Shown here: one piece after another, positions 1-64,000 of the stretch
Position numbering within the stretch: position 1 is the stretch's first letter
How the letters are laid out: each line of letters begins with the position of its first letter
Assembly: GCA_964354805.1 (NCBI GenBank)
Contig: CAYHBD010000030.1
Span: forward strand, 18,337 to 82,336
DNA from: an uncultured archaeon
Lineage (GTDB): Archaea > Iainarchaeota > Iainarchaeia > Iainarchaeales > GCA-2688035
Length of the DNA: 64,000 bases
Direction of reading: 5' to 3'
Translations under genes and position numbers: made by a program
The notes under the pieces: model-generated
Seen by the model: only the letters and a program-made list of their open reading frames with translations
Database searches by the model: none
What the model was told of the DNA's origin: nothing

Positions 1-1
1 G

Positions 2-409
2 CTGAAAAGCCTTTTTGTTCCCCAAAGCATTTCTTTTGCAGCACTGGCACTTTCGCTTTTCTTGCCAAAAAAAGCAGTTGCTTATGCCGTAAAAGCAATT
101 TTTTATGAGGTTGAATCAGTGAACCTTTTCCTGCAGAACAAAATACCGAAAAAAGGAAAGGCCTGCTTTTTTGCAAGGGCAACCGAATTCAGAGACCGGT
201 TATTGGATGATCTGCGGTTCTACATTGAACTGCGTTTTGGTTTGCTTGGCGAACAAAAGCTTGCTTTTGTAAAAAAGGCTGCCGCAGTTAAAAAGAACGG
301 CTTTCAGGGGGGCAGGGTTGCCGCACTGCGCTTTTGCTTTAATGCATTTTGGGTCATTTACAACTGCAATTCAAACATTATCCTGAAAACAATTTTTGCA
401 ATTGCCTGA
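2..409 (+). CDS. Possible 3' end of a hypothetical protein (frame open from window edge)
   Basis: Frame open from position 2 to TGA at 409; no recognisable motif. Confidence 0.3.
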   Translation: MKSLFVPQSISFAALALSLFLPKKAVAYAVKAIFYEVESVNLFLQNKIPKKGKACFFARATEFRDRLLDDLRFYIELRFGLLGEQKLAFVKKAAAVKKNGFQGGRVAALRFCFNAFWVIYNCNSNIILKTIFAIA

Positions 410-467
410 AAAACCCCTAACAAAATGTTTAAATATTAGAAACCCGTTCTTTTATCAGGTGATTTAA

Positions 468-980
468 TTGAACCAGAGCGGACAGGCTTATAGTGTCTTC
501 AAGTTGCTGATTGCCGCAATCATTGCAGTAGCAATCCTTTACATACTTATTTCAATAATCGGCGGAATCAATATTTTCGGCAGCGATGTTCAAACCGTTG
601 CAAAGCAAATCATTCAAAAGCAGGTTGACATGCCTGGCCAGCTGGACACAAGCACAGCAGCCGTTTTCAAAGCAGGAACAAACCTGGCGCCAAGCGCACT
701 GGTTGGAAACAGCGGCCTGACCCCAGACCAGATTTGCCTGTATAAGGGTGACCTGGTTGACAACCAAGCAGTGGAAGTTACAGGTAGCACACTAATGCAA
801 AACGGGACAACTGATTTAACAGTGAAAATAAGCGTCATGTGCCACAAGGCAAACGCTTTAGTGGATGCCCTTGAAGAAGTAGGATTGCCGATTGATTTTG
901 GCGACACAACCACCGGAACTTGTGGATGCAACCTTGATACGCCCCAGAAATGCTGCGTGGTAATGCTGAGATTTGCTTAA
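468..980 (+). CDS. Pilin-like protein with class III signal peptide
   Basis: GGTGA RBS + TTG; MNQSG|QAYSVFKLLIAAIIAVAIL hydrophobic helix; Cys-rich C-terminus. Confidence 0.8.
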   Translation: MNQSGQAYSVFKLLIAAIIAVAILYILISIIGGINIFGSDVQTVAKQIIQKQVDMPGQLDTSTAAVFKAGTNLAPSALVGNSGLTPDQICLYKGDLVDNQAVEVTGSTLMQNGTTDLTVKISVMCHKANALVDALEEVGLPIDFGDTTTGTCGCNLDTPQKCCVVMLRFA

Positions 981-1211
981 GCCCTTCTTTTTCTTTCTTT
1001 TTTTTCATTTTTGCTGTTATTGGCTTATCCAAGCTTGTAAGCCAATTAAATTTTCCTGCAATTTCTTAACTTTGAATACAAAACAATTAGTTTCAATTTA
1101 CATTCAAAAAAATCGCATTAATAATTTCAATTTTTCAATTAAATGCCATTTAAGCGAAAACCCGCCTATCCAAAAAAATTAAATATAGCTTTTACCACAA
1201 TTATTCTTATT

Positions 1212-1385
1212 ATGTTGGCAGTTGTTAAACGGGCGCTCGGCGAGAGGAGGGCTCAGAGTGAGTGGAGCAGCGTTTACATGCTGATTGTTTTAATTATCGC
1301 TGCCCTTCTTTTGATTGCGGTAATAAAGCCGATGTTCAAGCAAAGCCAGAGCATTGTGCAGAAAACACAGCCGAAAGCAAGTTAA
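1212..1385 (+). CDS. Very short (57 aa) Flp-like pilin with class III signal peptide
   Basis: ATG at 1212; ERRA|QSEWSSVYMLIVLIIAALLLIAVI. Confidence 0.7.
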   Translation: MLAVVKRALGERRAQSEWSSVYMLIVLIIAALLLIAVIKPMFKQSQSIVQKTQPKAS

Positions 1386-1502
1386 AGAGCCCGAGGAAAA
1401 GGAATCCTTGGGAAAAAAAATTAAAAGGTGCAACTAAAATGCCGAACACAACACTGGCAAAGAGTGCCCAGGACCCAAAATGAATAATAAAGGTGCAAAG
1501 AA

Positions 1503-2324
1503 ATGCTGAACAGAAAAGGCCTTGCGAAGCAATTTTCCCAAAGCTTTTTTTCCGAAGGAAAAAAAGGCTTAGCAAAGCAATTTTTCCCAGGGGTTTTTTG
1601 CACGCGAAGCAATTTTCCCATCTTGCAAAACCCAAGGTTTTGCGAGACCTCGCAAAAGCGAAGCTTTTGCAAGGAGGCTTTTTTTGCAACGGCAAAAAAA
1701 GGCTTAAGCGAAAAAGGCCGAGCTGAAAGCCGTTTTCCCTGGGATTTTTTTGCAACAGCAAAAAAAGGCCAGGAGAGCGCGCCATTTGAGCTGCTGGTTG
1801 CTGTAATAATAATGGGCTTTGTCATATTCATTGGAACAAGTGTAATGCAGCAGGTAAATTGCGAGAAATGCAAGGGCGAAACCAATGCAAAGCTGGATCG
1901 AATGGCAACCGCGTTACAGAATGCTGACGAATCAGGCAGTATTCAACCAAACGTAAGTTTTTTTTTAAGCGGCTGCTTCAACCAACAGGAAGAAAAAATC
2001 TGGATTGAGGACGAAGACGATCCCCAAGTGTGTGCTGCCTATCATTGCGGTGAGAAGCAGTTATGCACTTTGCTGAAATACTATGGTAATGGCTGCGGCG
2101 GGTTCAGCATCATAAAGTGCCTGGATATCACCCCTGACGCCGATTTTCCTTCCATATCAGGGGGCAGGTGCGAAGAAAGAGATGGAATGCAATTAGTGGA
2201 TTTCGAGAAAAGGGAGGAGCCGATAGCAACAGGGGGCAACAAGCAGGGCAACTATTTGCTGTGGAACAAGACAGGGCAGGGCGACACTTTTTCAACAATC
2301 TGCGCTTACAGGAAAGAGGGTTGA
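1503..2324 (+). CDS. Cys-rich pilin-like protein; signal peptide carries an 83-codon repeat insertion
   Basis: MLNRKG...KKG|QESAPFELLVAVIIMGFVIF; AGGTG RBS. Confidence 0.85.
   Translation: MLNRKGLAKQFSQSFFSEGKKGLAKQFFPGVFCTRSNFPILQNPRFCETSQKRSFCKEAFFATAKKGLSEKGRAESRFPWDFFATAKKGQESAPFELLVAVIIMGFVIFIGTSVMQQVNCEKCKGETNAKLDRMATALQNADESGSIQPNVSFFLSGCFNQQEEKIWIEDEDDPQVCAAYHCGEKQLCTLLKYYGNGCGGFSIIKCLDITPDADFPSISGGRCEERDGMQLVDFEKREEPIATGGNKQGNYLLWNKTGQGDTFSTICAYRKEG
1514..1770 (+). repeat. Composite in-frame palindromic (REP-like) insertion, 249 bp net
   Basis: Bounded by AAAAGGCC at 1514-1521 and 1763-1770; several GCGAAGC/CCGAAGG hairpins and TTTTCCCA..AGGCTTTTT..AAAAAGGC modules. Confidence 0.9.
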
Positions 2325-2331
2325 TTCAACC

Positions 2332-2994
2332 ATGCTTGGATTCACTTTAAGCAAACTGAATCTGCTGATTTTGGTGACAGCCTTGTTTGGGATAATTGCA
2401 TTCTTTTTATTTACGCTAACAGACATGATGGTTGCCAGGTCGGCACAGCAAATGGTCAATGACCTTGTTGAAAGAACCAGCGGCATTATGACACCGAGCG
2501 TTGACTGCTTTGAGGAAACGGTTACAATACCAGAGGAAATAACCTACTTCAGCGGAAAACGCTTCTATTACGTAATGAAGATATCAAGGGAGCCGGCTGA
2601 ATACAACTCGGAATATCTAAGCAAATTGATTTTCAAGGTTGCGGCAAGAAAAGAGCAAACCAAATTCATTGCAACAAATAGCTATGACATGAATGCAGAA
2701 ATCATGCTTTACCAATGGCCTGTTGCAGAAATTAGAACTAACCTAAAAGAGCAAAGCAGCATTATACTTGATCCAATGAACGAAACTACTGCAAGCAATT
2801 CAGTTAAGTTAATAAAAGAGGTTTATAATAGAAAAAATTTCCTGCACGTAATTGCCTGCAATACCGACCAAGGGCAGTGTGAAATGAATGAGGGTTATGC
2901 AGGCTGCTGCGTAAAAAAATGGAGGGGCGTTGAATCAAGCTGCCTGCCGCCTGCAGAGAATTGCGAAAACTTGAGCTGCGATACAAGGGGGTAA
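2332..2994 (+). CDS. Pilin-like/N-terminally anchored Cys-rich protein
   Basis: N-terminal TM helix, amphipathic helix, Cys-rich tail; in pilin cluster. Confidence 0.75.
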   Translation: MLGFTLSKLNLLILVTALFGIIAFFLFTLTDMMVARSAQQMVNDLVERTSGIMTPSVDCFEETVTIPEEITYFSGKRFYYVMKISREPAEYNSEYLSKLIFKVAARKEQTKFIATNSYDMNAEIMLYQWPVAEIRTNLKEQSSIILDPMNETTASNSVKLIKEVYNRKNFLHVIACNTDQGQCEMNEGYAGCCVKKWRGVESSCLPPAENCENLSCDTRG

Positions 2995-2999
2995 AAAAA

Positions 3000-3500
3000 A
3001 TGAAAAACGGGGGTTTTTTGGGTCCAATTGGGGATGATTTGCCGAGCCTGATTCCGCTGCTTTTTGCTTTAATGCTTTTTTTTTATGCTTTTACATCTGC
3101 TTGGAATAATTTTGACAGGAGGAATGAGGATTTTGCCGATGACCTGGCAGTGCTCAGGGCAAGCAATGCATTGAGGGGAAACAATTATATTGCGGGAATT
3201 GAAAAATTCAATGAAAACTGCGAGACAGCGAAAGGAACCCAGAGAATGCACTTTTTGGCCGGATTGCTGCCCTTGCCTACAGGGAAAGATGAGCAATTTG
3301 TTGGAATTGATACTGAAAAAATAGTCAGCGGCGATCAAAGCTTTTTTGAAGACTTTCAATGCAGCAGCACTGAGGAAATACCCGTGCTGGAAAGCGAAAA
3401 AAGCGTTGTTAGGTTCTTTCCTGTTGCCTTGGAAACAAAAGAGGAAAACGACAAGTTTTATGTAAAGCCGATGTTGCTGGTGGTCATTGCATGGAAATAA
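3000..3500 (+). CDS. Pilin-like protein
   Basis: MKNGG|FLGPIGDDLPSLIPLLFALMLFF; GGGGT RBS; C-terminal LLVVIAW strand. Confidence 0.75.
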   Translation: MKNGGFLGPIGDDLPSLIPLLFALMLFFYAFTSAWNNFDRRNEDFADDLAVLRASNALRGNNYIAGIEKFNENCETAKGTQRMHFLAGLLPLPTGKDEQFVGIDTEKIVSGDQSFFEDFQCSSTEEIPVLESEKSVVRFFPVALETKEENDKFYVKPMLLVVIAWK

Positions 3501-4312
3501 AGCTTGGCGAAAAAGGTCCTGTTTTGCGAAGCCTATTTTCCCCAGGCTTTTGCAACAGCAAAAGGCTGTTGCGAAGCAAAACCCATTTCCCTGGGATTTT
3601 TTGCACGCGAAGCAATTTTCCCAAGGCTTTTTCACGAAGTGAAAAAGGCTTAAGCGAAAAAGGCCAGTCCAGTTTGACTGATTCCATGTTTTTCCTGGTA
3701 ATAGCCAGCATTTTGAGCACTTGGCTTTTCTATTCAAGCGCAACCTACGGCCTGACAATAGACCAGCAAATTTCAAGGCAGGGCAGGGAGGAATACACCA
3801 AGTCTGCGCTTGAAACAATTTTGTACAGCAGCGCGCCGAGGCAGGCAGGCCTTTCTTTGGAAGAAGCATCAGAGATTGACTACCTGCTTGCGGCAATAAA
3901 AGAGGACTACGCTGATGACACTGAACTGGATGAAACAAAAGCAATTCTTTTCCAGAACATAAATGCCGTAATGCAGCCGCTTGCAACAAACAGCAACTAC
4001 CTTTTCTACATATATATTGCTCAAAAAAATAAATTTGTTGTCACTTTTTTGTACGCAAGCGAAGCAAAAAACGATGACGGCTGGAGCTTAACCGGCAACA
4101 AAATTGTTTTTTCCTGCGTGCCGCCAAGCAAGCAGGCAGTGGAAGAATTCCTGCTTACGGTTGGCAGGATGTCTGTCAGCAACAGCAGAATTCAGCTGCT
4201 TGAATCAAAAGAGCCGGCTCCTGACAGATACGATGCCCTAATCACTTTAATCACTTGGATTCCAACGCCAGTTGATGAAAGCGACCTAAACTGCACTAAA
4301 TTCACTGGCTGA
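3491..4312 (+). CDS. Pilin-like protein; signal peptide carries a 49-codon repeat insertion
   Basis: MEIKLGEKG...SEKG|QSSLTDSMFFLVIASIL. Confidence 0.85.
   Translation: MEIKLGEKGPVLRSLFSPGFCNSKRLLRSKTHFPGIFCTRSNFPKAFSRSEKGLSEKGQSSLTDSMFFLVIASILSTWLFYSSATYGLTIDQQISRQGREEYTKSALETILYSSAPRQAGLSLEEASEIDYLLAAIKEDYADDTELDETKAILFQNINAVMQPLATNSNYLFYIYIAQKNKFVVTFLYASEAKNDDGWSLTGNKIVFSCVPPSKQAVEEFLLTVGRMSVSNSRIQLLESKEPAPDRYDALITLITWIPTPVDESDLNCTKFTG
3507..3663 (+). repeat. In-frame palindromic (REP-like) insertion, 147 bp net
   Basis: Bounded by GCGAAAAAGG at 3507-3516 and 3654-3663; shares TTTTTTGCACGCGAAGCAATTTTCCCA and AAAAAGGCTTAAGCGAAAAAGGCC with 1514-1770. Confidence 0.9.
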
Positions 4313-5009
4313 ATTTTTTCCCGCAATCAGGACAGACTACTGTTTCAATGCTGCCAATCCTTTCAACCTTCTTCGCGCAAGAATAACAAAAAGCTGTTCC
4401 GCACTCAGGGCAGAAAACCACTTTGCTTGCAGGCTTTGCGCATTTCGGGCACTGCTGTTCCGCTTCACCAAGATCGCCCAAACTGAATTCTTCACCTTCT
4501 TCCTTCTGCACTACACTCTGCGCTCCCTTCTTTTCCTCTGCAAAAATATCCTCAACACTCAAAGAAGCGAGTTCTTTAGCTTTATCACCCTGCGATTGCC
4601 CGGCAATTTGCTTATCCGCTTCTTCAAATTCAGACCATTCCTTTTCATCGCCCTCCGCTGTCTCCTTTTTCCCTTCCACGGATTCCCTGCCTCTTCTCCT
4701 TTCAATCTGTTTGCTGGCCTGCTCCCTTACATCTTTGTCCTTTAATTGCTGGAAAATGTTTTCTGCAATCTGGTCGTACTCGGCTTTTTCAGGGTATCTT
4801 TTGTGCTCTTCCCTGAATTTCCTCACTTCCTGCAAAGTCAAATGCATTGTCACATCCTTATCAGCCGCCTGTTTAGGCTGATCTTTTGGCATCTGTTCAA
4901 ACAAATAGTCGGCAACGCCGCCAACTTCCTTTTCGGCTGCCAAACCACCCTTTTGTTCAGCACCCTGCCTGTAAAAGCGCTTCATCCTTCTCGGAATTTC
5001 CTCAGCCAT
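4302..5009 (-). CDS. Hypothetical charged protein with C-terminal multi-CxxC zinc finger
   Basis: Start MAEEIPRR; CPKC, CPEC, CYSC, CPDC motifs. Confidence 0.7.
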   Translation of the reverse strand: MAEEIPRRMKRFYRQGAEQKGGLAAEKEVGGVADYLFEQMPKDQPKQAADKDVTMHLTLQEVRKFREEHKRYPEKAEYDQIAENIFQQLKDKDVREQASKQIERRRGRESVEGKKETAEGDEKEWSEFEEADKQIAGQSQGDKAKELASLSVEDIFAEEKKGAQSVVQKEEGEEFSLGDLGEAEQQCPKCAKPASKVVFCPECGTAFCYSCAKKVERIGSIETVVCPDCGKKFSQ

Positions 5010-5073
5010 AAAAAAACAACCTGCTTTGCTAAAATTCTTTTCCAACCCAAAAAATGCTTCTTTTTTTCCCGAT

Positions 5074-6561
5074 TTAAAATTTTTCCTTTCCCGCCTCAAG
5101 TTTCCATAACAGTAATGGCAATTCCCCTATTTTAACCCTCTTCTGTTGCATTGAATCGCGCTCCCTGAGCGTAACAGCATCATCTTTCATTGAATCATAA
5201 TCAACCGTAACAGCGAACGGAACGCCAACCTCGTCAACCCTTGCATACCTTTTTCCAATGCTTCCTTTCTCATCAAAGAAAACATCCAAGCTGAAAGAAT
5301 TCAGTTCATTAAAAATTTGCTTTGCTTTCGCATCCAATCCATCTTTGCTCACCAATGGAAAAACAGCGCAAAGATGAGGCGCAATGGCAGGGGGCAGCCT
5401 AAGGTAAATCCTTTCTTCAGGGCCTCTTTTCTCTTTCCTGAAAGCATTGTCCAAAACAACGTAAAAAGCCCTGTCAATTCCAGCCGACAGCTCAAAAACA
5501 TGCGGGATGAATTCTTTGCCGTCCTCTTTTACCGCCAGTTTCTGCTTGCTCTGCTTTTGGTGCCCTGCCAAATCAAAATCAGTCCTGTAATTGCATGCAA
5601 CCAGCTCAATCCAGCCCAAGTCTGTTTCCACTTCAAAATCCCATGTTTCCCTTGCATAAAAGGCCCTTTCATCCTTGCCAAGCTGCCTGAAACGCATTTT
5701 TCCAACAGCAATCCCAAAAGCCTCGTACAACTGCTGCAGCCTGGTCAAATAGTACGCAACCAGCTTGCCTGAAACAATTTTTTTTCCAACAGCATCCTTG
5801 CAGGAAACAGCATTAACCTTTTCCTTTCCAAACAAAAGCAAATTCAATTTATAGTTCTCCACTTCCTTAAAATTTTCCACTTCATTTATCTTTTCAGGGT
5901 TAAAGAACACTTCAATCTCCATTTGCCCTATTTCCCTCTCCCTGAGCAAAGTGTTTCTCGGGGCAATCTCGTTCCGAAAGCTGGCGCCTGCCTGCGCAAT
6001 CGCCAAGGGCAGAGTCTGCCTAGCTGTTTTGTACAGCCTTTGGAAATCGCAAAAAATGCTCTGGCAGGTTTCAGGCCTAAGGTAAGCAGCCTGCTTTCCT
6101 GTTGCGCCTATGTCCACTTTCATCATCATGTTGAATTTTTTCACTTCACTAAAATCCTTGCCCCCGCACTTCGGGCACTTTACAGCGTGCTTTTCAATCA
6201 GCTTGTCCAGTTCGCTTGTTGCAAGGCTTTCCGGAACAATTCCCTCAACTTTTTCCGCAATCAGCTTGTCAGCCCTGTGCAGTGAATTGCATTTCCTGCA
6301 CTGCACAATTGGATCGTTAAAGTTTTCAATGTGCCCGCTTGCTTTGAACACTTCTTCAGGCAGAATCTGCGAACCGAATATTTCAACCATTCCTTCCTTT
6401 TCAACCAGCTGCTTTCTCCACAAATCAATAATTTTTCTCCTGATTGTTTCCCCTTCCAAAGCGAAATCAAAAAAGCCTGAGGCAGCGCTGCTGTATATTT
6501 CGGCAGCCGGGAAAAACAAGCCCCTCCGCAGAGCCAGATTAACCAATTCATCCTTTGGCAT
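5074..6561 (-). CDS. glyS: Glycine--tRNA ligase (alpha2 type)
   Basis: LRPETCQ, FRNEIAPR, GWIELV, SIGKRYARVDEVG motifs. Confidence 0.97.
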   Translation of the reverse strand: MPKDELVNLALRRGLFFPAAEIYSSAASGFFDFALEGETIRRKIIDLWRKQLVEKEGMVEIFGSQILPEEVFKASGHIENFNDPIVQCRKCNSLHRADKLIAEKVEGIVPESLATSELDKLIEKHAVKCPKCGGKDFSEVKKFNMMMKVDIGATGKQAAYLRPETCQSIFCDFQRLYKTARQTLPLAIAQAGASFRNEIAPRNTLLREREIGQMEIEVFFNPEKINEVENFKEVENYKLNLLLFGKEKVNAVSCKDAVGKKIVSGKLVAYYLTRLQQLYEAFGIAVGKMRFRQLGKDERAFYARETWDFEVETDLGWIELVACNYRTDFDLAGHQKQSKQKLAVKEDGKEFIPHVFELSAGIDRAFYVVLDNAFRKEKRGPEERIYLRLPPAIAPHLCAVFPLVSKDGLDAKAKQIFNELNSFSLDVFFDEKGSIGKRYARVDEVGVPFAVTVDYDSMKDDAVTLRERDSMQQKRVKIGELPLLLWKLEAGKEKF

Positions 6562-6683
6562 AATTAACTAAAATAATGGATTAAGTGTTTTAATAAATTG
6601 CTGTTTTTGCCATTAAGGCTGATTTTCGCAATTTCCGCTTCTTGATTAATCTTTTAAATTATTGATTGTCTAATGTTATAACT

Positions 6684-7490
6684 ATGCAGGACAGATTGCA
6701 GCAATTGAGGCAAAAGCTTATTCAAAAAGCCAAAAAGCAGGTTCAAATCAAGTATGCTGAAAGCGATGTGCACATAATCAGGGCAGTAAGCGCTTTGCAG
6801 GATTTGGATGCTTCTTTCAACCTGCTTGCGGAGAACTGCATTGAGTGGTACGGCGCACATTTCCCAGAATTGCAGCAGCAGCTGCGCAACAACGAATTGT
6901 GCCTGCAGCTGATTTGCTCACTCGGAGAGAGAAAAAATTTCAGCGAAAAAAAGCTTGTGGAAATAGTCAAGGAAAAGGAAAAGGTCAACGGCATTATGGC
7001 TGCCGCGGGAAAAAGCATGGGCAGCGATGTAAAACCTGATGTTTTGAGCGCATTGAAAGAGCTTGCAGAAAACTCATTGAACCTGAAAAAAGAAAGGGTG
7101 GCATTGGAGAAAATGATTGAAAAAGAAATGAGCGCATATGCCCCGAACACTGCCCTGCTTGCTGGGCCTGTTCTTGCTGCAAGGCTGCTTGCGGCAGCAG
7201 GCGGACTGCGGCAGCTTGCATTAATGCCTGCAAGCACGATTCAACTGCTTGGGGCGGAGAAGGCATTGTTCCTGCATTTGAGGAACCCGAAAATCAAGGG
7301 CCCGAAGTACGGTTTCCTGTACCAGCACGCTCTGGTGAGGAGTGTACAGCCAAAGCACAAGGGAAAGGTTGCGAGAAGCGTTGCAGCAAAGCTTGCGATT
7401 TCAGCAAAAGTTGATTTTTTTGGCTCAAAGGAAAAAATCGCCGAAAAAATGCTGCTTGAACTGAAAGAGAAAATAAAAAAATTGCATTAG
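6684..7490 (+). CDS. nop5: C/D box sRNP protein Nop5 (short form)
   Basis: EWYGAHFPEL, APN, PASTIQLLGAEKALF, PKYG; precedes fibrillarin. Confidence 0.92.
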   Translation: MQDRLQQLRQKLIQKAKKQVQIKYAESDVHIIRAVSALQDLDASFNLLAENCIEWYGAHFPELQQQLRNNELCLQLICSLGERKNFSEKKLVEIVKEKEKVNGIMAAAGKSMGSDVKPDVLSALKELAENSLNLKKERVALEKMIEKEMSAYAPNTALLAGPVLAARLLAAAGGLRQLALMPASTIQLLGAEKALFLHLRNPKIKGPKYGFLYQHALVRSVQPKHKGKVARSVAAKLAISAKVDFFGSKEKIAEKMLLELKEKIKKLH

Positions 7491-7497
7491 GTGGATC

Positions 7498-8163
7498 TTG
7501 TTGCAGGAATTGTTTCCGGGTGTTTTCAGTGACGCAACAAGATTGTTTACTGCAAACGCAGTGCCAGGCACCAGGGTTTACGGCGAGCGTTTGGTGAAAG
7601 AAAGTGGGGTTGAATTCAGGCAGTGGGATGCTTTCAGGAGCAAGCTTGCTGCTGCAATAAAAAACGGATTGAGTGAAATGCCGGTAAAGCCAGACAGCAA
7701 TGTCCTTTACCTTGGCGCTGCTGAGGGAACAACAGTAAGCCATGTTGCTGACATTATTGGGGAGAAAGGCATTGCCTTTGGAGTTGATGTAAGCGAAAGG
7801 GTAATGAGAAAGTTCATTTTGATTTGCGAGCAGCGCAAGAACATTGTCCCGATTTTGGCTGATGCCGGCAATCCAAAAACATATGAGGAATACATTGAAG
7901 GAAAAAAAATCGATGTATTGTACCAGGATGTGAGCCAGAAAAACCAGGCTGAGATTTTCCTGAAAAACAGCGGGTGCTTTCTGCGCAAGGGAGCGCATGG
8001 CCTGCTTGCAATAAAGGCAAAAAGCATCAGCCAGCAAAAGCCTGTGAACGAAGTGTTTGAAAATGAAATAAGCAAATTAAAAGAGCAATTCAATATAAAG
8101 CAGGTAATCAACCTCAAGCCATTTGAAAAAGACCATGTGATGGTGCTATGCGAAAAGAAATAA
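7498..8163 (+). CDS. flpA: Fibrillarin-like 2'-O-methyltransferase
   Basis: VYGE, RSKLAAAI, VLYLGAAEGTTVSHVADI, YQDVSQKNQA. Confidence 0.96.
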   Translation: MLQELFPGVFSDATRLFTANAVPGTRVYGERLVKESGVEFRQWDAFRSKLAAAIKNGLSEMPVKPDSNVLYLGAAEGTTVSHVADIIGEKGIAFGVDVSERVMRKFILICEQRKNIVPILADAGNPKTYEEYIEGKKIDVLYQDVSQKNQAEIFLKNSGCFLRKGAHGLLAIKAKSISQQKPVNEVFENEISKLKEQFNIKQVINLKPFEKDHVMVLCEKK

Positions 8164-8708
8164 GGCGGCAGTTCATTCACTTCTTCTTCGGCTCAATCTT
8201 CATTATATTGATTTTAATATTCGGGGTGCAGCAAACACTGCTTTTTTTGAGCGCCGTTTTCCTAATAGGGCTGCTTTTCTCTTTCCTTCTCAAAAAAGGA
8301 ATAAATGTCCCGTTGATCTGGCACGTTGTTAAAAAGGTTGAAAGGGACTACGAACAGCACCTGCCTGGCAAGGGAGCACTGCTGCTTGTTTTAAGCGCAA
8401 TAATTGTAATGGCGTTATTCTTGCAAAACGAAAAAATTGTGCTTGGCGCACTGTGCGCTGTTGTTTACGGGGACAGCACCTCAACAGTGATTGGCATTGC
8501 AATAGGAAAGCACAAAATCCTTGGAAAAAGAACCTGGGAGGGAACGCTTGGCGGAATGCTGTTTGCATTCATCTTCCTGCAGCTGCTTTTCCCACTGCAC
8601 ATTGCCCTCATTACAGCAGCCGTTGGAATGGCAGCAGAGCTGCTGCCGTTTGACGACAACTTCACAATTCCCATTGCGGCTGGTGTGGTGCTGGCGATTT
8701 TAATTTGA
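8148..8708 (+). CDS. Polyprenol/dolichol kinase-like (CTP-transferase family) membrane protein
   Basis: RQFIHFFFG, GDSTSTVIG, KRTWEG, DDNFTIP. Confidence 0.85.
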   Translation: MRKEIRRQFIHFFFGSIFIILILIFGVQQTLLFLSAVFLIGLLFSFLLKKGINVPLIWHVVKKVERDYEQHLPGKGALLLVLSAIIVMALFLQNEKIVLGALCAVVYGDSTSTVIGIAIGKHKILGKRTWEGTLGGMLFAFIFLQLLFPLHIALITAAVGMAAELLPFDDNFTIPIAAGVVLAILI

Positions 8709-8770
8709 TGCTTCCTATAGCCCTGCAGCAATTTATTATAAATTTTCCCTCACCCCATATTATTATCCAT

Positions 8771-8943
8771 GGACCCATAGCCTAGTGGATAGGGCAACTA
8801 AAGAGGTGAGTTTTTCAATTCTCTCTTTTGCAAGCCTCCTAAAGCCTTTTCTTTAGAAAAGAAAAGGCTTGCGAAAAGAAATTTTTCGCTCTGCAAAAAA
8901 CGGGGCTAGCAGTAGGTCGTGGGTTCGATTCCCACTGGGTCCG
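8771..8943 (+). tRNA. tRNA-Arg(CCT) with two introns (29/30: 8800-8833; 37/38: 8842-8907)
   Basis: Acceptor GGACCCA/TGGGTCC; T-arm GTGGG-TTCGATT-CCCAC; removing both introns gives ACTGC-CTCCTAA-GCAGT; BHB-type motifs at both. Confidence 0.93.
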
Positions 8944-8944
8944 T

Positions 8945-9466
8945 ATGGCTTGGTTAAAGCGTTTGAAGCACAAAGCCAAGAAAGCAGTTGTTGTGCTCAG
9001 GTCAAGGCCTCTGCTGAGAGACCCAACAGCTTTAGGAGTTCCAAGGGTTATTTGGAAAACGAAATCGCATGGGAGAAGAATCATTTGGAAAAGCCCAGCA
9101 GAGCCAAGGGAAATTGAGGCAAGAAAGATTCTGCCAAAAATTGTGCCAAAAGAATGTGACACTTTTTATTTCAGGCTATCAAAGAGATACCCTTACAAAA
9201 TTGGCGCAAAGCGCTGGGAGCAGTACTATGATTTGCCTTCAATGGAAGATGTTTTCCACGGTAGAATGCACAGGCGAATGAGAAAACTTCTGCGGGAAAA
9301 GAGAATATCTTTCGAAAAACTGCTGAACATGTGCACTGAAGCGGAAGAGGAATTGCACAAAATCCTAAGGGAACACAAAGATGAATTGAATCTTGACCTT
9401 GGTCCAGACCAATTAATGGTTGGCGTAAGAAACGGCAAATTGGACCTAATTTTGGTTGATGTATAA
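8945..9466 (+). CDS. Orphan basic protein, weak kinase-fold-like C-terminus
   Basis: ATG 2 nt after tRNA discriminator; K/R-rich N-terminus; LDLGPDQLMV...LILVDV. Confidence 0.6.
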   Translation: MAWLKRLKHKAKKAVVVLRSRPLLRDPTALGVPRVIWKTKSHGRRIIWKSPAEPREIEARKILPKIVPKECDTFYFRLSKRYPYKIGAKRWEQYYDLPSMEDVFHGRMHRRMRKLLREKRISFEKLLNMCTEAEEELHKILREHKDELNLDLGPDQLMVGVRNGKLDLILVDV

Positions 9467-9580
9467 CCCTGTTCGTCAAAACCCCAAATTTTTTCACAGG
9501 TTAATGGCAATTGACGAAACCCTTTAAAAGCTGTTTTGGTTAATTTACTTTTAAGTGGGTTAATTTTTTGGGTGTTTTGA

Positions 9581-10294
9581 GTGGCTGAGAAGCTGACTAC
9601 AACAATTGCCGGGGAAATCTGCCTGAGCAAGGACCCGGGCGGCAGCATGAAAAAGTGGCGGGAGATTTTTGGCGTAACGCAGACAGAGCTGGCACTACAC
9701 TTGAAGGTTACTAACAGCACTATTTCCGATTATGAGGGCGGAAGGAGAAAAAGCCCTGGAATTGCGGTCATAAGCAGGCTTGTTAATTCGTTGATTGAAA
9801 TGGACAATGGCAGGGGCGGCAAGGTTGTAAAGCAATTGGAGAAGGATTTCAAGCCGAAGGAAGAGGCTTTTGATTCGCACGAGTTCAGCGCAGCAATGAA
9901 GGGCCCTGATTTTGCGAAAAAGATTGACGCAACATGCGTTGCAAACCAAAGCAGATTGAAGGACGTTCAGATTTACGGCTTCACTGTAATCGACAGCATG
10001 AAGGTCATCTTGGAAGTGCCTGTTCACGAATACATGCTTTTGTACGGGAAAACGCCTGACAGGGCGCTGATTTTCAGGTTTGTAGAGAACGGAAGAAGCC
10101 CGCTGATTGCAGTGAAGATCGGCAGGTTCAGCACTGACATGAGGCCAGCAATCGTTGTGCTGCACGGAAAAATCACTGCCGAAACAGTTGACCCAATTGC
10201 AATAAAGATTGCTGAAAGCGAAAAAATCCCGCTGCTCGTAACGCAGAAAAGCATTGAGGAAATAATGGCTGAACTGAAAAAATTTGAGAGCTGA
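9581..10294 (+). CDS. XRE-HTH transcriptional regulator (COG1709 family)
   Basis: IAGEICLSKDPG.SMKKWREIFG, ISDYEGGRRKSPG, GRSPLIAVK. Confidence 0.9.
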   Translation: MAEKLTTTIAGEICLSKDPGGSMKKWREIFGVTQTELALHLKVTNSTISDYEGGRRKSPGIAVISRLVNSLIEMDNGRGGKVVKQLEKDFKPKEEAFDSHEFSAAMKGPDFAKKIDATCVANQSRLKDVQIYGFTVIDSMKVILEVPVHEYMLLYGKTPDRALIFRFVENGRSPLIAVKIGRFSTDMRPAIVVLHGKITAETVDPIAIKIAESEKIPLLVTQKSIEEIMAELKKFES

Positions 10295-10331
10295 AAAAAT
10301 AAAGCAAATTCAAATTAAAAAAATCCGAGAG

Positions 10332-11066
10332 CTAAATCCTGAGCGCGAATGTTTCCCTCTTTTTCTGTTTCCCTGTCCTGTCAACTCCAATCAGCTTGAA
10401 TGTTTTCGTTGCATCTGTTTTGAATTCTTTTTCCAGCTGCTTTACAGCCAAGGCAGCTGCTTTTTTTGATCCGACTATTGCATCGATTGAGTTTTTTTTC
10501 TGTGTTGCGGAAACAATTGCGGCCAGACCGTCTCTTTTTTGCAGGGATGCGAGCAATTGCCTCAGCCTGTTGAAAGCAGCAGCTGCTTTTTCCCCCCTAA
10601 GCTGCACTATTGCCTCAAAGTAATTGCTTTTCAGCTTCATGCAAGCATCGCACTGCATTGCGGGAAAAGAGATTGTTGTTTTCCTTTCAACCAGAACAGG
10701 CGTGTTTTCAATTACGCCCTTTGCCGTTACGATTGCCTGCATTTCCTTTTCACTCAACCGCTGCAATTCAACTGACAGGGCAGCATCTGTCAGCTCCTTA
10801 ACCTTGCATTTTTTTTTGACGAACTGCTTCAATAGTTCCAAGTCAAAAGCGTGCATTTTCCCTGAAAGCAAAATTTTTCCGCATTGCTTGCAGCGCTGCA
10901 ACTCGATTTTTTCAGGCAACTGCAGAAGCGTGTGCTCTTTCAGGAAGCACTGGAGGCAGCTGCCCCTTACAAAAAGGCTGTCTGTTGCACCGCAGCTCGG
11001 GCAAAATAATCTGCCCAAAGCCTTTTTGCCTTTTGGCAAAAAGCCTTGGGAAAAGTTGCTTCGCAT
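10332..11066 (-). CDS. nmd3: NMD3 family ribosome biogenesis protein; N-terminus encoded by repeat
   Basis: FCPSCG, CLQC, CKQCG, CDAC, YFEAIVQLR. Confidence 0.88.
   Translation of the reverse strand: MRSNFSQGFLPKGKKALGRLFCPSCGATDSLFVRGSCLQCFLKEHTLLQLPEKIELQRCKQCGKILLSGKMHAFDLELLKQFVKKKCKVKELTDAALSVELQRLSEKEMQAIVTAKGVIENTPVLVERKTTISFPAMQCDACMKLKSNYFEAIVQLRGEKAAAAFNRLRQLLASLQKRDGLAAIVSATQKKNSIDAIVGSKKAAALAVKQLEKEFKTDATKTFKLIGVDRTGKQKKRETFALRI
11017..11064 (-). repeat. REP-like unit at NMD3 5' end
   Basis: GCGAAGCAACTTTTCCCAAGGCTTTTTGCC-AAAA-GGCAAAAAGGCTTTG. Confidence 0.85.
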
Positions 11067-11070
11067 CCCA

Positions 11071-11913
11071 TTAACCCACCTTGAGGAATTGCTTTTTTTC
11101 AAAGCCAAAGTAGAAAACAGTACTTAACACGTAGTAGTATGTGGCAAAAACTGCCAGCAGAAACCTTACCACTATCAATAAGGAAAAAACAGCCAATTGC
11201 TGAAGCAAATTCTGTGGCCCTATTAACCATACATCAACGCTTAAGAAAATACTGATGCCCATCGTTAAAAGAAAAAAAATGAATGCTTTTATAATATTTG
11301 TGTTGTGTTTAAACGAAACTGATACTGTTTGCTTAAGTGTTTTGGAAAAATTTAAGTTCTCTAAAGAGCCAATGGGGTAAATCAAAAAATATATGAATAT
11401 AAACCAAAAGAACATTGCCAATAAAGCCGCAAAAACCAAGATTGCAGACAAAAATAAATCCCCTGATAAATAGGATGTGTAAGCAAACCAAGTAAGTGGC
11501 AACCAAACAATAAGGATTGCCACCAAAGCGGCAAATAAGGGCATAAAAATTTTTCCGAAGTGATGCAAAACATTTTGCAATGCATTCTTAAAAGATATTT
11601 TTCTCTTTTTATAATAATCTTGGACCATTGGGGGATACATCGGATTTATAAGAAAAAAATCAATCGAATCAACTGCCAGACTGTATAAGGCAATAATAAG
11701 CATAGAACCGATTATATCCAACGCCCTACTTAATTCACTGCTGCTCAAATTATATGGATTCAAAAGGGACGTATCCAATTGAAGCCCGTAATAGGTAAGC
11801 AGAATAAATGCAGGCAACTGAAAGAATGCAACCAGAATCTTCGGAATGAACAGTTTGGGGCACATTCGCAGCAGAAGAAAGCTGTCAACCATGATTCTGT
11901 AAAAGCTCATCAA
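11071..11913 (-). CDS. Multi-pass membrane protein
   Basis: About 6 hydrophobic segments; AT-rich. Confidence 0.75.
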   Translation of the reverse strand: MMSFYRIMVDSFLLLRMCPKLFIPKILVAFFQLPAFILLTYYGLQLDTSLLNPYNLSSSELSRALDIIGSMLIIALYSLAVDSIDFFLINPMYPPMVQDYYKKRKISFKNALQNVLHHFGKIFMPLFAALVAILIVWLPLTWFAYTSYLSGDLFLSAILVFAALLAMFFWFIFIYFLIYPIGSLENLNFSKTLKQTVSVSFKHNTNIIKAFIFFLLTMGISIFLSVDVWLIGPQNLLQQLAVFSLLIVVRFLLAVFATYYYVLSTVFYFGFEKKQFLKVG

Positions 11914-11941
11914 TGCTCACTTAAACAATTTTATTCCGTTT

Positions 11942-13219
11942 TTACTCGTTTAATGCAATTTTTTTCCCAAGCTGCGGGACAATTGCCTCAATGCCTGTTT
12001 CTTCTTTTATTTTCTGCCTGAAAACATCAATCACTTCCTTGTCTCCGTGCACAAGCAAAACTTTCTCAGGCTGCCATTTCTTTATTGCATGCAGCATTTC
12101 CTGCTGCGAGGCATGCGCACTAAAATCAAATTTTGCAACCTTTGCTTTTACGTCATATAATTGACCGTCAATCTCTATTTTATTTGTTTCCATAAGCATT
12201 CTGCCTGGCGTTCCTTCAACCTGGAAGCCCGTAAGGAAAATGCCGCTTTTCTCGTCATTGTGCAATCTCTTGATGTAATCAAATATCGGGCCGCCTGTAA
12301 GCATGCCTGATGTCGTAACAATTACGCCAGGCTTTTTCAATACCTTATTCCTTGCGCCCTTGTTCTTAACCCAGCTGGCGTGCTTTAATGCCTTTTGCAG
12401 CTGTTTCGGGTCCTTTAAATATTCAGGGAAGCGCATTGTTGCAAGAGCAACCCTCTGACCCATTCCATCCAAATAAATTGGCGCATTCACCTTGTGCTCG
12501 AACAATATATCAATTATTTCCTGGCTTCTCCCGACAGCAAAAGCAGGCACCAAGGCAAAGCCCCCTTTTTCAATCGTGTTCTGCACTTCCTCTATAAAAA
12601 GTTTTTCGCACTCTTTCCTTTTTGGATGATTCCTGTCGCCGTAAGTTGACTCAATCGCAAGGTAATCGACCTTTCCAGTATTCAAGTCCGCTCCCTTGAA
12701 CAAGCGAGTTTCCTCTGGCTTGAAATCTCCAGTATAGAGAAGGGTCTTTTCCCCCATTGCCAATTTCACCATCGCGCTTCCGAGAATGTGCCCTGCATCA
12801 AAAAGGGTCATTGAGCAATGCTTGGTTATATCTAATTTTCTTTTGTAAACAGCAGGGAAAGTGAAACGTTCCGCTTTCGCTATATCCTCTTTTGAAAAAG
12901 GGACATTCTCGCTTTCCATTCCCGCAATATGCAGGCTGTCAAACCACAAAATTTTGCACAATTGCAGAGTCGGCGGGGTCATGTATGTAAGGAACTTGCT
13001 TTCAACAAAAAGCGAGGGCAGGCTTCCGCTGTGGTCCAAGTGCGCATGGCTTATTATTACTGCATCTAGGTTTGTCTGGATAGGCAGCGGATCGAATGTT
13101 CCCTGCGGGAGCAGCTTTACTCCCCTTTCAAGCAGAAACTTTTCCCCGCTGTCAACAAGGAAACTGCTTCTGCCGACCTCGTTGCATCCGCCTAACGCAG
13201 TGAAAGAAACAGGCCGCAT
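11942..13219 (-). CDS. MBL-fold beta-CASP ribonuclease (aCPSF2-like)
   Basis: EVGRS, SHAHLDH, AGHILGSA, YTGD, ESTYG, FSAHA. Confidence 0.93.
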   Translation of the reverse strand: MRPVSFTALGGCNEVGRSSFLVDSGEKFLLERGVKLLPQGTFDPLPIQTNLDAVIISHAHLDHSGSLPSLFVESKFLTYMTPPTLQLCKILWFDSLHIAGMESENVPFSKEDIAKAERFTFPAVYKRKLDITKHCSMTLFDAGHILGSAMVKLAMGEKTLLYTGDFKPEETRLFKGADLNTGKVDYLAIESTYGDRNHPKRKECEKLFIEEVQNTIEKGGFALVPAFAVGRSQEIIDILFEHKVNAPIYLDGMGQRVALATMRFPEYLKDPKQLQKALKHASWVKNKGARNKVLKKPGVIVTTSGMLTGGPIFDYIKRLHNDEKSGIFLTGFQVEGTPGRMLMETNKIEIDGQLYDVKAKVAKFDFSAHASQQEMLHAIKKWQPEKVLLVHGDKEVIDVFRQKIKEETGIEAIVPQLGKKIALNE

Positions 13220-13271
13220 TTTGAATCAAGCCAATTTTTTTAAAATTTTTTAATTATTTCCCGCCAGAATT

Positions 13272-13454
13272 TTATTTAACCACAATCGCTTTCGCCGGGC
13301 AGCTTGCCTCGCAGGCCCTGCACTGAATGCAGTCATTCGGGTTTTTTACAACGGCTTTCCCTTTCTGCATTTCGAAAACATTGACAGGGCAAACCGAAAC
13401 GCAGGTGCCGCAGCCAGTGCACTTGTTTTTGTCAACATAAGGCCTTTCAGCCAT
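13272..13454 (-). CDS. 2[4Fe-4S] ferredoxin
   Basis: CTGCGTCVSVCP and CIQCRACEASCP. Confidence 0.93.
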   Translation of the reverse strand: MAERPYVDKNKCTGCGTCVSVCPVNVFEMQKGKAVVKNPNDCIQCRACEASCPAKAIVVK

Positions 13455-13523
13455 TTTGCCATCACCTCTGGTTAAAAATTATTTTTTCCTTTCATTTACC
13501 TCTTTCTTTATCTCTGTTTAAAA

Positions 13524-13757
13524 TCACTTTTTCTTTCCCTTTGCCTCTTTTTTAATTGCCTCATTCATTTCCTTGAGCAAAGAATCAATTTCCTTTTCAT
13601 CCATGCCATGCGCTTTTGCGCCCTGCTCGACTGTTTCAAAAACGGCAACATGGCAGCCAACGCAATGCAACCCCCTGCCAAGCATTACAGGCACGGCATC
13701 AGGAAACACGCTGACCACTTCGCCAAGAGTCGTATTTCTCTCAATTTTTTTAACCAT
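13524..13757 (-). CDS. DUF1858 (hybrid-cluster-associated redox disulfide) protein
   Basis: GLHCVGC, ETVEQGAKAHG. Confidence 0.85.
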   Translation of the reverse strand: MVKKIERNTTLGEVVSVFPDAVPVMLGRGLHCVGCHVAVFETVEQGAKAHGMDEKEIDSLLKEMNEAIKKEAKGKKK

Positions 13758-13765
13758 AAGGAAAT

Positions 13766-13864
13766 CAATCACAGAAAAGTTTTTTAAATGCCCCCTGACA
13801 GCAACGTGCTCAAAGCAATCACAGAAAAGTTTTTTAAATGCCCCTAACGGCAACGTGCCCAAAG
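13766..13864. repeat. Tandem ~50-bp duplication of the nrdG 3' end
   Basis: CAATCACAGAAAAGTTTTTTAAATGCCCC... at 13766 and 13816. Confidence 0.85.
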
Positions 13865-14544
13865 AAAGGCTTTAACGCAGCGGCAAACTGCAGCAGTTCC
13901 TCCCTGCTGTATGCCCTGCTGCCCTGCATTTTTTTATCCAAAAGCGGAACGCTTGAATCAAACTGCTGCAAAAAGAATTGCTCGGCGCCCTGCAGCCATT
14001 CGCCGATTGCAACCAAATCGGCTTTGCTGTGCAATGCAGGCACAATGGTTATCCTGAACTCGTATTCAACGCCGCTTTCTTTAATCAAGTCAATGCTGCG
14101 CTGGATTTTTTGCAAATCAACCCTGGCGCCGGCTGCTTTGCTGTATTTTTCTTTCGCAGCCTTTATGTCCATTGCAATGTAGTCCACTGCTTTGGCGGCA
14201 ATCAGCTTTTGCAGCATTTCCGGTTTTGAACCATTTGTGTCAATTTTAACCAGCAAGCCCAAGCGCTTGGCCTTTTTGCAGAAAGCAGGCAGCCCTGCAT
14301 GCAGCAGCGGCTCTCCGCCTGAAATGCATACGCCATCCAGAAACTTTCTTCTGTCGCGAAGGAAACGCAGCGCTTCTTTTTCCGTTATTTTTACGCCTGT
14401 TTCCTTGTCCAGAACAAGCTGGGCGTTGTAGCAAAAGGGGCACCTGAAATTGCATTTTGGCAGAAAAAGCGTTGCAGCAACCTTGCCCGGAAAATCAATC
14501 AAAGTTGTCTTTTGCACTCCTTTAAAGATAAGCAAACCATACAC
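13834..14544 (-). CDS. nrdG: Anaerobic RNR activating radical SAM enzyme
   Basis: TTLIDFPG, CNFRCPFCYN, SGGEP, DTNGS, AMDIK. Confidence 0.94.
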   Translation of the reverse strand: MYGLLIFKGVQKTTLIDFPGKVAATLFLPKCNFRCPFCYNAQLVLDKETGVKITEKEALRFLRDRRKFLDGVCISGGEPLLHAGLPAFCKKAKRLGLLVKIDTNGSKPEMLQKLIAAKAVDYIAMDIKAAKEKYSKAAGARVDLQKIQRSIDLIKESGVEYEFRITIVPALHSKADLVAIGEWLQGAEQFFLQQFDSSVPLLDKKMQGSRAYSREELLQFAAALKPFFGHVAVRGI

Positions 14545-14584
14545 CTGAAATAGTTAAAAAATAAATAAATTCGGCTGCAACTGG

Positions 14585-14728
14585 TTATACTTTGCCCATT
14601 GCTTTTTTCTCTGAGAATGTCTGCCTTTCCTTGAATTCTTCCTGTTTGCCCAGATTCCAGTTCTGGACTGGCCTCAGGTATCCTACAACCCTGCTGTAGA
14701 CCTCGCATGGCGCGTTGCATTTTGGCAT
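14585..14728 (-). CDS. Stand-alone 47-aa NrdD glycyl-radical C-terminal module
   Basis: Manually translated: MPKCNAPCEVYSRVVGYLRPVQNWNLGKQEEFKERQTFSEKKAMGKV; GGAGGT RBS. Confidence 0.92.
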   Translation of the reverse strand: MPKCNAPCEVYSRVVGYLRPVQNWNLGKQEEFKERQTFSEKKAMGKV

Positions 14729-14780
14729 TTTCATCGACCTCCGTTTTTTAATTTTAATTTTTTGCCAATCTCAAATAAAA

Positions 14781-16796
14781 TCACTGCATTTGCCGCACTG
14801 TTTGCTTTGCTGCCTCTTCTTTTTTTTCGCTCACTTCAACAGGGCAGTTGAAGTGCTTGCCCTTGACATAGCCGTGAACAGGGCAAACACTGAAGGTTGG
14901 CGTAATAGTGTAATACGGCATCTTGAAGCCGTAAGCTATTTTTTTAACCAGCCTGCCGCATGCCTCTCCCGATTCCATTGCCTCTCCAAGGAAACCGTGC
15001 AATACTGTTCCGCCAGTGTATTTGCACTGCAGTTCATCCTGGTGCTTTAATGAATCAAAAATGTCGTCAGTGAAGTCAACAGGCAGCTGTGTGCTGTTTG
15101 TATAATATGGTGCATCCTTGCCTGCTGTTTTTATTTCCGGGTAGTTTCTTTTGTCTATTCTCGCAAGCCTGTAGGAGGCGCCCTCTCCGGGAGTTGCCTC
15201 CAAGTTGAATATGTGGCCTGTCTCTTTCTGGAATTCAGTCAGCCTTTCCCTGAAGAAGTCAAGTGATTTTAATGCAAGCTGCCTTCCTTCCTTGCCTGCA
15301 ATGCTTGTTTTCAGGAAATTTTCGCAGCATTCATTCATTCCAATCAGACCTATTGTTGAAAAATGGTAATCCAATGTGCCCAAATAATGCTTGCTCCATG
15401 GCAGCAAGCCCTGCTGCATGTTTTTGTTCACTTCCTTTCTTTTGATCTCAAGGCTTTCCTTCGCAAGATAAAGCAGTGTATCCAGCCTCTCGAAGAAATC
15501 ATCCTCGTCTTTTGCAAGAAAACCAAGCTTTGACATATTGATTGTCACAACTCCAATGCTGCCTGTTTTTTCACCAGAACCAAACAGGCCGCCTGTTTTT
15601 TGCTTCAGGTCGCGCAAATCCAATTGAAGCCTGCAGCACATTGAGCGAACATCGCTTGGCTTGAGCGAGCTGTTGATGAAGTTCTGGAAGTATGGAATGC
15701 CGTACTTTGCAGTCATGTTGAAGAGAGCCTGCGCGTTCTCGCTTTCCCAATCAAATTCTTTCGTAATATTGTATGTCGGAATTGGAAAGGTGAAAACCCT
15801 GCCGTTTGCGTCCCCTTCGGTCATTACCTCAATGAATGCCTTGTTAATCATATCCATTTCATCCTGGAAATCAGCATATGTTTCATCGGCAAGCATTTGA
15901 CCGCCGTAAATCACTGGCATGTCCCTCATGTCAGATGGAACAGTCCAATCTAGGGTAATGTTTGTGAATGGCACTTGGTTTCCCCAGCGTGATGTTGCGT
16001 TTGTTGCAAAAATGAATTCCTGCAATGACTGCTTTACCTTCTTGTAATCCAGATTGTCTTTTGCAACCAATGGCGCCAGGTAAGTGTCAAAGCTGTTGAA
16101 TGCCTGGGCTCCAGCCCACTCGTTCTGCAAGGTTCCCATGAAGTTGACAATCTGGCCAAGTGCTGCATTGAAGTGCTTTGCAGGCTTTGCAGCAATCCTG
16201 CCTGGCACTCCACCGAAGCCGATTTCAAGCAGCTGCTGCAGGCTCCAGCCTGCGCAGTATCCTGAGAATGTGCCGTTTCCCAAATCATGGATGTGGAAGT
16301 CGGCGCTCCTGTGCGCGTTTGATATCTCTTCCGGATAAATGTTTCTCAGAGCATACTCTGCAATGACTGCACCGCTTATGTGTGCCTGCAATCCTGAAAG
16401 GCTGTAGGAGGCGTTGCTGTTTTCCGCAACCCTCCAGTCAGTCAGCATTACGTAATCGTCAACGATTTTATTGATTTTGTTCAGGAAAGCGGCTGCATCC
16501 CTCAGCTCTGCTCTTTTCTGCCTGTAAATGATGTATGCCTTTGCTGTTTTTGCGTGCCCTGCCTCAATCAGTTCCTTTTCAACAGTGTCCTGAATCTCTT
16601 CAACGCCCGGAGTCTTTGTCCCGAATTTTTTCTTCAGGGCGTGCACTATTCTGTCGGTCAGGTCAACTGCAATCTGCCTGTTTGTTCCGCCGACGGATTT
16701 TGCGGCAGCAAAAATAGCGTCCTCAATCTTCTTTCTGTCAAAGGGGGCAGTGCTGCCGTCCCTTTTTCTCACGCTTTCCAAAAAACGCTGAACCAT
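14781..16796 (-). CDS. nrdD: Class III anaerobic ribonucleotide reductase (ATP cone; lacks Gly-radical loop)
   Basis: VRKRDG ATP cone, HIHDL, YCAGW, RSMCCRL, EATPGEG, YTGGTVLH; ends before RxxGY. Confidence 0.95.
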   Translation of the reverse strand: MVQRFLESVRKRDGSTAPFDRKKIEDAIFAAAKSVGGTNRQIAVDLTDRIVHALKKKFGTKTPGVEEIQDTVEKELIEAGHAKTAKAYIIYRQKRAELRDAAAFLNKINKIVDDYVMLTDWRVAENSNASYSLSGLQAHISGAVIAEYALRNIYPEEISNAHRSADFHIHDLGNGTFSGYCAGWSLQQLLEIGFGGVPGRIAAKPAKHFNAALGQIVNFMGTLQNEWAGAQAFNSFDTYLAPLVAKDNLDYKKVKQSLQEFIFATNATSRWGNQVPFTNITLDWTVPSDMRDMPVIYGGQMLADETYADFQDEMDMINKAFIEVMTEGDANGRVFTFPIPTYNITKEFDWESENAQALFNMTAKYGIPYFQNFINSSLKPSDVRSMCCRLQLDLRDLKQKTGGLFGSGEKTGSIGVVTINMSKLGFLAKDEDDFFERLDTLLYLAKESLEIKRKEVNKNMQQGLLPWSKHYLGTLDYHFSTIGLIGMNECCENFLKTSIAGKEGRQLALKSLDFFRERLTEFQKETGHIFNLEATPGEGASYRLARIDKRNYPEIKTAGKDAPYYTNSTQLPVDFTDDIFDSLKHQDELQCKYTGGTVLHGFLGEAMESGEACGRLVKKIAYGFKMPYYTITPTFSVCPVHGYVKGKHFNCPVEVSEKKEEAAKQTVRQMQ

Positions 16797-16968
16797 TAAA
16801 CCAACCCGGTAACACTAAAAAATTATTTAAAAAAAATTCTGTCAATACAAGGCAACGGAAAAAATAATGCGAAACATATTTATAAAAGTTTCCTATGGAT
16901 TTTTGGCACAGTAAGGTTTTTATAGCCTTAAAAAAATTTAGTTATTTCAACCAAAATTTTTTTGTAGC

Positions 16969-17490
16969 TTAAAATTCATCTTCAACAATAATTTCGCTTT
17001 CTTTTCTCCTGCCTGTAACGAATGGCTGCTCTGCTGCATAGCCGATTGGCAGAATCGCGACAGGCAGCATATCCTTTCCGGCATTTATCGCATCTGAAAC
17101 AGTAGCAGCATCAAATGCACCGACCCAAACACTGCTTAGGCCGAGTTCCTGCGCTGCAAGCTGCGCGTAAGCGCAAGCGATTGTTGCATCCTGCAATGCA
17201 TACAATTCTCTTCCTCTATTGCTGTACCTGCCTGCGCTTCTTTTCAAATCAGCTACAAACACAAGCAATAAGGGAACTTGCCCTACAAAGCCCTGACCCA
17301 AAGAAGCAGCAGCCAACTGCTGCCTTTTTGCTTCGCTTTTCACAACAACAATTTTGAATGCCTGCAGGTTGCCTGCGCTTGGCGCACTATTTGCAGCGCG
17401 CAGTATCTGCTGCAGCTTGTTGGTCTCAACCTTTTTTTCCTGAAAGCGCCGCACGCTGTGCCTTGCCTCAATCAATTCAAAAAATTGCAT
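16969..17490 (-). CDS. Nitroreductase family protein
   Basis: RHSVRRF, APSAGNLQ, GLSSVWVGAF, IGY. Confidence 0.92.
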   Translation of the reverse strand: MQFFELIEARHSVRRFQEKKVETNKLQQILRAANSAPSAGNLQAFKIVVVKSEAKRQQLAAASLGQGFVGQVPLLLVFVADLKRSAGRYSNRGRELYALQDATIACAYAQLAAQELGLSSVWVGAFDAATVSDAINAGKDMLPVAILPIGYAAEQPFVTGRRKESEIIVEDEF

Positions 17491-17519
17491 AAGAATTTGT
17501 TCATTCAAAGCGCTTTTAA

Positions 17520-17792
17520 TTATTGTTTTTTGAAAAACAGCCTGCACAGGCAGTGGCCCTGCTCCCTTATTTCGCTCTTGTGGAATGCGCAGGGGCAAAT
17601 CTTTGTATCGTCCTCAGCTTTTTTTCCGGTCAGCGCCCTGCAGGGGCAGTATTTTGCGCCCTTTGAATTGAGATTCTTTGCCAAAGCGCTTATTACTAAA
17701 TTCACTATTTTTTCATCCGGATTTAAAACAAGGCCTTCCCTCTCAGCGTAAGCAGTGCTTTCAGCCAGAATCTTTTTTTCTATTGAATCCAA
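17520..17792 (-). CDS. Ferredoxin:thioredoxin reductase catalytic-subunit family
   Basis: LNPD, YCPCR, ICPC, GHCLCRLF; start chosen from GGTGA RBS + TTG. Confidence 0.9.
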   Translation of the reverse strand: MDSIEKKILAESTAYAEREGLVLNPDEKIVNLVISALAKNLNSKGAKYCPCRALTGKKAEDDTKICPCAFHKSEIREQGHCLCRLFFKKQ

Positions 17793-17809
17793 AAAAATCA
17801 CCCATTTCT

Positions 17810-18043
17810 TCAAATGCCGAGCGCTCTCAGCAGCGCTGCCTCGTCAAAGCCAATGATTATTTTTCCGCCAATGTCAATGACAGGGACAGCAGTCTGCCCT
17901 GTCTTGCTGATCATTTCCCTCAGCTTTTGCGGATTGCTGGCTACATCAAAATCCTGGAAATTGACATTGTGTTCGCTCAGGAATTCTTTCACCATGTCGC
18001 AAAAAGGGCAGGTTGGCGTAGAATAAACAATTACTGGCTGCAT
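17810..18043 (-). CDS. Glutaredoxin/NrdH-like redoxin
   Basis: YSTPTCPFC, TGQTAVPVI, GFD. Confidence 0.92.
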   Translation of the reverse strand: MQPVIVYSTPTCPFCDMVKEFLSEHNVNFQDFDVASNPQKLREMISKTGQTAVPVIDIGGKIIIGFDEAALLRALGI

Positions 18044-18208
18044 ATAAGATAATTTAAAAAGAAAAAATATTTTTAAGGCAACAGGGTTCAAAGCGTGTTG
18101 AATACCTCAGTCTTTTAGAGGCATAATTTAGGCAAATTATTTATTTTTTCAACACGCTTTCAAAAAAAGAAAAACCTTTTAAAGAAACCCCTGCCAAAAA
18201 TACTTAAT

Positions 18209-18877
18209 ATGCCTGAATCAAGCGAAAGCGAAGAAAACGAAATTGAAGGAGCGGAAAACGCTGCAGTGTGGGAAGCAAGCCGAAAAGCAGAGCAAGATGC
18301 TGTGCAAAAGGCAAATAATGGCAGAAGACCAACAACGCCTTTGATTGCGGTAATTGCTGTTTTGGCAATTATTATTGCAGCGGCAACTCTTGTTTTTTTA
18401 TTCAGGCAACCAAGCCAAACAGGGCTTACAGTGTTATCCAATAACACAGACAGCAACGCCGCTGTTGCAGGGATAAAAACTTTTTCAAAGACAAACGACC
18501 AAATTGAAACAATTGACGGAAAGCCTGTGATAAGGCTTTTTTCAACAACCTGGTGCCCGCACTGCCAGTGGATAAAGGAAACATTTGACGCTACCGTAAA
18601 GCCTTATGTTGATTCCGGAAAAATTGTTGCAAGGCACTGGGAGCTTGACATTCAGGATGATACGCTTACAGCCGCTGTTGAAGGCAGTGTTCCAAAAGAA
18701 GAGCAGGACGTATTCGCCAAATTCAGCCCTGGCACAAGCATACCTGCATTTGTTTTCGGAGGAAAATATTACAGGATTGGAAACGGCTACGAAACGCAAA
18801 AAGATTTGGCTGCTGAGAAAGCGGAATTTACTGCAGTAATTGAAGCACTGCTGAAAGAGATGGAAGAACAAAAGTAA
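18209..18877 (+). CDS. Membrane-anchored thioredoxin-fold protein
   Basis: TM helix, WCPHC, SIP cis-Pro loop. Confidence 0.85.
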   Translation: MPESSESEENEIEGAENAAVWEASRKAEQDAVQKANNGRRPTTPLIAVIAVLAIIIAAATLVFLFRQPSQTGLTVLSNNTDSNAAVAGIKTFSKTNDQIETIDGKPVIRLFSTTWCPHCQWIKETFDATVKPYVDSGKIVARHWELDIQDDTLTAAVEGSVPKEEQDVFAKFSPGTSIPAFVFGGKYYRIGNGYETQKDLAAEKAEFTAVIEALLKEMEEQK

Positions 18878-19003
18878 AAAAAACTTTTTCTAAGCGGATA
18901 GGCAAAAGCAAGAAAGCTTTTTCTTATCAGGCTAAGCTTTGCTGAAAGAAGATGAAGGAAAGAAATAGTGCAATCTTTTTAATTCAATTTTTTATTTACA
19001 ATA

Positions 19004-20140
19004 CTAACAGCTTCCGCCGCTAACGGTTCCGCCGCTATATTGCTCTGAAATGCCTGATGAAGCGAGTTCCTTTGACAGCACAGTTGAGCATGCTGCTGGC
19101 TTGGTTGTGAAACCATAGCACAAGAGGTTTTTTACGTTTTCAGCTGACCTCTCGCTTCCGGTCGCATTGTTGTCAGCACCGAATTCGAATTCGTCGACTT
19201 GCATGCCGTTAAGGAACAGGGTTGGCGAACTTCCAACGCCATTCTGGTTTGCTAGATCAAAGTCTGCCTGAGCATATGCAATGCCCTTTGAAGTGTCTGT
19301 CATGCATGTGTTCAGCTTTGCCTTGTCAATGCCTGCAGCAGTGAGCGCTGCCTCGCTGTCGCCTTTTTTCATGTATTCGGAAACATAAGGCCAATATTTG
19401 CCGCCCTGCTCTTCCCTGATGCAAATCTGGCGCAGGTTCTCCTGCGCTTCCACATCGCCGTGCATCGAGGTTATTTTTCCGCCCTCAATAGAGCCAATAT
19501 AACGAACTTTTATGTTTGCCCCAAGACCTGTTGCCACTGGTGCAAGAATGCGCTGCATCTGCAGACCATATGGGCAGTTTGAAACAATGAATGCTTCAAG
19601 CAGGGCGCTTTCCTGCGGCTCTATATCTTTGTAGGAAAAAGTCGGCGTTGGCTCTGCCTCAGGTTGTGGCTCAGGCAATGACTTGTCCAAAAAGAAAATA
19701 TTGGAGAATTCCTGACCGGTAAACATTGTTGTGCCCTCTTTTGTAACATAAACCGTTATGTTGCCCTTCTGCCCGCTGCTTTCCATCAGAATATCTGCGG
19801 AATACAAATCGCTGTTCAATGAAGTAAGCGAAACAACGGTTGCATTGGCATCCTGGCCTTGCATTAATCCTGTTAAATAAGTCTGCAGCTTCAGCTGCAA
19901 TGCATTCACATCAGGACCGACAGCAGGGGAAGGAGCCAAGCCGGCTGTATTGGGCATAGCAACCCTGTCAATTAACGCACCAACAATCAATCCGACAATC
20001 AGGACAACAATCACTGTAAGCAATAAATTCTTGCAGCAGAAAAAAGCAATGCCTTGTTTCTGCTTTTTAGCCTCATGCTCTGCTTTTGCTTCAGACTGTT
20101 CAGCTTTTTCTTCAGCCGCAGCGCCTTCTTTCTTGCTCAT
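19004..20140 (-). CDS. Membrane-anchored DsbA/GILT-like thioredoxin-fold protein
   Basis: TM helix, SNCPYG, SMHG.VE, GVGSSPTLFLNG, C-terminal GSC. Confidence 0.8.
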   Translation of the reverse strand: MSKKEGAAAEEKAEQSEAKAEHEAKKQKQGIAFFCCKNLLLTVIVVLIVGLIVGALIDRVAMPNTAGLAPSPAVGPDVNALQLKLQTYLTGLMQGQDANATVVSLTSLNSDLYSADILMESSGQKGNITVYVTKEGTTMFTGQEFSNIFFLDKSLPEPQPEAEPTPTFSYKDIEPQESALLEAFIVSNCPYGLQMQRILAPVATGLGANIKVRYIGSIEGGKITSMHGDVEAQENLRQICIREEQGGKYWPYVSEYMKKGDSEAALTAAGIDKAKLNTCMTDTSKGIAYAQADFDLANQNGVGSSPTLFLNGMQVDEFEFGADNNATGSERSAENVKNLLCYGFTTKPAACSTVLSKELASSGISEQYSGGTVSGGSC

Positions 20141-20197
20141 GCTAAAATTCAACCAGCAAAACAATTAAAAAGCTTCTTTTATTGTAAGAAAAAATCA

Positions 20198-20659
20198 TTA
20201 TTTAACGAAAATCACGTCTTTTTCCGAATCAATCCGCCTGAAAGTGCGGAAAATTTCCGCAGCCTGACTGAAATTCCCTGCCCTCTTGAAAAAACTGACT
20301 GCGATTGCAGCCTGCTGCTTTGCAACCCTCGCAATTTCCTCTTTTGCCTTAACCAAATCCGCGTGGTGCAGTGCAGTAATGCTTATCACTGAATCAAAGC
20401 TGCTGCGCTTGAAAGGCAGCTGCTCTGCCCTGCCGACAACTTTAACTCCATTGAAATGCTGCAGCATTTCCCTGCAAGGGTCAAGCGCAATGCACTGCGC
20501 TTGCTGCCGGAATTCCCTTGTTGTTATGCCAGTGCCTGCGCCAATGTCAAGCAGCAATCCATGCAGCGCAGCGTGCTTTTTAATCAGGGCTGCTTTTGCC
20601 AGCTGCTCTTGGGCATGCAGGGCATCATAGCCTTTGCTTATTGCGTTATAGTATCGCAT
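20198..20659 (-). CDS. Class I SAM-dependent methyltransferase
   Basis: LLDIGAGTG, AEQLPFK..SFD. Confidence 0.88.
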   Translation of the reverse strand: MRYYNAISKGYDALHAQEQLAKAALIKKHAALHGLLLDIGAGTGITTREFRQQAQCIALDPCREMLQHFNGVKVVGRAEQLPFKRSSFDSVISITALHHADLVKAKEEIARVAKQQAAIAVSFFKRAGNFSQAAEIFRTFRRIDSEKDVIFVK

Positions 20660-20731
20660 TCCAAAATTATTAATTATAAAAAGGAATAAATAAAGGGTGG
20701 GTTTTGATTAATAAAAGAGCCATTTTTCATA

Positions 20732-21208
20732 TCAGCCGAACAGCCGCCCGATTGCATCTCCTGCAAAGTGGGTTAAAACAATAACGCATATTGCAATCAG
20801 CAAATGCTCTGCAACCGCGTAGCTGGGTTTTTGCCCCTCGCCTTTTGCAATGAAAAAGCTGAGCACAGCCAGCAGCAGCAAGCCCCATGCCACACCTACA
20901 ATCATTGCTGTTGAAAGCGGCAATAAAAGCACTGGCAAAACAAATGAAAGGGCAACAAAGAATTTGGCGACAAAAGTTGCTGCCGTTGACTGCCAAATCT
21001 CTTTGCTTGAGTGCTTTTTCTCCGATTCCTCGCTTACATGAATGCCAAGCGCGTCGCTGAATGCATCAGCAATTGCAATCGTCAGAATGCCGCCGATTAC
21101 AACCGGCTGGCTGTGTGTCCCTGAGTGCAGCCCGACCATTAAGCCAAGAGTTGTTATTATTCCGCTTGTCACGCCGAAGCTGAATCCAATACTTAAACTG
21201 TGGTTCAT
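20732..21208 (-). CDS. VIT1/CCC1-family membrane protein
   Basis: FGVTSGIITTLG, IADAFSDALGIHVSEE. Confidence 0.85.
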   Translation of the reverse strand: MNHSLSIGFSFGVTSGIITTLGLMVGLHSGTHSQPVVIGGILTIAIADAFSDALGIHVSEESEKKHSSKEIWQSTAATFVAKFFVALSFVLPVLLLPLSTAMIVGVAWGLLLLAVLSFFIAKGEGQKPSYAVAEHLLIAICVIVLTHFAGDAIGRLFG

Positions 21209-21320
21209 AGCAAAAAGGGATAAGAGAAATTAATAAAAAAGCATAATAATACCACTTGGAAAAATAAAAAGAGGCAATACCGCCGCCAACGGCGCCTAAA
21301 AAAGACAATTACTCTTTTAA

Positions 21321-21340
21321 ATATGTTGTTGCCAACATAT
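21321..21340. promoter_or_regulatory. Putative PadR operator overlapping ABC operon promoter
   Basis: ATATGTTG-TTGC-CAACATAT (contains ATGT-N8-ACAT) right after TTTTAAAT. Confidence 0.6.
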
Positions 21341-21364
21341 TAGCAACTTTTTGGGTGATTCCGA

Positions 21365-22078
21365 TTGCCAGCTGAGGCCGTGATTAGGGCTGAGAATGTT
21401 TCAAAAGCTTACCAGATGGGCACTATTCAGGTAAAGGCACTGGACAATGTCAGCCTGGGCATTAAAAAAGGCGAATTCATTGCAATAATGGGGCCAAGCG
21501 GCAGCGGGAAGACAACTTTGCTTGATGTTTTGAGCGCTTTGCTGAGGCCAAGCAGCGGTGAAGTGTTCATCAATGGCAGGCCGATAAGCGAGATGGACGA
21601 CAACCAGCTCGCTGTTGTAAGGGGCAGAACAATCGGATTTGTTTTCCAGACATTCAATCTGATAGCGAGAATGACTGCTTTGGAAAATGTCATGCTGCCT
21701 TTGTGGTTCCTGGGAAAAAGCCCGGAGGAAAGAAAAGCTGCTGCAGAGAAAATTTTGACAGATGTTGGCATGGCTGAAAGGATGCAGCACAGGCCGAACG
21801 AGCTGAGCGGAGGCCAGAGGCAGAAGGTTGCGATCGCAAGGGCGCTTGCAGTAAACCCTGATGTGATTGTTGCCGATGAGCCTACCGGAAACCTTGACAG
21901 CGCAAGCGGCGAGCAAATCCTGAACATAATAAAGGAATTGCACGAGAAAAAAGGGAAAACAGTTCTGATGGTAACGCATGAAAGATACGTTGCGGAGAAG
22001 GCTGAAAAAATCCTGCATTTGCGGGATGGCATGATTGTTAAAAAGGAAGAAATAACCAAAAAAAGGAGAGGTGGTTGA
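21365..22078 (+). CDS. ABC transporter ATP-binding protein (LolD/MacB type)
   Basis: GPSGSGKT, LSGGQ, ADEPTGNLD, VTH. Confidence 0.95.
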   Translation: MPAEAVIRAENVSKAYQMGTIQVKALDNVSLGIKKGEFIAIMGPSGSGKTTLLDVLSALLRPSSGEVFINGRPISEMDDNQLAVVRGRTIGFVFQTFNLIARMTALENVMLPLWFLGKSPEERKAAAEKILTDVGMAERMQHRPNELSGGQRQKVAIARALAVNPDVIVADEPTGNLDSASGEQILNIIKELHEKKGKTVLMVTHERYVAEKAEKILHLRDGMIVKKEEITKKRRGG

Positions 22079-22082
22079 AAAA

Positions 22083-23324
22083 ATGAATTGGAAAAACGTT
22101 TTGTTTTTGGCGCTGCTGATTTTTTTCGCAGGCAACGCGGCAGCAGGGGACCTGATTGCGAGCTCATTCAGCTATGAGCCAGCGCCTGCAGCGCCAGGCG
22201 GCACCTTGAGCGTGTGGGTATACATAAAGAATGATTCATCCTACTTGTCAGAGGACGCCAAACTTAAAGTGGAATTAAGCTATCCACTGTCGCTGCAGCC
22301 AGGGCAAGAGGCTGAAATAGGGTTGGGCGACATAGATCTTTTCAAAACAAAAGCAGTTGAATTCAAGATTCTGGTGGATCCGAAAGCAATAGATGGAAGA
22401 TACAGCATAAAGTTTCTTTTTGGCGAGGGTGGTTTCTTCAAGAGCAAAACCGAGCTTGTAAGCGTACTAAGCAGGACGCCGAAGCTGGAGATAATCGAAA
22501 GCGATGTTACACAGCTTGAGCCTGGCCAGGTTGCAACAGTCAACCTTTCAATTAAAAACATCGGCGGCAGCATCGCAAAAAACATTGTTGTGAAAACAAC
22601 TGAGGACAGGACAGTCACTTCAACAGGCGTTGTGGTTGAAAGGGAAATTGTTTCACTTGGGGCAACAACGAAATATGTTGAATTCCTTGACCCTGACCAG
22701 CAGACTACAGTGCAGATGCAGCTTGCAGTGAACGAAGGTGCTGAACTGAAAAATTACTCGGTTCCAATAACAATGGAATACTATGACATAAATGGAACCG
22801 CAAAAACAGACACGGGCTACCTTGGCTTGAAAGTAACAGCAGCACCAGAGGTTGATGCTGTAATCAGCAGCGTAACGCCATACGCTTTCCCTGGCACAAC
22901 AGCGGAACTTACAATTGACTTGTTCAACATAGGTTCGGCTGACGCAAAATATGTAACAGTTGAATTGAGCGGGGAAGGTGTTGAAATAGCCGAGCCAAAG
23001 CAATTCATTGGAACGCTGGAAGCTGACGACTTTGATTCATTCAAAACAAGCGCTAAATTCAGCCAGGCAGTGCAGCCGGGGCAGCAATTGCCGATCACGC
23101 TGAAAATAATTTACAAGGACCCTGAACAGCAAACGCAGGTCAAGCCAAAACAGCTTTCACTGAAAGTGCTCACTGCAGCGGAGATGCAGGCAACAGCAGG
23201 CATTGGGCCAGCCGCAATAATTATAGGGCTGTTCTCCCTGGCAGTCCAGCTGATTGGATTGTACGTTGTAGCACGGTTCGGCTACAGGAAATTCAAGCAG
23301 TTCAGGGGAAAGAAGGGGAAATAA
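22083..23324 (+). CDS. COG1361-like S-layer/Ig-domain protein with C-terminal TM
   Basis: Signal peptide, repeated NxG..A..V Ig modules, TM; usual ABC-operon partner. Confidence 0.8.
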   Translation: MNWKNVLFLALLIFFAGNAAAGDLIASSFSYEPAPAAPGGTLSVWVYIKNDSSYLSEDAKLKVELSYPLSLQPGQEAEIGLGDIDLFKTKAVEFKILVDPKAIDGRYSIKFLFGEGGFFKSKTELVSVLSRTPKLEIIESDVTQLEPGQVATVNLSIKNIGGSIAKNIVVKTTEDRTVTSTGVVVEREIVSLGATTKYVEFLDPDQQTTVQMQLAVNEGAELKNYSVPITMEYYDINGTAKTDTGYLGLKVTAAPEVDAVISSVTPYAFPGTTAELTIDLFNIGSADAKYVTVELSGEGVEIAEPKQFIGTLEADDFDSFKTSAKFSQAVQPGQQLPITLKIIYKDPEQQTQVKPKQLSLKVLTAAEMQATAGIGPAAIIIGLFSLAVQLIGLYVVARFGYRKFKQFRGKKGK

Positions 23325-23430
23325 AAACCTGCAATTAATTTCCTTTTGAATTTTTTTCAATTCAAGGGAAAAAAATGAAATAGAAACAGCAAATTATCCC
23401 CATATGCTTTCCTTTCTTAAAGGTGGTTGG

Positions 23431-24636
23431 TTGATTGATTCAGAACTGCTGGATGTGGCATTCAAAAACCTCAAAGCGCGAAAGCTGCGCAGCTATCTCA
23501 CCCTGCTTGGCATAGTTATCGGGATTGCAGCAATTGTAGCGCTTGTTTCATTGGGCGAAGGACTGAACCAGGCAGTAACCCAGCAGTTCGAGCAGCTCGG
23601 CCTGAACACCCTTGTTGTAGAGCCAGGCAGCGGCAGCTTTGTTTCAACGGCCGTTGCAAGAACCTTAAAGGAAGATGACGAAAGGCTGATTGAGGGCATT
23701 GCAGGCGTTGAGGCAGTAGTCGGATTTTATGAAACAGCAGCTGTTGCCGAATTCAAGAACGGGAAAAGCAGCGTATTCATAATCGGCTTTGACCCCAAAA
23801 AAATGCCTTACCTCGAAAAAATGGGTTACAGCGAGTTAACTAAAGGGAGAAAATTGCAGCCAAGCGACAAATATGCTGTCATGCTGACAGAGGGCTTTGC
23901 GGCAAACGGCTTTGTCGACGAAACATTGAGGGTAAAAGACAGCCTTGAAATAAACGGCCAGAAATTCAAAATCGTCGGCATAACAAAAGACATGGGCGGC
24001 TTCATGGGCGGAGGCATAATGTCAAATTTCCTCTTCATGCCAAAGAAAACAGTGCAGGACTTTTTTTCCGGAAGCAATCCGACAGAATTGATTGTAGAGT
24101 TAACAGACAAGTCAATGGCTGACGAGGTTGCGGAAAAAATAAAGACAAAGCTGCTGCGGGCGCATGGGGAAGAAGATTTTTATGTCATGACAATGGAGAA
24201 CATAATGGAAAGCGCGGGCGTTGTGCTGGGATTAATTCAGCTTGTGCTTGTCGGCCTTGCGGCAATCTCACTGCTTGTTGGAGGCATTGGAATAATGAAC
24301 ACAATGCTGATGTCAGTAATGGAAAGGACAACAGAGATTGGCACAATGAAGGCAATCGGCGCAACAAACAGCAGGGTTTTGTCAATATTTCTGGCTGAGG
24401 CAGCACTGCTCGGATTCACAGGCGGCCTGGTTGGCTCTGTCTTCGGCATTATGATTGCAGCAGGCGTTTCGGTTGTTGCAACAGCAACCGGCTTTCCCCT
24501 GCCTGTTGTCGTTAATCCGCTTGCATTTGTTGTGGCAATTGCCTTTGCAATGGCTGTCGGAATGATTTCAGGGTACTATCCCGCAAGGCGAGCGGCATTG
24601 CTCGAACCTGTTGCAGCACTGAGGTACGCCGAATAA
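23431..24636 (+). CDS. ABC permease (MacB/FtsX)
   Basis: RSYLTLLGIVIGIAA, GGIGIMNTM, ERTTEIG, PVAALRY. Confidence 0.93.
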   Translation: MIDSELLDVAFKNLKARKLRSYLTLLGIVIGIAAIVALVSLGEGLNQAVTQQFEQLGLNTLVVEPGSGSFVSTAVARTLKEDDERLIEGIAGVEAVVGFYETAAVAEFKNGKSSVFIIGFDPKKMPYLEKMGYSELTKGRKLQPSDKYAVMLTEGFAANGFVDETLRVKDSLEINGQKFKIVGITKDMGGFMGGGIMSNFLFMPKKTVQDFFSGSNPTELIVELTDKSMADEVAEKIKTKLLRAHGEEDFYVMTMENIMESAGVVLGLIQLVLVGLAAISLLVGGIGIMNTMLMSVMERTTEIGTMKAIGATNSRVLSIFLAEAALLGFTGGLVGSVFGIMIAAGVSVVATATGFPLPVVVNPLAFVVAIAFAMAVGMISGYYPARRAALLEPVAALRYAE

Positions 24637-24825
24637 AAAAAACGAAGGTGAAAAATTGGCTTTGATTAAATTTGAATTTTTTGTGGCATATAAAGTTTAT
24701 GTATTGCCACTTTTTTTGATGAAACTTTTTCCAAAAATTTCTTGCATTGCATTAAAATAAAAAAAAGGTTGAAAAAAATGGATTAAAATTGCATCAAATT
24801 AAAAAAAACAAAAGGGGTTGAAAAA

Positions 24826-26025
24826 TTGGCTTTGGTTGATTTTGAATTGTTTCAGGTTGCGTTCAAAAACCTGAGGAGCAGGCGGTTGCGCAGCTTTCTC
24901 ACTATTCTTGGGGTAGTTATCGGGATTGCGGCAATTGTTGCGCTTATTTCCATAGGCGAGAGCCTGAACCAATCTGTAACCAAGCAGTTCGAGCAGCTCG
25001 GCACAAGGACTTTGACTGTTACGCCAGGCGGCGGCCTTGCCGAAAGCACTTTGGCGAAACTGCAGACCGAAGACGTTGACACAATTGAAAAAGTGAAAGG
25101 GGTTGATTTTGCAACAGAGCTGTACATTGTATCAAGGCAGGTGGTTTTCAAGGGGGAAAAAAAGAGTGCTGTGATAATCGGCATTGACCCGGAAAAAATA
25201 GACGAACTCGGCATGATTGGAATGGTTGAAATCGGTTCAGGAAGGCAGCTTTCAAAAAATGACACCACTGCCATAATCGTCGGAGAAAACTTCGGCGAAA
25301 AAATCCTCAAACAGGACCTGCGCCTGAAAGAGAGCCTTGAAATGGACAGCACAAAGCTGAAGGTTGTCGGAATACTGAAAGGCGCAAAGCAGAGCCTTGC
25401 AGCAATGTTCAACACCGCCATTGCAATGAACAGCGAGGAATTAAAAAAATTGAGCACTGAAGAAATAACCCCATTCAGGATAATCGTGAATGTTTTGCCG
25501 GGCGAGGATGTGGAAGAAGTAAAGCAGCGCATAGCAGACAGGCTGGAGAAAAAGCACGGGAAAAAGGATTTCCAGGTTATGGCAATGCAGCAGATTGCCG
25601 ACATTGCAGGGAGCGTTATTGGATTGATTAGCCTTGTGTTGATTGGAATTGCGGCAATCTCGCTGCTTGTAGGAGGCATTGGAATAATGAACACAATGCT
25701 GATGTCAGTAATGGAAAGGACAAGGGAAGTTGGAGTGATGAAAGCGATTGGCGCAACAACAAACAGGATCATTGCAATCTTTGTTGTAGAAGCAGGAATG
25801 ATTGGCCTGGCCGGCGGAATAATCGGATTGCTGGTCGGCGCTGGAATTGCAGCCGTTGTTTCATTAGTAGCTGACGCTGCAGGCCTGCCCCTTGCAACAG
25901 CAGTAACACCCACACTGGTTATCGGGGCGCTTGCATTCAGCATGGCAATCGGGATGATTGCAGGCGTTTACCCGGCAAAAAGGGCGGCAAGCATAGACCC
26001 AGTGGAGGCGCTGAGATATGAATAA
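24826..26025 (+). CDS. ABC permease (MacB/FtsX), paralogue
   Basis: Same motifs; near-identical DNA block GGAGGCATTGGAATAATGAACACAATGCTGATGTCAGTAATGGAAAGGACAA. Confidence 0.93.
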   Translation: MALVDFELFQVAFKNLRSRRLRSFLTILGVVIGIAAIVALISIGESLNQSVTKQFEQLGTRTLTVTPGGGLAESTLAKLQTEDVDTIEKVKGVDFATELYIVSRQVVFKGEKKSAVIIGIDPEKIDELGMIGMVEIGSGRQLSKNDTTAIIVGENFGEKILKQDLRLKESLEMDSTKLKVVGILKGAKQSLAAMFNTAIAMNSEELKKLSTEEITPFRIIVNVLPGEDVEEVKQRIADRLEKKHGKKDFQVMAMQQIADIAGSVIGLISLVLIGIAAISLLVGGIGIMNTMLMSVMERTREVGVMKAIGATTNRIIAIFVVEAGMIGLAGGIIGLLVGAGIAAVVSLVADAAGLPLATAVTPTLVIGALAFSMAIGMIAGVYPAKRAASIDPVEALRYE

Positions 26026-26578
26026 AATAAATGAAGCCATGCCTGGAATTTTCAAGGGCCACCTTTGCTACATGATTTTGAGGGCCCTGCAAAAAAAGCC
26101 TTTGCATGGATATGCCATAATAAAAAGAATTGAGTTAATCACCGGCGATATCTGGAAGCCTACAACTGGAAGCGTGTACCCCGCACTGGAGCAGATGCTA
26201 GGCAATGGCCTAATTTCAATAAAGGAAACAACAAAAAAAGGCAGGGAAAGGAAAGTATACGAGCTGACTGCAAAGGGGATGCAAGAGCTGAAGGAGAGGA
26301 AAAAAAGCGTTGAGAAAATAGTAAAAACAACAGATGAAATGTTCCAGCACCTTTTCCCGAAAGAGGTAAACAAAACAGAATTGCTGCAATTAATTGAAGA
26401 AGGCAGATTCCTGCAAAAGGAAATGATTGAAACAAGGCTGAATATGCTGAAGCTGCTTTCGCTCGGCAAAAAAGAAAGAATAAGCAGCAATGAAAAAGCC
26501 CAAATTAAAATAAAACTGGCTGAATTAAACGCCATGCTCAAGAAAATAATTGAAAGCAAAAATCAACCGCTTGGTTGA
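26018..26578 (+). CDS. PadR family transcriptional regulator
   Basis: PLHGYAII, WKPTTGSVYPAL, RKVYELTAKG. Confidence 0.92.
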   Translation: MNKINEAMPGIFKGHLCYMILRALQKKPLHGYAIIKRIELITGDIWKPTTGSVYPALEQMLGNGLISIKETTKKGRERKVYELTAKGMQELKERKKSVEKIVKTTDEMFQHLFPKEVNKTELLQLIEEGRFLQKEMIETRLNMLKLLSLGKKERISSNEKAQIKIKLAELNAMLKKIIESKNQPLG

Positions 26579-26677
26579 GAAAAATCAACCGCAGTCATAT
26601 TAAGTCCCCAGGCAGCAATCTCTTTTGGCTTGCCCACCAATTGTTTGGAAAGCCTGCCAAAAAAGGGGTTGTGAATT

Positions 26678-26956
26678 TTGCAGGGGATTACTGTTTTGGA
26701 GCTTGCCTTCATAAAGATTTTGAGAGCCAGGCTTCCGGACGCAAGCCCCATGCACCTGAAGGCAATGCTTGCATTGCTCAGGGAAAAACAAAGCTATTTA
26801 ACCCTGGATGAAATAGAAACATCAACGGCAATCCACAACGGCGAACTGAAAAAAATAATGCGTGATTTTACCGCAACGCAACTGGTTGAAAAAGAAGGCT
26901 GCCTTTTCAGGAAACCGGAAAACAAAAAAGTAATGCAAATTATCTTAGGGAACTAA
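26678..26956 (+). CDS. Small hypothetical (possible wHTH) protein
   Basis: 92-aa ORF with wHTH-like pattern. Confidence 0.4.
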   Translation: MQGITVLELAFIKILRARLPDASPMHLKAMLALLREKQSYLTLDEIETSTAIHNGELKKIMRDFTATQLVEKEGCLFRKPENKKVMQIILGN

Positions 26957-27045
26957 GCAACCTCAATTTACCCCCTTTTTCCAACTTGCCCCTTGCCCTA
27001 TCGCCTCAAGCAAAAGGAATAAAAATCTTGCAAAGCCAGTTATGT

Positions 27046-27804
27046 ATGGTTGGAATGATTGGAATAATCGGCGGTAGTGGCCTTGAGGGCCCGAAGATTT
27101 TGAAGGACGCGAAAGAGGTTGAGGTTACCACGCCTTACGGAAAGCCTAGTTCAAAGCTTATTCTTGGAAAAATCAGCGGCATTGATGTTGCAATAATTTC
27201 AAGGCACGGAGAAAAGCATACTATCCCACCAACTCAAGTCAATTTTAGGGCAAATATTCAGGCGCTAAAAGACCAAGGAGTTACACACATACTCGCGACA
27301 ACCGCTTGCGGAAGCCTTAGAAAAGAGATTGAAAGAGGTGACATTATTATTCTTGACCAATTTATTGACTTTACAAGGCACAGAAAAGTAACCTATTATG
27401 AAGAGTTTCCACCTGGGGGGGAAAACGCAAAACATACGTCAATGCCCGATCCATTCTCGGAAGCATTAAGACAACTACTAATTGAAACTTGCAAAGAACT
27501 GAAGTTTAAGTTTCATCCAAGAGGAACAGTGATTACTATCGAAGGGCCAAGGTTTTCTACTAGGGCCGAATCAAAAATGTTTAGGATTTGGGGTGCAGAC
27601 GTGATAAACATGTCAATTGCCCCAGAATGCATTTTGGCAAACGAGGCAGGCCTTCAGTATGCGGCTGTTGCGATGTCTACAGACTATGATAGTTGGGCTG
27701 AGGAGGAGGCCCCTGTAGAATGGGAAGAACTCCTCAGAACATTCCACAAAAACGCAGATAATGTTAAGGCTCTTCTTATCAAAACAATACCAAAAATAAA
27801 ATAA
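27046..27804 (+). CDS. mtnP: S-methyl-5'-thioadenosine phosphorylase
   Basis: IGIIGGSG, TPYGKPS, RHG..HTIPP, EGPRFSTRAES, TDYD. Confidence 0.93.
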   Translation: MVGMIGIIGGSGLEGPKILKDAKEVEVTTPYGKPSSKLILGKISGIDVAIISRHGEKHTIPPTQVNFRANIQALKDQGVTHILATTACGSLRKEIERGDIIILDQFIDFTRHRKVTYYEEFPPGGENAKHTSMPDPFSEALRQLLIETCKELKFKFHPRGTVITIEGPRFSTRAESKMFRIWGADVINMSIAPECILANEAGLQYAAVAMSTDYDSWAEEEAPVEWEELLRTFHKNADNVKALLIKTIPKIK

Positions 27805-27806
27805 AC

Positions 27807-28733
27807 TTAGATGGCATTGTGGCTTACGATGGGAAGGAAACTGTATTGCTCCCGCAGGTCTTCGTAATCTTCTGGCACCAGCCCAAACTCGATATTTCTC
27901 TTTATCTGCATGGGCATTTTTCTTCCGTAAATCCAAGAACGATAAGTTTCCCAGACAATATTCAAATCTCTAGCAGCCGCTCTCAGGCTTTTTCGGCAAT
28001 TTAAATTATATCTTAAAGCGCCCAAATACTGCTGTTTATCGTATGACTTGCATTTCTTGAGATATTCCACTGCCTCTGCCAACTTTTTACTTTTGTAGCC
28101 AATTGAAAAACCAACAAGCTCTTGATATTTTTCAAGATTTTCCAGAAGAGAGATTATCAGCTTGTCTGAACCGAATTTTTTTCTCAGCACTTTACTTTGG
28201 ATGCCAATGTCCCAAAGCAGCCGTTTAATTTTCTCCAATAAGGCAGTGTCTGCTTGGGTTATTACAATTTGTCTTCGATTATAGATAACATCCACACTTC
28301 CTTCTGAATCAGAAAATCCACGAATAAATCGCGCTTTTATGTTTTTATCTCCCTTAAGAACAAACTCTGGAATTTGCGCGTTGTTTTTTGTAAGCTTAGC
28401 CAATCGTTTTGCCAGGAGAGTGCTATAAGCATAGCAATTGTAATAGTATTTATCATCTACCGGCGCATCTATACCATAAGTCTTCTTAATCAAAGCTGCA
28501 AAATGAAGGCAAAAGTCTAATTCCTTAACACGCAATCTAATATAGCCCCTGTCATTCCTTAGGTGACCATCACCCAACATTATGCCAACTATCTCCGCTT
28601 CATCCAAAAGCTCTTCATAAGTCTGCGGAACCTCTATTTCTTTTAGATTTTTGGATTTCAAACAGAACCCCTTACAACAGTATTCACTTTTTATTATTAA
28701 AGCCCTTTGAAAGAGCGGGGTTCCGGTGGTCAT
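27807..28733 (-). CDS. Free-standing LAGLIDADG (DOD-type) homing endonuclease-like protein
   Basis: IVGIMLGDG and FIRGFSDSEG motifs; C-terminal HTH-like LRAAARDLNIVWETYRSW. Confidence 0.88.
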   Translation of the reverse strand: MTTGTPLFQRALIIKSEYCCKGFCLKSKNLKEIEVPQTYEELLDEAEIVGIMLGDGHLRNDRGYIRLRVKELDFCLHFAALIKKTYGIDAPVDDKYYYNCYAYSTLLAKRLAKLTKNNAQIPEFVLKGDKNIKARFIRGFSDSEGSVDVIYNRRQIVITQADTALLEKIKRLLWDIGIQSKVLRKKFGSDKLIISLLENLEKYQELVGFSIGYKSKKLAEAVEYLKKCKSYDKQQYLGALRYNLNCRKSLRAAARDLNIVWETYRSWIYGRKMPMQIKRNIEFGLVPEDYEDLREQYSFLPIVSHNAI

Positions 28734-28828
28734 AGGAAACCATCTCCTTTCATGTTCTTTAGAAGTTCATCAAATGAGAATCCATCTCCAAAAGGACTTC
28801 TTTTTTCTTCTGTAATCGAAAAACTCAT
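28730..28828 (-). CDS. 32-aa ORF translationally coupled to LAGLIDADG gene
   Basis: GGAGGTGA RBS; MSFSITEEKRSPFGDGFSFDELLKNMKGDGFL; ATGA overlap. Confidence 0.5.
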   Translation of the reverse strand: MSFSITEEKRSPFGDGFSFDELLKNMKGDGFL

Positions 28829-29066
28829 AGCATCACCTCCAATGTATTATGAATTTTTTCGTGGACGTCTTGCGAATTTTGGAGGCATTAAATTCTTTCC
28901 ACCGAGAAACAGAATTTAAGCGTGGAAAGATTTAAGCCGAGAAAATTCGAGTCCTAAGAAAAAATTCCAATATTGGAGGTGATGACATTTTTCTTACAGC
29001 AAATGCGAATGCCAAAAGCACATTGCCGGCGCAATAGTGAAAGTTGAAGAAGATTAAACGTCATTT

Positions 29067-29432
29067 CTATTGCTTCCGCAGGAACTCGTTTCCTGCAAAC
29101 GTTGTCTGCAGCACTGGCTGCTGCTCTTTTGCATAAGCCTTTTCCAAAGAGGCTGTGAAGCATTTTATTTTTTCAATCCACTCCAAATTCAGGCAGTATT
29201 CATTGTTTTCCTTCAATATAACGCCTTTCGCAGCCAGCTGGTTCAATGCCTTGTGGACAGCCTGGTATGAAACATGCAAAGCATACTGGCGGGTGACAGC
29301 GGAATAAATAGATTTTAAACTCAAAGGCCAGCGGCAGCTGAGAATTGCAACAACAGCATCCTTAACCTTTCCTTCACCTTCAAAGCCAGAAGGCGAAGCA
29401 ATTAACAGCATCGCCCACCCCCGACCTTTCAC
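29067..29432 (-). CDS. Winged-helix DNA-binding protein
   Basis: WPLSLKSIY...VSYQAVHKALNQL..KGVI. Confidence 0.75.
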   Translation of the reverse strand: MKGRGWAMLLIASPSGFEGEGKVKDAVVAILSCRWPLSLKSIYSAVTRQYALHVSYQAVHKALNQLAAKGVILKENNEYCLNLEWIEKIKCFTASLEKAYAKEQQPVLQTTFAGNEFLRKQ

Positions 29433-29468
29433 AGGCCATGTTATATAATACCCATCACCCCTTCCTTT

Positions 29469-29490
29469 TATACATTTGCATTTATGTATA
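29469..29490. promoter_or_regulatory. Possible operator upstream of wHTH gene
   Basis: TATACAT-N8-ATGTATA inverted repeat. Confidence 0.4.
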
Positions 29491-29544
29491 CACGTGAAAA
29501 AGGGGCAAAGAGCAAAAAAGGAATTATGTAGTAGGTGCTGTCCG

Positions 29545-30066
29545 CTATTCTTTCACAAAAATGCGGAACAAGCAGAATGGGTCGCCTTTTGCCCTGCACT
29601 TTATTTCCCTGCATTCAATGTTCTCTGCTGCAAAAGCGCTGGCTGCGCTGCCTGCAAGGAATCCGGCAATAAGAAAATCAACTGCAGCATCTGAAGGGTG
29701 CAGTGCTTTTGCAATATGGGAATCAGTCACTTTGACAAGCGCTTTTTTGTTCAGAGCATCAAATTCAATCAGTTCGCCTTTGCCCAGGCCAGCCAATGCC
29801 AAGGTGTTAAGGTCGAATTCGGTTTGCTTTCTTGCATCCATTTTGAATTTTTCCTTTACCGCCTTGCTGTGCCTGCTGCTTGATTCTTTTGCAACAGCGT
29901 AAATTATGTCACTGTATTTTTCCGGCTGGGCTTTGCGCAGTTCTGTCAAAAGGGTGCTGTAAAAGCTTACCGGGCTCATTGCCATGTTCTGGCCAAGCAG
30001 CTTTATTTCGCCTTCCTCGAAACTGATCTGGTTTGCCAAAAGCAATTGCTTTACAAAATTAAACAA
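29545..30066 (-). CDS. V4R domain protein
   Basis: GLGK, IAGFLAG, CREIKCRAKGDPFCLF. Confidence 0.87.
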   Translation of the reverse strand: MFNFVKQLLLANQISFEEGEIKLLGQNMAMSPVSFYSTLLTELRKAQPEKYSDIIYAVAKESSSRHSKAVKEKFKMDARKQTEFDLNTLALAGLGKGELIEFDALNKKALVKVTDSHIAKALHPSDAAVDFLIAGFLAGSAASAFAAENIECREIKCRAKGDPFCLFRIFVKE

Positions 30067-30165
30067 ACAACAACCACCTGCTGTTATAAAACAAAAGCCT
30101 GGAAAAAACTATAACTTAAATTTTCCCAAAAATAATAGGACCCTACTTTAATGAAAACCGGCAGG

Positions 30166-30924
30166 CTATGCCTTGAATTTGTCGCCTTCTGTAATTGTTA
30201 TGCCTTCCTCTGTGATGTTGTACGGCAGTATGTCTTTCTCGTAAGCGCTGTACCTCATTTTTCTCACAAACATGCTTCTGTAGTCCGCAATCCCGATCTC
30301 AAAATAGCGCAATATTATTACCCCGTCCGTAATGAATTCGCTTACTCCGTCACTACTCAAGGCTCTTGCATCTTCAGGCAGTTCGCTTGTAAGCAGGGTT
30401 GTTGTATTGTAGCGCTTCAATTCCGCAACCAGCTTGTACAAAATGCTCTTTGAAACAATCTGCTCTGTCCTCGGAATAGGCGAAATGTTTTCAGCAACCT
30501 GCACAAGGCTGAAACTGCCTTTCTGGCTCAAGCCTCCAATTATCAGCGCATCTGTCATTGTTGTCAAGCTGTCAATTGCAATCCTCTTGGGCTTAAAGAT
30601 CTTGATTGCTTCAAGCGCTTTTGCAAGAATGTCATCGCCCTGAGTAATGTCAAAGTAAACAATTTTGAGCAGGTTCTTTTTCTGCAGATCCATCAAATCC
30701 CAGCGAAATCCTTCAGCGTGCCGCTGCAGTTCAATGTCATCCTGCTCAGTGCTGATATACAGGCCTTTTTCCCCAAACATCTTTGCGCCATTAACAAGAA
30801 ACTGCAGGCAAAAAGTGCTCTTTCCAGTGCCGGCTCCGCCGCTCAGCAAAACAATGTTCCCCTCAGGAATTCCGCCTGTCAGCGCCTTATCCAAGCCCCG
30901 GATCCCGGTTTTCGTTCTAGCCAT
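30166..30924 (-). CDS. KaiC-like (RAD55) RecA-superfamily ATPase
   Basis: TGIRGLD, GGAGTGKS, IDSLT, EFITDGVI, VRKMR. Confidence 0.92.
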   Translation of the reverse strand: MARTKTGIRGLDKALTGGIPEGNIVLLSGGAGTGKSTFCLQFLVNGAKMFGEKGLYISTEQDDIELQRHAEGFRWDLMDLQKKNLLKIVYFDITQGDDILAKALEAIKIFKPKRIAIDSLTTMTDALIIGGLSQKGSFSLVQVAENISPIPRTEQIVSKSILYKLVAELKRYNTTTLLTSELPEDARALSSDGVSEFITDGVIILRYFEIGIADYRSMFVRKMRYSAYEKDILPYNITEEGITITEGDKFKA

Positions 30925-31044
30925 CAATAATATAACCGTTCACTGATATTTAAATCTTTCACTGATATAAGGCTGTTGTGTTGTCATGAATTAATGTTCT
31001 CCAACAATTAATGCAGCACATTCCTGTGCGCAAACTGCCCTGTT

Positions 31045-31611
31045 TTAAATTTCCAGCTGCAATTGCTGCTGGACTCTTTTGTCCGAGAAATCGAAAAGGT
31101 GCTGTTGTTTTACAATGAATTCGCAGTCGGCTTCTCCCAATGCAGTGCAGTGGGTTTCAACGCAGTCAACATCTGAAGCAAAGGCAGAGCTGAAAATGCC
31201 CGCAATCACCCCTCTCAAAAGGTGGTCGGCTGGCATCGAGGGCTTTTTGTGCAGCCTTGATGCAAAGGGGTTGTTTGCCACCTTGACTATTGCTTTTTTT
31301 GTTTTGAAATCAAGGTCAATGCTTTGCAGCATTCCCCAGCCAGAGGCAGTAAAAAACTTGTTCAGGAAATCAACCATTTGCGCTGATTCAAGCCCGAAAC
31401 CAAATCCAAACTGGGAAACCAGGTTTTCTTTGACGTTTTTTCGCACGCTTGCATACAGCTGTTTTTCAAAATCGCAGTCTCCAGTGGAAAGCAGCGCGCT
31501 CAGGACATCAACAGGGCAAATGAGAAAGGGCACGTTCATCAGGAAAAACTGGTTTTGCCTGTACTGCAATGCATTGGTGAAAATGAACCTGTCCAAAAAA
31601 TTGTTGAGCAT
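31045..31611 (-). CDS. V4R domain protein
   Basis: SGWG, RGVIAG, CVETHCTALGEADCEF. Confidence 0.87.
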   Translation of the reverse strand: MLNNFLDRFIFTNALQYRQNQFFLMNVPFLICPVDVLSALLSTGDCDFEKQLYASVRKNVKENLVSQFGFGFGLESAQMVDFLNKFFTASGWGMLQSIDLDFKTKKAIVKVANNPFASRLHKKPSMPADHLLRGVIAGIFSSAFASDVDCVETHCTALGEADCEFIVKQQHLFDFSDKRVQQQLQLEI

Positions 31612-31696
31612 TATTGGCACCTTCCGAATTTTTCCGCTTTGGGCAGAATAATAATCGCTCTTTTATTTAAATAGTTTTCCTATTTTATTGATTTAG

Positions 31697-32620
31697 ATGA
31701 AAACAATCACAGTTGACCTGCATACGCACCTGATTGAGAAGCGGGAGAAGCCTGAGCGCTATTGGAGGGCGGTGAAGGCAAAAAAGCTGGATGCTGTTGC
31801 AATAACAGAGCATTTTGATTGCAAGCCGGAAAAGGCATACCAAATGCTTTTGGAAAAAAAGCCCAAAGCTGCTTTATTGCTCCCTGGAATGGAGCTGCAG
31901 ACAAGCATTGGGCACGTTCTTGCTTTTGGCAAAAGCGATGAAATTTTTTCAATTGAAAAACTGTTCGAGAAAAAGCTGCCTATAAAAAAAGCAATTCAGG
32001 TTGCGCAAAAAAACGATTTGCTTTTGAGCATTGCACACCCCTGGGGATTGAGCTATGACAGCGCTGCATATTTGATGGGGGAAAAGCGATTGCACAAGCT
32101 GGTTACAGAAGGCGAAATTGGGGTTGAGGCATTCAACGGCATGTTCGGGCAGATCGGATACTTTTTTTACGGCACAAGCTGGGTCAGGAAGCCATTGAAT
32201 TTTTTCGATTTTTTGGAGAAAAGCAGGATTGGAAGGAAAACAAGGCTGAGCAGGCTCGGCAGAAAAGCCAGGGAAAAGCTTGACAAAAAAGGCAGGGAAA
32301 TCATTGAGAGATGCGTCAAGCCGCTTGAGCTGGCGCAGCACGCAAGTTTTTTCACTGCTGGCAGCGATGCCCACAGCCACGAGATGATTGGCGCAGGCGT
32401 GATGAAAATAAAAATTTCCGGAAGGCTGAGTGAAAAAAACATTTTGGGTGCGATGCAGCAGAAAAAGAACATTGAGTTTGTCGGGCCCTTTGTTAAAAAA
32501 ACAAAGGCTGGAAATTACGGCATTGCAATGCAGCAGCTGCGCAAGAAACAGTTTTTGTCGGGCTTGCGGTATGCAACAAAGAGGGCGGTTGTAAAAAAGC
32601 TGAGGCTGCGGAGAAAGTGA
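31697..32620 (+). CDS. PHP-family metal-dependent phosphoesterase
   Basis: DLHTH, AITEH, PGME, AHP, GSDAH. Confidence 0.88.
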   Translation: MKTITVDLHTHLIEKREKPERYWRAVKAKKLDAVAITEHFDCKPEKAYQMLLEKKPKAALLLPGMELQTSIGHVLAFGKSDEIFSIEKLFEKKLPIKKAIQVAQKNDLLLSIAHPWGLSYDSAAYLMGEKRLHKLVTEGEIGVEAFNGMFGQIGYFFYGTSWVRKPLNFFDFLEKSRIGRKTRLSRLGRKAREKLDKKGREIIERCVKPLELAQHASFFTAGSDAHSHEMIGAGVMKIKISGRLSEKNILGAMQQKKNIEFVGPFVKKTKAGNYGIAMQQLRKKQFLSGLRYATKRAVVKKLRLRRK

Positions 32621-32679
32621 TTTGAATTGATTGTGATTGATGCAAAAAAAACTGCATTTTGGGCTGGAAGTGATTTCAT

Positions 32680-33090
32680 TTGATTGCTGCTGTTTCGCCT
32701 GATTCAAAGCTTGGTGATGTGCCTGCTGATGCAGCTGAACTGCATTTGGTAAGACCAGTGAAAAGCGAATTGCTTTCAGGGATTCTGCGAAAATGCAGTG
32801 CGCTTGAAAAAGTTACTTTGAGCAAAAGCTGCCTGCGCAGGATGCCTGCACAAAGCAGGCAATTGCTGCTGGAAAAGGGAATTGCGTTGGTTGAGCAAAA
32901 CAGGCCAGGCAGGCCGATTGGCTTGCCATTGCAGAAGATGCTGCACGCGCTTGAAATGAGGAAAGACTACCAGACCCTGCGCGAAATTGAAAGAGTTACA
33001 GGGATTCCAAAAAGCACTGTGCATTATTTGCAGAGATATGCCCAGAGGACAAAGATTAAAAACGGAAAAAACATAGTCTATCTAAAGTGA
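32680..33090 (+). CDS. DUF1699-like protein with C-terminal HTH
   Basis: LHLVRP, GRP, TLREIERVTGIPKSTVHY. Confidence 0.65.
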   Translation: MIAAVSPDSKLGDVPADAAELHLVRPVKSELLSGILRKCSALEKVTLSKSCLRRMPAQSRQLLLEKGIALVEQNRPGRPIGLPLQKMLHALEMRKDYQTLREIERVTGIPKSTVHYLQRYAQRTKIKNGKNIVYLK

Positions 33091-33099
33091 GGGAGAAAA

Positions 33100-33426
33100 A
33101 TGCCTAACGAATTTTTTAAGCAGATGGTGCTTGATTTGACCAGAAAGGGTGCAGTTGAAAAGGTGCGCTTTTTGAAAAACCTGCACAAAAAAGTAATGCC
33201 CTCGCAGTTTGAAAAAATCAGGAGAAATGACAAAAAAGTAATGCAGGAACTTTTTTTGCCAAAATGGCTTTCTTGGGAACTGCTTAGAGCATGGGCTGAC
33301 AATGTAACGCCAATCGGAAAAGGAAGGGCATGCGCTTTATGCGATTTAAAAAGCGATCTTGGAATCATGTTCAATGAAAAATTCGTCTGCGAAAACTGCT
33401 TCATAAGGCTGCATCAGCTGAAATAA
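33100..33426 (+). CDS. Hypothetical protein with C-terminal zinc finger
   Basis: CALC...VCENC. Confidence 0.65.
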   Translation: MPNEFFKQMVLDLTRKGAVEKVRFLKNLHKKVMPSQFEKIRRNDKKVMQELFLPKWLSWELLRAWADNVTPIGKGRACALCDLKSDLGIMFNEKFVCENCFIRLHQLK

Positions 33427-33430
33427 CTGG

Positions 33431-34099
33431 TTATTCCCTTTCTCCAAACAAAGCAGTGCCCAAGCGCAACATCGTGCTCCCTTCCTCGATTGCAATTTGG
33501 TAATCATTGCTCATTCCCATGCTCAGTTCGCGCAAACCAAGCTGCTGGGCAAGCTGCCTCATTTTCTTAAAATACTGCCTTGTCTGCTCCGCAGGCAAAA
33601 GGGGAGCCATGCAGAACAAGCCTTTCACCTGCAAATTGGGCAGTTTTTTTATTTCATTATAAAAAGAGGGAACATTCTCCGGCAGCACGCCGAATTTGCT
33701 TTTCTCAGCGGCAATATTCACTTCAATAAAAACTGGGAATTGCTTTTCCGCTGCATCATTTATTTTCCGGGCGAGCTTTAACGAATCAACGCTCTGAACG
33801 CACGAAAACAATTCAACAGCTTGCAGGACTTTGTTGCTCTGCAGGTGCCCGATGAAATGCCATTCAACTCTGCCGCCGATTTCTTTTATTTTTTGCTCTG
33901 CTTCCTGCACATAGTTTTCTCCGCAGATTCGAATGCCTGCAGCAATCGCTGCATTGATTTTTTCAATTGGCTGGGCTTTAACCGCTGCAAGGATTGAAAT
34001 TTCATCTGCATCTCTGCCTGCCTTTGCGCAGGCAGCTGCAATGTTTTTCTTGATTGCAGCAAAATTCTGGTTTATTTTTTCAGCAGATAAATTTTGCAT
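33431..34099 (-). CDS. yggS: YggS/PLP homeostasis protein
   Basis: GENYVQE, WHFIGHLQSNK, LSMGMSND, GSTMLRLG. Confidence 0.95.
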   Translation of the reverse strand: MQNLSAEKINQNFAAIKKNIAAACAKAGRDADEISILAAVKAQPIEKINAAIAAGIRICGENYVQEAEQKIKEIGGRVEWHFIGHLQSNKVLQAVELFSCVQSVDSLKLARKINDAAEKQFPVFIEVNIAAEKSKFGVLPENVPSFYNEIKKLPNLQVKGLFCMAPLLPAEQTRQYFKKMRQLAQQLGLRELSMGMSNDYQIAIEEGSTMLRLGTALFGERE

Positions 34100-34456
34100 A
34101 TTTATCCTCTGTTGCATTTCGTAACGCGTCTGCAAAAGCATTTTTTGTTTTTGCCGAGCTGTTGTTAGCCTCAAGGTAAAAGAAAAGAAATTACCAGTTT
34201 GGCCTTCTTTGCTCTTGCTGCATCCTGTAATGGCAGCCTGGGCATTCAAGAGTCATAAGAACCCTGTCGCCGGCCAATTCAGCGAAATCAACGGCTCTCA
34301 TTTCTGTTCCGCATTTCGGGCAGCGCATTTGAGGTCAAATGATTTATGGGGGGCAATTGTTTAAAAGGATAATTTGGCAGGAGGGGATTCAGCGAAATAT
34401 TGCTCGGCTTGGGAATTGTTTTAAAAGGATAATTCAGGGTTTTTATTTTGGTTCTT

Positions 34457-35134
34457 ATGGCAATAAAGGCTGTTTTGTTTGATTTGGATAACACTTTGGT
34501 TGACTTCATGCGGATGAAGCAGCTGTGCAGCGAGGCTGCGATTCACGCAATGAGGGATGCCGGCTTGCAAATGCAGCATGGCAAGGCATTGCGCTTGCTG
34601 TTCAAATTGTATGAGAAGCACGGGATTGAAGACCAGAAAATTTTTGAGAAATTTTTGCGAAAAGCGATTGGCGCTGTTGACTACAGGATTCTGGCACAGG
34701 GTATTGCCGCTTACAGGAGAGTAAAGGCAGGCTACCTGGTCCCTTACCCCCATGTCAGGGAAACACTGATTAAGCTGAAAGAAAATGGCATTGCGCTCGG
34801 AATAGTGAGCGATGCCCCGAGAATGCAGGCATGGCTCAGGCTGGCTGAAATGAATTTAACCGAATTCTTTGATTTGGTGATTGCATTGGAGGACACAGGG
34901 CAAAAAAAGCCGAGCAAGCTGCCTTTCAGGCAGGCGATAAAAAAACTGCGCATTAAGCCAAAAGAAATTCTTTTCGTCGGAGACAACCCGCAAAGAGATA
35001 TAAAGGGAGCGAAAAGCGTTGGAATGAGGACAGCCCTGGCGCGCTATGGGCAATTGATGAAAGGAAAAGCAAAAGCGGAATTTGTTTTAAACGACATAAG
35101 CGATTTGGCAAAAATAGTAAAGACGTATACATAA
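34457..35134 (+). CDS. HAD-superfamily hydrolase
   Basis: FDLDNTL, KKPS, VGDNPQRDIKGA. Confidence 0.92.
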   Translation: MAIKAVLFDLDNTLVDFMRMKQLCSEAAIHAMRDAGLQMQHGKALRLLFKLYEKHGIEDQKIFEKFLRKAIGAVDYRILAQGIAAYRRVKAGYLVPYPHVRETLIKLKENGIALGIVSDAPRMQAWLRLAEMNLTEFFDLVIALEDTGQKKPSKLPFRQAIKKLRIKPKEILFVGDNPQRDIKGAKSVGMRTALARYGQLMKGKAKAEFVLNDISDLAKIVKTYT

Positions 35135-35148
35135 CAGAAGTTGTTTGC

Positions 35149-36150
35149 TCAAGTGTACTCCTTAAACATGAAACCTTTGTTTTTTTGAAAAAATTCCCTT
35201 GCCAGCTCTATGCATTTCATTAACGCAGCTTTTATGTCTTCTCCTTCTCCGTTGAAGCCTGCTGCGCCTGCATGGCCTCCGCCGCTCCCTGGATAGAATG
35301 CAGGCATTTTTTGGAAAACGTCTTTTGCCAAATCAAACCCTGTTTTTTTCAAAACGTGCTGTGCTGCCCTGCCGCTGATGCGAAGCTTTCCGTCATCGCT
35401 GTCGCCGGCAAATGCGATGTCTGCGCCGATTTTCACCAGTGTTGATGCAGCATCAGCTTCAAACGCCCCGATGTCTGCTGTTGCCGCAATGAAATCGTTA
35501 ATCCTGAATATCCTGCTTCTTTTCGCTGCTTTCAATGCAGCAATCTTTTGGTCGAATGTTAATGGAGCTGAGAAAAGGCTAAGCAGCCAGCTCAGGTTTT
35601 TTTTGTTCTTTTGCATTACTGCCGCCATTATTGCAAATGTTTTGCTGTTTGCTGTCTGAAAGTGGGCGCTGTCAGTTACAATGCCTGCTGCAATGCATGT
35701 TGCAATTCGTTCATCAATCGGAATGCGGTTTTTTTGCAGCAAGTCGAATACTATTTCGCAGCTTGCGACAGCTTCTGGGTTTATCAGGGCATTTACCCTC
35801 TTGCCGATTTTTTCGCCTGTTTTTTCGTGGTGGTCGATTAAATAGATTGGACCGTTAAAGCGCTTTATTGCGTCTGCTGCGCTGCCGGCCATTGAAAGAC
35901 TGTTGAAATCCACAAGGAAAAGGCAGCCAAAGCTTGAAATGTCATCGAATCCGTTTAAGTGGTACGGGATTTTTTGTTTTTCCGCAAAAGCTTTTGCTGG
36001 CTTTGCAATGTGTTGCGGAACAGCGATTTCCACTTTGTTTTTTTTGCTTAATGCGAAAGACAACCCCGCTGCTGCAGCAATTGCGTCAACATCGCAGCCT
36101 GCGTGCGTTACAATTAGGATTTTTTTTCCTTTAATGCTGCTAAGCTGCAA
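35149..36150 (-). CDS. DHH/DHHA1 phosphoesterase (NrnA-like)
   Basis: THAGCDVDA, IDHH, GIVTDS, GGGHAGAAG. Confidence 0.92.
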   Translation of the reverse strand: MQLSSIKGKKILIVTHAGCDVDAIAAAAGLSFALSKKNKVEIAVPQHIAKPAKAFAEKQKIPYHLNGFDDISSFGCLFLVDFNSLSMAGSAADAIKRFNGPIYLIDHHEKTGEKIGKRVNALINPEAVASCEIVFDLLQKNRIPIDERIATCIAAGIVTDSAHFQTANSKTFAIMAAVMQKNKKNLSWLLSLFSAPLTFDQKIAALKAAKRSRIFRINDFIAATADIGAFEADAASTLVKIGADIAFAGDSDDGKLRISGRAAQHVLKKTGFDLAKDVFQKMPAFYPGSGGGHAGAAGFNGEGEDIKAALMKCIELAREFFQKNKGFMFKEYT

Positions 36151-36256
36151 AGCAAAACCACTTTCCTGCCCAAGGGGTTACTATTAAATTACTGCAGAGT
36201 TAAAGCACAAGCCTATTTTTTCTTTTTCTGCCGCTTCTGCGGCGTCTGGCGCTGGC

Positions 36257-36631
36257 TTATTTTTTCTTTTCTTCTTTTTCTGTTTCTTTTACTATGTCTG
36301 TTGCTGCCCCTTGCTTTGATTCAATCTCTGATTTCAGCTTGTTCAGCTTGTTCACAAGGCTGTCTTCCTGCTTTTGCAGTGTTTTTACCCTTAAATCAGT
36401 TGATTCCTTTTTTTCCTCTAATTCCTTTTTCACAACTGGGGTGTCTGTCTGGATTAATATGTTTCCGACAGCTTTGTAGACGCGCTTTTCCTTTGTTTTT
36501 GCCAGCTCGTCCAGTGCCTGCTGCAATGCCGAACTCTGCATCTGCAGCTGCTGTTTTTGCCCTGAAACAGTGAACAGCTGTGACCTGCTTCTCTCGAATT
36601 CCCTGGCTTTCAATTCAATTCCTTCAACCAT
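36257..36631 (-). CDS. pfdB: Prefoldin subunit beta
   Basis: Coiled coil, VYKAVGNILI; superoperon position. Confidence 0.92.
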   Translation of the reverse strand: MVEGIELKAREFERSRSQLFTVSGQKQQLQMQSSALQQALDELAKTKEKRVYKAVGNILIQTDTPVVKKELEEKKESTDLRVKTLQKQEDSLVNKLNKLKSEIESKQGAATDIVKETEKEEKKK

Positions 36632-36634
36632 TTG

Positions 36635-36982
36635 CTATTCCTCCAAAATGCTTTTTGACAAAATAATCGAATTAACTATGCTGTTAACGCTTGCCCTCAG
36701 TGCGGTTGCATCTGATGCATTAATACCTATTTGCACTGCATTGTTTTTAATTTTAACATGTGTTGCGCTTCTCTTAGCATGCACTGCATTTAATTCTGGA
36801 CCAATTGCTTTCAAAAAAATGCCTGCTTCTTTTTTCGGCACAGCAATGCTGATGCTCAAATCAAAGCCTTTTTTGCTTAAGCCTTTTGCTTCGCAAAACC
36901 CTTGGGAAATTTGCTTCGCCTGCAAAAAACCCTTGGGAAAAGGGTTTTGCTTACGCAAAACATATTCCGGTGAATGCTGCAA
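36635..36982 (-). CDS. pcc1: KEOPS subunit Pcc1 with repeat-encoded N-terminus
   Basis: PE..., RS, INASDATALRASVNS. Confidence 0.85.
   Translation of the reverse strand: MQHSPEYVLRKQNPFPKGFLQAKQISQGFCEAKGLSKKGFDLSISIAVPKKEAGIFLKAIGPELNAVHAKRSATHVKIKNNAVQIGINASDATALRASVNSIVNSIILSKSILEE
36864..36960 (-). repeat. REP-like composite unit in pcc1 5' end
   Basis: GCGTAAGCAAAACCCTTTTCCCAAGGGTTTTTTGCAGGCGAAGCAAATTTCCCAAGGGTTTTGCGAAGCAAAAGGCTTAAGCAAAAAAGGCTT. Confidence 0.88.
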
Positions 36983-36988
36983 GCGCGA

Positions 36989-37123
36989 TTACCTCGCTTT
37001 GATGTTTTTTGCAATCGGTTCCCTGACTTTGTACATTATTTTGTAAGCGCAGACTGGGCAGCGCAGGATTCCTTCAGGCAGGGCGTTGATTACTTCACCG
37101 CATTTAGCGCATTTGTAAGGCAT
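36989..37123 (-). CDS. rpoP: RNA polymerase subunit P (Rpo12)
   Basis: YKCAKCG...RCPVCAYKIMYKVR; GGAGGT RBS. Confidence 0.93.
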   Translation of the reverse strand: MPYKCAKCGEVINALPEGILRCPVCAYKIMYKVREPIAKNIKAR

Positions 37124-37145
37124 TCTCATTACCTCCCAAAAAAAA

Positions 37146-37796
37146 TTATTTTTTCTTTCGCTCTTCTTTCTTTTCTTTTGCTTTCTCTTTTCCTTTTGTT
37201 TCCTTTTCAATTCTCTTTTCTTTTCGTTCTCTTGGCGCAATTTTTTCTTTTCTTTCTTTGCCGATTTCTTTTTCTTCGTGTTCCCCTAATTGCTTTTCCT
37301 CACTGCCGATTTGTTTTTCTTCTGGCTTGCGCTCTTTCCATTCTATTGTTTCTTTTCCTTGTCCGAAAAAGTCCCTTCTTCCTTTTCCTCGCTCTCTCCA
37401 TTCCCTTCTTTCCCTGTAGATTTCCCTGCTTGCTCTTCCGCCCCATTCCCTTTTTCCCTCTGCCCCGCTTTCATCGCCTGCCTCTTCTTCTGCCCAGTCT
37501 TCTTTTGTGCTTAGCAGTTCTTTCATTGAAGGCAAAAAGCTTCTCTGGGCAACCATTTTTTGCACAATCGAGCCAGGCAAAGTGGTGGGCAAATACGCGC
37601 CTCCTGCGAATGTGTTATCGCATTTCCTGCAGCTATAGATGCCTGGCGCTTTTCTCCTCACTCTCTCGGCTCCGCAGAACGGGCATGGGTAGTATTTGTG
37701 CTGCTTGCTTTCAATTTTAAGCAGGCTTTTTCTTATGCCAACGCCGTATCTTGCCCCATAGCGCCCAGCGGTTTTAACTTTTAAAGTGTTGCCCAT
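37146..37796 (-). CDS. rpl37ae: 50S ribosomal protein eL43 (L37ae) with long charged C-terminal extension
   Basis: AGRYGARYG, CPFC, CRKC, FAGGAY. Confidence 0.93.
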   Translation of the reverse strand: MGNTLKVKTAGRYGARYGVGIRKSLLKIESKQHKYYPCPFCGAERVRRKAPGIYSCRKCDNTFAGGAYLPTTLPGSIVQKMVAQRSFLPSMKELLSTKEDWAEEEAGDESGAEGKREWGGRASREIYRERREWRERGKGRRDFFGQGKETIEWKERKPEEKQIGSEEKQLGEHEEKEIGKERKEKIAPRERKEKRIEKETKGKEKAKEKKEERKKK

Positions 37797-37874
37797 ATAT
37801 TACAGAACTCCTGCTTTTGAAAATCCTTACAGCAGTTTCATGCACTCTTTTTCCTCTAGCTGCCCCCTGTTCGC

Positions 37875-38654
37875 TTACAGCAGTTTCCTTATCTCTTTCC
37901 CTTTGCGCATTGCAACGTCAAGGCAGTTTTCTATCTCGGCTGATGTGAATGCTCCGCCCAAGCCTTTTTGGAAAGCGCAGAACAAATTGTCCTCTGTTGT
38001 TGCGCAGCTGAACCTTGCCTCCATTGCCTTTTCCTCTACAAGAGCCGGGTCCAAAACAACTTTGCCCCCGATTTTTGCAAAGGTTGAAAGCAGCGGTTTT
38101 CTGCTCAGGTGCAGCTTGCCCGCAAATTCCCCTTTAACTATCTTGTCTTCCTCCAGCTTTGGGTACTTTGTTTCAAGCAGTGCGGACATTGCCGCAATGC
38201 TGCTTGCGTCAAACAGGTTTCCGTCGTCGTTCATCATGTACAGGTCAATGTACACCATCCAGACTTTTTCCTTTTCAACAATGCACAGCTTCTTGAAATC
38301 AATTGTTTTGCTTTCCCTAATGCCCCTGTCAACAACCCTTGCCAGCTCTGTCGCCTCCTCTCTTGGAGGCCCTGACTCAAAGCTAGGCGAAGCCAGCGGC
38401 AGGAATTCTGCTCCAACGCTTATACTGCCTTCGTCAGGCATATCTGGGAATGGCGTAGCAGGCTCCATTTTAATGCCTGCGATCACGTCCGTTTCTCCGA
38501 GCAAAACCCTTGCTGAACCGTTTGCGTTCTCGCTTATGTTGTGCTGGATTTTCACTTCCCTGTATTCGTCAACTTTTCTGGCATCCAGCCTTTTCCCTTC
38601 TTTTATTGCCTCTATTACTTTGTCGCTCTTCAGAGCCCAAATCGCTTCTTCCAT
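37875..38654 (-). CDS. rrp42: Exosome subunit Rrp42
   Basis: RLDAR..EYR, PFPDMPDEG, ELARVVDRGIRES, DDGNLFDA. Confidence 0.95.
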   Translation of the reverse strand: MEEAIWALKSDKVIEAIKEGKRLDARKVDEYREVKIQHNISENANGSARVLLGETDVIAGIKMEPATPFPDMPDEGSISVGAEFLPLASPSFESGPPREEATELARVVDRGIRESKTIDFKKLCIVEKEKVWMVYIDLYMMNDDGNLFDASSIAAMSALLETKYPKLEEDKIVKGEFAGKLHLSRKPLLSTFAKIGGKVVLDPALVEEKAMEARFSCATTEDNLFCAFQKGLGGAFTSAEIENCLDVAMRKGKEIRKLL

Positions 38655-39412
38655 TACGCATCACCTTTTTCGCTGCTTTCCTGTTTCTCCGCAGCAAGGA
38701 ACCTTTTCCGCAGCGCTTCCCGCTGAATTTCGTAAATCTGCTTGCACCCCTTCATTGCCAGCTGCATTGACTTGTGCCATTCCTCTTTTGAAAGCAACCC
38801 GTCCATTTGCATTAAAACAATCTCCTCTGTTCTCGGCATTATTGCAACAGGCATATCTACTGCATCCGGCGCGTCCTCTTCATCCTTATCCAAGTCAAGT
38901 ATTACTTCACCGCCTGCTTTGCCTACTCCCACAGCTGTAACCAGGTCTCGCATTGGAACACCCGCATCAGCCAATGCAACTGAAGCTGCTGTCAATGCGG
39001 CAACTCTTGTGCCTGCATTGCTGTCCAAGACCTCAACGAAGACATCTATTGTCGTGTTTGGAAAGCGCTCCAAAAAAATCGCTTTTTGCAGGGCTTCGCC
39101 TGAAACCTTGCTTATCTCAATTTCCCTTCGCCCTGGCTTTGGCATCTTTCTGTCCGGAACACTGAAACTCGCCATCCTGTACTGGTAGTCCACCAATGCC
39201 TTGTAAGGGTTTTGAATGTGCTTTGGCAGCGCTTCTCTTGGGCCGTAAACCCCTGCAACTATTTTGTTCTGTCCCCATTCAATGTAAGCCGAGCCGTCTG
39301 CCCTGCTCAAAACCCCGGTCTCAATCTTTATCGGTCTCAATTCATCCAATTTTCTTCCGTCCAACCTTTTTCCGTTTTTGACGTATTCGATTTTTTCTTC
39401 TTTTTTCTTCAT
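38654..39412 (-). CDS. rrp41: Exosome subunit Rrp41
   Basis: RLDGRKLDELRP, ADGSAY, VYGPRE, GTR, DMP. Confidence 0.95.
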   Translation of the reverse strand: MKKKEEKIEYVKNGKRLDGRKLDELRPIKIETGVLSRADGSAYIEWGQNKIVAGVYGPREALPKHIQNPYKALVDYQYRMASFSVPDRKMPKPGRREIEISKVSGEALQKAIFLERFPNTTIDVFVEVLDSNAGTRVAALTAASVALADAGVPMRDLVTAVGVGKAGGEVILDLDKDEEDAPDAVDMPVAIMPRTEEIVLMQMDGLLSKEEWHKSMQLAMKGCKQIYEIQREALRKRFLAAEKQESSEKGDA

Positions 39413-39643
39413 TCTCAATCAACACCTTCTCTTTTTTTAAAAATCAACTGCTTTTTTTTCAATTCTCACTTATTTTTTCCATCTCTTCTCTTTTTCCTCA
39501 ATTCAATCCAGCTAATTGCCCACTTCAATTTATTTTATTATTTTTTATTCCTCTTTTTTTCTTAATTCAATTCCAACCAATTGCTTTTTTCATTTGATTT
39601 GCTTTTTTCTTTTCCCTCAAATCAATTCCATTTTTATTGACAT

Positions 39644-40327
39644 TTATTGCTTCTGTTCGCTTTGGGGCTTTTGTTCGATTTTGGCTCCTTTTTTCTCTTT
39701 CAGGAAAGCAGCAACCTTGTTGGTGAGATTGCTTAGGTGGGATTCCCTTTCAATCAGTTCAACTGCTTCAATGAACAATGGCACATTGCCACCCTTTACC
39801 CAAACCCAACCGTTTCTCCCTACAATTGGGTTGCTTTCACTTCCATCCTTGAGCACGTTCAGCATTGAACCGTTCTTTCCAATAATGCGAGGCACTTTCG
39901 CAGGGCTGACTTCAATGACCTCGCCACCGTAGAAAACCCTTATGTCCTCCAATCCGGCCTCGTTTATTTCATTCACATCCCTGATGATTGCGCTGATTAC
40001 GCCGCCCCTCTTTAATTCATACCTTACATCGTCCTTTGAAACAAAGCTGCGGTAAATGCTGTTTATGTCAACAATGTAGCTGTTGAATGTTTCCCCTGAA
40101 ATTATTCCGACAATCAAATCATCCCTCACAGGGAGATACCTTCCGTGCAATGGCACAACATAAGCAGCGCCTGAATCAGGGTAGGTTATTCCCAAAGCGT
40201 CGGAATAAACCTTTCCGTTCTCAACAAAAACATGCTGCCCAATGCTTTTCCTTTCCTCAGTAACCAAATCGCCGGGAATAACTATTTTCTTCTGCTTCTT
40301 TTCAACTTCAACTGCTTCCTCTTCCAT
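39644..40327 (-). CDS. rrp4: Exosome RNA-binding subunit Rrp4
   Basis: VIPGD, Y.P..DDLIVG, KVPRIIGKNGSM, GRNGWVW. Confidence 0.94.
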   Translation of the reverse strand: MEEEAVEVEKKQKKIVIPGDLVTEERKSIGQHVFVENGKVYSDALGITYPDSGAAYVVPLHGRYLPVRDDLIVGIISGETFNSYIVDINSIYRSFVSKDDVRYELKRGGVISAIIRDVNEINEAGLEDIRVFYGGEVIEVSPAKVPRIIGKNGSMLNVLKDGSESNPIVGRNGWVWVKGGNVPLFIEAVELIERESHLSNLTNKVAAFLKEKKGAKIEQKPQSEQKQ

Positions 40328-40396
40328 TCTTTACCACACGTCCTTCAGTTTTTCCGTTTTTTTTTATTTCTCCTTCCTACTATCTTTGCCCCTGCT

Positions 40397-41101
40397 TTAC
40401 CTTTCGCCTTCCTGCACGATTTTTGTTTCGCATGCCCCGTGGCATACTGCGTTCAATTCATTCAGAAAATCCTGTTTCATTCCGCCTGGCAATTCAACAA
40501 CCGCAACCAGGCTGCCGTCGTTCTGCCATTGCTCTTTTACCACCTTGAACCTGTGCACTGTTGCAGCGCCCCTGCCGCTGTGTTCTGCGCCGATTTTCAC
40601 TGCAATCTGCAAATGCTGCATTGAAATCGGCAGAATCCTCTTGAGCTCCTTTAAAATCTCCGGCAGCTGCTCTTCAACCGATTTGTTTTCATCAACCCTG
40701 ATTTTCGCTTCAATCAATGCATTTTCAATCCTTTTGGGCGGATGCGGTGCTGCTGTCTGGGGATTGATCGCGTTCCTTGCAATGAATTCAACCACTTCCC
40801 TTTCCCTTGCTTCCTTCATTGCTTTCCTTTGCTCTGTTGTTAAATGCAGTATGCCCTGCAAAATTATTTTTTTTGCGATTACCGCAACATCTGTTGAACC
40901 AAAGACCTTGTTCAATGCAGCTGGGCTTTGCGCTTCGCCCTTGCTCGCGTCCTTGAATACTGTGTCCACTGCAAGCAAATCGCTTAAGCCCACTTGTTTC
41001 CCTTTTTTTAACTGCATTGCAAGGTCTGGGTCAACCAATATTTCAAATTTTTCTCCGAATGATTCCAGCCTTGCAGTAACAGCATTCTCCAAGTTAACCA
41101 T
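40397..41101 (-). CDS. Ribosome maturation factor SBDS
   Basis: FEILVDP, VFKDASKG, NPQT..PHP..RI. Confidence 0.95.
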   Translation of the reverse strand: MVNLENAVTARLESFGEKFEILVDPDLAMQLKKGKQVGLSDLLAVDTVFKDASKGEAQSPAALNKVFGSTDVAVIAKKIILQGILHLTTEQRKAMKEAREREVVEFIARNAINPQTAAPHPPKRIENALIEAKIRVDENKSVEEQLPEILKELKRILPISMQHLQIAVKIGAEHSGRGAATVHRFKVVKEQWQNDGSLVAVVELPGGMKQDFLNELNAVCHGACETKIVQEGER

Positions 41102-41170
41102 GCTACCTCAAAAACTCCTTTTGATAAAAAAAATGTTTTTACGTTTTTTTTCTTTGAAAAAATCAATGCT

Positions 41171-41279
41171 TGCAAAGCAATTGCCCTTTCCCCCATAATG
41201 CCAAGCTAAAGAATTATTTGTTTTTGTTCCATTGCTTGGCATTATGCCAAGGCTTTTTTCCCGCAGGAAAAAAGGCTTA
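41171..41279 (+). repeat. Intergenic REP-like unit with nested 13-bp inverted-repeat hairpin (41194-41246)
   Basis: GCAAAGCAATT..TTTCCCC [CATAATGCCAAGC..GCTTGGCATTATG] CCAAGGCTTTTTTCCCGCAGGAAAAAAGGCTT. Confidence 0.8.
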
Positions 41280-41318
41280 TCCAAAGAAAATTGCATTAAA
41301 TCCATTCAAAAAATTTCT

Positions 41319-42044
41319 TTACTTTTTCCCTAAAATAGACTTGAGCTTTTGCTTTGGCACTTTTTCAAACTTTTTCCCTTCCTCAATCAAAGCAAAATCA
41401 ATTCTATTAACATCAAGTTTCTCCTTTTCATCCAGGCCTTTCTGCAGAGCCCTCGAAATCAACTCAATCCCTTCCTCCAAAGGCATGTTCTCCTTATAGT
41501 CTTTCTCAAAGAATTTCATTGCTTCCTTCTTCTCTCTTCCGATCGCGATCGCGGTGTATTCAGCCAATGCACCGCTTGGCTCTGTCTCAAACAGCCTCTT
41601 TCCAGAATCATCAACTCCGCCAATGATAAAAGAAACGCCGAACGGTCTCATGCCAGCGTACTGCGTAAACAGCTGCTTAACAGCGCACAGTCTTTTCACC
41701 AATGTCTCCACTTCAATCTTCTCCTCGTAATACATTTTGTTCTCCTGCGCTTCTTTCCTCGCAATCTGCACCAGTCTCCTGGCATCCCCAACCAAGCCGC
41801 TGCTTATTGCGCCAATGTGGTCATCAACCTTGAATACTTTTTCAATGCTGTCAGCCAAAATCAGCCTTGAAACAATCTTCTTGTCAGCGCCAAACAAAAT
41901 GCCCTTATCATAAACAATTGCCGCGCCCATTGTTCCCTGCTCAACAATCTTGCTCGCGTACTCAACCTGGTAAAGCCTTCCATCAGGGCTGAACATGGTT
42001 GAAACCCTGTCGTAAGCGCTGCTCCTCCTGTTCATTGGATACAT
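41319..42044 (-). CDS. psmA: Proteasome subunit alpha
   Basis: YDR..TMFSPDGRLYQVEYA, SGLVGDARRL, RPFGVS. Confidence 0.97.
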   Translation of the reverse strand: MYPMNRRSSAYDRVSTMFSPDGRLYQVEYASKIVEQGTMGAAIVYDKGILFGADKKIVSRLILADSIEKVFKVDDHIGAISSGLVGDARRLVQIARKEAQENKMYYEEKIEVETLVKRLCAVKQLFTQYAGMRPFGVSFIIGGVDDSGKRLFETEPSGALAEYTAIAIGREKKEAMKFFEKDYKENMPLEEGIELISRALQKGLDEKEKLDVNRIDFALIEEGKKFEKVPKQKLKSILGKK

Positions 42045-42108
42045 TCAAAACCAGCCCCTCAAACAAAATTCTCTCTTTCCCCTACTTTTATATTTTGAAG
42101 AACGTAAG

Positions 42109-42438
42109 CTATAAAAAGCTTCTTAAACCCCTCAAAGTCCCGCTTGTTTTCACTGTTTTCGGCTCGAATTGCTTTGCCATGGCTTCAATTCCCTTCCTGG
42201 CTTCCCGCTCTGCACCAAGAATGCACCTTATAATCCCTTTTCCTGTTTCAGGCTCAAATCCAATAAACCACAAGCCAAGCCTTTTCCTTTGCTCCAAAGA
42301 GAACTGCCCCATGACCAAATCAAAAGCCTGCCTCGCGCTGCTGCAGCTGCCAGGCTTTAGCCGGAAAAGAATGTATCTGCGCTTTGGCCTCTTGCTTTTT
42401 TTGGGAAGCTTTCGCACAGGCTGCTTTTTTTCGGTCAT
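42109..42438 (-). CDS. rnp2: RNase P protein Pop5/Rpp14
   Basis: RPKRRYILF, GIIRC, TSGTLR. Confidence 0.85.
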   Translation of the reverse strand: MTEKKQPVRKLPKKSKRPKRRYILFRLKPGSCSSARQAFDLVMGQFSLEQRKRLGLWFIGFEPETGKGIIRCILGAEREARKGIEAMAKQFEPKTVKTSGTLRGLRSFL

Positions 42439-42980
42439 TTCAATTCACTCAAAGAACTGTCTGTGCAGAGCTTGTTAAATATTTCTTTTTCAAGCTCTTG
42501 GGCAAGAGTTCCGCATGAAGCAATCTTCTCGCGCTTTTCCTTTGTTTTTCCATAGCTTGCAACCAGATATTTGAGCCTGTCTTCCAGTGAAACAATCTGG
42601 TTGTGATTAACCCGCTTGTCCGCATAGTAAACAATTTTTTCCTCCCAATTGGCGAAAGGTTTTTTCCTAAGGATGTAATATAAGTGGTGCTTTTCAGTAA
42701 TTGCCCCGATTTTTGGAAAGCCCTCTTTTTCAAGAATCGCCCTGCTCATTTTGCCGTGCAGGTGCCTAAATCCCTGTTCTAGGGTTTTGGTTTTGTCAAG
42801 GTCATGCAGCAGCGCAGCCCTGTCAACAAGCTCCACATCAACTTTTTCTCCAGCCTGCTTCATTTTGCGTGCAAGAAATACTGCAACCCTTTCAACCTGC
42901 AAGCTGTGCCTTACAATATTTTCCGGCACTTTGTGTTTGTGCAGCAATTGCAGGCATTGCTCCCTTGAAGGAAGAGTCAT
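42435..42980 (-). CDS. HD-domain phosphohydrolase
   Basis: NIVRHS, ALLHDLDK, EEKIVYYADKR. Confidence 0.9.
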   Translation of the reverse strand: MTLPSREQCLQLLHKHKVPENIVRHSLQVERVAVFLARKMKQAGEKVDVELVDRAALLHDLDKTKTLEQGFRHLHGKMSRAILEKEGFPKIGAITEKHHLYYILRKKPFANWEEKIVYYADKRVNHNQIVSLEDRLKYLVASYGKTKEKREKIASCGTLAQELEKEIFNKLCTDSSLSELK

Positions 42981-43985
42981 TCAAACATCCGCCAATTTGT
43001 ATTCCCTTTTCCCGTAGCCATGCTGTTCAAGCCATTCAATCTGCTGCGTAGGGCTCCTGAAACCACACCAATCAAAAAAGTCTTTTCCAAATTTTTTATT
43101 GACCAAGTCAATTGATGCTGCGTCAATTGCAAGAATGTTGTCGCTCACAAGAATGCCGATGTCAGGCATTTCCGCAAGCGTTGCATCGCCGTGGCAGTCG
43201 CACATTGCTCCAATGCTCATTAAAGCGTTCACATAAAGCAAATCTTTTTTCTCAAAGCACTCGAGAACAGGAAGCGTACAGCTTGCCAATGCAATGTCAG
43301 GCATTAATTCTTTTGGGCTCATTGCTCCCTGCTTGCATGCTTTGAAGCACTTTGCACAGCCCCAGCATTTTTCATAATTAATCACTGCTTTTTTGTTTTT
43401 TAGCGCAATTGCGTTCACTGGGCAGACTTTGATGCACGTGCCGCATCCAATGCATTTTTTTAAGTCAACAACCATGTTTGCCTTGTCATGGCATGCTTTT
43501 TTTGTTTTGGTGTCAACGCAGCCCATTCCAAGGTTCTTTATTGCCCCGCCCAAGGCTGTGAATGCATGCCCTTTGCAGTGGGTTAAAACAACCATTGCAT
43601 CCGCTTCCGCAATCTCTTTGCTTACGCCCACAGGAAAGAGCTTTCCCTGCTTTTGCACTGAATTGTTTGAGATAACAATTGGGCAGCCCATTGTTTCAGC
43701 AGTAAAGCCATTTCTCCTCGCGGTATCGTAATAATCCTCAACAGTGTGGCGTTTCACTTTGTATTTTGTTGTTGAATCGTAAAGGAACGGCTTTGCGCCT
43801 GCTTCTTTCAAAACGTCAACAATTTTTCCTGCAATCGGGGGTCTGATGTAATTCAGGTTTCCACGTTCGCCCATGTGCAGCTTTACTGCAACGCTTTTTC
43901 CCCTCCAGTTGCCTAAGGGAAATTTGCGCAGTGCTGTTGCCATTTTTTCCAGGAAATGGTCTTTTACGAAATACACATTGCTCAT
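42981..43985 (-). CDS. DUF362 4Fe-4S protein
   Basis: KLHMGE.GN, THCKGH, GGAIKNLGMGC, two ferredoxin motifs, CDC. Confidence 0.9.
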   Translation of the reverse strand: MSNVYFVKDHFLEKMATALRKFPLGNWRGKSVAVKLHMGERGNLNYIRPPIAGKIVDVLKEAGAKPFLYDSTTKYKVKRHTVEDYYDTARRNGFTAETMGCPIVISNNSVQKQGKLFPVGVSKEIAEADAMVVLTHCKGHAFTALGGAIKNLGMGCVDTKTKKACHDKANMVVDLKKCIGCGTCIKVCPVNAIALKNKKAVINYEKCWGCAKCFKACKQGAMSPKELMPDIALASCTLPVLECFEKKDLLYVNALMSIGAMCDCHGDATLAEMPDIGILVSDNILAIDAASIDLVNKKFGKDFFDWCGFRSPTQQIEWLEQHGYGKREYKLADV

Positions 43986-44086
43986 TCTTGCTCAAGAAAA
44001 AAATAGTTAAAAAGGATTAAAAAACAACCTAAAAAATTCAGAAAAAAAATAATTTGCCTTGTCTGCATATTGTTGGAATACTGCGT

Positions 44087-44659
44087 TTACCTTACTTTCT
44101 CCGCGCCCTTTCCTTTCCTTCTCAATCCCCTCGATTTTTTGCCCCTTGAGGTAAGGCCCCTTAATGCCCTTCCCTTGTGCTTTCTGCTGCAAATCCAGTT
44201 TATTTCCCTGTCTGATTTTATTTCAGGCGCGTTGACGTCAACCAGAATTATTTCGTAGTAGTGGTTTACGCCATCGTCGCCGATGTAATAAGAATTCAGA
44301 ACCTCGCAGTTTGGATACCTTCTTGTGCACCTCTGCTCTGCGATTGCCTGAATGTTGATGTTCCTTGTAAGCTTGCTTACCCCCATTCGCTTGGGCCTTC
44401 TTCCGCTTGTCGGCCGAGTATGCATGCCGCTGCCTTTTCTTATTCTTACTCTTGTGACAACAAAACCCTTTTTTGCCTTGTAGCCAAGGGTATGGGCCCT
44501 TGCAATGTTCGTCGGCTTTTCCAATCGAACAATGGCTTTTTTCTCTTTCCTGAATCCAATCAGCCTTTCCCTCTGGATTTTTTTGTAGTCGTATGACTCG
44601 TCTTTTTTGCCAGCGAACTCGCGCTGGAATGTCTGCTGAATGAATTTTGCTGCGCCCAT
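44087..44659 (-). CDS. rpl15e: 50S ribosomal protein eL15
   Basis: ARAHTLGYKAKKG, GRRPKRMG, EVLNSY, RGLTSRGKKSRGL. Confidence 0.97.
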   Translation of the reverse strand: MGAAKFIQQTFQREFAGKKDESYDYKKIQRERLIGFRKEKKAIVRLEKPTNIARAHTLGYKAKKGFVVTRVRIRKGSGMHTRPTSGRRPKRMGVSKLTRNINIQAIAEQRCTRRYPNCEVLNSYYIGDDGVNHYYEIILVDVNAPEIKSDREINWICSRKHKGRALRGLTSRGKKSRGLRRKGKGAEKVR

Positions 44660-44771
44660 TTCAATCACTTAAAAAATCATTGAAAAAAGAAGCATTTAAT
44701 GGCTTGATTTTTAATAAAAATTAATTAATTGCAAGCCTTTTTAAAGGTTAGTAATACAAATCAATTTGATT

Positions 44772-45188
44772 ATGAAAACAGGATTCAAAAGCAAGGCAGC
44801 AAACGAGCACATTAGGGTTGAGGAAAACCAGTGGGCGGAAATTCTTGCAAAAGGGAACGCTTTTGCAGGCATGCTTTTGCTGCAGGACCAGAAGCTGTGC
44901 GCTGTATGCCATGAAATTGAGAGGGCGCTTAATGCAGGCAAAGTCAGCGCTGAACAAGTAGAATTTTTTGCTGCAGGGCTTGGAGGCAGAATTGATGCTG
45001 TATTGAAAATGCTGGATGAGGCTGAAGAGGGTTTTAAGGCAAAAGCCGAATTCGTTAAATTGAAGGAAAAGCTTGAAAAACCGGAAAACGGCAAGGCAGG
45101 GCTTGATTCCTTGAAAAAACTGGCCGGGCAAATTCATTTGGCGAGCCATTTGCTCTGCGATGAACTGCATGAAAAAATAGTGAAATAA
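44772..45188 (+). CDS. Hypothetical helical protein
   Basis: 138-aa ORF after TTTTAAA; typical codon usage. Confidence 0.6.
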   Translation: MKTGFKSKAANEHIRVEENQWAEILAKGNAFAGMLLLQDQKLCAVCHEIERALNAGKVSAEQVEFFAAGLGGRIDAVLKMLDEAEEGFKAKAEFVKLKEKLEKPENGKAGLDSLKKLAGQIHLASHLLCDELHEKIVK

Positions 45189-45260
45189 AGGCAGCAGGAT
45201 TCTAATCTAATCAATTGCCTTGTTTGTTTTTTTCACTGCACTCTGAGTTAATTAATTCCA

Positions 45261-45395
45261 TTATTTCCTTTTTTTGCTTTTTCTAGATCGCTTTATACGA
45301 GTTATAGTTCTCTTAGACCGCGGGAATCCGCCTGCTACTATAAGTCCACCACAAGGTGGTCGCGAGCCCCTGCCATGGCATACGCCTCTGGCCAT
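45261..45395 (-). CDS. 44-aa highly basic microprotein
   Basis: TTTATATA box, AGGTGA RBS; MARGVCHGRGSRPPCGGLIVAGGFPRSKRTITRIKRSRKSKKRK. Confidence 0.55.
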   Translation of the reverse strand: MARGVCHGRGSRPPCGGLIVAGGFPRSKRTITRIKRSRKSKKRK

Positions 45396-45497
45396 AAAAT
45401 CACCTACAAAATATCAGCAGAAGTGATATATAAATAGCAATGATTGATTTGCGTTAAAAATATGTTTTAAATCAAATTGCTGGAAAAGAATCTTGCC

Positions 45498-46442
45498 ATG
45501 CAGCAGAAATGCGTTGAATGCGGAAAAAAGGCAGTCATCTCTTTGCCCTATGGTCCGCATCGTTTCTGCAAACAGCATTTTCTGCACTTTTTTGAGAAGA
45601 GGGTTAGGCGCACAATCAGGGAGAACAGGCTGGTGCAGGGCAGAGAGAAGCTGGTTGTTGCATGCAGCGGTGGCAAGGACAGCTCGACAGCACTTTTTTT
45701 GGTTAACAAGATTTTTTCAAAAAGCAATCCTGTGGAAGCGCTTTTGATTGACGAGGGAATAGCAGGCTACAGGGACAAGGCGCTTGCAACAGCTGAAAGG
45801 AACTGCAATGAATGGAATGTGCAGTTCAAAAGGGTTTCGTTCAAGGAAGAATTCGGCTTCACAATGATGGACGTAATGCGCAAAACAGGCGCGGAAAAGC
45901 TGATTGGCAGCAGCTGCTCTTTCTGCGGAGTGCTGAGGAGGCGCTTGATGAACAAATACGCGAAGGAAATGCACGCTGGAAAGCTTGTTACAGGCCATAA
46001 CTTGAATGACGAAGTGCAGAGCATTCTGATGAATGTTTTTGACGCTGATTTGGCCAGGTATGCAAGGCTCGGGCCAATGATCGGCGCACTGAAACTCCGC
46101 GGTTTTGTGCCGAGGATAAAACCATTGTATTTGTGCCCTGAAAAGGAGGTTATTTCTTTTGCCCAAATGCAGGGAATTGGGTACTGCGGGGTAAAATGCT
46201 GCCCTTTCCACTGGCAGGCGAAGAGAAACGATTTCAGGGCAATGGTGAATCGCTTTGAAGAAAAATACCCTGGAACAATGTTTTCAATAATGCGCTTCTT
46301 TGAGCAGACAAAGCCGCTGGTTGCAAAAGGATTGGGAAAAGCAAGGGAATTGAAATTGAATGCATGCATTAAGTGCAGTGAACCAACCAGCGGAAAAATT
46401 TGCAGGGCATGCCAGCAGATTGACAAAATAATTAAAAATTAG
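45498..46442 (+). CDS. tRNA 2-thiouridine synthase TtuA/Ncs6 family
   Basis: CVEC..C..H, SGGKDS, CSFCGVLRR, TGHNLND, RIKPL, C-terminal zinc finger. Confidence 0.92.
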   Translation: MQQKCVECGKKAVISLPYGPHRFCKQHFLHFFEKRVRRTIRENRLVQGREKLVVACSGGKDSSTALFLVNKIFSKSNPVEALLIDEGIAGYRDKALATAERNCNEWNVQFKRVSFKEEFGFTMMDVMRKTGAEKLIGSSCSFCGVLRRRLMNKYAKEMHAGKLVTGHNLNDEVQSILMNVFDADLARYARLGPMIGALKLRGFVPRIKPLYLCPEKEVISFAQMQGIGYCGVKCCPFHWQAKRNDFRAMVNRFEEKYPGTMFSIMRFFEQTKPLVAKGLGKARELKLNACIKCSEPTSGKICRACQQIDKIIKN

Positions 46443-46448
46443 GAAATT

Positions 46449-55714: not shown

Positions 55715-56356
55715 ATGGCTTTAAGCATTTTTGGAAAAACAAAGCAGGACAAAATGGAATTGGAGAAAGACAGGTACCTGCAGGCACAACTGCATTTGCT
55801 GCAGAGCAAATTGCAGCGCTTGGAGCGGATCTTCAGCGTTGGAATGCCTTTGGGCGAAGCAGAGGAAACAATCGAAAGGCTGGACAAAATAGAAAAAGGA
55901 GTGAAAGTAGTTGACTCAAAGGTTGAAATGTTCGCAAACGTGCTCAAAGGGCTGAAGGATGACTACGCAAAGCTGCTGCAGTCGCTTGACACAAAAGCAG
56001 GCATCAACCAGCTTCAAATCATTTCACAGAGAATCAAGTTCCTGGAGAACATCTATGGGGAACTGAGCAGCACCAAAACAAAGGACATCTTCCTGAACAT
56101 TGTGGACATCCTGAAGAATCTGGAAACCAGGATGGGGTCAATCGAGGAGATCGCGCACAAAAACGTTGGCTTGCTGTTCAAGAAAGAGCTGGAGAAAGTG
56201 GAAAAGGAAGCAGTGGAACAACCATTGCCTGAAACAGAGGAGCAGATGCAAGAGAAAGCAGCTGCAATGCCAGGCATGGAAAAACGGGTTGCAGCAGGTC
56301 AAGGAATCAGCGGAAAGATATCAGGGTTCTTTAAAAGAATCCTCGGCAGGAAATAG
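55715..56356 (+). CDS. Coiled-coil protein heading the pilus operon
   Basis: Heptad pattern; amphipathic C-terminal GFFKRILG. Confidence 0.75.
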   Translation: MALSIFGKTKQDKMELEKDRYLQAQLHLLQSKLQRLERIFSVGMPLGEAEETIERLDKIEKGVKVVDSKVEMFANVLKGLKDDYAKLLQSLDTKAGINQLQIISQRIKFLENIYGELSSTKTKDIFLNIVDILKNLETRMGSIEEIAHKNVGLLFKKELEKVEKEAVEQPLPETEEQMQEKAAAMPGMEKRVAAGQGISGKISGFFKRILGRK

Positions 56357-56388
56357 CCGAATATCCAATTAAGGGGGTTGTTTGTGCT

Positions 56389-58086
56389 GTGCAGAGTAAG
56401 GTAATAAACTGTGTTGGCTGTGACGGAGTTTCAGATCCGGCTTACATAAAATGCAGGACTGTTGAATGCCCTAGCGAGCCAAAGCTAATGCCTTTGGATG
56501 AAGAGGTCGGCTTGGTTGTATTCAAAAACGACACATTCACAAAGCTTTGGTATACTAAGGAAAACGAATTCGTTGTAATGCCTTTTTTTGTGGACATCCT
56601 GCTTGCGCCTGTTTCAGGGAAATCGATTGCAAAATACAACATCAAGGATGCTGAAGTGCGTATTATTAAGGGAAAAGACGATGTTCAGCCAACTTATACA
56701 ATCAGGATCCCGAATCTGGACAAGAGCTTTGCTGAACTGTGGGACATTTATTCAAAATACGAAGCAAAAGACATAAGCAGCCCGCTTCTGCAGATCTGGA
56801 TAAAAGAAAAGGGAATACTCGATTACCTGCTTAGTGACCCTGCAATCCAGGAGATAAATATCAATCCCCCGGAATTCACTACCGCAGTCAGGATAGTGCA
56901 CGAGGAATTTGACGAATGCTTAACAAACATTTATCCAACCCTGGACTTTTTGAATTTCCTCGCAACCTTTATGAAAATAACAACAGGCAGGCCATTGAAC
57001 AAGGCACAGCCGCAGCTGGACGGCGAGCTGATGGTTGAGAAAAGGAAAGCAAGGATTGCTGTTGTTGCAAACCCTTTCTCAATTCATGGAACTGGCTACA
57101 GCATCAGGGTGCACAGGGAAAGGCCATGGACCATTCCATTGTTTATGGATAACAAAGCGGTTAATGGCTGGTTCGCAGGCCTGATGAGTTTGGCAATAAC
57201 GCATGGAAGAACTTTTATGGTTGCAGGGCCAAGGGGAAGCGGAAAAACAAGCCTGCTCGGCGCCCTGATTCTGGAGATTCTGAAAAAATACAGGATGATT
57301 ACAATAGAGGACACGCAGGAACTGCCTGTTGACGCTTACAAAGGCATGGGCTATGATTTGCTTGCATTGAAAGTGAGAAGCTCGCTGATGACACACGGAC
57401 TGGAGATTCCCTTCGTAAAAGGCCTGAGGACATCGCTCAGGCTTGGAGACAGTGTACTGATAATCGGTGAGATTAGGTCAAAAGAAGCGGTTGTATTGTA
57501 CGAGGCAATGAGGATTGGCGCAATGAGCAATGTTGTTGCAGGAACAGTCCACGCCGACAATCCTTATGGTGTATATGACAGGGTTGTGAATGATTTGGGC
57601 GTTCCAAAAGGCAGCTTTAAGGTAACTGACCTGATAATAATGGTCAGGCAGATAAAGAGCCCGACTGCGCTGAAAAGGGTAAGAAGGGTTACAAGCGTAA
57701 CAGAGGTTTTGAAGGACTGGGAGGACACGCCAAAATTCCAGGACCTTTTGGTTTACGACCCGAAAAAAGACGAATTGGTTCCGACAGATGCTCTGCTTAA
57801 GGGCAAAAGCGCTTTCATCAACAACATCCTTGAAACAACAAAAGGGTATGCCACTTATGCAAGTATGCTGGATGACATGAAACTGAGGGCATGGGCAAAA
57901 GAGAGGGCAGTTGCCGTTTTCAGCGCTGACAAAAAATTGCTTGAAGCCCCCACAACAGGCGAATTTAATTTCAGGTATGTCCAGCTCTTCGAAAAATGGA
58001 ATCCTTTGGACAGCGCCGAGAATGAAAAAAAATTCAAGGATGAATTCGAGAAAATGCTTCAGGAGAAAATAAAGGGAACAGGCTAG
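56389..58086 (+). CDS. Type IV pilus/secretion ATPase (VirB11/TadA/FlaI family)
   Basis: GPRGSGKT, TIEDTQEL, SLRLG, IGEIRS.EA, GTVHA. Confidence 0.94.
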   Translation: MQSKVINCVGCDGVSDPAYIKCRTVECPSEPKLMPLDEEVGLVVFKNDTFTKLWYTKENEFVVMPFFVDILLAPVSGKSIAKYNIKDAEVRIIKGKDDVQPTYTIRIPNLDKSFAELWDIYSKYEAKDISSPLLQIWIKEKGILDYLLSDPAIQEININPPEFTTAVRIVHEEFDECLTNIYPTLDFLNFLATFMKITTGRPLNKAQPQLDGELMVEKRKARIAVVANPFSIHGTGYSIRVHRERPWTIPLFMDNKAVNGWFAGLMSLAITHGRTFMVAGPRGSGKTSLLGALILEILKKYRMITIEDTQELPVDAYKGMGYDLLALKVRSSLMTHGLEIPFVKGLRTSLRLGDSVLIIGEIRSKEAVVLYEAMRIGAMSNVVAGTVHADNPYGVYDRVVNDLGVPKGSFKVTDLIIMVRQIKSPTALKRVRRVTSVTEVLKDWEDTPKFQDLLVYDPKKDELVPTDALLKGKSAFINNILETTKGYATYASMLDDMKLRAWAKERAVAVFSADKKLLEAPTTGEFNFRYVQLFEKWNPLDSAENEKKFKDEFEKMLQEKIKGTG

Positions 58087-58116
58087 CAGCTGCTTTAAAG
58101 AAAACGATGTGGTTCA

Positions 58117-60003
58117 ATGTGGTTTAAATACATTTACGATTTGGGAAAAAGCCATCCTATAATTCCGAAAATTGCCTCATTGGACAAAAAATTTGACAGG
58201 GTGCAGTTTCCGTACAACAGCGCTGATGTTTTAAGCGGGGTTGCAATCTGCCTGGGCATATTCGGCTCAATAGGGGCAGCACTTTTTTTCCTGCTGCCCA
58301 CACTGCCGCTGATTGGATGGAGCGTTCTTTTCTACACTTTTGTGGTGGCTTTCGCGGCATACATTTACGCAAGCGGAATAAATTACACTCAGAGAATGAT
58401 TGACTACAAGGAGGAAATGCTGATTGCTTTGCTTGAAATCAGCAACTATATCTCACTGGATGTAAGCATTGAGTACGCAATAGTCCAGACAAACAGGGAT
58501 TTGCACGGAGTTCTGAGGGACCAGTTCGATATAATAATGGAAAAGCTGAAAAGGAAGAAATTCAAAACAATTGGAGACGGCTTTAGTGAGTTCATTCCAA
58601 GGTGGCTGGAGGTCAGCCCTGATTTCGTTAAAGCGCTCAGCCTGCTGCAGACAGCCGCAATCAGCCTGCCGCAGGACAGGGATAGAATAATAAATGAAGT
58701 GATTGAAAGCATTATCCAAAGCTATTACGAGCAGGGAAAGCGCTTTACTGAAGAGCTTTCCTCGCAAACCCAGAGCCTGATTGCAATCGGTGTTTTGTTC
58801 CCGATGATGATGCTTATGATGATTCCAATGGTCAGCGTTTTCCTGCCTGATACAATAAACCTGCCAATGCTTATTTTCGGATTCAATTTGTTTTTTCCAA
58901 CCGTTCTTTTAATGCTTGCAATGCAGTTTGCGGCAAACAGGGTTCAAGTGAACACAATCAGAATGGAGGAAAGCCCGGAATTTGAGATATTGCCGGTGAA
59001 ATTCTTTTTCATTCCGTTAATAATCCTGGTTGTTTTTTCATTCCCGACAGCAATGCATTTGTACGGCCTGGGCTATGGAATGGATGTGAAAAATGAATAC
59101 AGCTTTGAGTCAGTTGCAACCATCTGGACAAGTGCTTTCGGCATCTTTTTGGCTGTTGAAATAATCACAGGGGTTTTTGTAAGGAAATACAAAAAGCTTT
59201 GGGAGAAAATATACGAAGTGGAGCAGGACGTTCCGCACTTGCTGCAGGTTTTCACAACATACCTGAGCCTGAACAGGAGCGTTGAAAGCATACTTTCAGA
59301 TGTGATTGATGATTATGAAAAGCACGGCTTCAAGCAGCACCCTGTAACAAAGGTTTTCACTGAAATGCGGGAGCAATTGCTCAGGACAAAGAAAACGATT
59401 TTTGAAATAGTAAAAACAGTACTGCCAAAGCTGAACCCGAGCAAGAGGGTTACTTCCATTTTTGAAAGAGTGATCGGCTTCACCGACATTGACCAGTTGA
59501 GCGCAGCGAAAAGCAGCAGAATGATCAGGGAACAGCAGCTGTCGATATTCAGATTGGATGACTACATCAGGACACTGCTTGCGGACACTCTGAGCATGGT
59601 GTATGCGGCTGTTACCTTCATGGCACCGCTTTTGAGCGGCGCGGCCGTTGTAATGGCAATGGCAATAGTAATGAGCCTTACATTCATCCAGGACAAGCTG
59701 AAGGCAATCTTTGAATTATTCGGCGGATCATTTGACCTGACCCTGGTGAAGCTGGAGAAAATAATTCCGCCAACAATCCTTGAATTCGTTATCGGGATAT
59801 ACTTCCTGGAAATGGTCCTGATTCTTTCACTCTTCCTCTCAAACATAAAGTACGGAACGGACAAATTTAAAATCGCGGAAACAATCAACAAAAACATGCT
59901 TACTGCATTCGCCCTCTACACAGTTATCCTGCTTGTAGGGTACTTTGTTTTCAGGGAATTGGTTTTCGAAGGAATATTAAAAGGAGGAGCCCTAATCGGG
60001 TAG
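58117..60003 (+). CDS. Pilus membrane platform protein (TadC/FlaJ-like, two domains)
   Basis: Two TM clusters each with a cytoplasmic T2SSF-like region; follows ATPase. Confidence 0.82.
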   Translation: MWFKYIYDLGKSHPIIPKIASLDKKFDRVQFPYNSADVLSGVAICLGIFGSIGAALFFLLPTLPLIGWSVLFYTFVVAFAAYIYASGINYTQRMIDYKEEMLIALLEISNYISLDVSIEYAIVQTNRDLHGVLRDQFDIIMEKLKRKKFKTIGDGFSEFIPRWLEVSPDFVKALSLLQTAAISLPQDRDRIINEVIESIIQSYYEQGKRFTEELSSQTQSLIAIGVLFPMMMLMMIPMVSVFLPDTINLPMLIFGFNLFFPTVLLMLAMQFAANRVQVNTIRMEESPEFEILPVKFFFIPLIILVVFSFPTAMHLYGLGYGMDVKNEYSFESVATIWTSAFGIFLAVEIITGVFVRKYKKLWEKIYEVEQDVPHLLQVFTTYLSLNRSVESILSDVIDDYEKHGFKQHPVTKVFTEMREQLLRTKKTIFEIVKTVLPKLNPSKRVTSIFERVIGFTDIDQLSAAKSSRMIREQQLSIFRLDDYIRTLLADTLSMVYAAVTFMAPLLSGAAVVMAMAIVMSLTFIQDKLKAIFELFGGSFDLTLVKLEKIIPPTILEFVIGIYFLEMVLILSLFLSNIKYGTDKFKIAETINKNMLTAFALYTVILLVGYFVFRELVFEGILKGGALIG

Positions 60004-60210
60004 AACAATCTGCCAACCGGACAGCAAATTGTTTTGGGATTATTTTGATGGAGGAAAATTAATTGGGTAAAACAACCTTTGATTGAACAGCAAATTGTTC
60101 AAAGAGTATTTTAATGGAGGAATTTAATTGAGCAGAAAAATCTGCTGGTCAAACAAAAATTGTTTCAACAATATTTTTGCGGGGGAACATTGAATGAGCA
60201 GATCAATCTG
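59960..60210 (+). repeat. Degenerate ~66-bp tandem repeat (3-4 units) derived from platform-gene 3' end
   Basis: ACAGCAAATTGTT at 60021/60087, variant at 60153; GGAGG at 59983/60050/60116. Confidence 0.7.
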
Positions 60211-60292
60211 GATGGCGGTAGAGGTGTTGGTCGGCCTGGCTTTCCTTGCAGCAATTTTAATGTATGTTATAACAACGCTGAAGGTCGGTTAA
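60194..60292 (+). CDS. 32-aa pilin-like peptide
   Basis: MSRSIWMAVEVLVGLAFLAAILMYVITTLKVG; GGGGG RBS. Confidence 0.55.
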   Translation: MSRSIWMAVEVLVGLAFLAAILMYVITTLKVG

Positions 60293-60353
60293 GTTATGCA
60301 GGTTATTGAAACGGAAATTGCAATCAGGCAATTGAATCGCAAGGGTGAATGAA

Positions 60354-60782
60354 ATGCAGGCTATTGAAATGGTTGTTTTCATGATTGCCAGCATTGTAAT
60401 CGGTGGCCTGATTCTTTTATTTATCGGCGGCATTGATCCGGGGCAGCTTTACGCAACGGTTGAAAGGCTTGTTTTTCCCCAGCCCCTTGATGTGAATGCA
60501 ATGCTGACAGTAACAAAAACAGGCTTTGCAGGCAAAATGGGAGCCTGCTGGCGGGAATGTGCCTTTGGGGCAAAGAATTTAAAGTGCGGAGCATTCTATA
60601 TTACAACAGAGGGATTGCAGGACCCCGCGGAAAAAAATCTGGACAGCAATTCACTGCAGTATATTTTCAGAAAATTCAATTACTGTACTGACTGCGTTGT
60701 CAGCGTGGAAGAAGAGCCAATTATGCTGCCAGCTGTAGTGAGGCTTGAATGCGAAGCCGGAATATTGGCGGTGAAAAAATAG
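60354..60782 (+). CDS. Pilin-like protein
   Basis: MQAIEMVVFMIASIVIGGLILLF; Cys-rich. Confidence 0.78.
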   Translation: MQAIEMVVFMIASIVIGGLILLFIGGIDPGQLYATVERLVFPQPLDVNAMLTVTKTGFAGKMGACWRECAFGAKNLKCGAFYITTEGLQDPAEKNLDSNSLQYIFRKFNYCTDCVVSVEEEPIMLPAVVRLECEAGILAVKK

Positions 60783-60841
60783 TTAATGAAAAAGAATGCA
60801 ATTTAAACAAAAATTGGCTGTTGACAATGGTTGGTGAAAAA

Positions 60842-61297
60842 ATGAACGCAAAAGGAATGGAGCTGCCCATTGCCGTAATGGTTGTTTTCTTTGTTTCAAT
60901 CGCAGTTGCATTGATTGTGATAAACTTCGCCGGGCAGCTGATCGGAATGGGGCAGACAGAGCTGCGCAAATTCACTATTGGTTCCGAGAAAGCCGATTTC
61001 TTTGTTGAAACATATGCTGTAACAGGAAGCACGGTTGCAACACTGGCAAGCCAGTGCTATAAAGACAATCTGGGCAAATACGGCGGCGACAAAATCTGCT
61101 ACATACTGCACCAGTTGAATACTGAGCCAATTACATTGGAGGAAGCAGCAGCCGCGTCAGAACAATTCTACACGTTGATTGCGGAAGATCCTGCAGCTGT
61201 TGAGGAAAAAATTTCCTTTGAAGGAATGGATGATACCGGCAGAACAATTTACATTCGATTCGATGAGTTAAACCAGAGAATCGCGGTTGAATCTTAA
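60842..61297 (+). CDS. Pilin with class III signal peptide
   Basis: MNAKG|MELPIAVMVVFFVSIAV. Confidence 0.85.
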   Translation: MNAKGMELPIAVMVVFFVSIAVALIVINFAGQLIGMGQTELRKFTIGSEKADFFVETYAVTGSTVATLASQCYKDNLGKYGGDKICYILHQLNTEPITLEEAAAASEQFYTLIAEDPAAVEEKISFEGMDDTGRTIYIRFDELNQRIAVES

Positions 61298-61419
61298 GGG
61301 AACAAAAACAAAAAATTTGATTTTAAATTAGGGGCATTTTTCCAAAAAAATCAGAATCCAGCAGGTTTTTATACCAGAAAGAAATTATTTTATTAAACTA
61401 AAAAAAGCAGGTGAACAAA

Positions 61420-62007
61420 ATGATGGTGAACAGAAAAGGAATGAGCATGGCAATAGAGATATTCATTGTCCTGTTTGTATTGCTTGCTGTTGCAATGCTT
61501 GTCCTAAGGCTTGTGACAGAGCAGTCAGAGCAGCAGATTAAAATAATCGGCGAAGAGCTAAGGCAGCAGGAGCTTAAGAAAATCAAGTCAGACTGCCAGG
61601 CGGCATGCAAGTGCGATACTGAGGGCGAAAAAGTCGGCTACTGCCTGACACTGCTGAGAGCCGGAAAATCGGACGAAGGCGCGCTTGACCTTGATGGCGA
61701 CGGCTTTACAACAGGCTTTGCTGAACCGCCTGAAACAGGAGGCCTGTACGGCTTGTGCGAGGACAGGATTTACTGCAGCCAGCTTGCAGCATGCAAGTGC
61801 GGTGAAAGCGTTTTCGACATGGAAAGCTGCTTCAAATACATCTGCCAGTTCTGGGGCAAGAAAGACCCGGAGAGAGTTCCGGCATTGATGGCAAAGTTCT
61901 TCCCAGAGCCAACTTGCGTAACACAAGACGACCCGAAATTCCTGGACCACTGGTGGTGGGTGTACAACAAATATGTACTGGACTGCGGCGTCTCGCCGGC
62001 AGCTTAG
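61420..62007 (+). CDS. Cys-rich pilin with class III signal peptide
   Basis: NRKG|MSMAIEIFIVLFVLLAV; DLDGDG Ca-binding-like motif. Confidence 0.85.
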   Translation: MMVNRKGMSMAIEIFIVLFVLLAVAMLVLRLVTEQSEQQIKIIGEELRQQELKKIKSDCQAACKCDTEGEKVGYCLTLLRAGKSDEGALDLDGDGFTTGFAEPPETGGLYGLCEDRIYCSQLAACKCGESVFDMESCFKYICQFWGKKDPERVPALMAKFFPEPTCVTQDDPKFLDHWWWVYNKYVLDCGVSPAA

Positions 62008-62032
62008 CATTGTCTGAAAAGGTGATTCGGCA

Positions 62033-62452
62033 TTGGAGCAGGCTGTTTGGCTATACGTTGGAATAATTGCTGCATTGATTGGCTTGGGCTTTGTCGCCTC
62101 AATTGTAATGAGCGGCAGGGAGACAAGCAACCAGCAGGCAGTTGAAAACACCATTAGGAAGCTTGAACAGAACTGCAACCTTGTTTGCGCTGCTGACACA
62201 GAAACAATGTTCAGCGTTGATGTAACTCTTGTTGCAGGAATGCGATTGTACGGTTTGCAAAAAGCAATCTGCGCTGATTATGCTGCCAAAAGCTATTGCA
62301 GGGAATGCGATTGTAGTCTTTTGGACAAAACCGATACAACCAAGCAGTTTGAATTGGATTTGAGCGAAGCAAGGCAGTTGTTTGAAATGCATAATTACAC
62401 CTGCTTTATGGAAAGAATCGAGGAAGGTGTCGCCGTTGAATGCAAAGGCTGA
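62033..62452 (+). CDS. Pilin-like protein
   Basis: MEQAVWLYVGIIAALIGL; Cys-rich. Confidence 0.78.
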   Translation: MEQAVWLYVGIIAALIGLGFVASIVMSGRETSNQQAVENTIRKLEQNCNLVCAADTETMFSVDVTLVAGMRLYGLQKAICADYAAKSYCRECDCSLLDKTDTTKQFELDLSEARQLFEMHNYTCFMERIEEGVAVECKG

Positions 62453-62867
62453 CGCCCAATACTCTGAGTCTTCTGCCCTTAATGCAAGAGGCGATGTGTT
62501 TCCTTTAATCAGCTGGCTTGGCCTTGTCCTTGTTGCGCTTATAATCGGCTACTGGTTTTTTTCGAATTTTTTTGTCGGAAAAAATGTTCTTGAACGGGTT
62601 GAGAATGATTTGAAGAACATCAGGAAAATGGTTGACGATGCATGCGATGCATTTTATTATAACGCGGAATACAATCCCTTCACGGAGGAAGGCCGCCTTG
62701 ATTCAAACAGCTCGGACATCTGCATCAGGACACCTGACCTGAACAAATGCAGGCCTGTCTTATGCGATAAGCTGGCTGCAGGCGCACTAAACCTTTCTGG
62801 GATAGGTGACTTGAATGTTTTAAAGGAAAGAAACAGCGAGATAGTGCAAATAGTGAGTGGAGATTGA
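62436..62867 (+). CDS. Pilin-like protein
   Basis: NARG|DVFPLISWLGLVLVALII; start uncertain. Confidence 0.75.
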   Translation: MNAKADAQYSESSALNARGDVFPLISWLGLVLVALIIGYWFFSNFFVGKNVLERVENDLKNIRKMVDDACDAFYYNAEYNPFTEEGRLDSNSSDICIRTPDLNKCRPVLCDKLAAGALNLSGIGDLNVLKERNSEIVQIVSGD

Positions 62868-62872
62868 GTTAG

Positions 62873-63328
62873 ATGAACCGGAAAGGAATTTACAGCATGC
62901 TGAGTAGTTTCTTTTTGGCGGTAATTCTCGTATTCGTTGTCTTGACACTTGTTTACATAAACTTGATTGTTGTATCGCATGAGAGCACTATTTTCCAGGG
63001 CATAAAGCCATTCGAGCTCGCATCCGATGTGAAGAACAAAATAATTGAGCACGCTGATTGCTTTGGCGGAAAAATAACATCGGAAAAGCTTGGCCCTGCC
63101 GCAGACCTTAACCTTACAGAGTGCAGCAATAAAATAAGCGAATTGAGCCAGGGCCAGGTTGCCGGCTTTTCTGTTGAGAGAATGCAGCACTTGGATTGCA
63201 ATTCGCTAAAAAAATCAGGGGGCGATTTCAACAATTGCTCGCATGAATTTGTTTTCTTTGTAAACGTTGGAGAGAATTATAAAAATTGTTTGGGCAAAAT
63301 GACTATCTGCATGGCGATGAAAAAATGA
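62873..63328 (+). CDS. Pilin with class III signal peptide
   Basis: MNRKG|IYSMLSSFFLAVILVFV. Confidence 0.83.
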   Translation: MNRKGIYSMLSSFFLAVILVFVVLTLVYINLIVVSHESTIFQGIKPFELASDVKNKIIEHADCFGGKITSEKLGPAADLNLTECSNKISELSQGQVAGFSVERMQHLDCNSLKKSGGDFNNCSHEFVFFVNVGENYKNCLGKMTICMAMKK

Positions 63329-64000
63329 GTGTTGTTGAAAACATCATTGCAATGGTTGTCTTAATGGGGCTGCTGCTTGCAGCATTTGTGATAATCACCG
63401 GCTTGAACGTTAACTTTTTTACGGATGTTGTTGATACCAGCGTGAAAGAGTACAATACGGAGAAATACCAGAATGATTTGGACGCTGTCCTGAACACAAC
63501 AGAGCCAGTTTCAGGAAACAACTATGCTGGCTTGCTTGCGGACGCGGTTTACTACAGGAAAAGCTATTTTGATTACAATGCCCAGCCAGGGCTGGAAATA
63601 AACGAAGAAATAGGGCAATACTACAATAACTTGGAACCAGGCACTGCCAATGCCTTGGACCACAACCTGCTCAAAGTAGACAAGCTCGTGCAATTAACTT
63701 TTGACAAGTTGTATGGGAAAAAAAATTACTATTTGGAAATCGCACCGCTGATTTTGAAGCTGCGGCTGTACTTTGTAATTGATGGGAGTGCTTCGCTTGA
63801 AAATGAAATAACTGAATTAAAAACAGCTATTCCAAAACTTATCGCCGATTTTAATAGCCAATTTGATGTTGCTGCAAGGGTTTTAGTGCTTGCAGGGAGC
63901 GAACTTGAAACTCAGGACCCATGCGCTGAATTGCAAACACATGCTGAATGCAGATACCTTCGCCAAGAAGAAATGTACAGCAACCAAGTTGCAAAGGGCT
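63325..64000 (+). CDS. Pilin-like protein with VWA domain (partial, runs off window)
   Basis: Manually translated: MSVVENIIAMVVLMGLLLAAF...LYFVIDGSAS (MIDAS DxSxS). Confidence 0.8.
   Translation, partial: MSVVENIIAMVVLMGLLLAAFVIITGLNVNFFTDVVDTSVKEYNTEKYQNDLDAVLNTTEPVSGNNYAGLLADAVYYRKSYFDYNAQPGLEINEEIGQYYNNLEPGTANALDHNLLKVDKLVQLTFDKLYGKKNYYLEIAPLILKLRLYFVIDGSASLENEITELKTAIPKLIADFNSQFDVAARVLVLAGSELETQDPCAELQTHAECRYLRQEEMYSNQVAKG

Follow-up and report, generated by a model that had tools for sequence, protein, structure and literature searches.

The window, a 64,000-nt stretch of an Iainarchaeota genome, carries a pilin-like gene whose class III leader is interrupted by an 83-codon array of short hairpin-forming repeats. 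The insertion has a modular history and keeps the reading frame, and it is part of a genome-wide, mobile-looking repeat family rather than a local oddity. We consider it probable that small mobile hairpin repeats inserted serially into the leader, that the resulting array is translated from the native ATG, and that it is discarded when a prepilin peptidase cuts at KG/Q (here and below, a slash marks the cleavage site). We infer three steps of this account, namely the movement of the units, the cleavage of the leader and the translation of the insert, the last from frame-keeping only.

The genome that contains the window (1.38 Mb, 44% GC, 49 contigs) belongs to the DPANN phylum Iainarchaeota/Diapherotrites, as judged by the names of homologous contigs and proteins. 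The NCBI annotation of the pilin-like ORF (1503-2324) gives an identical 273-aa product. Reading from the native ATG, the ORF encodes MLNRKG, then 83 codons rich in Phe, Lys, Ala and Ser, and then KKG/QESAPFELLVAVIIMGFVIFIG (Table 1). The latter stretch places a [KR]-[GAS] processing motif directly before the H-domain; this is the textbook layout of a class III (prepilin-type) site, and cleavage at this position is predicted. The CAG codon of Q90 (1770-1772) is followed by ESAPFELLVAVIIMGFVIFIG. Residues Q90, E91 and A93-L98 as well as six cysteines are invariant in an alignment of 30 pilin homologues, and the H-domain, like G89 and Q90, shows little or no variation. A short charged n-region (6 residues) is present in the orthologues and in the closely related allele L031; it is absent from the window allele, which has 89 residues in its place. 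To our knowledge, an 89-residue class III leader exceeds any known. There are three matches to Peptidase_A24 (PF01478) above the cut-off in the genome and six to the T2SSE ATPase (PF00437). When the six proteins of the pilin operon were searched against Pfam, the pilin-like ORFs matched no family.

The AF2 model of the 273-aa protein shows no structure for residues 1-89 (pLDDT about 40), followed by a 50-residue helix (residues 95-144) and a beta head with seven strands, with pLDDT values of mostly 85-95. A Foldseek search of the PDB with this model gave no match at E <= 0.001. VIA-align placed several type IV pilins among the best matches, but only with Z scores of 2.8-3.9. The peptide encoded by the 83-codon insert has a net charge of +10. 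An N-terminal extension as basic and disordered as this is expected to remain cytoplasmic.

The insert lies between two direct copies of AAAAGGCC, at 1514-1521 and 1763-1770. An earlier note, made from the sequence of this window, had pointed out their offset of 249 nt and the restoration of MLNRKG/QESAPFELLV when the intervening DNA is deleted. The coordinates are exact, and two database proteins have exactly this product, the one predicted for an empty site. The repeat unit of which the insert is built is ~45-50 nt long and consists of a short stem round a GAA loop (often GCGAAGC), TTTTCCCAAGGC, a Tn-GC/GC-An hairpin and a AAAAAGGC(TT) end. The unit thus has two internal hairpins and not terminal repeats, and the flanking AAAAGGCC is its own 3' end. 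Unit 1 appears as a 48-nt gap in the pairwise alignment and is matched by nhmmer at C30:19860-19900 (E 2.7e-10). A further match, at C30:19908-19937, falls within the segment 1570-1620, and unit 4 is matched at C30:20062-20102; the last 8 nt of unit 4 are the right copy of AAAAGGCC. Bases 1696-1719 are repeated exactly at 3642-3665, in the second pilin gene of the operon. The exact arrangement of the 249 nt is known from one contig of one assembly of repetitive DNA.

Two 27-bp hairpins that the earlier note had located at 1621-1647 and 1648-1674 do fold strongly, at -15.0 kcal/mol (z -5.3) and -12.5 kcal/mol (z -3.2), respectively; together (1621-1674) they reach -28.5 kcal/mol (z -6.5). The junction that follows them (1669-1686) forms a strong AAGGAGG (1669-1675) with an out-of-frame TTG 8 nt later. 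This TTG opens a very short frame only and could be a decoy start in the leader. Where the note had spoken of several units ending in KKG or EKG, four such stretches can be located (residues 20-22, 65-67, 70-72 and 87-89). An Rfam scan of positions 1-6000 returned only a chance-level miRNA match (22 bits compared with a gathering score of 63, E 0.72).

Only 5 stop codons occur in the 249 nt over all six frames, three of which are stop-free. The scarcity of stops comes largely from the repeat itself, so an open frame alone is weak evidence; the informative point is that the insert lengths are multiples of three. The sole internal in-frame start in the insert, TTG 1623, would give a 49-residue leader. 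We found no Shine-Dalgarno-like motif upstream of this TTG and no in-frame ATG, GTG or TTG between it and the cleavage site, where a start downstream of the insert would have spoken against the earlier reading. A Shine-Dalgarno-like AAAGG[TA]G precedes ATGCT in all six alleles of the locus. The leader contains five sense-strand T runs of 5-7 nt, four of them of 6-7 nt, and three A7 runs; T runs lie at 1545, 1594, 1679 and 1745. T runs can terminate transcription in better-studied archaea, and for this reason the pilin gene of the window may be poorly expressed.

Table 1. Features of the pilin locus, alleles of its leader, and in-frame repeat units elsewhere in the genome. Plain numbers are window positions; C numbers denote contigs.
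Feature	Position	Strand	Remarks
Pilin-like ORF	1503..2324	+	273 aa: 89-residue leader and 184-residue mature part
Shine-Dalgarno-like AAAGGTG	1489..1495	+	7 nt upstream of native ATG; read from sequence
Native leader codons MLNRKG	1503..1520	+	ATG at 1503; equal or near-equal to whole leader in orthologues
Left AAAAGGCC copy	1514..1521	+	249 nt upstream of right copy
Unit 1, 48 nt	1522..1569	+	GCGAAGC mini-hairpin, TTTTCCCAAAGC, T7/A7 hairpin; missing in allele L027
Truncated unit 2 and 5' half of unit 3 to TTTTCCCA	1570..1620	+	Common to L027
Twin-hairpin module, 2 x 27 nt	1621..1674	+	Nested in unit 3 at CCCA^AGG; 54-nt gap relative to L027
3' half of unit 3 and tail ending AAAAAGGCC	1675..1719	+	T7-GC / GC-A7 hairpin
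Unit 4, 51 nt	1720..1770	+	Missing in L027 and L028 (51-nt gap in both pairwise alignments); alignment register allows 1711-1761 equally
Mature pilin-like protein and stop codon	1770..2324	+	Starts at Q90; H-domain, then Cys-rich head
Second pilin-like gene, same operon	3491..3673 (gene at 3491-4312)	+	Same repeats in leader
Allele L031			Leader of 6 codons, in frame with native ATG; empty site
Alleles L029, L030, L032 (three assemblies)			Leader of 33 codons, in frame with native ATG
Allele L027			Leader of 38 codons, in frame with native ATG
Window allele			Leader of 89 codons, in frame with native ATG
Allele L028			Leader of 98 codons, in frame with native ATG
IleRS insert (L039)	G000 C42:28893-28939		Encoded by one reverse-oriented unit
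In-frame unit, Lon protease (L040)	C16:143962-144001		
In-frame unit, DHH-family protein (L041)	C44:6451-6518		
In-frame units, two large Sec-type secreted proteins	C25:14972-15040; C16:24996-25041		

Homologues of the mature part of the pilin are found in 39 of 41 related genomes. The leaders in the eleven orthologous loci inspected are short, with ~6 residues, and typically read M-[LV]-x-x-[KR]-G/QE[SA]APFELL. Orthologue comparison thus agrees with the idea of insertion into an originally short leader, and no equally long conserved leader, which would have contradicted it, was seen in these loci. The short orthologous leaders argue that the insert is lineage-specific and that the ancestral class III leader had 6 residues. 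In another genus, one locus (L010, G006:C83) carries a different, GC-richer in-frame insert of 21 codons between MLGG and RGG/QES, apparently built from another repeat type.

Closer relatives in public assemblies, in which the mature part is 75-82% identical and the flanks are near-identical, provide an allelic series with leaders of 6, 33, 38, 89 and 98 codons. The window allele and the 38-codon allele L027 are near-identical apart from exactly three clean indels, which measure 48, 54 and 51 nt. The array thus grew by separate module-sized, frame-keeping events, one of them nested within an existing unit. L027 is without precisely the 54 nt of the twin hairpins at the CCCA^AGG point. The repeated insertion, the nesting at CCCA^AGG and the keeping of frame that the earlier note had proposed are all borne out by this series, every allele of which is in frame with the native ATG. 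Owing to the common ancestry of the alleles, independent in-frame events at this locus are few, about 5.

In the 1.38-Mb genome, nhmmer finds 96 unit matches in 78 clusters. The 16-nt core of the unit occurs exactly 42 times in this genome, and its reversed control was never found. Within the family, genomes contain 0-91 copies of the core; in the other families sampled the count is 0 or 1. Both hairpin stems of the unit co-vary between copies. Five loci contain the 54-nt twin-hairpin module, and in each of them it interrupts a unit at CCCA^AGG; the window copy is inverted relative to the other four and so arrived independently. The bases at the 3' end of the unit, AAAAAGGC, are those of the target K-G codons AAA GGC. 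The regeneration of the KG site, to which the earlier note had drawn attention, therefore requires no selection: the unit itself supplies the K-G bases.

We considered two features that a mobile element might be expected to show. A fixed target-site duplication was rejected as a general rule, as intergenic copies are without a matching left-flank AAAGGC. The genome contains two Y1_Tnp (IS200/IS605-type) genes, at C35:572-1015 (L020) and C13:1382-1729 (L021). No repeat units were detected beside them by nhmmer (near C35:614-967 and on all of C13), and across 40 relatives, represented by incomplete MAGs, the presence of Y1_Tnp does not co-vary with repeat copy number. A Y1 transposase (IS200/IS605 or RAYT-type) as the mobiliser is therefore unsupported, as it neither adjoins the repeats nor tracks their number. 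The literature searched, the coverage of which was incomplete, contained no account of this repeat family and none of repeats inserted into archaeal signal peptides; to that extent the family appears to be undescribed.

The window pilin is not the only gene affected. In this genome, units are found in eight class III leaders, among them that of the neighbouring gene at 3491-4312, and in each case they stand behind a start that looks native and ahead of the cleavage site. The frame is kept in all eight, and both unit orientations occur. In the second pilin-like gene of the operon the leader runs from MEIKLGEKG through the repeat insert to QSSLTDSMFF. Ordinary leaders, 3-12 codons long, are found in roughly 12 to 17 further pilin-like genes. 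The invaded share is thus roughly a third of the pilin-like genes, an approximate value given that the relaxed class III screen misses some. No headless pilin adjoining a repeat cluster was seen in the genome. The multiples of three in the five alleles, the three indels and the eight leaders are an argument for a leader read from the native ATG, and for selection that removes arrays which break the frame.

Units are also found in frame in proteins of unrelated function. The IleRS, which has a single match in the genome, contains 18 additional in-frame residues that are missing in nine orthologues from the family. Further units are in frame at the N-terminus of the Lon protease, just before the DHH motif of a DHH-family protein, and in two Sec-type n-regions. 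Reverse-oriented units also fill introns in the tRNA-Leu, Ser, Val and Pro genes. In the tRNA-Val(GAC) gene of the window (46449-46569, minus strand; C30:64785-64905), the predicted 48-nt intron is almost wholly one reverse-oriented unit; the unit-filled introns of tRNA-Leu, tRNA-Ser and both tRNA-Pro genes are on other contigs.

Many units are intergenic and often end just upstream of a start codon. Forward intergenic units that end 2-3 nt before ATG (AAAAAGGCTT-ATG) are numerous (e.g. C16:17780, C16:105189, C38:360 and C7:13135), and at such loci the AAGG of the unit falls at Shine-Dalgarno distance from the start. Units also lie at two intergenic sites in the window. At 10990-11110 (minus strand), one unit lies between the stop codon of an upstream membrane-protein gene and an NMD3-like gene; an in-frame ATG is located inside the unit, but a TTG directly after the unit's AAAAAGGC gives the expected MGRLFCPSCG. 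At 36860-36982 (minus strand), the spacer that separates an RpoP-like gene from a Pcc1-like gene is occupied by two to three units. A TTG opens a reading frame through them that continues into Pcc1, and the TTG just downstream of the units is the likelier start.

We propose the following sequence of events at the window locus. The ancestral gene would have encoded MLNRKG/QESAPFELL, and hairpin-forming repeats, probably mobile, would have landed successively in the codons of the cytoplasmic, cleaved-off leader. Units would join at AAAGGC and so leave AAAGGC on both sides of each insertion. KG/Q would be rebuilt automatically and without selection, because the 3' end of the unit has the bases of the K-G codons, and arrays would form because each inserted unit offers a new AAAGGC landing site. 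The separate 54-nt twin-hairpin module would have entered one unit later, at CCCA^AGG. The stop-poor repeat would encode a basic, Phe/Lys-rich, unstructured peptide, so that the gene would stay readable from its original ATG and ribosome-binding site provided only that the array length were divisible by three. The long basic N-terminus would then remain cytoplasmic, the H-domain would enter the membrane as usual, and one of the three A24 prepilin peptidases would cut KKG/Q. The mature pilin would be unchanged, since the peptidase removes all upstream residues. KGQ sites are known to be cut by EppA-type peptidases (PMC4371748).

Several other explanations have to be weighed against serial insertion into a translated and discarded leader. 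The insert might have crippled or re-headed the gene, through a start at TTG 1623 or through termination at the T runs, to leave a decaying or weakly expressed pilin that is in frame by luck and owing to the stop-poor repeat. The five T runs of 5-7 nt on the sense strand would fit such a gene, as would the strong AAGGAGG at 1669-1675 before an out-of-frame TTG, and the insert is stop-free in three of its six frames in any case. However, the native ATG is in frame in all five alleles of the locus and in all eight invaded leaders, the three indels measure 48, 54 and 51 nt, the mature part is conserved and intact, and TTG 1623 is without a Shine-Dalgarno-like motif whereas the native ATG retains AAAGGTG. 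We therefore regard a crippled gene as unlikely. Much the same low probability attaches to the idea that the array has been co-opted as a control device, either by slippage at A7/T7 (phase variation) or by attenuation of the operon at T runs and hairpins, with array length tuning pilin dosage. Four T runs of 6-7 nt and three A7 runs are present in the leader, array length changes rapidly among near-identical strains, and about a third of the pilin-like genes are affected. Against this, none of the five alleles is out of frame, array content is not conserved between alleles, and such control would hardly make sense in IleRS, Lon or tRNA introns, all of which contain the same repeats. A broader version, that the unit's 3' end mimics the K-G codons so that the family homes to pilin leaders, where A7/T7 tracts and T-run terminators make the filament genes switchable or tunable, is in our view a long shot of similar standing.

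Two further possibilities seem to us very improbable. The insert could be cut out at the mRNA level, for instance if the tRNA-splicing endonuclease acted at a bulge-helix-bulge (BHB) motif, and the filling of tRNA-Leu, Ser, Val and Pro introns by units makes this worth considering. A scan for BHB motifs, using a scanner of limited sensitivity that recovered the right intron length for five of nine tRNA introns, found none spanning the junctions of either pilin gene. In particular, there was no candidate pairing 1514-1522 with 1763-1771 (L = 249), and only weak scattered matches were obtained, as expected of a sequence rich in A and T runs. The units in tRNA introns have the opposite orientation, and a spliced insert would not need a length divisible by three in every allele. 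The element in the pilin leader therefore appears to be tolerated at the protein level and not spliced. It is just as hard to believe that units in the window were miscounted or misordered when a repeat-rich metagenome bin was assembled. The exact protein is found on one contig only, and the units are alike enough to mislead a short-read assembler. Yet four other assemblies have inserts at the same point, one of these four matches the first ~100 nt of the array with only three mismatches, and the differences from L027 are three clean module-sized blocks, not scrambled joins.

The closest analogue appears to be the Rickettsia palindromic elements (RPEs), short palindromic repeats that are found in frame within many unrelated genes (PMC10969869). 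By this comparison the family is best read as an archaeal counterpart of the RPEs and not as a new feature of pilins. Both are short, palindromic, multi-copy repeats located in frame in unrelated protein-coding genes; both add a peptide segment without destroying the gene, and both vary in presence between close relatives. In the window genome an in-frame palindromic repeat of this type was found in intact unrelated genes, namely those of IleRS, Lon and the DHH-family protein as well as those with the eight class III and two Sec-type leaders. There are also clear differences. The archaeal units measure 45-54 nt compared with about 100-150 bp for RPEs, their host is an iainarchaeote, and the comparison concerns behaviour, not sequence relationship. 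Moreover, the archaeal units stack and nest, concentrate in cleaved leaders and form the bodies of tRNA introns.

Like MITEs and REP/BIME elements, the units are non-coding, hairpin-forming dispersed repeats with variable copy number (0-91 exact cores), and empty and filled sites exist at one locus, the empty site being that of L031. Unlike them, the archaeal unit is without clear terminal inverted repeats or a general target-site duplication, and no autonomous partner was found, no unit adjoining either of the two Y1 transposase genes. The family does not cleanly fit the definition of a MITE. REP/BIME elements associated with RAYT differ further in that many of the archaeal copies are intragenic and none flanks a Y1 gene. 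With mobile archaeal tRNA (BHB) introns the family shares its occupancy of tRNA introns in the window genome, but the pilin junctions are without a BHB motif. With respect to the class III signal peptides processed by PibD, FlaK and EppA (PMC4371748), the window pilin has the charged residue at -2, Gly at -1 and Gln at +1 followed by an H-domain, in a genome with Peptidase_A24 genes; it departs from them in its leader of 89 residues versus 6 in the orthologues, the extra part being encoded by repeats.

The locus provides an allele-dated example of selfish repeat growth inside a gene, from 6 to 33 or 38 and then to 89 or 98 codons, in module steps that are multiples of three. A cytoplasmic class III leader that is discarded would be a safe harbour for selfish repeat DNA, and it may also be targeted preferentially because of its built-in AAAGGC homology. 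Processing of the 89-residue leader, if it occurs, would mean that n-regions far longer than has been assumed are tolerated by prepilin peptidases and in SRP targeting. If the homing and switching idea were true, the repeats would drive phase or dosage variation of the cell surface of a host-dependent DPANN archaeon. The presence of one repeat family in coding genes, leaders and tRNA introns bears on the evolution of DPANN genomes and of their introns.

Follow-up and report, generated by a model that had tools for sequence, protein, structure and literature searches.

It is fairly likely that many archaeal tRNA introns have a dispersed hairpin DNA element as their body. The element was studied in a 64,000-nt stretch of DNA, hereafter the window (C30:18337–82336), of the MAG G000, which is affiliated with Iainarchaeota (DPANN), a group of very small uncultured archaea, has a size of 1.38 Mb, and is 88.5% complete. 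One copy lies in the tRNA-Arg(CCT) gene, which has the following features in window coordinates:

8771–8943 (+): tRNA-Arg(CCT) gene with two introns
8800–8833 (+): non-canonical 34-nt intron at 29/30, not repeat-derived; orthologous in L287, G012, and G001
8842–8907 (+): canonical 37/38 intron, 66 nt
8842–8870 (+): repeat head and main hairpin (AAGCC cap, pyrimidine tract, purine tract, GGCTT cap), from intron base 1
8871–8881 (+): GCG linker and third purine tract, the mirror image of the hairpin 3′ arm (putatively triplex-capable)
8882–8901 (+): repeat spacer segment, resembling the spacers of non-tRNA copies, e.g., C42:24000
8902–8907 (+): splice tail, very likely inherited from an older 15-nt intron

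The 37/38 intron of tRNA-Arg(CCT) begins with AAGCCTTTT immediately after A37 and ends with GGGG-CT, where GGGG pairs with C32-U33-C34-C35 (tRNA positions 32–35) and CT forms the bulge. The presence of two introns explains why ARAGORN and Rfam, run with default settings, did not detect the gene, and no Rfam family reached the gathering score for the sequence of its 37/38 intron. A contig from the public sediment run X1 spans positions 8769–8943 with one mismatch and one gap. Since this contig matches the gene while its adjacent segment is ~10% divergent, the intron is not an assembly artefact. In the metagenome contig L287, the exons are identical to those of G000, the upstream flank is 89% identical, and the 29/30 intron is present; the 37/38 intron is only 15 nt long, does not belong to the repeat, and ends with GGAG-CT. 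The gene of G012 (flank 77% identical) also has a 15-nt non-repeat 37/38 intron, with the end GGGG-TT. Because both the closer L287 and the more distant G012 carry it, the 15-nt form is considered ancestral to the one in G000. From the comparison of these sequences, the repeat very likely took the place of the first nine bases of the older intron, and the six bases required for splicing were kept. The 37/38 site is without an intron in G001, G007, G010, G016, and G018. In G008 and G017 it contains a repeat-headed intron of a variant different from that of G000, which points to a separate colonisation. The 29/30 intron (8800–8833) occurs as the same non-canonical intron in two isoacceptors, Arg-CCT (G000, L287, and G012) and Arg-TCT (G001). 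An ORF of 173 aa (8945–9466, +) without a Pfam match begins one base past the tRNA-Arg gene; a related contig has 67 different bases instead of 8944–9503, so a variable insert is located behind this gene.

The second tRNA gene of the window with such an intron is on the opposite strand:

46449–46569 (−): tRNA-Val(GAC) gene; position 33 is C here and T in relatives
46485–46532 (−): its 48-nt 37/38 intron, one whole repeat unit, with the tail from the repeat's GCCTTCGGCA spacer end

This intron also opens with AAGCCTTTT right after A37. A 47–48-nt single-unit intron was present in tRNA-Val(GAC) of four genomes (G000, G001, G012, and G006), the gene was intron-less in 18 genomes (11 of the family and 7 out-of-family), and a non-repeat intron occupied the site in none of the genomes compared. 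The four intron-bearing genomes fall in one EF-2 clade (support 100/100), which also includes the intron-less G013, G016, and G018. The history therefore comprises either one gain and one loss or two gains; the direction is read from one gene tree (EF-2), and in the one-gain case the loss falls in the g5/g12 branch. All four introns align over their full length with non-tRNA repeat units, and their tails are drifted spacer ends. According to our computations, the spacer end of the repeat forms a 4-bp helix with any anticodon loop having G34 and a purine at position 35. Repeat insertion probably created the Val(GAC) intron. Position 33 of this gene (window 46537, −) is C instead of the near-invariant U33, T being present in all relatives compared, and gives a mismatch with the intron tail; this C may reflect genuine variation, editing, or an error.

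A preliminary description of this DNA had stated that the Arg and Val introns open with AAGCCTTTT after A37, and this was confirmed, exactly for 8842–8907 and also for Val (46485–46532). It called them two unrelated tRNA introns; the tRNAs are indeed unrelated, but the introns are homologous through the repeat, and whether they are antisense copies of the element, as was written, depends on the strand chosen as the reference. The last nucleotides were thought to be tailored to each anticodon loop. Instead, the Arg tail appears to descend from the older intron, and the spacer end of the repeat itself forms the Val tail. The pattern described for two introns is real, yet it spans 17 tRNA genes, and the second Arg intron (29/30) had been missed. 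The suggestion that the element creates or enlarges 37/38 introns gained support: at Arg(CCT) the repeat very likely replaced an older intron, and at Val(GAC) it probably created a new one. The same introns were not found in relatives lacking the repeat: genomes with few or no copies were mostly intron-less or had short unrelated introns.

A custom tRNA census of G000 revealed 17 genes with a 37/38 intron opening with the repeat or one of its cap variants: Arg-CCT, Arg-GCG, Asp, Cys, Glu-TTC, Gly-CCC, His, Leu-CAA, Leu-CAG, Leu-GAG, Pro-GGG, Pro-TGG, Ser-CGA, Ser-GCT, Ser-GGA, Thr-CGT, and Val-GAC. The orientation was the same in 17/17 introns (P=1.5e-5 if independent), and the head started at intron base 1 (offset 0) in 13 of them, at offset 1 in two, and at offset 2 in two. 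About ten further 37/38 introns of G000, as well as its non-canonical introns, are not repeat, and intron-forming repeat copies were found at 37/38 only. Repeat-headed introns are 36–205 nt long, compared to 14–20 nt for short introns at the same sites in relatives, and once they are removed, the exons match intron-less or short-intron orthologues. Introns within one genome differ in subtype, length, and tail. Derivation of the tails by duplication, as copies of tRNA positions 32–37, was not general across introns and was rejected.

Splicing of these introns is predicted from the bulge-helix-bulge motif, a 4-bp helix with tRNA positions 32–35 and 3-nt bulges, in which at least 3/4 pairs were formed in 60/60 repeat-headed introns. 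Arg(CCT) has 4/4 pairs in a relaxed motif without a direct inner helix; Val(GAC) has 3/4 because its position 33 is C. In the reverse orientation, with the head as the 3′ end, a 4-bp helix was formed in 0/12408 unit-by-anticodon trials, since tRNA positions 32–33 are pyrimidines; the free ends of the sense orientation formed it in 3.5% of trials. The gene of the splicing endonuclease EndA is present in G000 (L001:1474–2031, −), and the enzyme is 75–81% identical to its five best matches, three of which are labelled Ca. Iainarchaeum; the affiliation of G000 with Iainarchaeota is read from these matches.

Variation between intron-less and repeat-headed states among genomes was also observed for Val-CAC, Ala-CGC, Ala-GGC, Gly-GCC, Glu-CTC, Pro-CGG, His, and Ser-TGA. 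G010, G014, and G018, with no strict copies of the repeat, and G004, with 2 copies, are mostly intron-less. The numbers of strict copies and introns track each other loosely, as in G012, with 4 strict copies and ~12 repeat-like introns. A precise intron loss was found in the tandem Arg(CCG) paralogues of G008, the exons of which are near-identical; one has an intron shared with G015, and the other has none. Because precise losses occur, single presence/absence cases cannot be polarised without a fuller tree, and some apparent gains could be losses elsewhere. At this locus (L458:1495–2985; G008:C41), the paralogue with the long intron has a degenerate 3′ end, and the two genes surround a duplicated gene pair resembling, by eye, a nucleotidyltransferase toxin-antitoxin cassette. 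The AGGCC/GCCCT variant of the repeat was located at 37/38 in 26/35 copies across 11 genomes, including seven isotypes in G016, vs. 6/47 copies for the common variant in G000 (Fisher P=1.4e-8, with copies of kin not being independent). In its simplest reading, this enrichment suggests copying between tRNA genes; a variant-specific target preference is possible as well.

The repeat core had 4 matches in the window vs. 0 in 100 shuffles, and 48 matches in the G000 genome vs. 0 for the reversed pattern. For bare AAGCCTTTT, ~4.8 matches per window are expected by chance. Outside the tRNA genes, the window contains the following copies:

1514–1770 (−): multi-unit repeat array outside tRNA genes
3507–3663 (−): multi-unit repeat array
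11018–11066 (+): single repeat unit at the 5′ end of a minus-strand NMD3-family gene
36864–36960 (+): degenerate repeat array
41171–41278 (−): repeat unit with a long hairpin between cap and linker

The NMD3-family unit (11006–11075) is missing from contigs of three public runs, where it seems to be replaced rather than cleanly excised. A long AT-rich hairpin nested between cap and linker, as at 41171–41278, was also found at C16:93017 and C10:20127 of G000 and in L458; elements therefore insert into each other. In tandem arrays, the spacer end is joined to the next head. In the whole G000 genome, 41/47 strict core copies are outside tRNA genes, and copies occur at stop codons, in intergenic regions in both orientations, and in frame within genes. 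The isoleucyl-tRNA synthetase (IleRS) gene has a clean in-frame 54-nt insertion, missing in 5/5 orthologues, with the same unit end as the Val(GAC) intron; this independently confirms the unit. The head begins within a few bases past position 73 in 13/43 tRNA genes of G000, and at Pro-CGG and Cys an oppositely oriented head adjoins tRNA position 1. For the subtype in which a C interrupts the U tract, nearly every copy is on the transcribed strand, located at tRNA trailers, introns, and stop codons. Non-tRNA copies are found in both orientations and have no tRNA-specific tails. The strict core was detected in 16/22 other genomes of the family (0–89 copies) and in 3/18 genomes of other families, with a patchy distribution among close relatives (strict copies in genus g5: 0 vs. 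89). Each of the three family clades has repeat-headed introns, and related forms were found outside it. A loose unit detector had 10% false positives in the control (13/131), and its class counts serve as a hint only. The repeat is dispersed, polymorphic, and fixed at its head end.

The repeat unit (~48–80 nt; up to ~120 nt for tRNA inserts) is gene-less and non-autonomous. It is composed of a cap (AAGCC or a variant), pyrimidine tract, variable loop, complementary purine tract, second cap, 3-nt linker, third purine tract, and small spacer hairpin, often terminating in GCCTTCGGCA. The two ends are dissimilar, except for a weak complementarity of head and spacer. The third tract is the mirror of the hairpin 3′ arm, not its direct copy: the mirror was better in 20 cases and the direct copy in 0, which holds both in G000 and in the fetched loci, the latter including a few G000 loci. 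The position of an interrupting G covaries between the 3′ arm and the third tract. The cap and linker swap G and C in step, GCCTT occurring with GGG (87 copies) and GGCTT with GCG (8 copies). We infer from these patterns that the unit has the layout of an intramolecular triplex, on the basis of a small number of independent covariation events (perhaps four or five). The pyrimidine-motif triplex falls on the untranscribed strand. Loops of the C-GN(N)A-G type, very stable in single-stranded DNA, were present on the strand opposite the tRNA in 21/47 hairpins and on the tRNA strand in 1; RNA-type C-UNCG-G loops were present on the tRNA strand in 6 hairpins. The 21:1 bias of the GNA-type loops towards the non-tRNA strand makes it more likely that selection acts on folded DNA than on the pre-tRNA.

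Insertions into the T-loop (53/54) have the orientation opposite to that of the intron copies. Their head adjoins T54, and the 20 bases T54–N73 are duplicated exactly, so that an intact tRNA gene remains. This exact duplication was found at 12 loci with 10 anticodons in 8 genomes; a 13th locus duplicates 21 bases. The T-loop inserts are gene-less and 67–119 nt long, and G042 has near-identical ones in four different tRNAs. Three insertions in the D-loop (15/16) have the sense orientation and duplicate the 5′ 16–18 bases of the tRNA, and one insertion at a stop codon duplicates 28 bases. Target duplications at the repeat are 0 or 16–28 nt; long ones accompany only 2/81 G000 copies, which ruled out duplication as a general feature of the repeat. 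The repeat occupies gene ends, in-frame gene sites, and structure-defined tRNA points on both strands, the latter being 37/38, after base 73, before base 1, T-loop 53/54, and D-loop 15/16. Insertion at the DNA level on either strand and subsequent filtering for survival would be expected to give this pattern.

We propose that the repeat is a small, gene-less, non-autonomous DNA element that would be copied to new sites at the DNA level. Persistence would be limited to insertions that leave a working tRNA because they lie beyond the mature sequence, can be spliced, or are compensated by a duplication. Of the two orientations at 37/38, the observed one alone is predicted to form the bulge-helix-bulge helix, and the splicing endonuclease would therefore remove the insert as an intron. 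The insert would either retain the 6-nt tail of an older intron (Arg-CCT) or use its own spacer end (Val-GAC), which is predicted to pair already with anticodon loops having G34 and purine-35, such as that of Val-GAC. [quoted passage not shown] If so, one insertion would turn an intron-less tRNA gene into a spliced one.

It is also conceivable, albeit doubtful, that entry of the repeat into a tRNA intron happened just once or on a few occasions, and that intron transposition or gene conversion then carried the introns to further tRNA genes. The precise junctions, the G008 Arg(CCG) paralogues with and without an intron between near-identical exons, and the concentration of the AGGCC/GCCCT variant at 37/38 (26/35 vs. 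6/47 for the common variant) speak for such spread. However, the introns of one genome vary in subtype, length (36–205 nt), and tail, the Val(GAC) intron corresponds to non-tRNA units over its full length, and copies in T-loops, D-loops, trailers, and reading frames would remain unexplained. As a second route, tRNA-to-tRNA spread is compatible with DNA-level insertion of the repeat. A host-selected RNA cassette (terminator, processing, or stability signal) at RNA ends, rather than a selfish mobile element, would account for the position of the C-interrupted-U-tract subtype, nearly always on the transcribed strand, and for copies at tRNA trailers (13/43), introns, and stop codons; conservation across genera and the mirror-repeat covariation also imply selection on the fold. 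Nevertheless, we regard this as improbable: the copies are patchy between close relatives (0 vs. 89 strict copies in genus g5) and include in-frame insertions (IleRS and further genes), copies of either orientation, and copies enclosed by target duplications, and a route of arrival would still be needed.

The preliminary description had offered as an alternative that mobile tRNA introns seeded the family. In this case, excised circularised tRNA introns would have been reverse-spliced or reverse-transcribed into the genome, which could explain why unit and intron boundaries coincide at Val(GAC), why arrays join the spacer end to the head like a circle junction, and why many copies lie at RNA 3′ ends; the precise intron loss in G008 could reflect an RNA-to-DNA step. 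Several observations disfavour this origin and make it highly improbable. No match to the reverse transcriptase RVT_1 was found in 23 family genomes (G000 and 22 others, 61–93% complete; G042 was outside the search), whereas 5/18 genomes of other families have one. The T-loop copies run opposite to the tRNA, the DNA-type GNA loops and the pyrimidine-motif triplex are on the untranscribed strand, and the non-tRNA copies are without tRNA-specific tails and in both orientations. Chance similarity of A/T-tract hairpins or an assembly artefact has a practically negligible probability. The genome is rich in A and T runs, and bare AAGCCTTTT alone is expected ~4.8 times per window, but the full core had 0 matches in shuffles and reversed controls, an independent contig has the same Arg intron, and the pattern recurs in many genomes.

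The search for an enzyme that mobilises the repeat found none in these MAGs, all of which are incomplete. Neither the two IS200 copies in G000 nor any of ~30 Y1/HUH loci in relatives was flanked on both sides by the repeat. Nearly all Y1 genes are ordinary IS200-like ones with their own ends, unlike the repeat (by eye and motif scan). The IS200-type elements of G000 are L002 (C35:572–1015) and L003 (C13:1268–1786), with further fragments at the ends of C6 and C10. IS91-type Y2 gave no match, and neither did its positive controls; Cas1 was not found in 5 incomplete genomes, with positive controls detected; a crude regular expression gave no motif match for GIY-YIG and LAGLIDADG. Among G000 genes with repeats on both sides, none was transposase-like by N-terminal sequence, and the repeat was absent from the viral contigs searched. 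The single tyrosine recombinase found in G000 has no adjoining repeat; the exact loop-edge junction of the repeat recalls tyrosine recombinase sites (PMC8371274). Our leading guess, made tentatively, is a trans-acting single-strand transposase of the HUH/Y1 type: the fixed head junction, the variable other end (duplication, clean insertion, or short deletion), and the single-strand folds fit one-ended HUH-type strand transfer in trans. Host repair or template switching seems rather unlikely as the mover, and so does a tyrosine recombinase or other nuclease; a reverse transcriptase is unlikely.

The introns share with canonical archaeal tRNA introns the 37/38 position, the 4-bp helix with positions 32–35, the 3-nt bulges, and the EndA gene (PMC4090602); they differ in that the intron body is a genome-wide dispersed repeat and is mostly much longer (36–205 nt). 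For Thermoproteales, intron transposition between tRNA genes, with gain at the DNA level, has been proposed (Fujishima et al., 2010, as summarised in PMC4090602), and it served as a control in a recent study (10.64898/2026.10.13.758758). Related introns in different isotypes of one genome are common to both cases, but here the sequence is not confined to tRNA introns and has dozens of non-tRNA copies. Intron gain via a kilobase integrating element with a recombinase gene, which carries the intron in attP, was described by Sugahara et al., 2012 (PMC3293823). That system resembles ours in the mobile DNA, duplicated tRNA ends, and loop-edge junctions (T-loop and anticodon loop; for archaeal tyrosine recombinases see PMC8371274). 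In our case, by contrast, the 50–120-nt gene-less element is itself the intron, and at least 10 anticodons are hit at the T-loop.

Rickettsia palindromic elements are in-frame palindromic insertions in genes, and eukaryotic introner elements are transposon copies that become introns by carrying or borrowing splice signals. Our repeat is likened to both by description; their hosts are different, and splicing here is by the protein EndA, not by the spliceosome. To our knowledge, a mirror third strand, tRNA targeting, 16–28-nt duplications, and intron formation are not features of REPINs. REP/REPIN sequences, mobilised by RAYT (PMC3116915), are similar in being short, non-autonomous hairpin repeats, clustered, over-represented, mostly extragenic, and folding as single-stranded DNA, but no repeat-flanked RAYT was found here (30 Y1 loci, incomplete genomes). 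The tRNA-linked repeats (TLRs) of E. coli are located behind tRNA and rRNA genes and end in an 18–19-bp copy of the gene 3′ end (PMC8144298), much like the T-loop class of our repeat; they are described only in tRNA and rRNA operons, with no intron or in-frame copies mentioned (PMC8144298). Casposons have Cas1-solo as a partner, are bounded by terminal inverted repeats, and duplicate ~15 bp next to the end of a tRNA (PMC5137440). A casposon derivative was rejected, with no Cas1 in the 5 incomplete genomes and no terminal inverted repeats, as was a classical MITE of a DDE transposase (no terminal inverted repeats, duplication of 0 or 16–28 nt) and an IS200/IS605-derived MITE (PATE), since the ends of the resident IS200 differ from the repeat by eye and motif scan. 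Integrase islands also displace a tRNA fragment from the loop edge, like the T54–N73 duplication at 12 loci; they were rejected because the inserts are gene-less and have several targets (four tRNAs in G042), and the tyrosine recombinase of G000 is without an adjoining repeat. A literature search for the repeat family, or for the repeat in DPANN tRNA introns, found nothing; subscription journals were mostly outside its reach.

A 2026 preprint on Asgard archaea (10.64898/2026.10.13.758758) left the arrival of tRNA introns open, with no general donor among tRNA copying, mobile elements, and reverse transcription. Here we can name a candidate for the donor sequence: its unit is defined, both occupied and empty sites are available, the orientation rule follows from computation, and copying from tRNA to tRNA provides a probable second route. 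Intron gain thereby becomes traceable on a tree and testable by in vitro splicing. In neither of the closest published ideas, tRNA-to-tRNA transposition and delivery by integrating elements (PMC3293823), is the intron body a genome-wide repeat. A new activity that moves DNA in DPANN archaea is also suggested by the conserved hairpin, with its mirror third strand, and by the exactness of the T-loop junction.

Many tRNA ends are followed by another hairpin module, the loop of which is of the GCGAAGC type (e.g., G000 C16:23076, L099, L105, L114, and L120). It occurs with or without an AAGCC unit, and a 13–21-nt copy of the tRNA 3′ end is often next to it. Repeat arrays are also present in G000 at the apparent 3′ end of a 23S rRNA gene, judged by eye, and near the other end of the same contig (C38:6149 and C38:326–362). 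The tRNA-Thr(CGT) gene just outside the window (C30:17631–17745) has an A30-C40 mismatch in the anticodon stem. At C42:32258–32377, G000 has a tRNA-Ile with the TAT anticodon, uncommon in archaea; its intron is non-repeat in G000 and repeat-headed in G001.

Follow-up and report, generated by a model that had tools for sequence, protein, structure and literature searches.

Class III ribonucleotide reductase (RNR) is usually viewed as one catalytic chain that works with an activase. The closest described systems are the one-chain NrdD enzymes and their NrdG partners (phage T4, 1H79; T. maritima, 4COI and 4U3E; P. copri, 8P23), and the locus analyzed here, which lies in a 64,000-nucleotide stretch of DNA from an uncultured archaeon of the Iainarchaeota (the window, meaning the whole stretch), resembles them in family, fold, ATP-cone, barrel and finger-loop cysteines, as well as in its C-x2-H...C...C zinc site, RVVGY loop and adjacent nrdG. 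Unlike these enzymes, the chain in the window is broken in the second zinc knuckle, and the radical Gly, the fourth zinc ligand and the C-terminal tail are found on a 47-amino acid protein with its own ribosome binding site. In published structures the glycyl radical domain (GRD) contains a structural Zn site, a buried Gly loop and a tail, and it is highly dynamic (PMC11226230).

Small, free-standing glycyl-radical segments that act in trans with a large body, as the small protein of the window would, are represented by GrcA/YfiD of E. coli and Y06I of phage T4, which are autonomous glycyl-radical cofactors that serve as spare parts for pyruvate formate-lyase (PFL) (PMC8683613); a June 2026 review recognizes such spare parts for formate lyases only (PMC13450708). 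GrcA is a homologue of the C-terminus of PFL, whereas the small ORF of the window matches only NRDD in Pfam, and GrcA is a spare beside a complete PFL, whereas the small chain of the window appears to be a regular subunit for a large chain that has no radical loop of its own. RNR catalytic subunits encoded by two consecutive ORFs, as in the window, include the split class II enzyme NrdJa/NrdJb (P. aeruginosa and a Thermus phage; PMC9669993, PMC3653736) and the genes-in-pieces NrdA of phage Aeh1, both of which reassemble without splicing and carry a zinc-finger or redox module on their C-terminal piece. These belong to another RNR class and have a large second piece without a radical cofactor, in contrast to the 47-amino acid piece of the window, which holds the radical site itself. 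Our literature search turned up split class II RNR and phage nrdD genes interrupted by introns or HEGs, and no paper on an NrdD whose radical peptide is detached from the main chain.

Organization of the split nrdD locus

The features of the locus are given in the direction of transcription.

17810-18091, minus strand: glutaredoxin/NrdH-like gene, upstream of nrdD (TIGR02196, 1.7e-23)
17520-17813, minus strand: FTR/FtrB-like gene, upstream of nrdD (NF041072, 6e-21)
14781-16796, minus strand: nrdD large subunit, 671 amino acids (Pfam NRDD and ATP-cone; NF006126), with the ATP-cone, the catalytic alpha/beta barrel bearing the MCCRL finger loop, and zinc ligands one to three
14874-14885, minus strand: first zinc knuckle, CPVH (Cys codon 14883-14885, His codon 14874-14876)
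14841-14846, minus strand: Cys-Pro with the third zinc ligand (TGC CCT), which opens the CPxC knuckle and closes the conserved part of the large subunit
14784-14840, minus strand: poorly conserved large-subunit tail, 19 codons past ...NCP (VEVSEKKEEAAKQTVRQMQ), followed by TGA at 14781-14783
14735-14780, minus strand: intergenic gap of 46 nt, with two further in-frame TAA codons and a Shine-Dalgarno sequence (GGAGGT, 14737-14742)
14585-14734, minus strand: nrdD small subunit, 49 amino acids (ATG 14734) or 47 amino acids (ATG 14728) (Pfam NRDD 525-562 of 562, 9.9e-12)
14717-14719, minus strand: codon of the fourth zinc ligand, Cys, on the small subunit (an invariant column in 44 one-chain homologues)
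14681-14683, minus strand: codon of the radical Gly of RVVGY on the small subunit, which also carries the C-terminal tail
13834-14544, minus strand: nrdG, radical-SAM activase (Pfam Radical_SAM and Fer4_12; TIGR02495, NrdG2, 203 bits, cut-off 131)

The large ORF ends in ...CPVHGYVKGKHFNCPVEVSEKKEEAAKQTVRQMQ-TGA and lacks an RVxGY motif, while its finger loop keeps the invariant columns C385 and C386 of the alignment to one-chain homologues. It matches positions 1-526 of the 562 in Pfam NRDD (8e-170; 566.6 bits, cut-off 26.2), the ATP-cone model (1e-24) and positions 3-655 of the 684 in NF006126 (1024 bits, cut-off 548). The EVYSRVVGY glycyl-radical motif lies in the small ORF, M(KM)PKCNAPCEVYSRVVGYLRPVQNWNLGKQEEF..., which ends at 14585 and whose NRDD match is exactly complementary to that of its neighbor; the two ORFs are adjacent, and nrdG follows 40 nt downstream. 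The ATG codons at 14734 and 14728 lie 46 and 52 nt past the nrdD stop, in a frame that differs from that of nrdD. The second of these is probably the true start (47 amino acids); it follows GGAGGT (14742-14737) by 8 nt, a spacing equal to that seen in relatives, most of which, among those read, have a GGAGGT(GA) motif 6-9 nt 5' of the small-ORF start.

These observations agree with a sequence-only reading of the locus, which had described an NrdD without RxxGY, a radical loop on a separate 47-amino acid ORF placed 52 nt downstream with its own GGAGGT, and an in-frame TAA in the gap, where two were found. Its description of intact NrdD as CxxH...CPxC followed by EVYSRxxGY likewise fits the 66 one-chain homologues that were classed as canonical. 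The small ORF falls outside every NCBIfam and PHROG model; annotation pipelines miss it or label it 'hypothetical', and genomes of this kind seem to have a truncated nrdD. Outside the split itself, the FTR/FtrB-like and NrdH-like pair (17520-18091) is a candidate reductant chain for the NrdD of the window.

A predicted zinc site divided between two chains

All four zinc-ligand positions, as recognized at the sequence level, are present but divided: the large ORF holds C, H and C, and the small one holds the last C. In an alignment of one-chain homologues (A2), C637 and C650 are invariant and H640 and P651 nearly so, and canonical homologues have CPxC at the point where the large subunit leaves its conserved region. 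The break splits the second of the two knuckles in the structural zinc site (CP|KC). Of the earlier proposal that the split lies inside the zinc site and that the last ligand comes in trans, the position of the break and the presence of the fourth-ligand Cys on the small ORF are upheld, and supply of this ligand in trans by the small chain is what we infer from them.

Together, the two ORFs keep every one of the 91 columns found invariant across 44 one-chain homologues; the sole apparent mismatch, the fourth-ligand Cys, is located on the small ORF. The latter keeps all 11 invariant residues of its segment plus this Cys, and 15 residues are invariant among 29 in an alignment of small proteins. 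A Cys at position -5 from the motif occurs in 62 of the 120 small proteins listed and in 52 of the 58 listed ones with leaders of 8 residues or fewer, suggesting that the small chain brings the fourth ligand with it. As judged from this residue conservation, purifying selection acts on both parts.

Distribution, repeated splitting and re-fusion

A survey of split nrdD in DPANN archaea, which the sequence-only reading had proposed, was run on 151 genomes of the Iainarchaeota (DPANN), 74 of which have an NrdD match above the family cut-off and 71 of which have no NrdD match. By hand count, approximately 60 of the 74 NrdD-bearing genomes are split at the site used in the window or approximately 6 residues later; the same kind of count gives approximately 50 out-of-frame splits, approximately 10 splits by an in-frame stop (checked at the junction in 4 of the 10) and approximately 12 one-chain forms. 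Among 31 relatives, 24 have NrdD, and nearly all of these are broken at profile position 525/526. Each of the 27 junctions read has its own ATG, 1-5 codons 5' of the Cys or motif, and nearly all have a Shine-Dalgarno-like GGAGG/GGTGA or GGAGGTGA-like sequence ahead of it. Overlap of the small ORF with the 3' end of the large one, by 1-59 nt and in varying frames, is common in relatives, and the large-chain tails (4-40 amino acids) vary in both length and sequence. The small ORF matched 512 similar small proteins, and an equal split layout is found in bacteria.

The trees nest fused forms that have the loop within split clades, indicating at the level of sequence that splits arose several times independently and reverted to fused forms. 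For example, the fused locus L108 is sister to the split locus L121 (support 99), from which its fused loop differs by 2 nt, and it retains the Shine-Dalgarno sequence, now read as Gly-Gly. Such repeated splitting and re-fusion offers a clean example of genes breaking and rejoining.

These comparisons bear on explanations in which the break is not a genuine division of the enzyme. A pseudogene, or an assembly or sequencing artefact, in an organism that uses salvage or another RNR might be considered, since the genome is a MAG that is 88.5% complete and many DPANN genomes have no RNR at all. However, the break recurs with its Shine-Dalgarno sequence and ATG in dozens of independent assemblies from at least 13 families, every invariant residue is kept, and the small ORF shares 70-96% identity with many metagenomic proteins while the neighboring tail is unconserved. 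The split relatives and the retained invariant residues contradict a pseudogene or an assembly error joining the ORFs, and the other course of events that had been named as fatal to the proposal, fused close relatives beside a decaying locus, is also contradicted, as the relatives are split and there is no decay; we regard this explanation as extremely improbable.

Restoration of a single chain during expression, by splicing of the 118 nt between CP and KC as a bulge-helix-bulge mRNA intron, by bypassing (take-off CCT, landing CCA) or by frameshifting, is scarcely more credible. Removal of 14723-14840 does give a perfect in-frame CPKC, with Pro codons on both flanks, but the 118-nt segment folds no better than shuffled sequence (z = 0.46) and forms no bulge-helix-bulge structure. 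In addition, relatives show anything from a 59-nt overlap to a 58-nt gap between the two ORFs, the frame varies among them, the Cys is often preceded by a residue other than Pro (MSKC, MAKC, MKKC), the Shine-Dalgarno sequence and ATG are conserved at the junctions, and the same layout occurs in bacteria, which have no archaeal splicing endonuclease. The fold statistic, the variable spacer and frame, the non-Pro residues and the conserved start signals together speak against all three mechanisms, which were rejected. The segment is not a repeat in the genome of the window, and insertion of a mobile element was ruled out on finding no other copy there.

A proposed two-subunit class III ribonucleotide reductase

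The window very probably encodes a working two-subunit class III RNR. The anatomy of the genes, their separate start signals, conservation of the layout across the phylum and repeated gain and loss of the break are all shown at the level of sequence. In the proposed enzyme, the 671-amino acid chain would provide the ATP-cone, the barrel with its thiyl-radical cysteine loop and three of the four zinc ligands (C-x2-H ... C), while the 47-amino acid chain, translated from its own Shine-Dalgarno sequence and ATG, would provide the fourth-ligand Cys, the EVYSRVVGY loop and the C-terminal tail. The small chain would dock in trans into the barrel, anchored by the shared zinc site and its own tail; NrdG would take a hydrogen from its glycine, and the large chain's finger-loop cysteine would then receive the radical, just as it does in the one-chain enzyme. 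Membership in the NrdD family fits the two-chain enzyme and neither chain alone.

Assembly in trans and bridging by zinc are predicted from homology and from an AF2 model of a relative (L113) joined by reading through its in-frame TAA, and activity of the assembled enzyme would likewise be expected. This model has a pLDDT of 87.8 (83-93 in the small-chain segment, 72-84 in the linker, with lower confidence in the large-chain tail region) and matches solved NrdD structures; in a sequence search of the PDB, the NrdD C-terminal region aligned poorly. Two features may explain why the break is tolerated: the glycyl-radical domain is a mobile addition to the barrel, and the breakpoint lies in a surface knuckle where long loops are accommodated as well.

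The small ORF is present as a single copy in the genome of the window, and no class I or II RNR or second NrdD was found in this 88.5%-complete MAG, in which another RNR could have gone unassembled. The single copy, together with the lack of a radical loop in the only NrdD, suggests that the small chain is an obligatory, regular subunit and not a spare. NrdD itself is not necessarily essential, since many DPANN archaea are without any RNR.

Such an enzyme would offer a natural test of how a radical domain leaves and re-enters the barrel, and its radical cofactor, carried on a 47-residue peptide, would allow the way in which NrdG installs a glycyl radical to be studied on a compact substrate (EPR, peptide chemistry).

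Oxygen damage and related small chains

A further proposal, which would supplement the two-subunit explanation and not displace it, is that the detachable chain is an adaptation to oxygen: after cleavage by O2, only the 47-amino acid piece would be replaced and reactivated by NrdG, sparing the 671-amino acid body, as an RNR counterpart of PFL repair by GrcA. NrdD is cut by oxygen at its radical glycine, like PFL (PMC12288474), and splits have originated independently in several lineages. At least five related genomes (family f17) contain a second, unlinked small-chain gene, which lies downstream of a Fur-family regulator and shares 4 nt with a rubrerythrin gene. Two of the five loci continue with a peroxiredoxin gene (L123, L130) and one with a gene for a CDGSH protein (L124), and L127 has MsrB nearby. 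The support from these oxidative-stress operons of relatives is indirect. A further orphan small-chain copy is found in a genome of the window's own family (G008), and orphan small ORFs occur in 44 of the best 80 viral-contig loci. On the other hand, the single-copy, obligatory small chain of the window's genome points to a regular part, repeated returns to the fused state speak for a nearly neutral split, a zinc-anchored subunit may exchange poorly, and a query for rubrerythrin of the stress-operon type found none in the window's genome. The split may be selectively useful, the part cleaved by oxygen being cheap to replace, or it may be no more than neutral; the adaptive proposal is possible but rather unlikely, and split NrdD is a concrete candidate for repair of oxygen damage to RNR.

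It can also be suggested, tentatively and with about the same reserve, that the 47-amino acid protein is one member of a large and so far unnamed group of autonomous glycyl-radical proteins of the NrdD type, a family in which the radical piece would be exchangeable in trans. If so, anaerobes and viruses would gain a route to repair or take over DNA-precursor synthesis after exposure to oxygen, a route so far documented only for pyruvate formate-lyase. A search of GenBank phages with one orphan peptide gave no match, which is a weak negative given the short query. One genome (G051) combines a fused NrdD with an orphan small-chain copy. As proposed, the scope of the family takes in obligatory subunits of split enzymes, paralogues in stress operons (Fur-rubrerythrin-GRD-peroxiredoxin) and phage-borne orphans.

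Anatomy of the split locus

The two-piece NrdD encoded in the window is real and conserved, a known enzyme in a new form, with a mechanism that we infer and a role in repair that is unproven. Its genes lie on the minus strand:

16796..14781, minus: large nrdD ORF, 671 aa, C-terminal end ...TPTFSVCPVHGYVKGKHFNCPVEVSEKKEEAAKQTVRQMQ-TGA
14742-14737, minus: GGAGGT, 8 nt ahead of the second ATG of the small ORF
ATG 14734 (49 aa) or ATG 14728 (47 aa), minus: small ORF, in a frame unlike that of the large ORF, M(KM)PKCNAPCEVYSRVVGYLRPVQNWNLGKQEEFKERQTFSEKKAMGKV

Of the two possible forms, the one of 47 aa is more likely to be made, since the spacing of GGAGGT to the second ATG matches that in relatives. 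The ORFs, the junction sequence and the profile matches agree in every detail with the two-ORF layout described in the sequence-only reading: the large ORF covers NRDD positions 1-526 of 562 plus an ATP-cone and the small ORF positions 525-562 (Pfam), while NF006126 is covered at 3-655 and 644-683 of 684, respectively (NCBIfam). The 46-nt gap after the large-ORF stop contains two additional in-frame TAA codons, and nrdG (TIGR02495, 203 bits) follows 40 nt downstream of the small ORF.

The consensus of 66 one-chain homologues from public genomes is ...CPxHGYxxGEHxxCPxCxxx[C/T]EVYSRVVGY, and 44 one-chain or read-through sequences, once aligned, share the invariant columns C637, C650 and C673 and a nearly invariant H640. 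These residues are the predicted C-x2-H ... C-x2-C ligands of a structural zinc site ahead of the radical loop, a domain layout also found in P. copri NrdD (PMC11226230). Because the conserved part of the large ORF closes with C-P and the small ORF opens with M-P-K-C, the break falls inside the second zinc knuckle, as had been proposed, and the fourth ligand therefore goes with the radical loop. When added to this alignment, the two ORFs combined keep 91 of 91 invariant columns, the sole apparent mismatch being the fourth-ligand Cys, which is present on the small ORF. Judged by this alignment, there is no decay in the nrdD pair.

Two coupled genes rather than an artefact, intron or bypass

Deleting 118 nt at the window junction would restore CPKC; an assembly error, an intron and translational bypassing were each considered. 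The sequence-only reading had itself named an assembly error, or fused relatives beside a decaying locus, as alternatives; the relatives are split too, and the pair is undecayed. NrdD is present in 24 of 31 relatives, and in nearly all of them the Pfam match is broken at the window's profile position. In all 27 junctions inspected an ATG stands 1-5 codons ahead of the Cys or motif, preceded at nearly all by a GGAGGTGA-like Shine-Dalgarno (SD) site. The shared position of the break, the conserved ATG and SD, and the retained invariant columns argue against an assembly artefact. An intron is rejected because the 118-nt segment, which is single copy in the genome, contains no bulge-helix-bulge structure and folds no better than shuffled sequence, and because bacteria show the same split layout. 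Translational bypassing is rejected as well, since the residue preceding the Cys in relatives is frequently other than Pro, so the take-off/landing match it needs is lost, and since the small ORF often overlaps the large-ORF 3' end by 1-59 nt in varying frames. The junction features are instead those expected of two translationally coupled genes.

Distribution and evolution

Known divided or interrupted ribonucleotide reductases (RNRs) include split class II NrdJa/b, genes-in-pieces NrdA, and phage nrdD with introns or homing endonucleases (PMC9669993, PMC3653736). The literature searched contained no account of an NrdD with its radical loop as a separate protein, and neither NCBIfam nor PHROGs holds a model for the small chain.

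The closest named record is Candidatus Iainarchaeum, whose large chain is 75.6% identical. Across a phylum sample of 151 genomes, 74 had an NrdD match above cut-off, and a hand count of these gave ~50 out-of-frame splits, ~10 with an in-frame stop (verified at the junction in 4 of 10) and ~12 one-chain forms. The break occurs either inside CPxC (families f1, which is the window's, f2, f4, f9, f17, f23 and f27) or ~six residues further on, after the full CPxC (f3, f11, f12 and f31; 'CPICEKE*' then 'MVKTKCEVYSR'). At least 512 small proteins of this kind (26-86 aa) are present in the protein database; of 120 listed, 62 have Cys at -5 as in the window and 57 are of the '...VPCEVYSR' type, the form that Anaerolineae and Thermoflexia records carry. 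In named genomes, a small gene with the large one immediately upstream is found in Nanoarchaeia, Victivallales, Anaerolineae and Hippea.

Large-chain core trees (FastTree, 100 rows; IQ-TREE, 54 rows) agree on the points below. The window lies within a clade of 20-21 sequences (support 99) that comprises 14-15 split forms, 5 fused ones whose breakpoint holds a loop of 6-10 residues, and 1 canonical chain; across the tree, at least 10-11 split/fused state changes are required. Splits after CPxC group in another NrdD clade, so that the break has more than one origin. Some fused-loop forms branch from within split groups, and fused locus L108 is sister to split locus L121 (support 99). Their junctions (L108, ...agc gga ggt gga aaa gtg ccc aaa tgc; L121, ...ggaggtggaaaaaaATGcctgaatgc) differ by 2 nt, with GTG in L108 where the ATG start stood, and the fused gene retains the SD sequence, translated as Gly-Gly. 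Parsimony favours L108 as a re-fusion of a split ancestor. Likewise, many large-chain tails finish in 'EVK', which is the small-gene SD GGAGGTGA translated in frame. Both architectures are evidently viable.

Many genomes in the phylum (G004, G011, G013, G063, G074, G121 and others) also have large nrdD frames of 987-1677 aa, with the Pfam match interrupted at profile positions ~50, 109, 155 and 260, a pattern that would fit one to three inteins.

Predicted function

No class I or II RNR and no second NrdD was found in the window's genome (88.5% complete), so the two-piece enzyme is the only RNR seen. As a proxy for a two-chain model, relative L113, which belongs to the same order, was translated through its in-frame TAA and modelled with AF2 (mean pLDDT 87.8, pTM 0.83; small-chain segment 83-93, linker 72-84). 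Solved NrdD structures match this model, which fits docking of the small chain as an ordinary radical domain. Gene anatomy, start signals and conservation of the split are directly observed; assembly and activity, as predicted from them and from the model, would most likely follow the standard class III mechanism, with the radical domain provided in trans and tethered to the enzyme body via the shared zinc site.

Upstream of nrdD, FtrB/FTR-like and glutaredoxin/NrdH-like genes (17520-18091, minus; 4-nt overlap) form a candidate ferredoxin-dependent disulfide relay, by analogy with the one reportedly serving the M. barkeri class III RNR (Wei et al. 2015). A nitroreductase-family ORF (16969-17598, minus), with a TTG start as called, shares 79 nt with the FTR-like gene; translation probably begins instead at an internal Met near 17490. 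A gene for a DUF1858 / 'hybrid-cluster-protein-associated redox disulfide' domain (13524-13862, minus) overlaps the nrdG end, and this domain recurs in a gene ~1 kb from an orphan small-gene copy in genome G008 (locus L125).

Is the small chain a replaceable part?

The radical glycine is the site at which oxygen cleaves NrdD (PMC12288474). The small chain had been proposed to be a replaceable subunit, GrcA being a spare part for pyruvate formate-lyase. Several loci are in keeping with such exchange. At least five family f17 genomes have a second, unlinked small-chain gene that lies downstream of a Fur-family regulator and shares 4 nt with a rubrerythrin gene; in one of the five (G051) NrdD is fused. 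The unlinked NrdD-type glycyl-radical genes, of 48-50 aa, are:

L123 1968-2117, minus: peroxiredoxin gene follows
L124 1998-2147, plus: CDGSH-protein gene follows
L127 2025-2171, minus: MsrB nearby
L128 2039-2188, minus: rubrerythrin overlap
L130 569-721, minus: peroxiredoxin gene follows

Their surroundings suggest a spare radical piece under oxidative-stress regulation. Further orphan copies occur in G008, of the window's own family, and 44 of the best 80 viral-contig loci (IMG/VR, L133-L212) have orphan small ORFs whose surroundings lack a large gene for 3.5 kb. A Paceibacterota operon (L035 1527-4750, plus) encodes, in this order, an intact one-chain nrdD of 709 aa, an ORF of 94 aa and nrdG; the 94-aa ORF, with a zinc ribbon (two CxxC pairs) and the Gly loop ETEVYSRVVGY, is a candidate for a genuine spare radical domain alongside a complete enzyme. 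In the window's lineage, however, exchange after oxygen damage seems unlikely: the small chain is single-copy in the genome and is an obligatory, regular subunit, not a spare, and, to judge from the repeated re-fusions, the break is close to neutral.

In the second G008 orphan copy (L126, G008:C36, ~2050-2190 of the reverse strand), MICT is followed by an in-frame TAA; this copy is a pseudogene or, alternatively, a strain variant. A copy in a Lentisphaeria genome (L042 3366-3671, plus) lies amid ParB-, AAA- and RusA-like prophage genes, as judged by eye from ORF translations.
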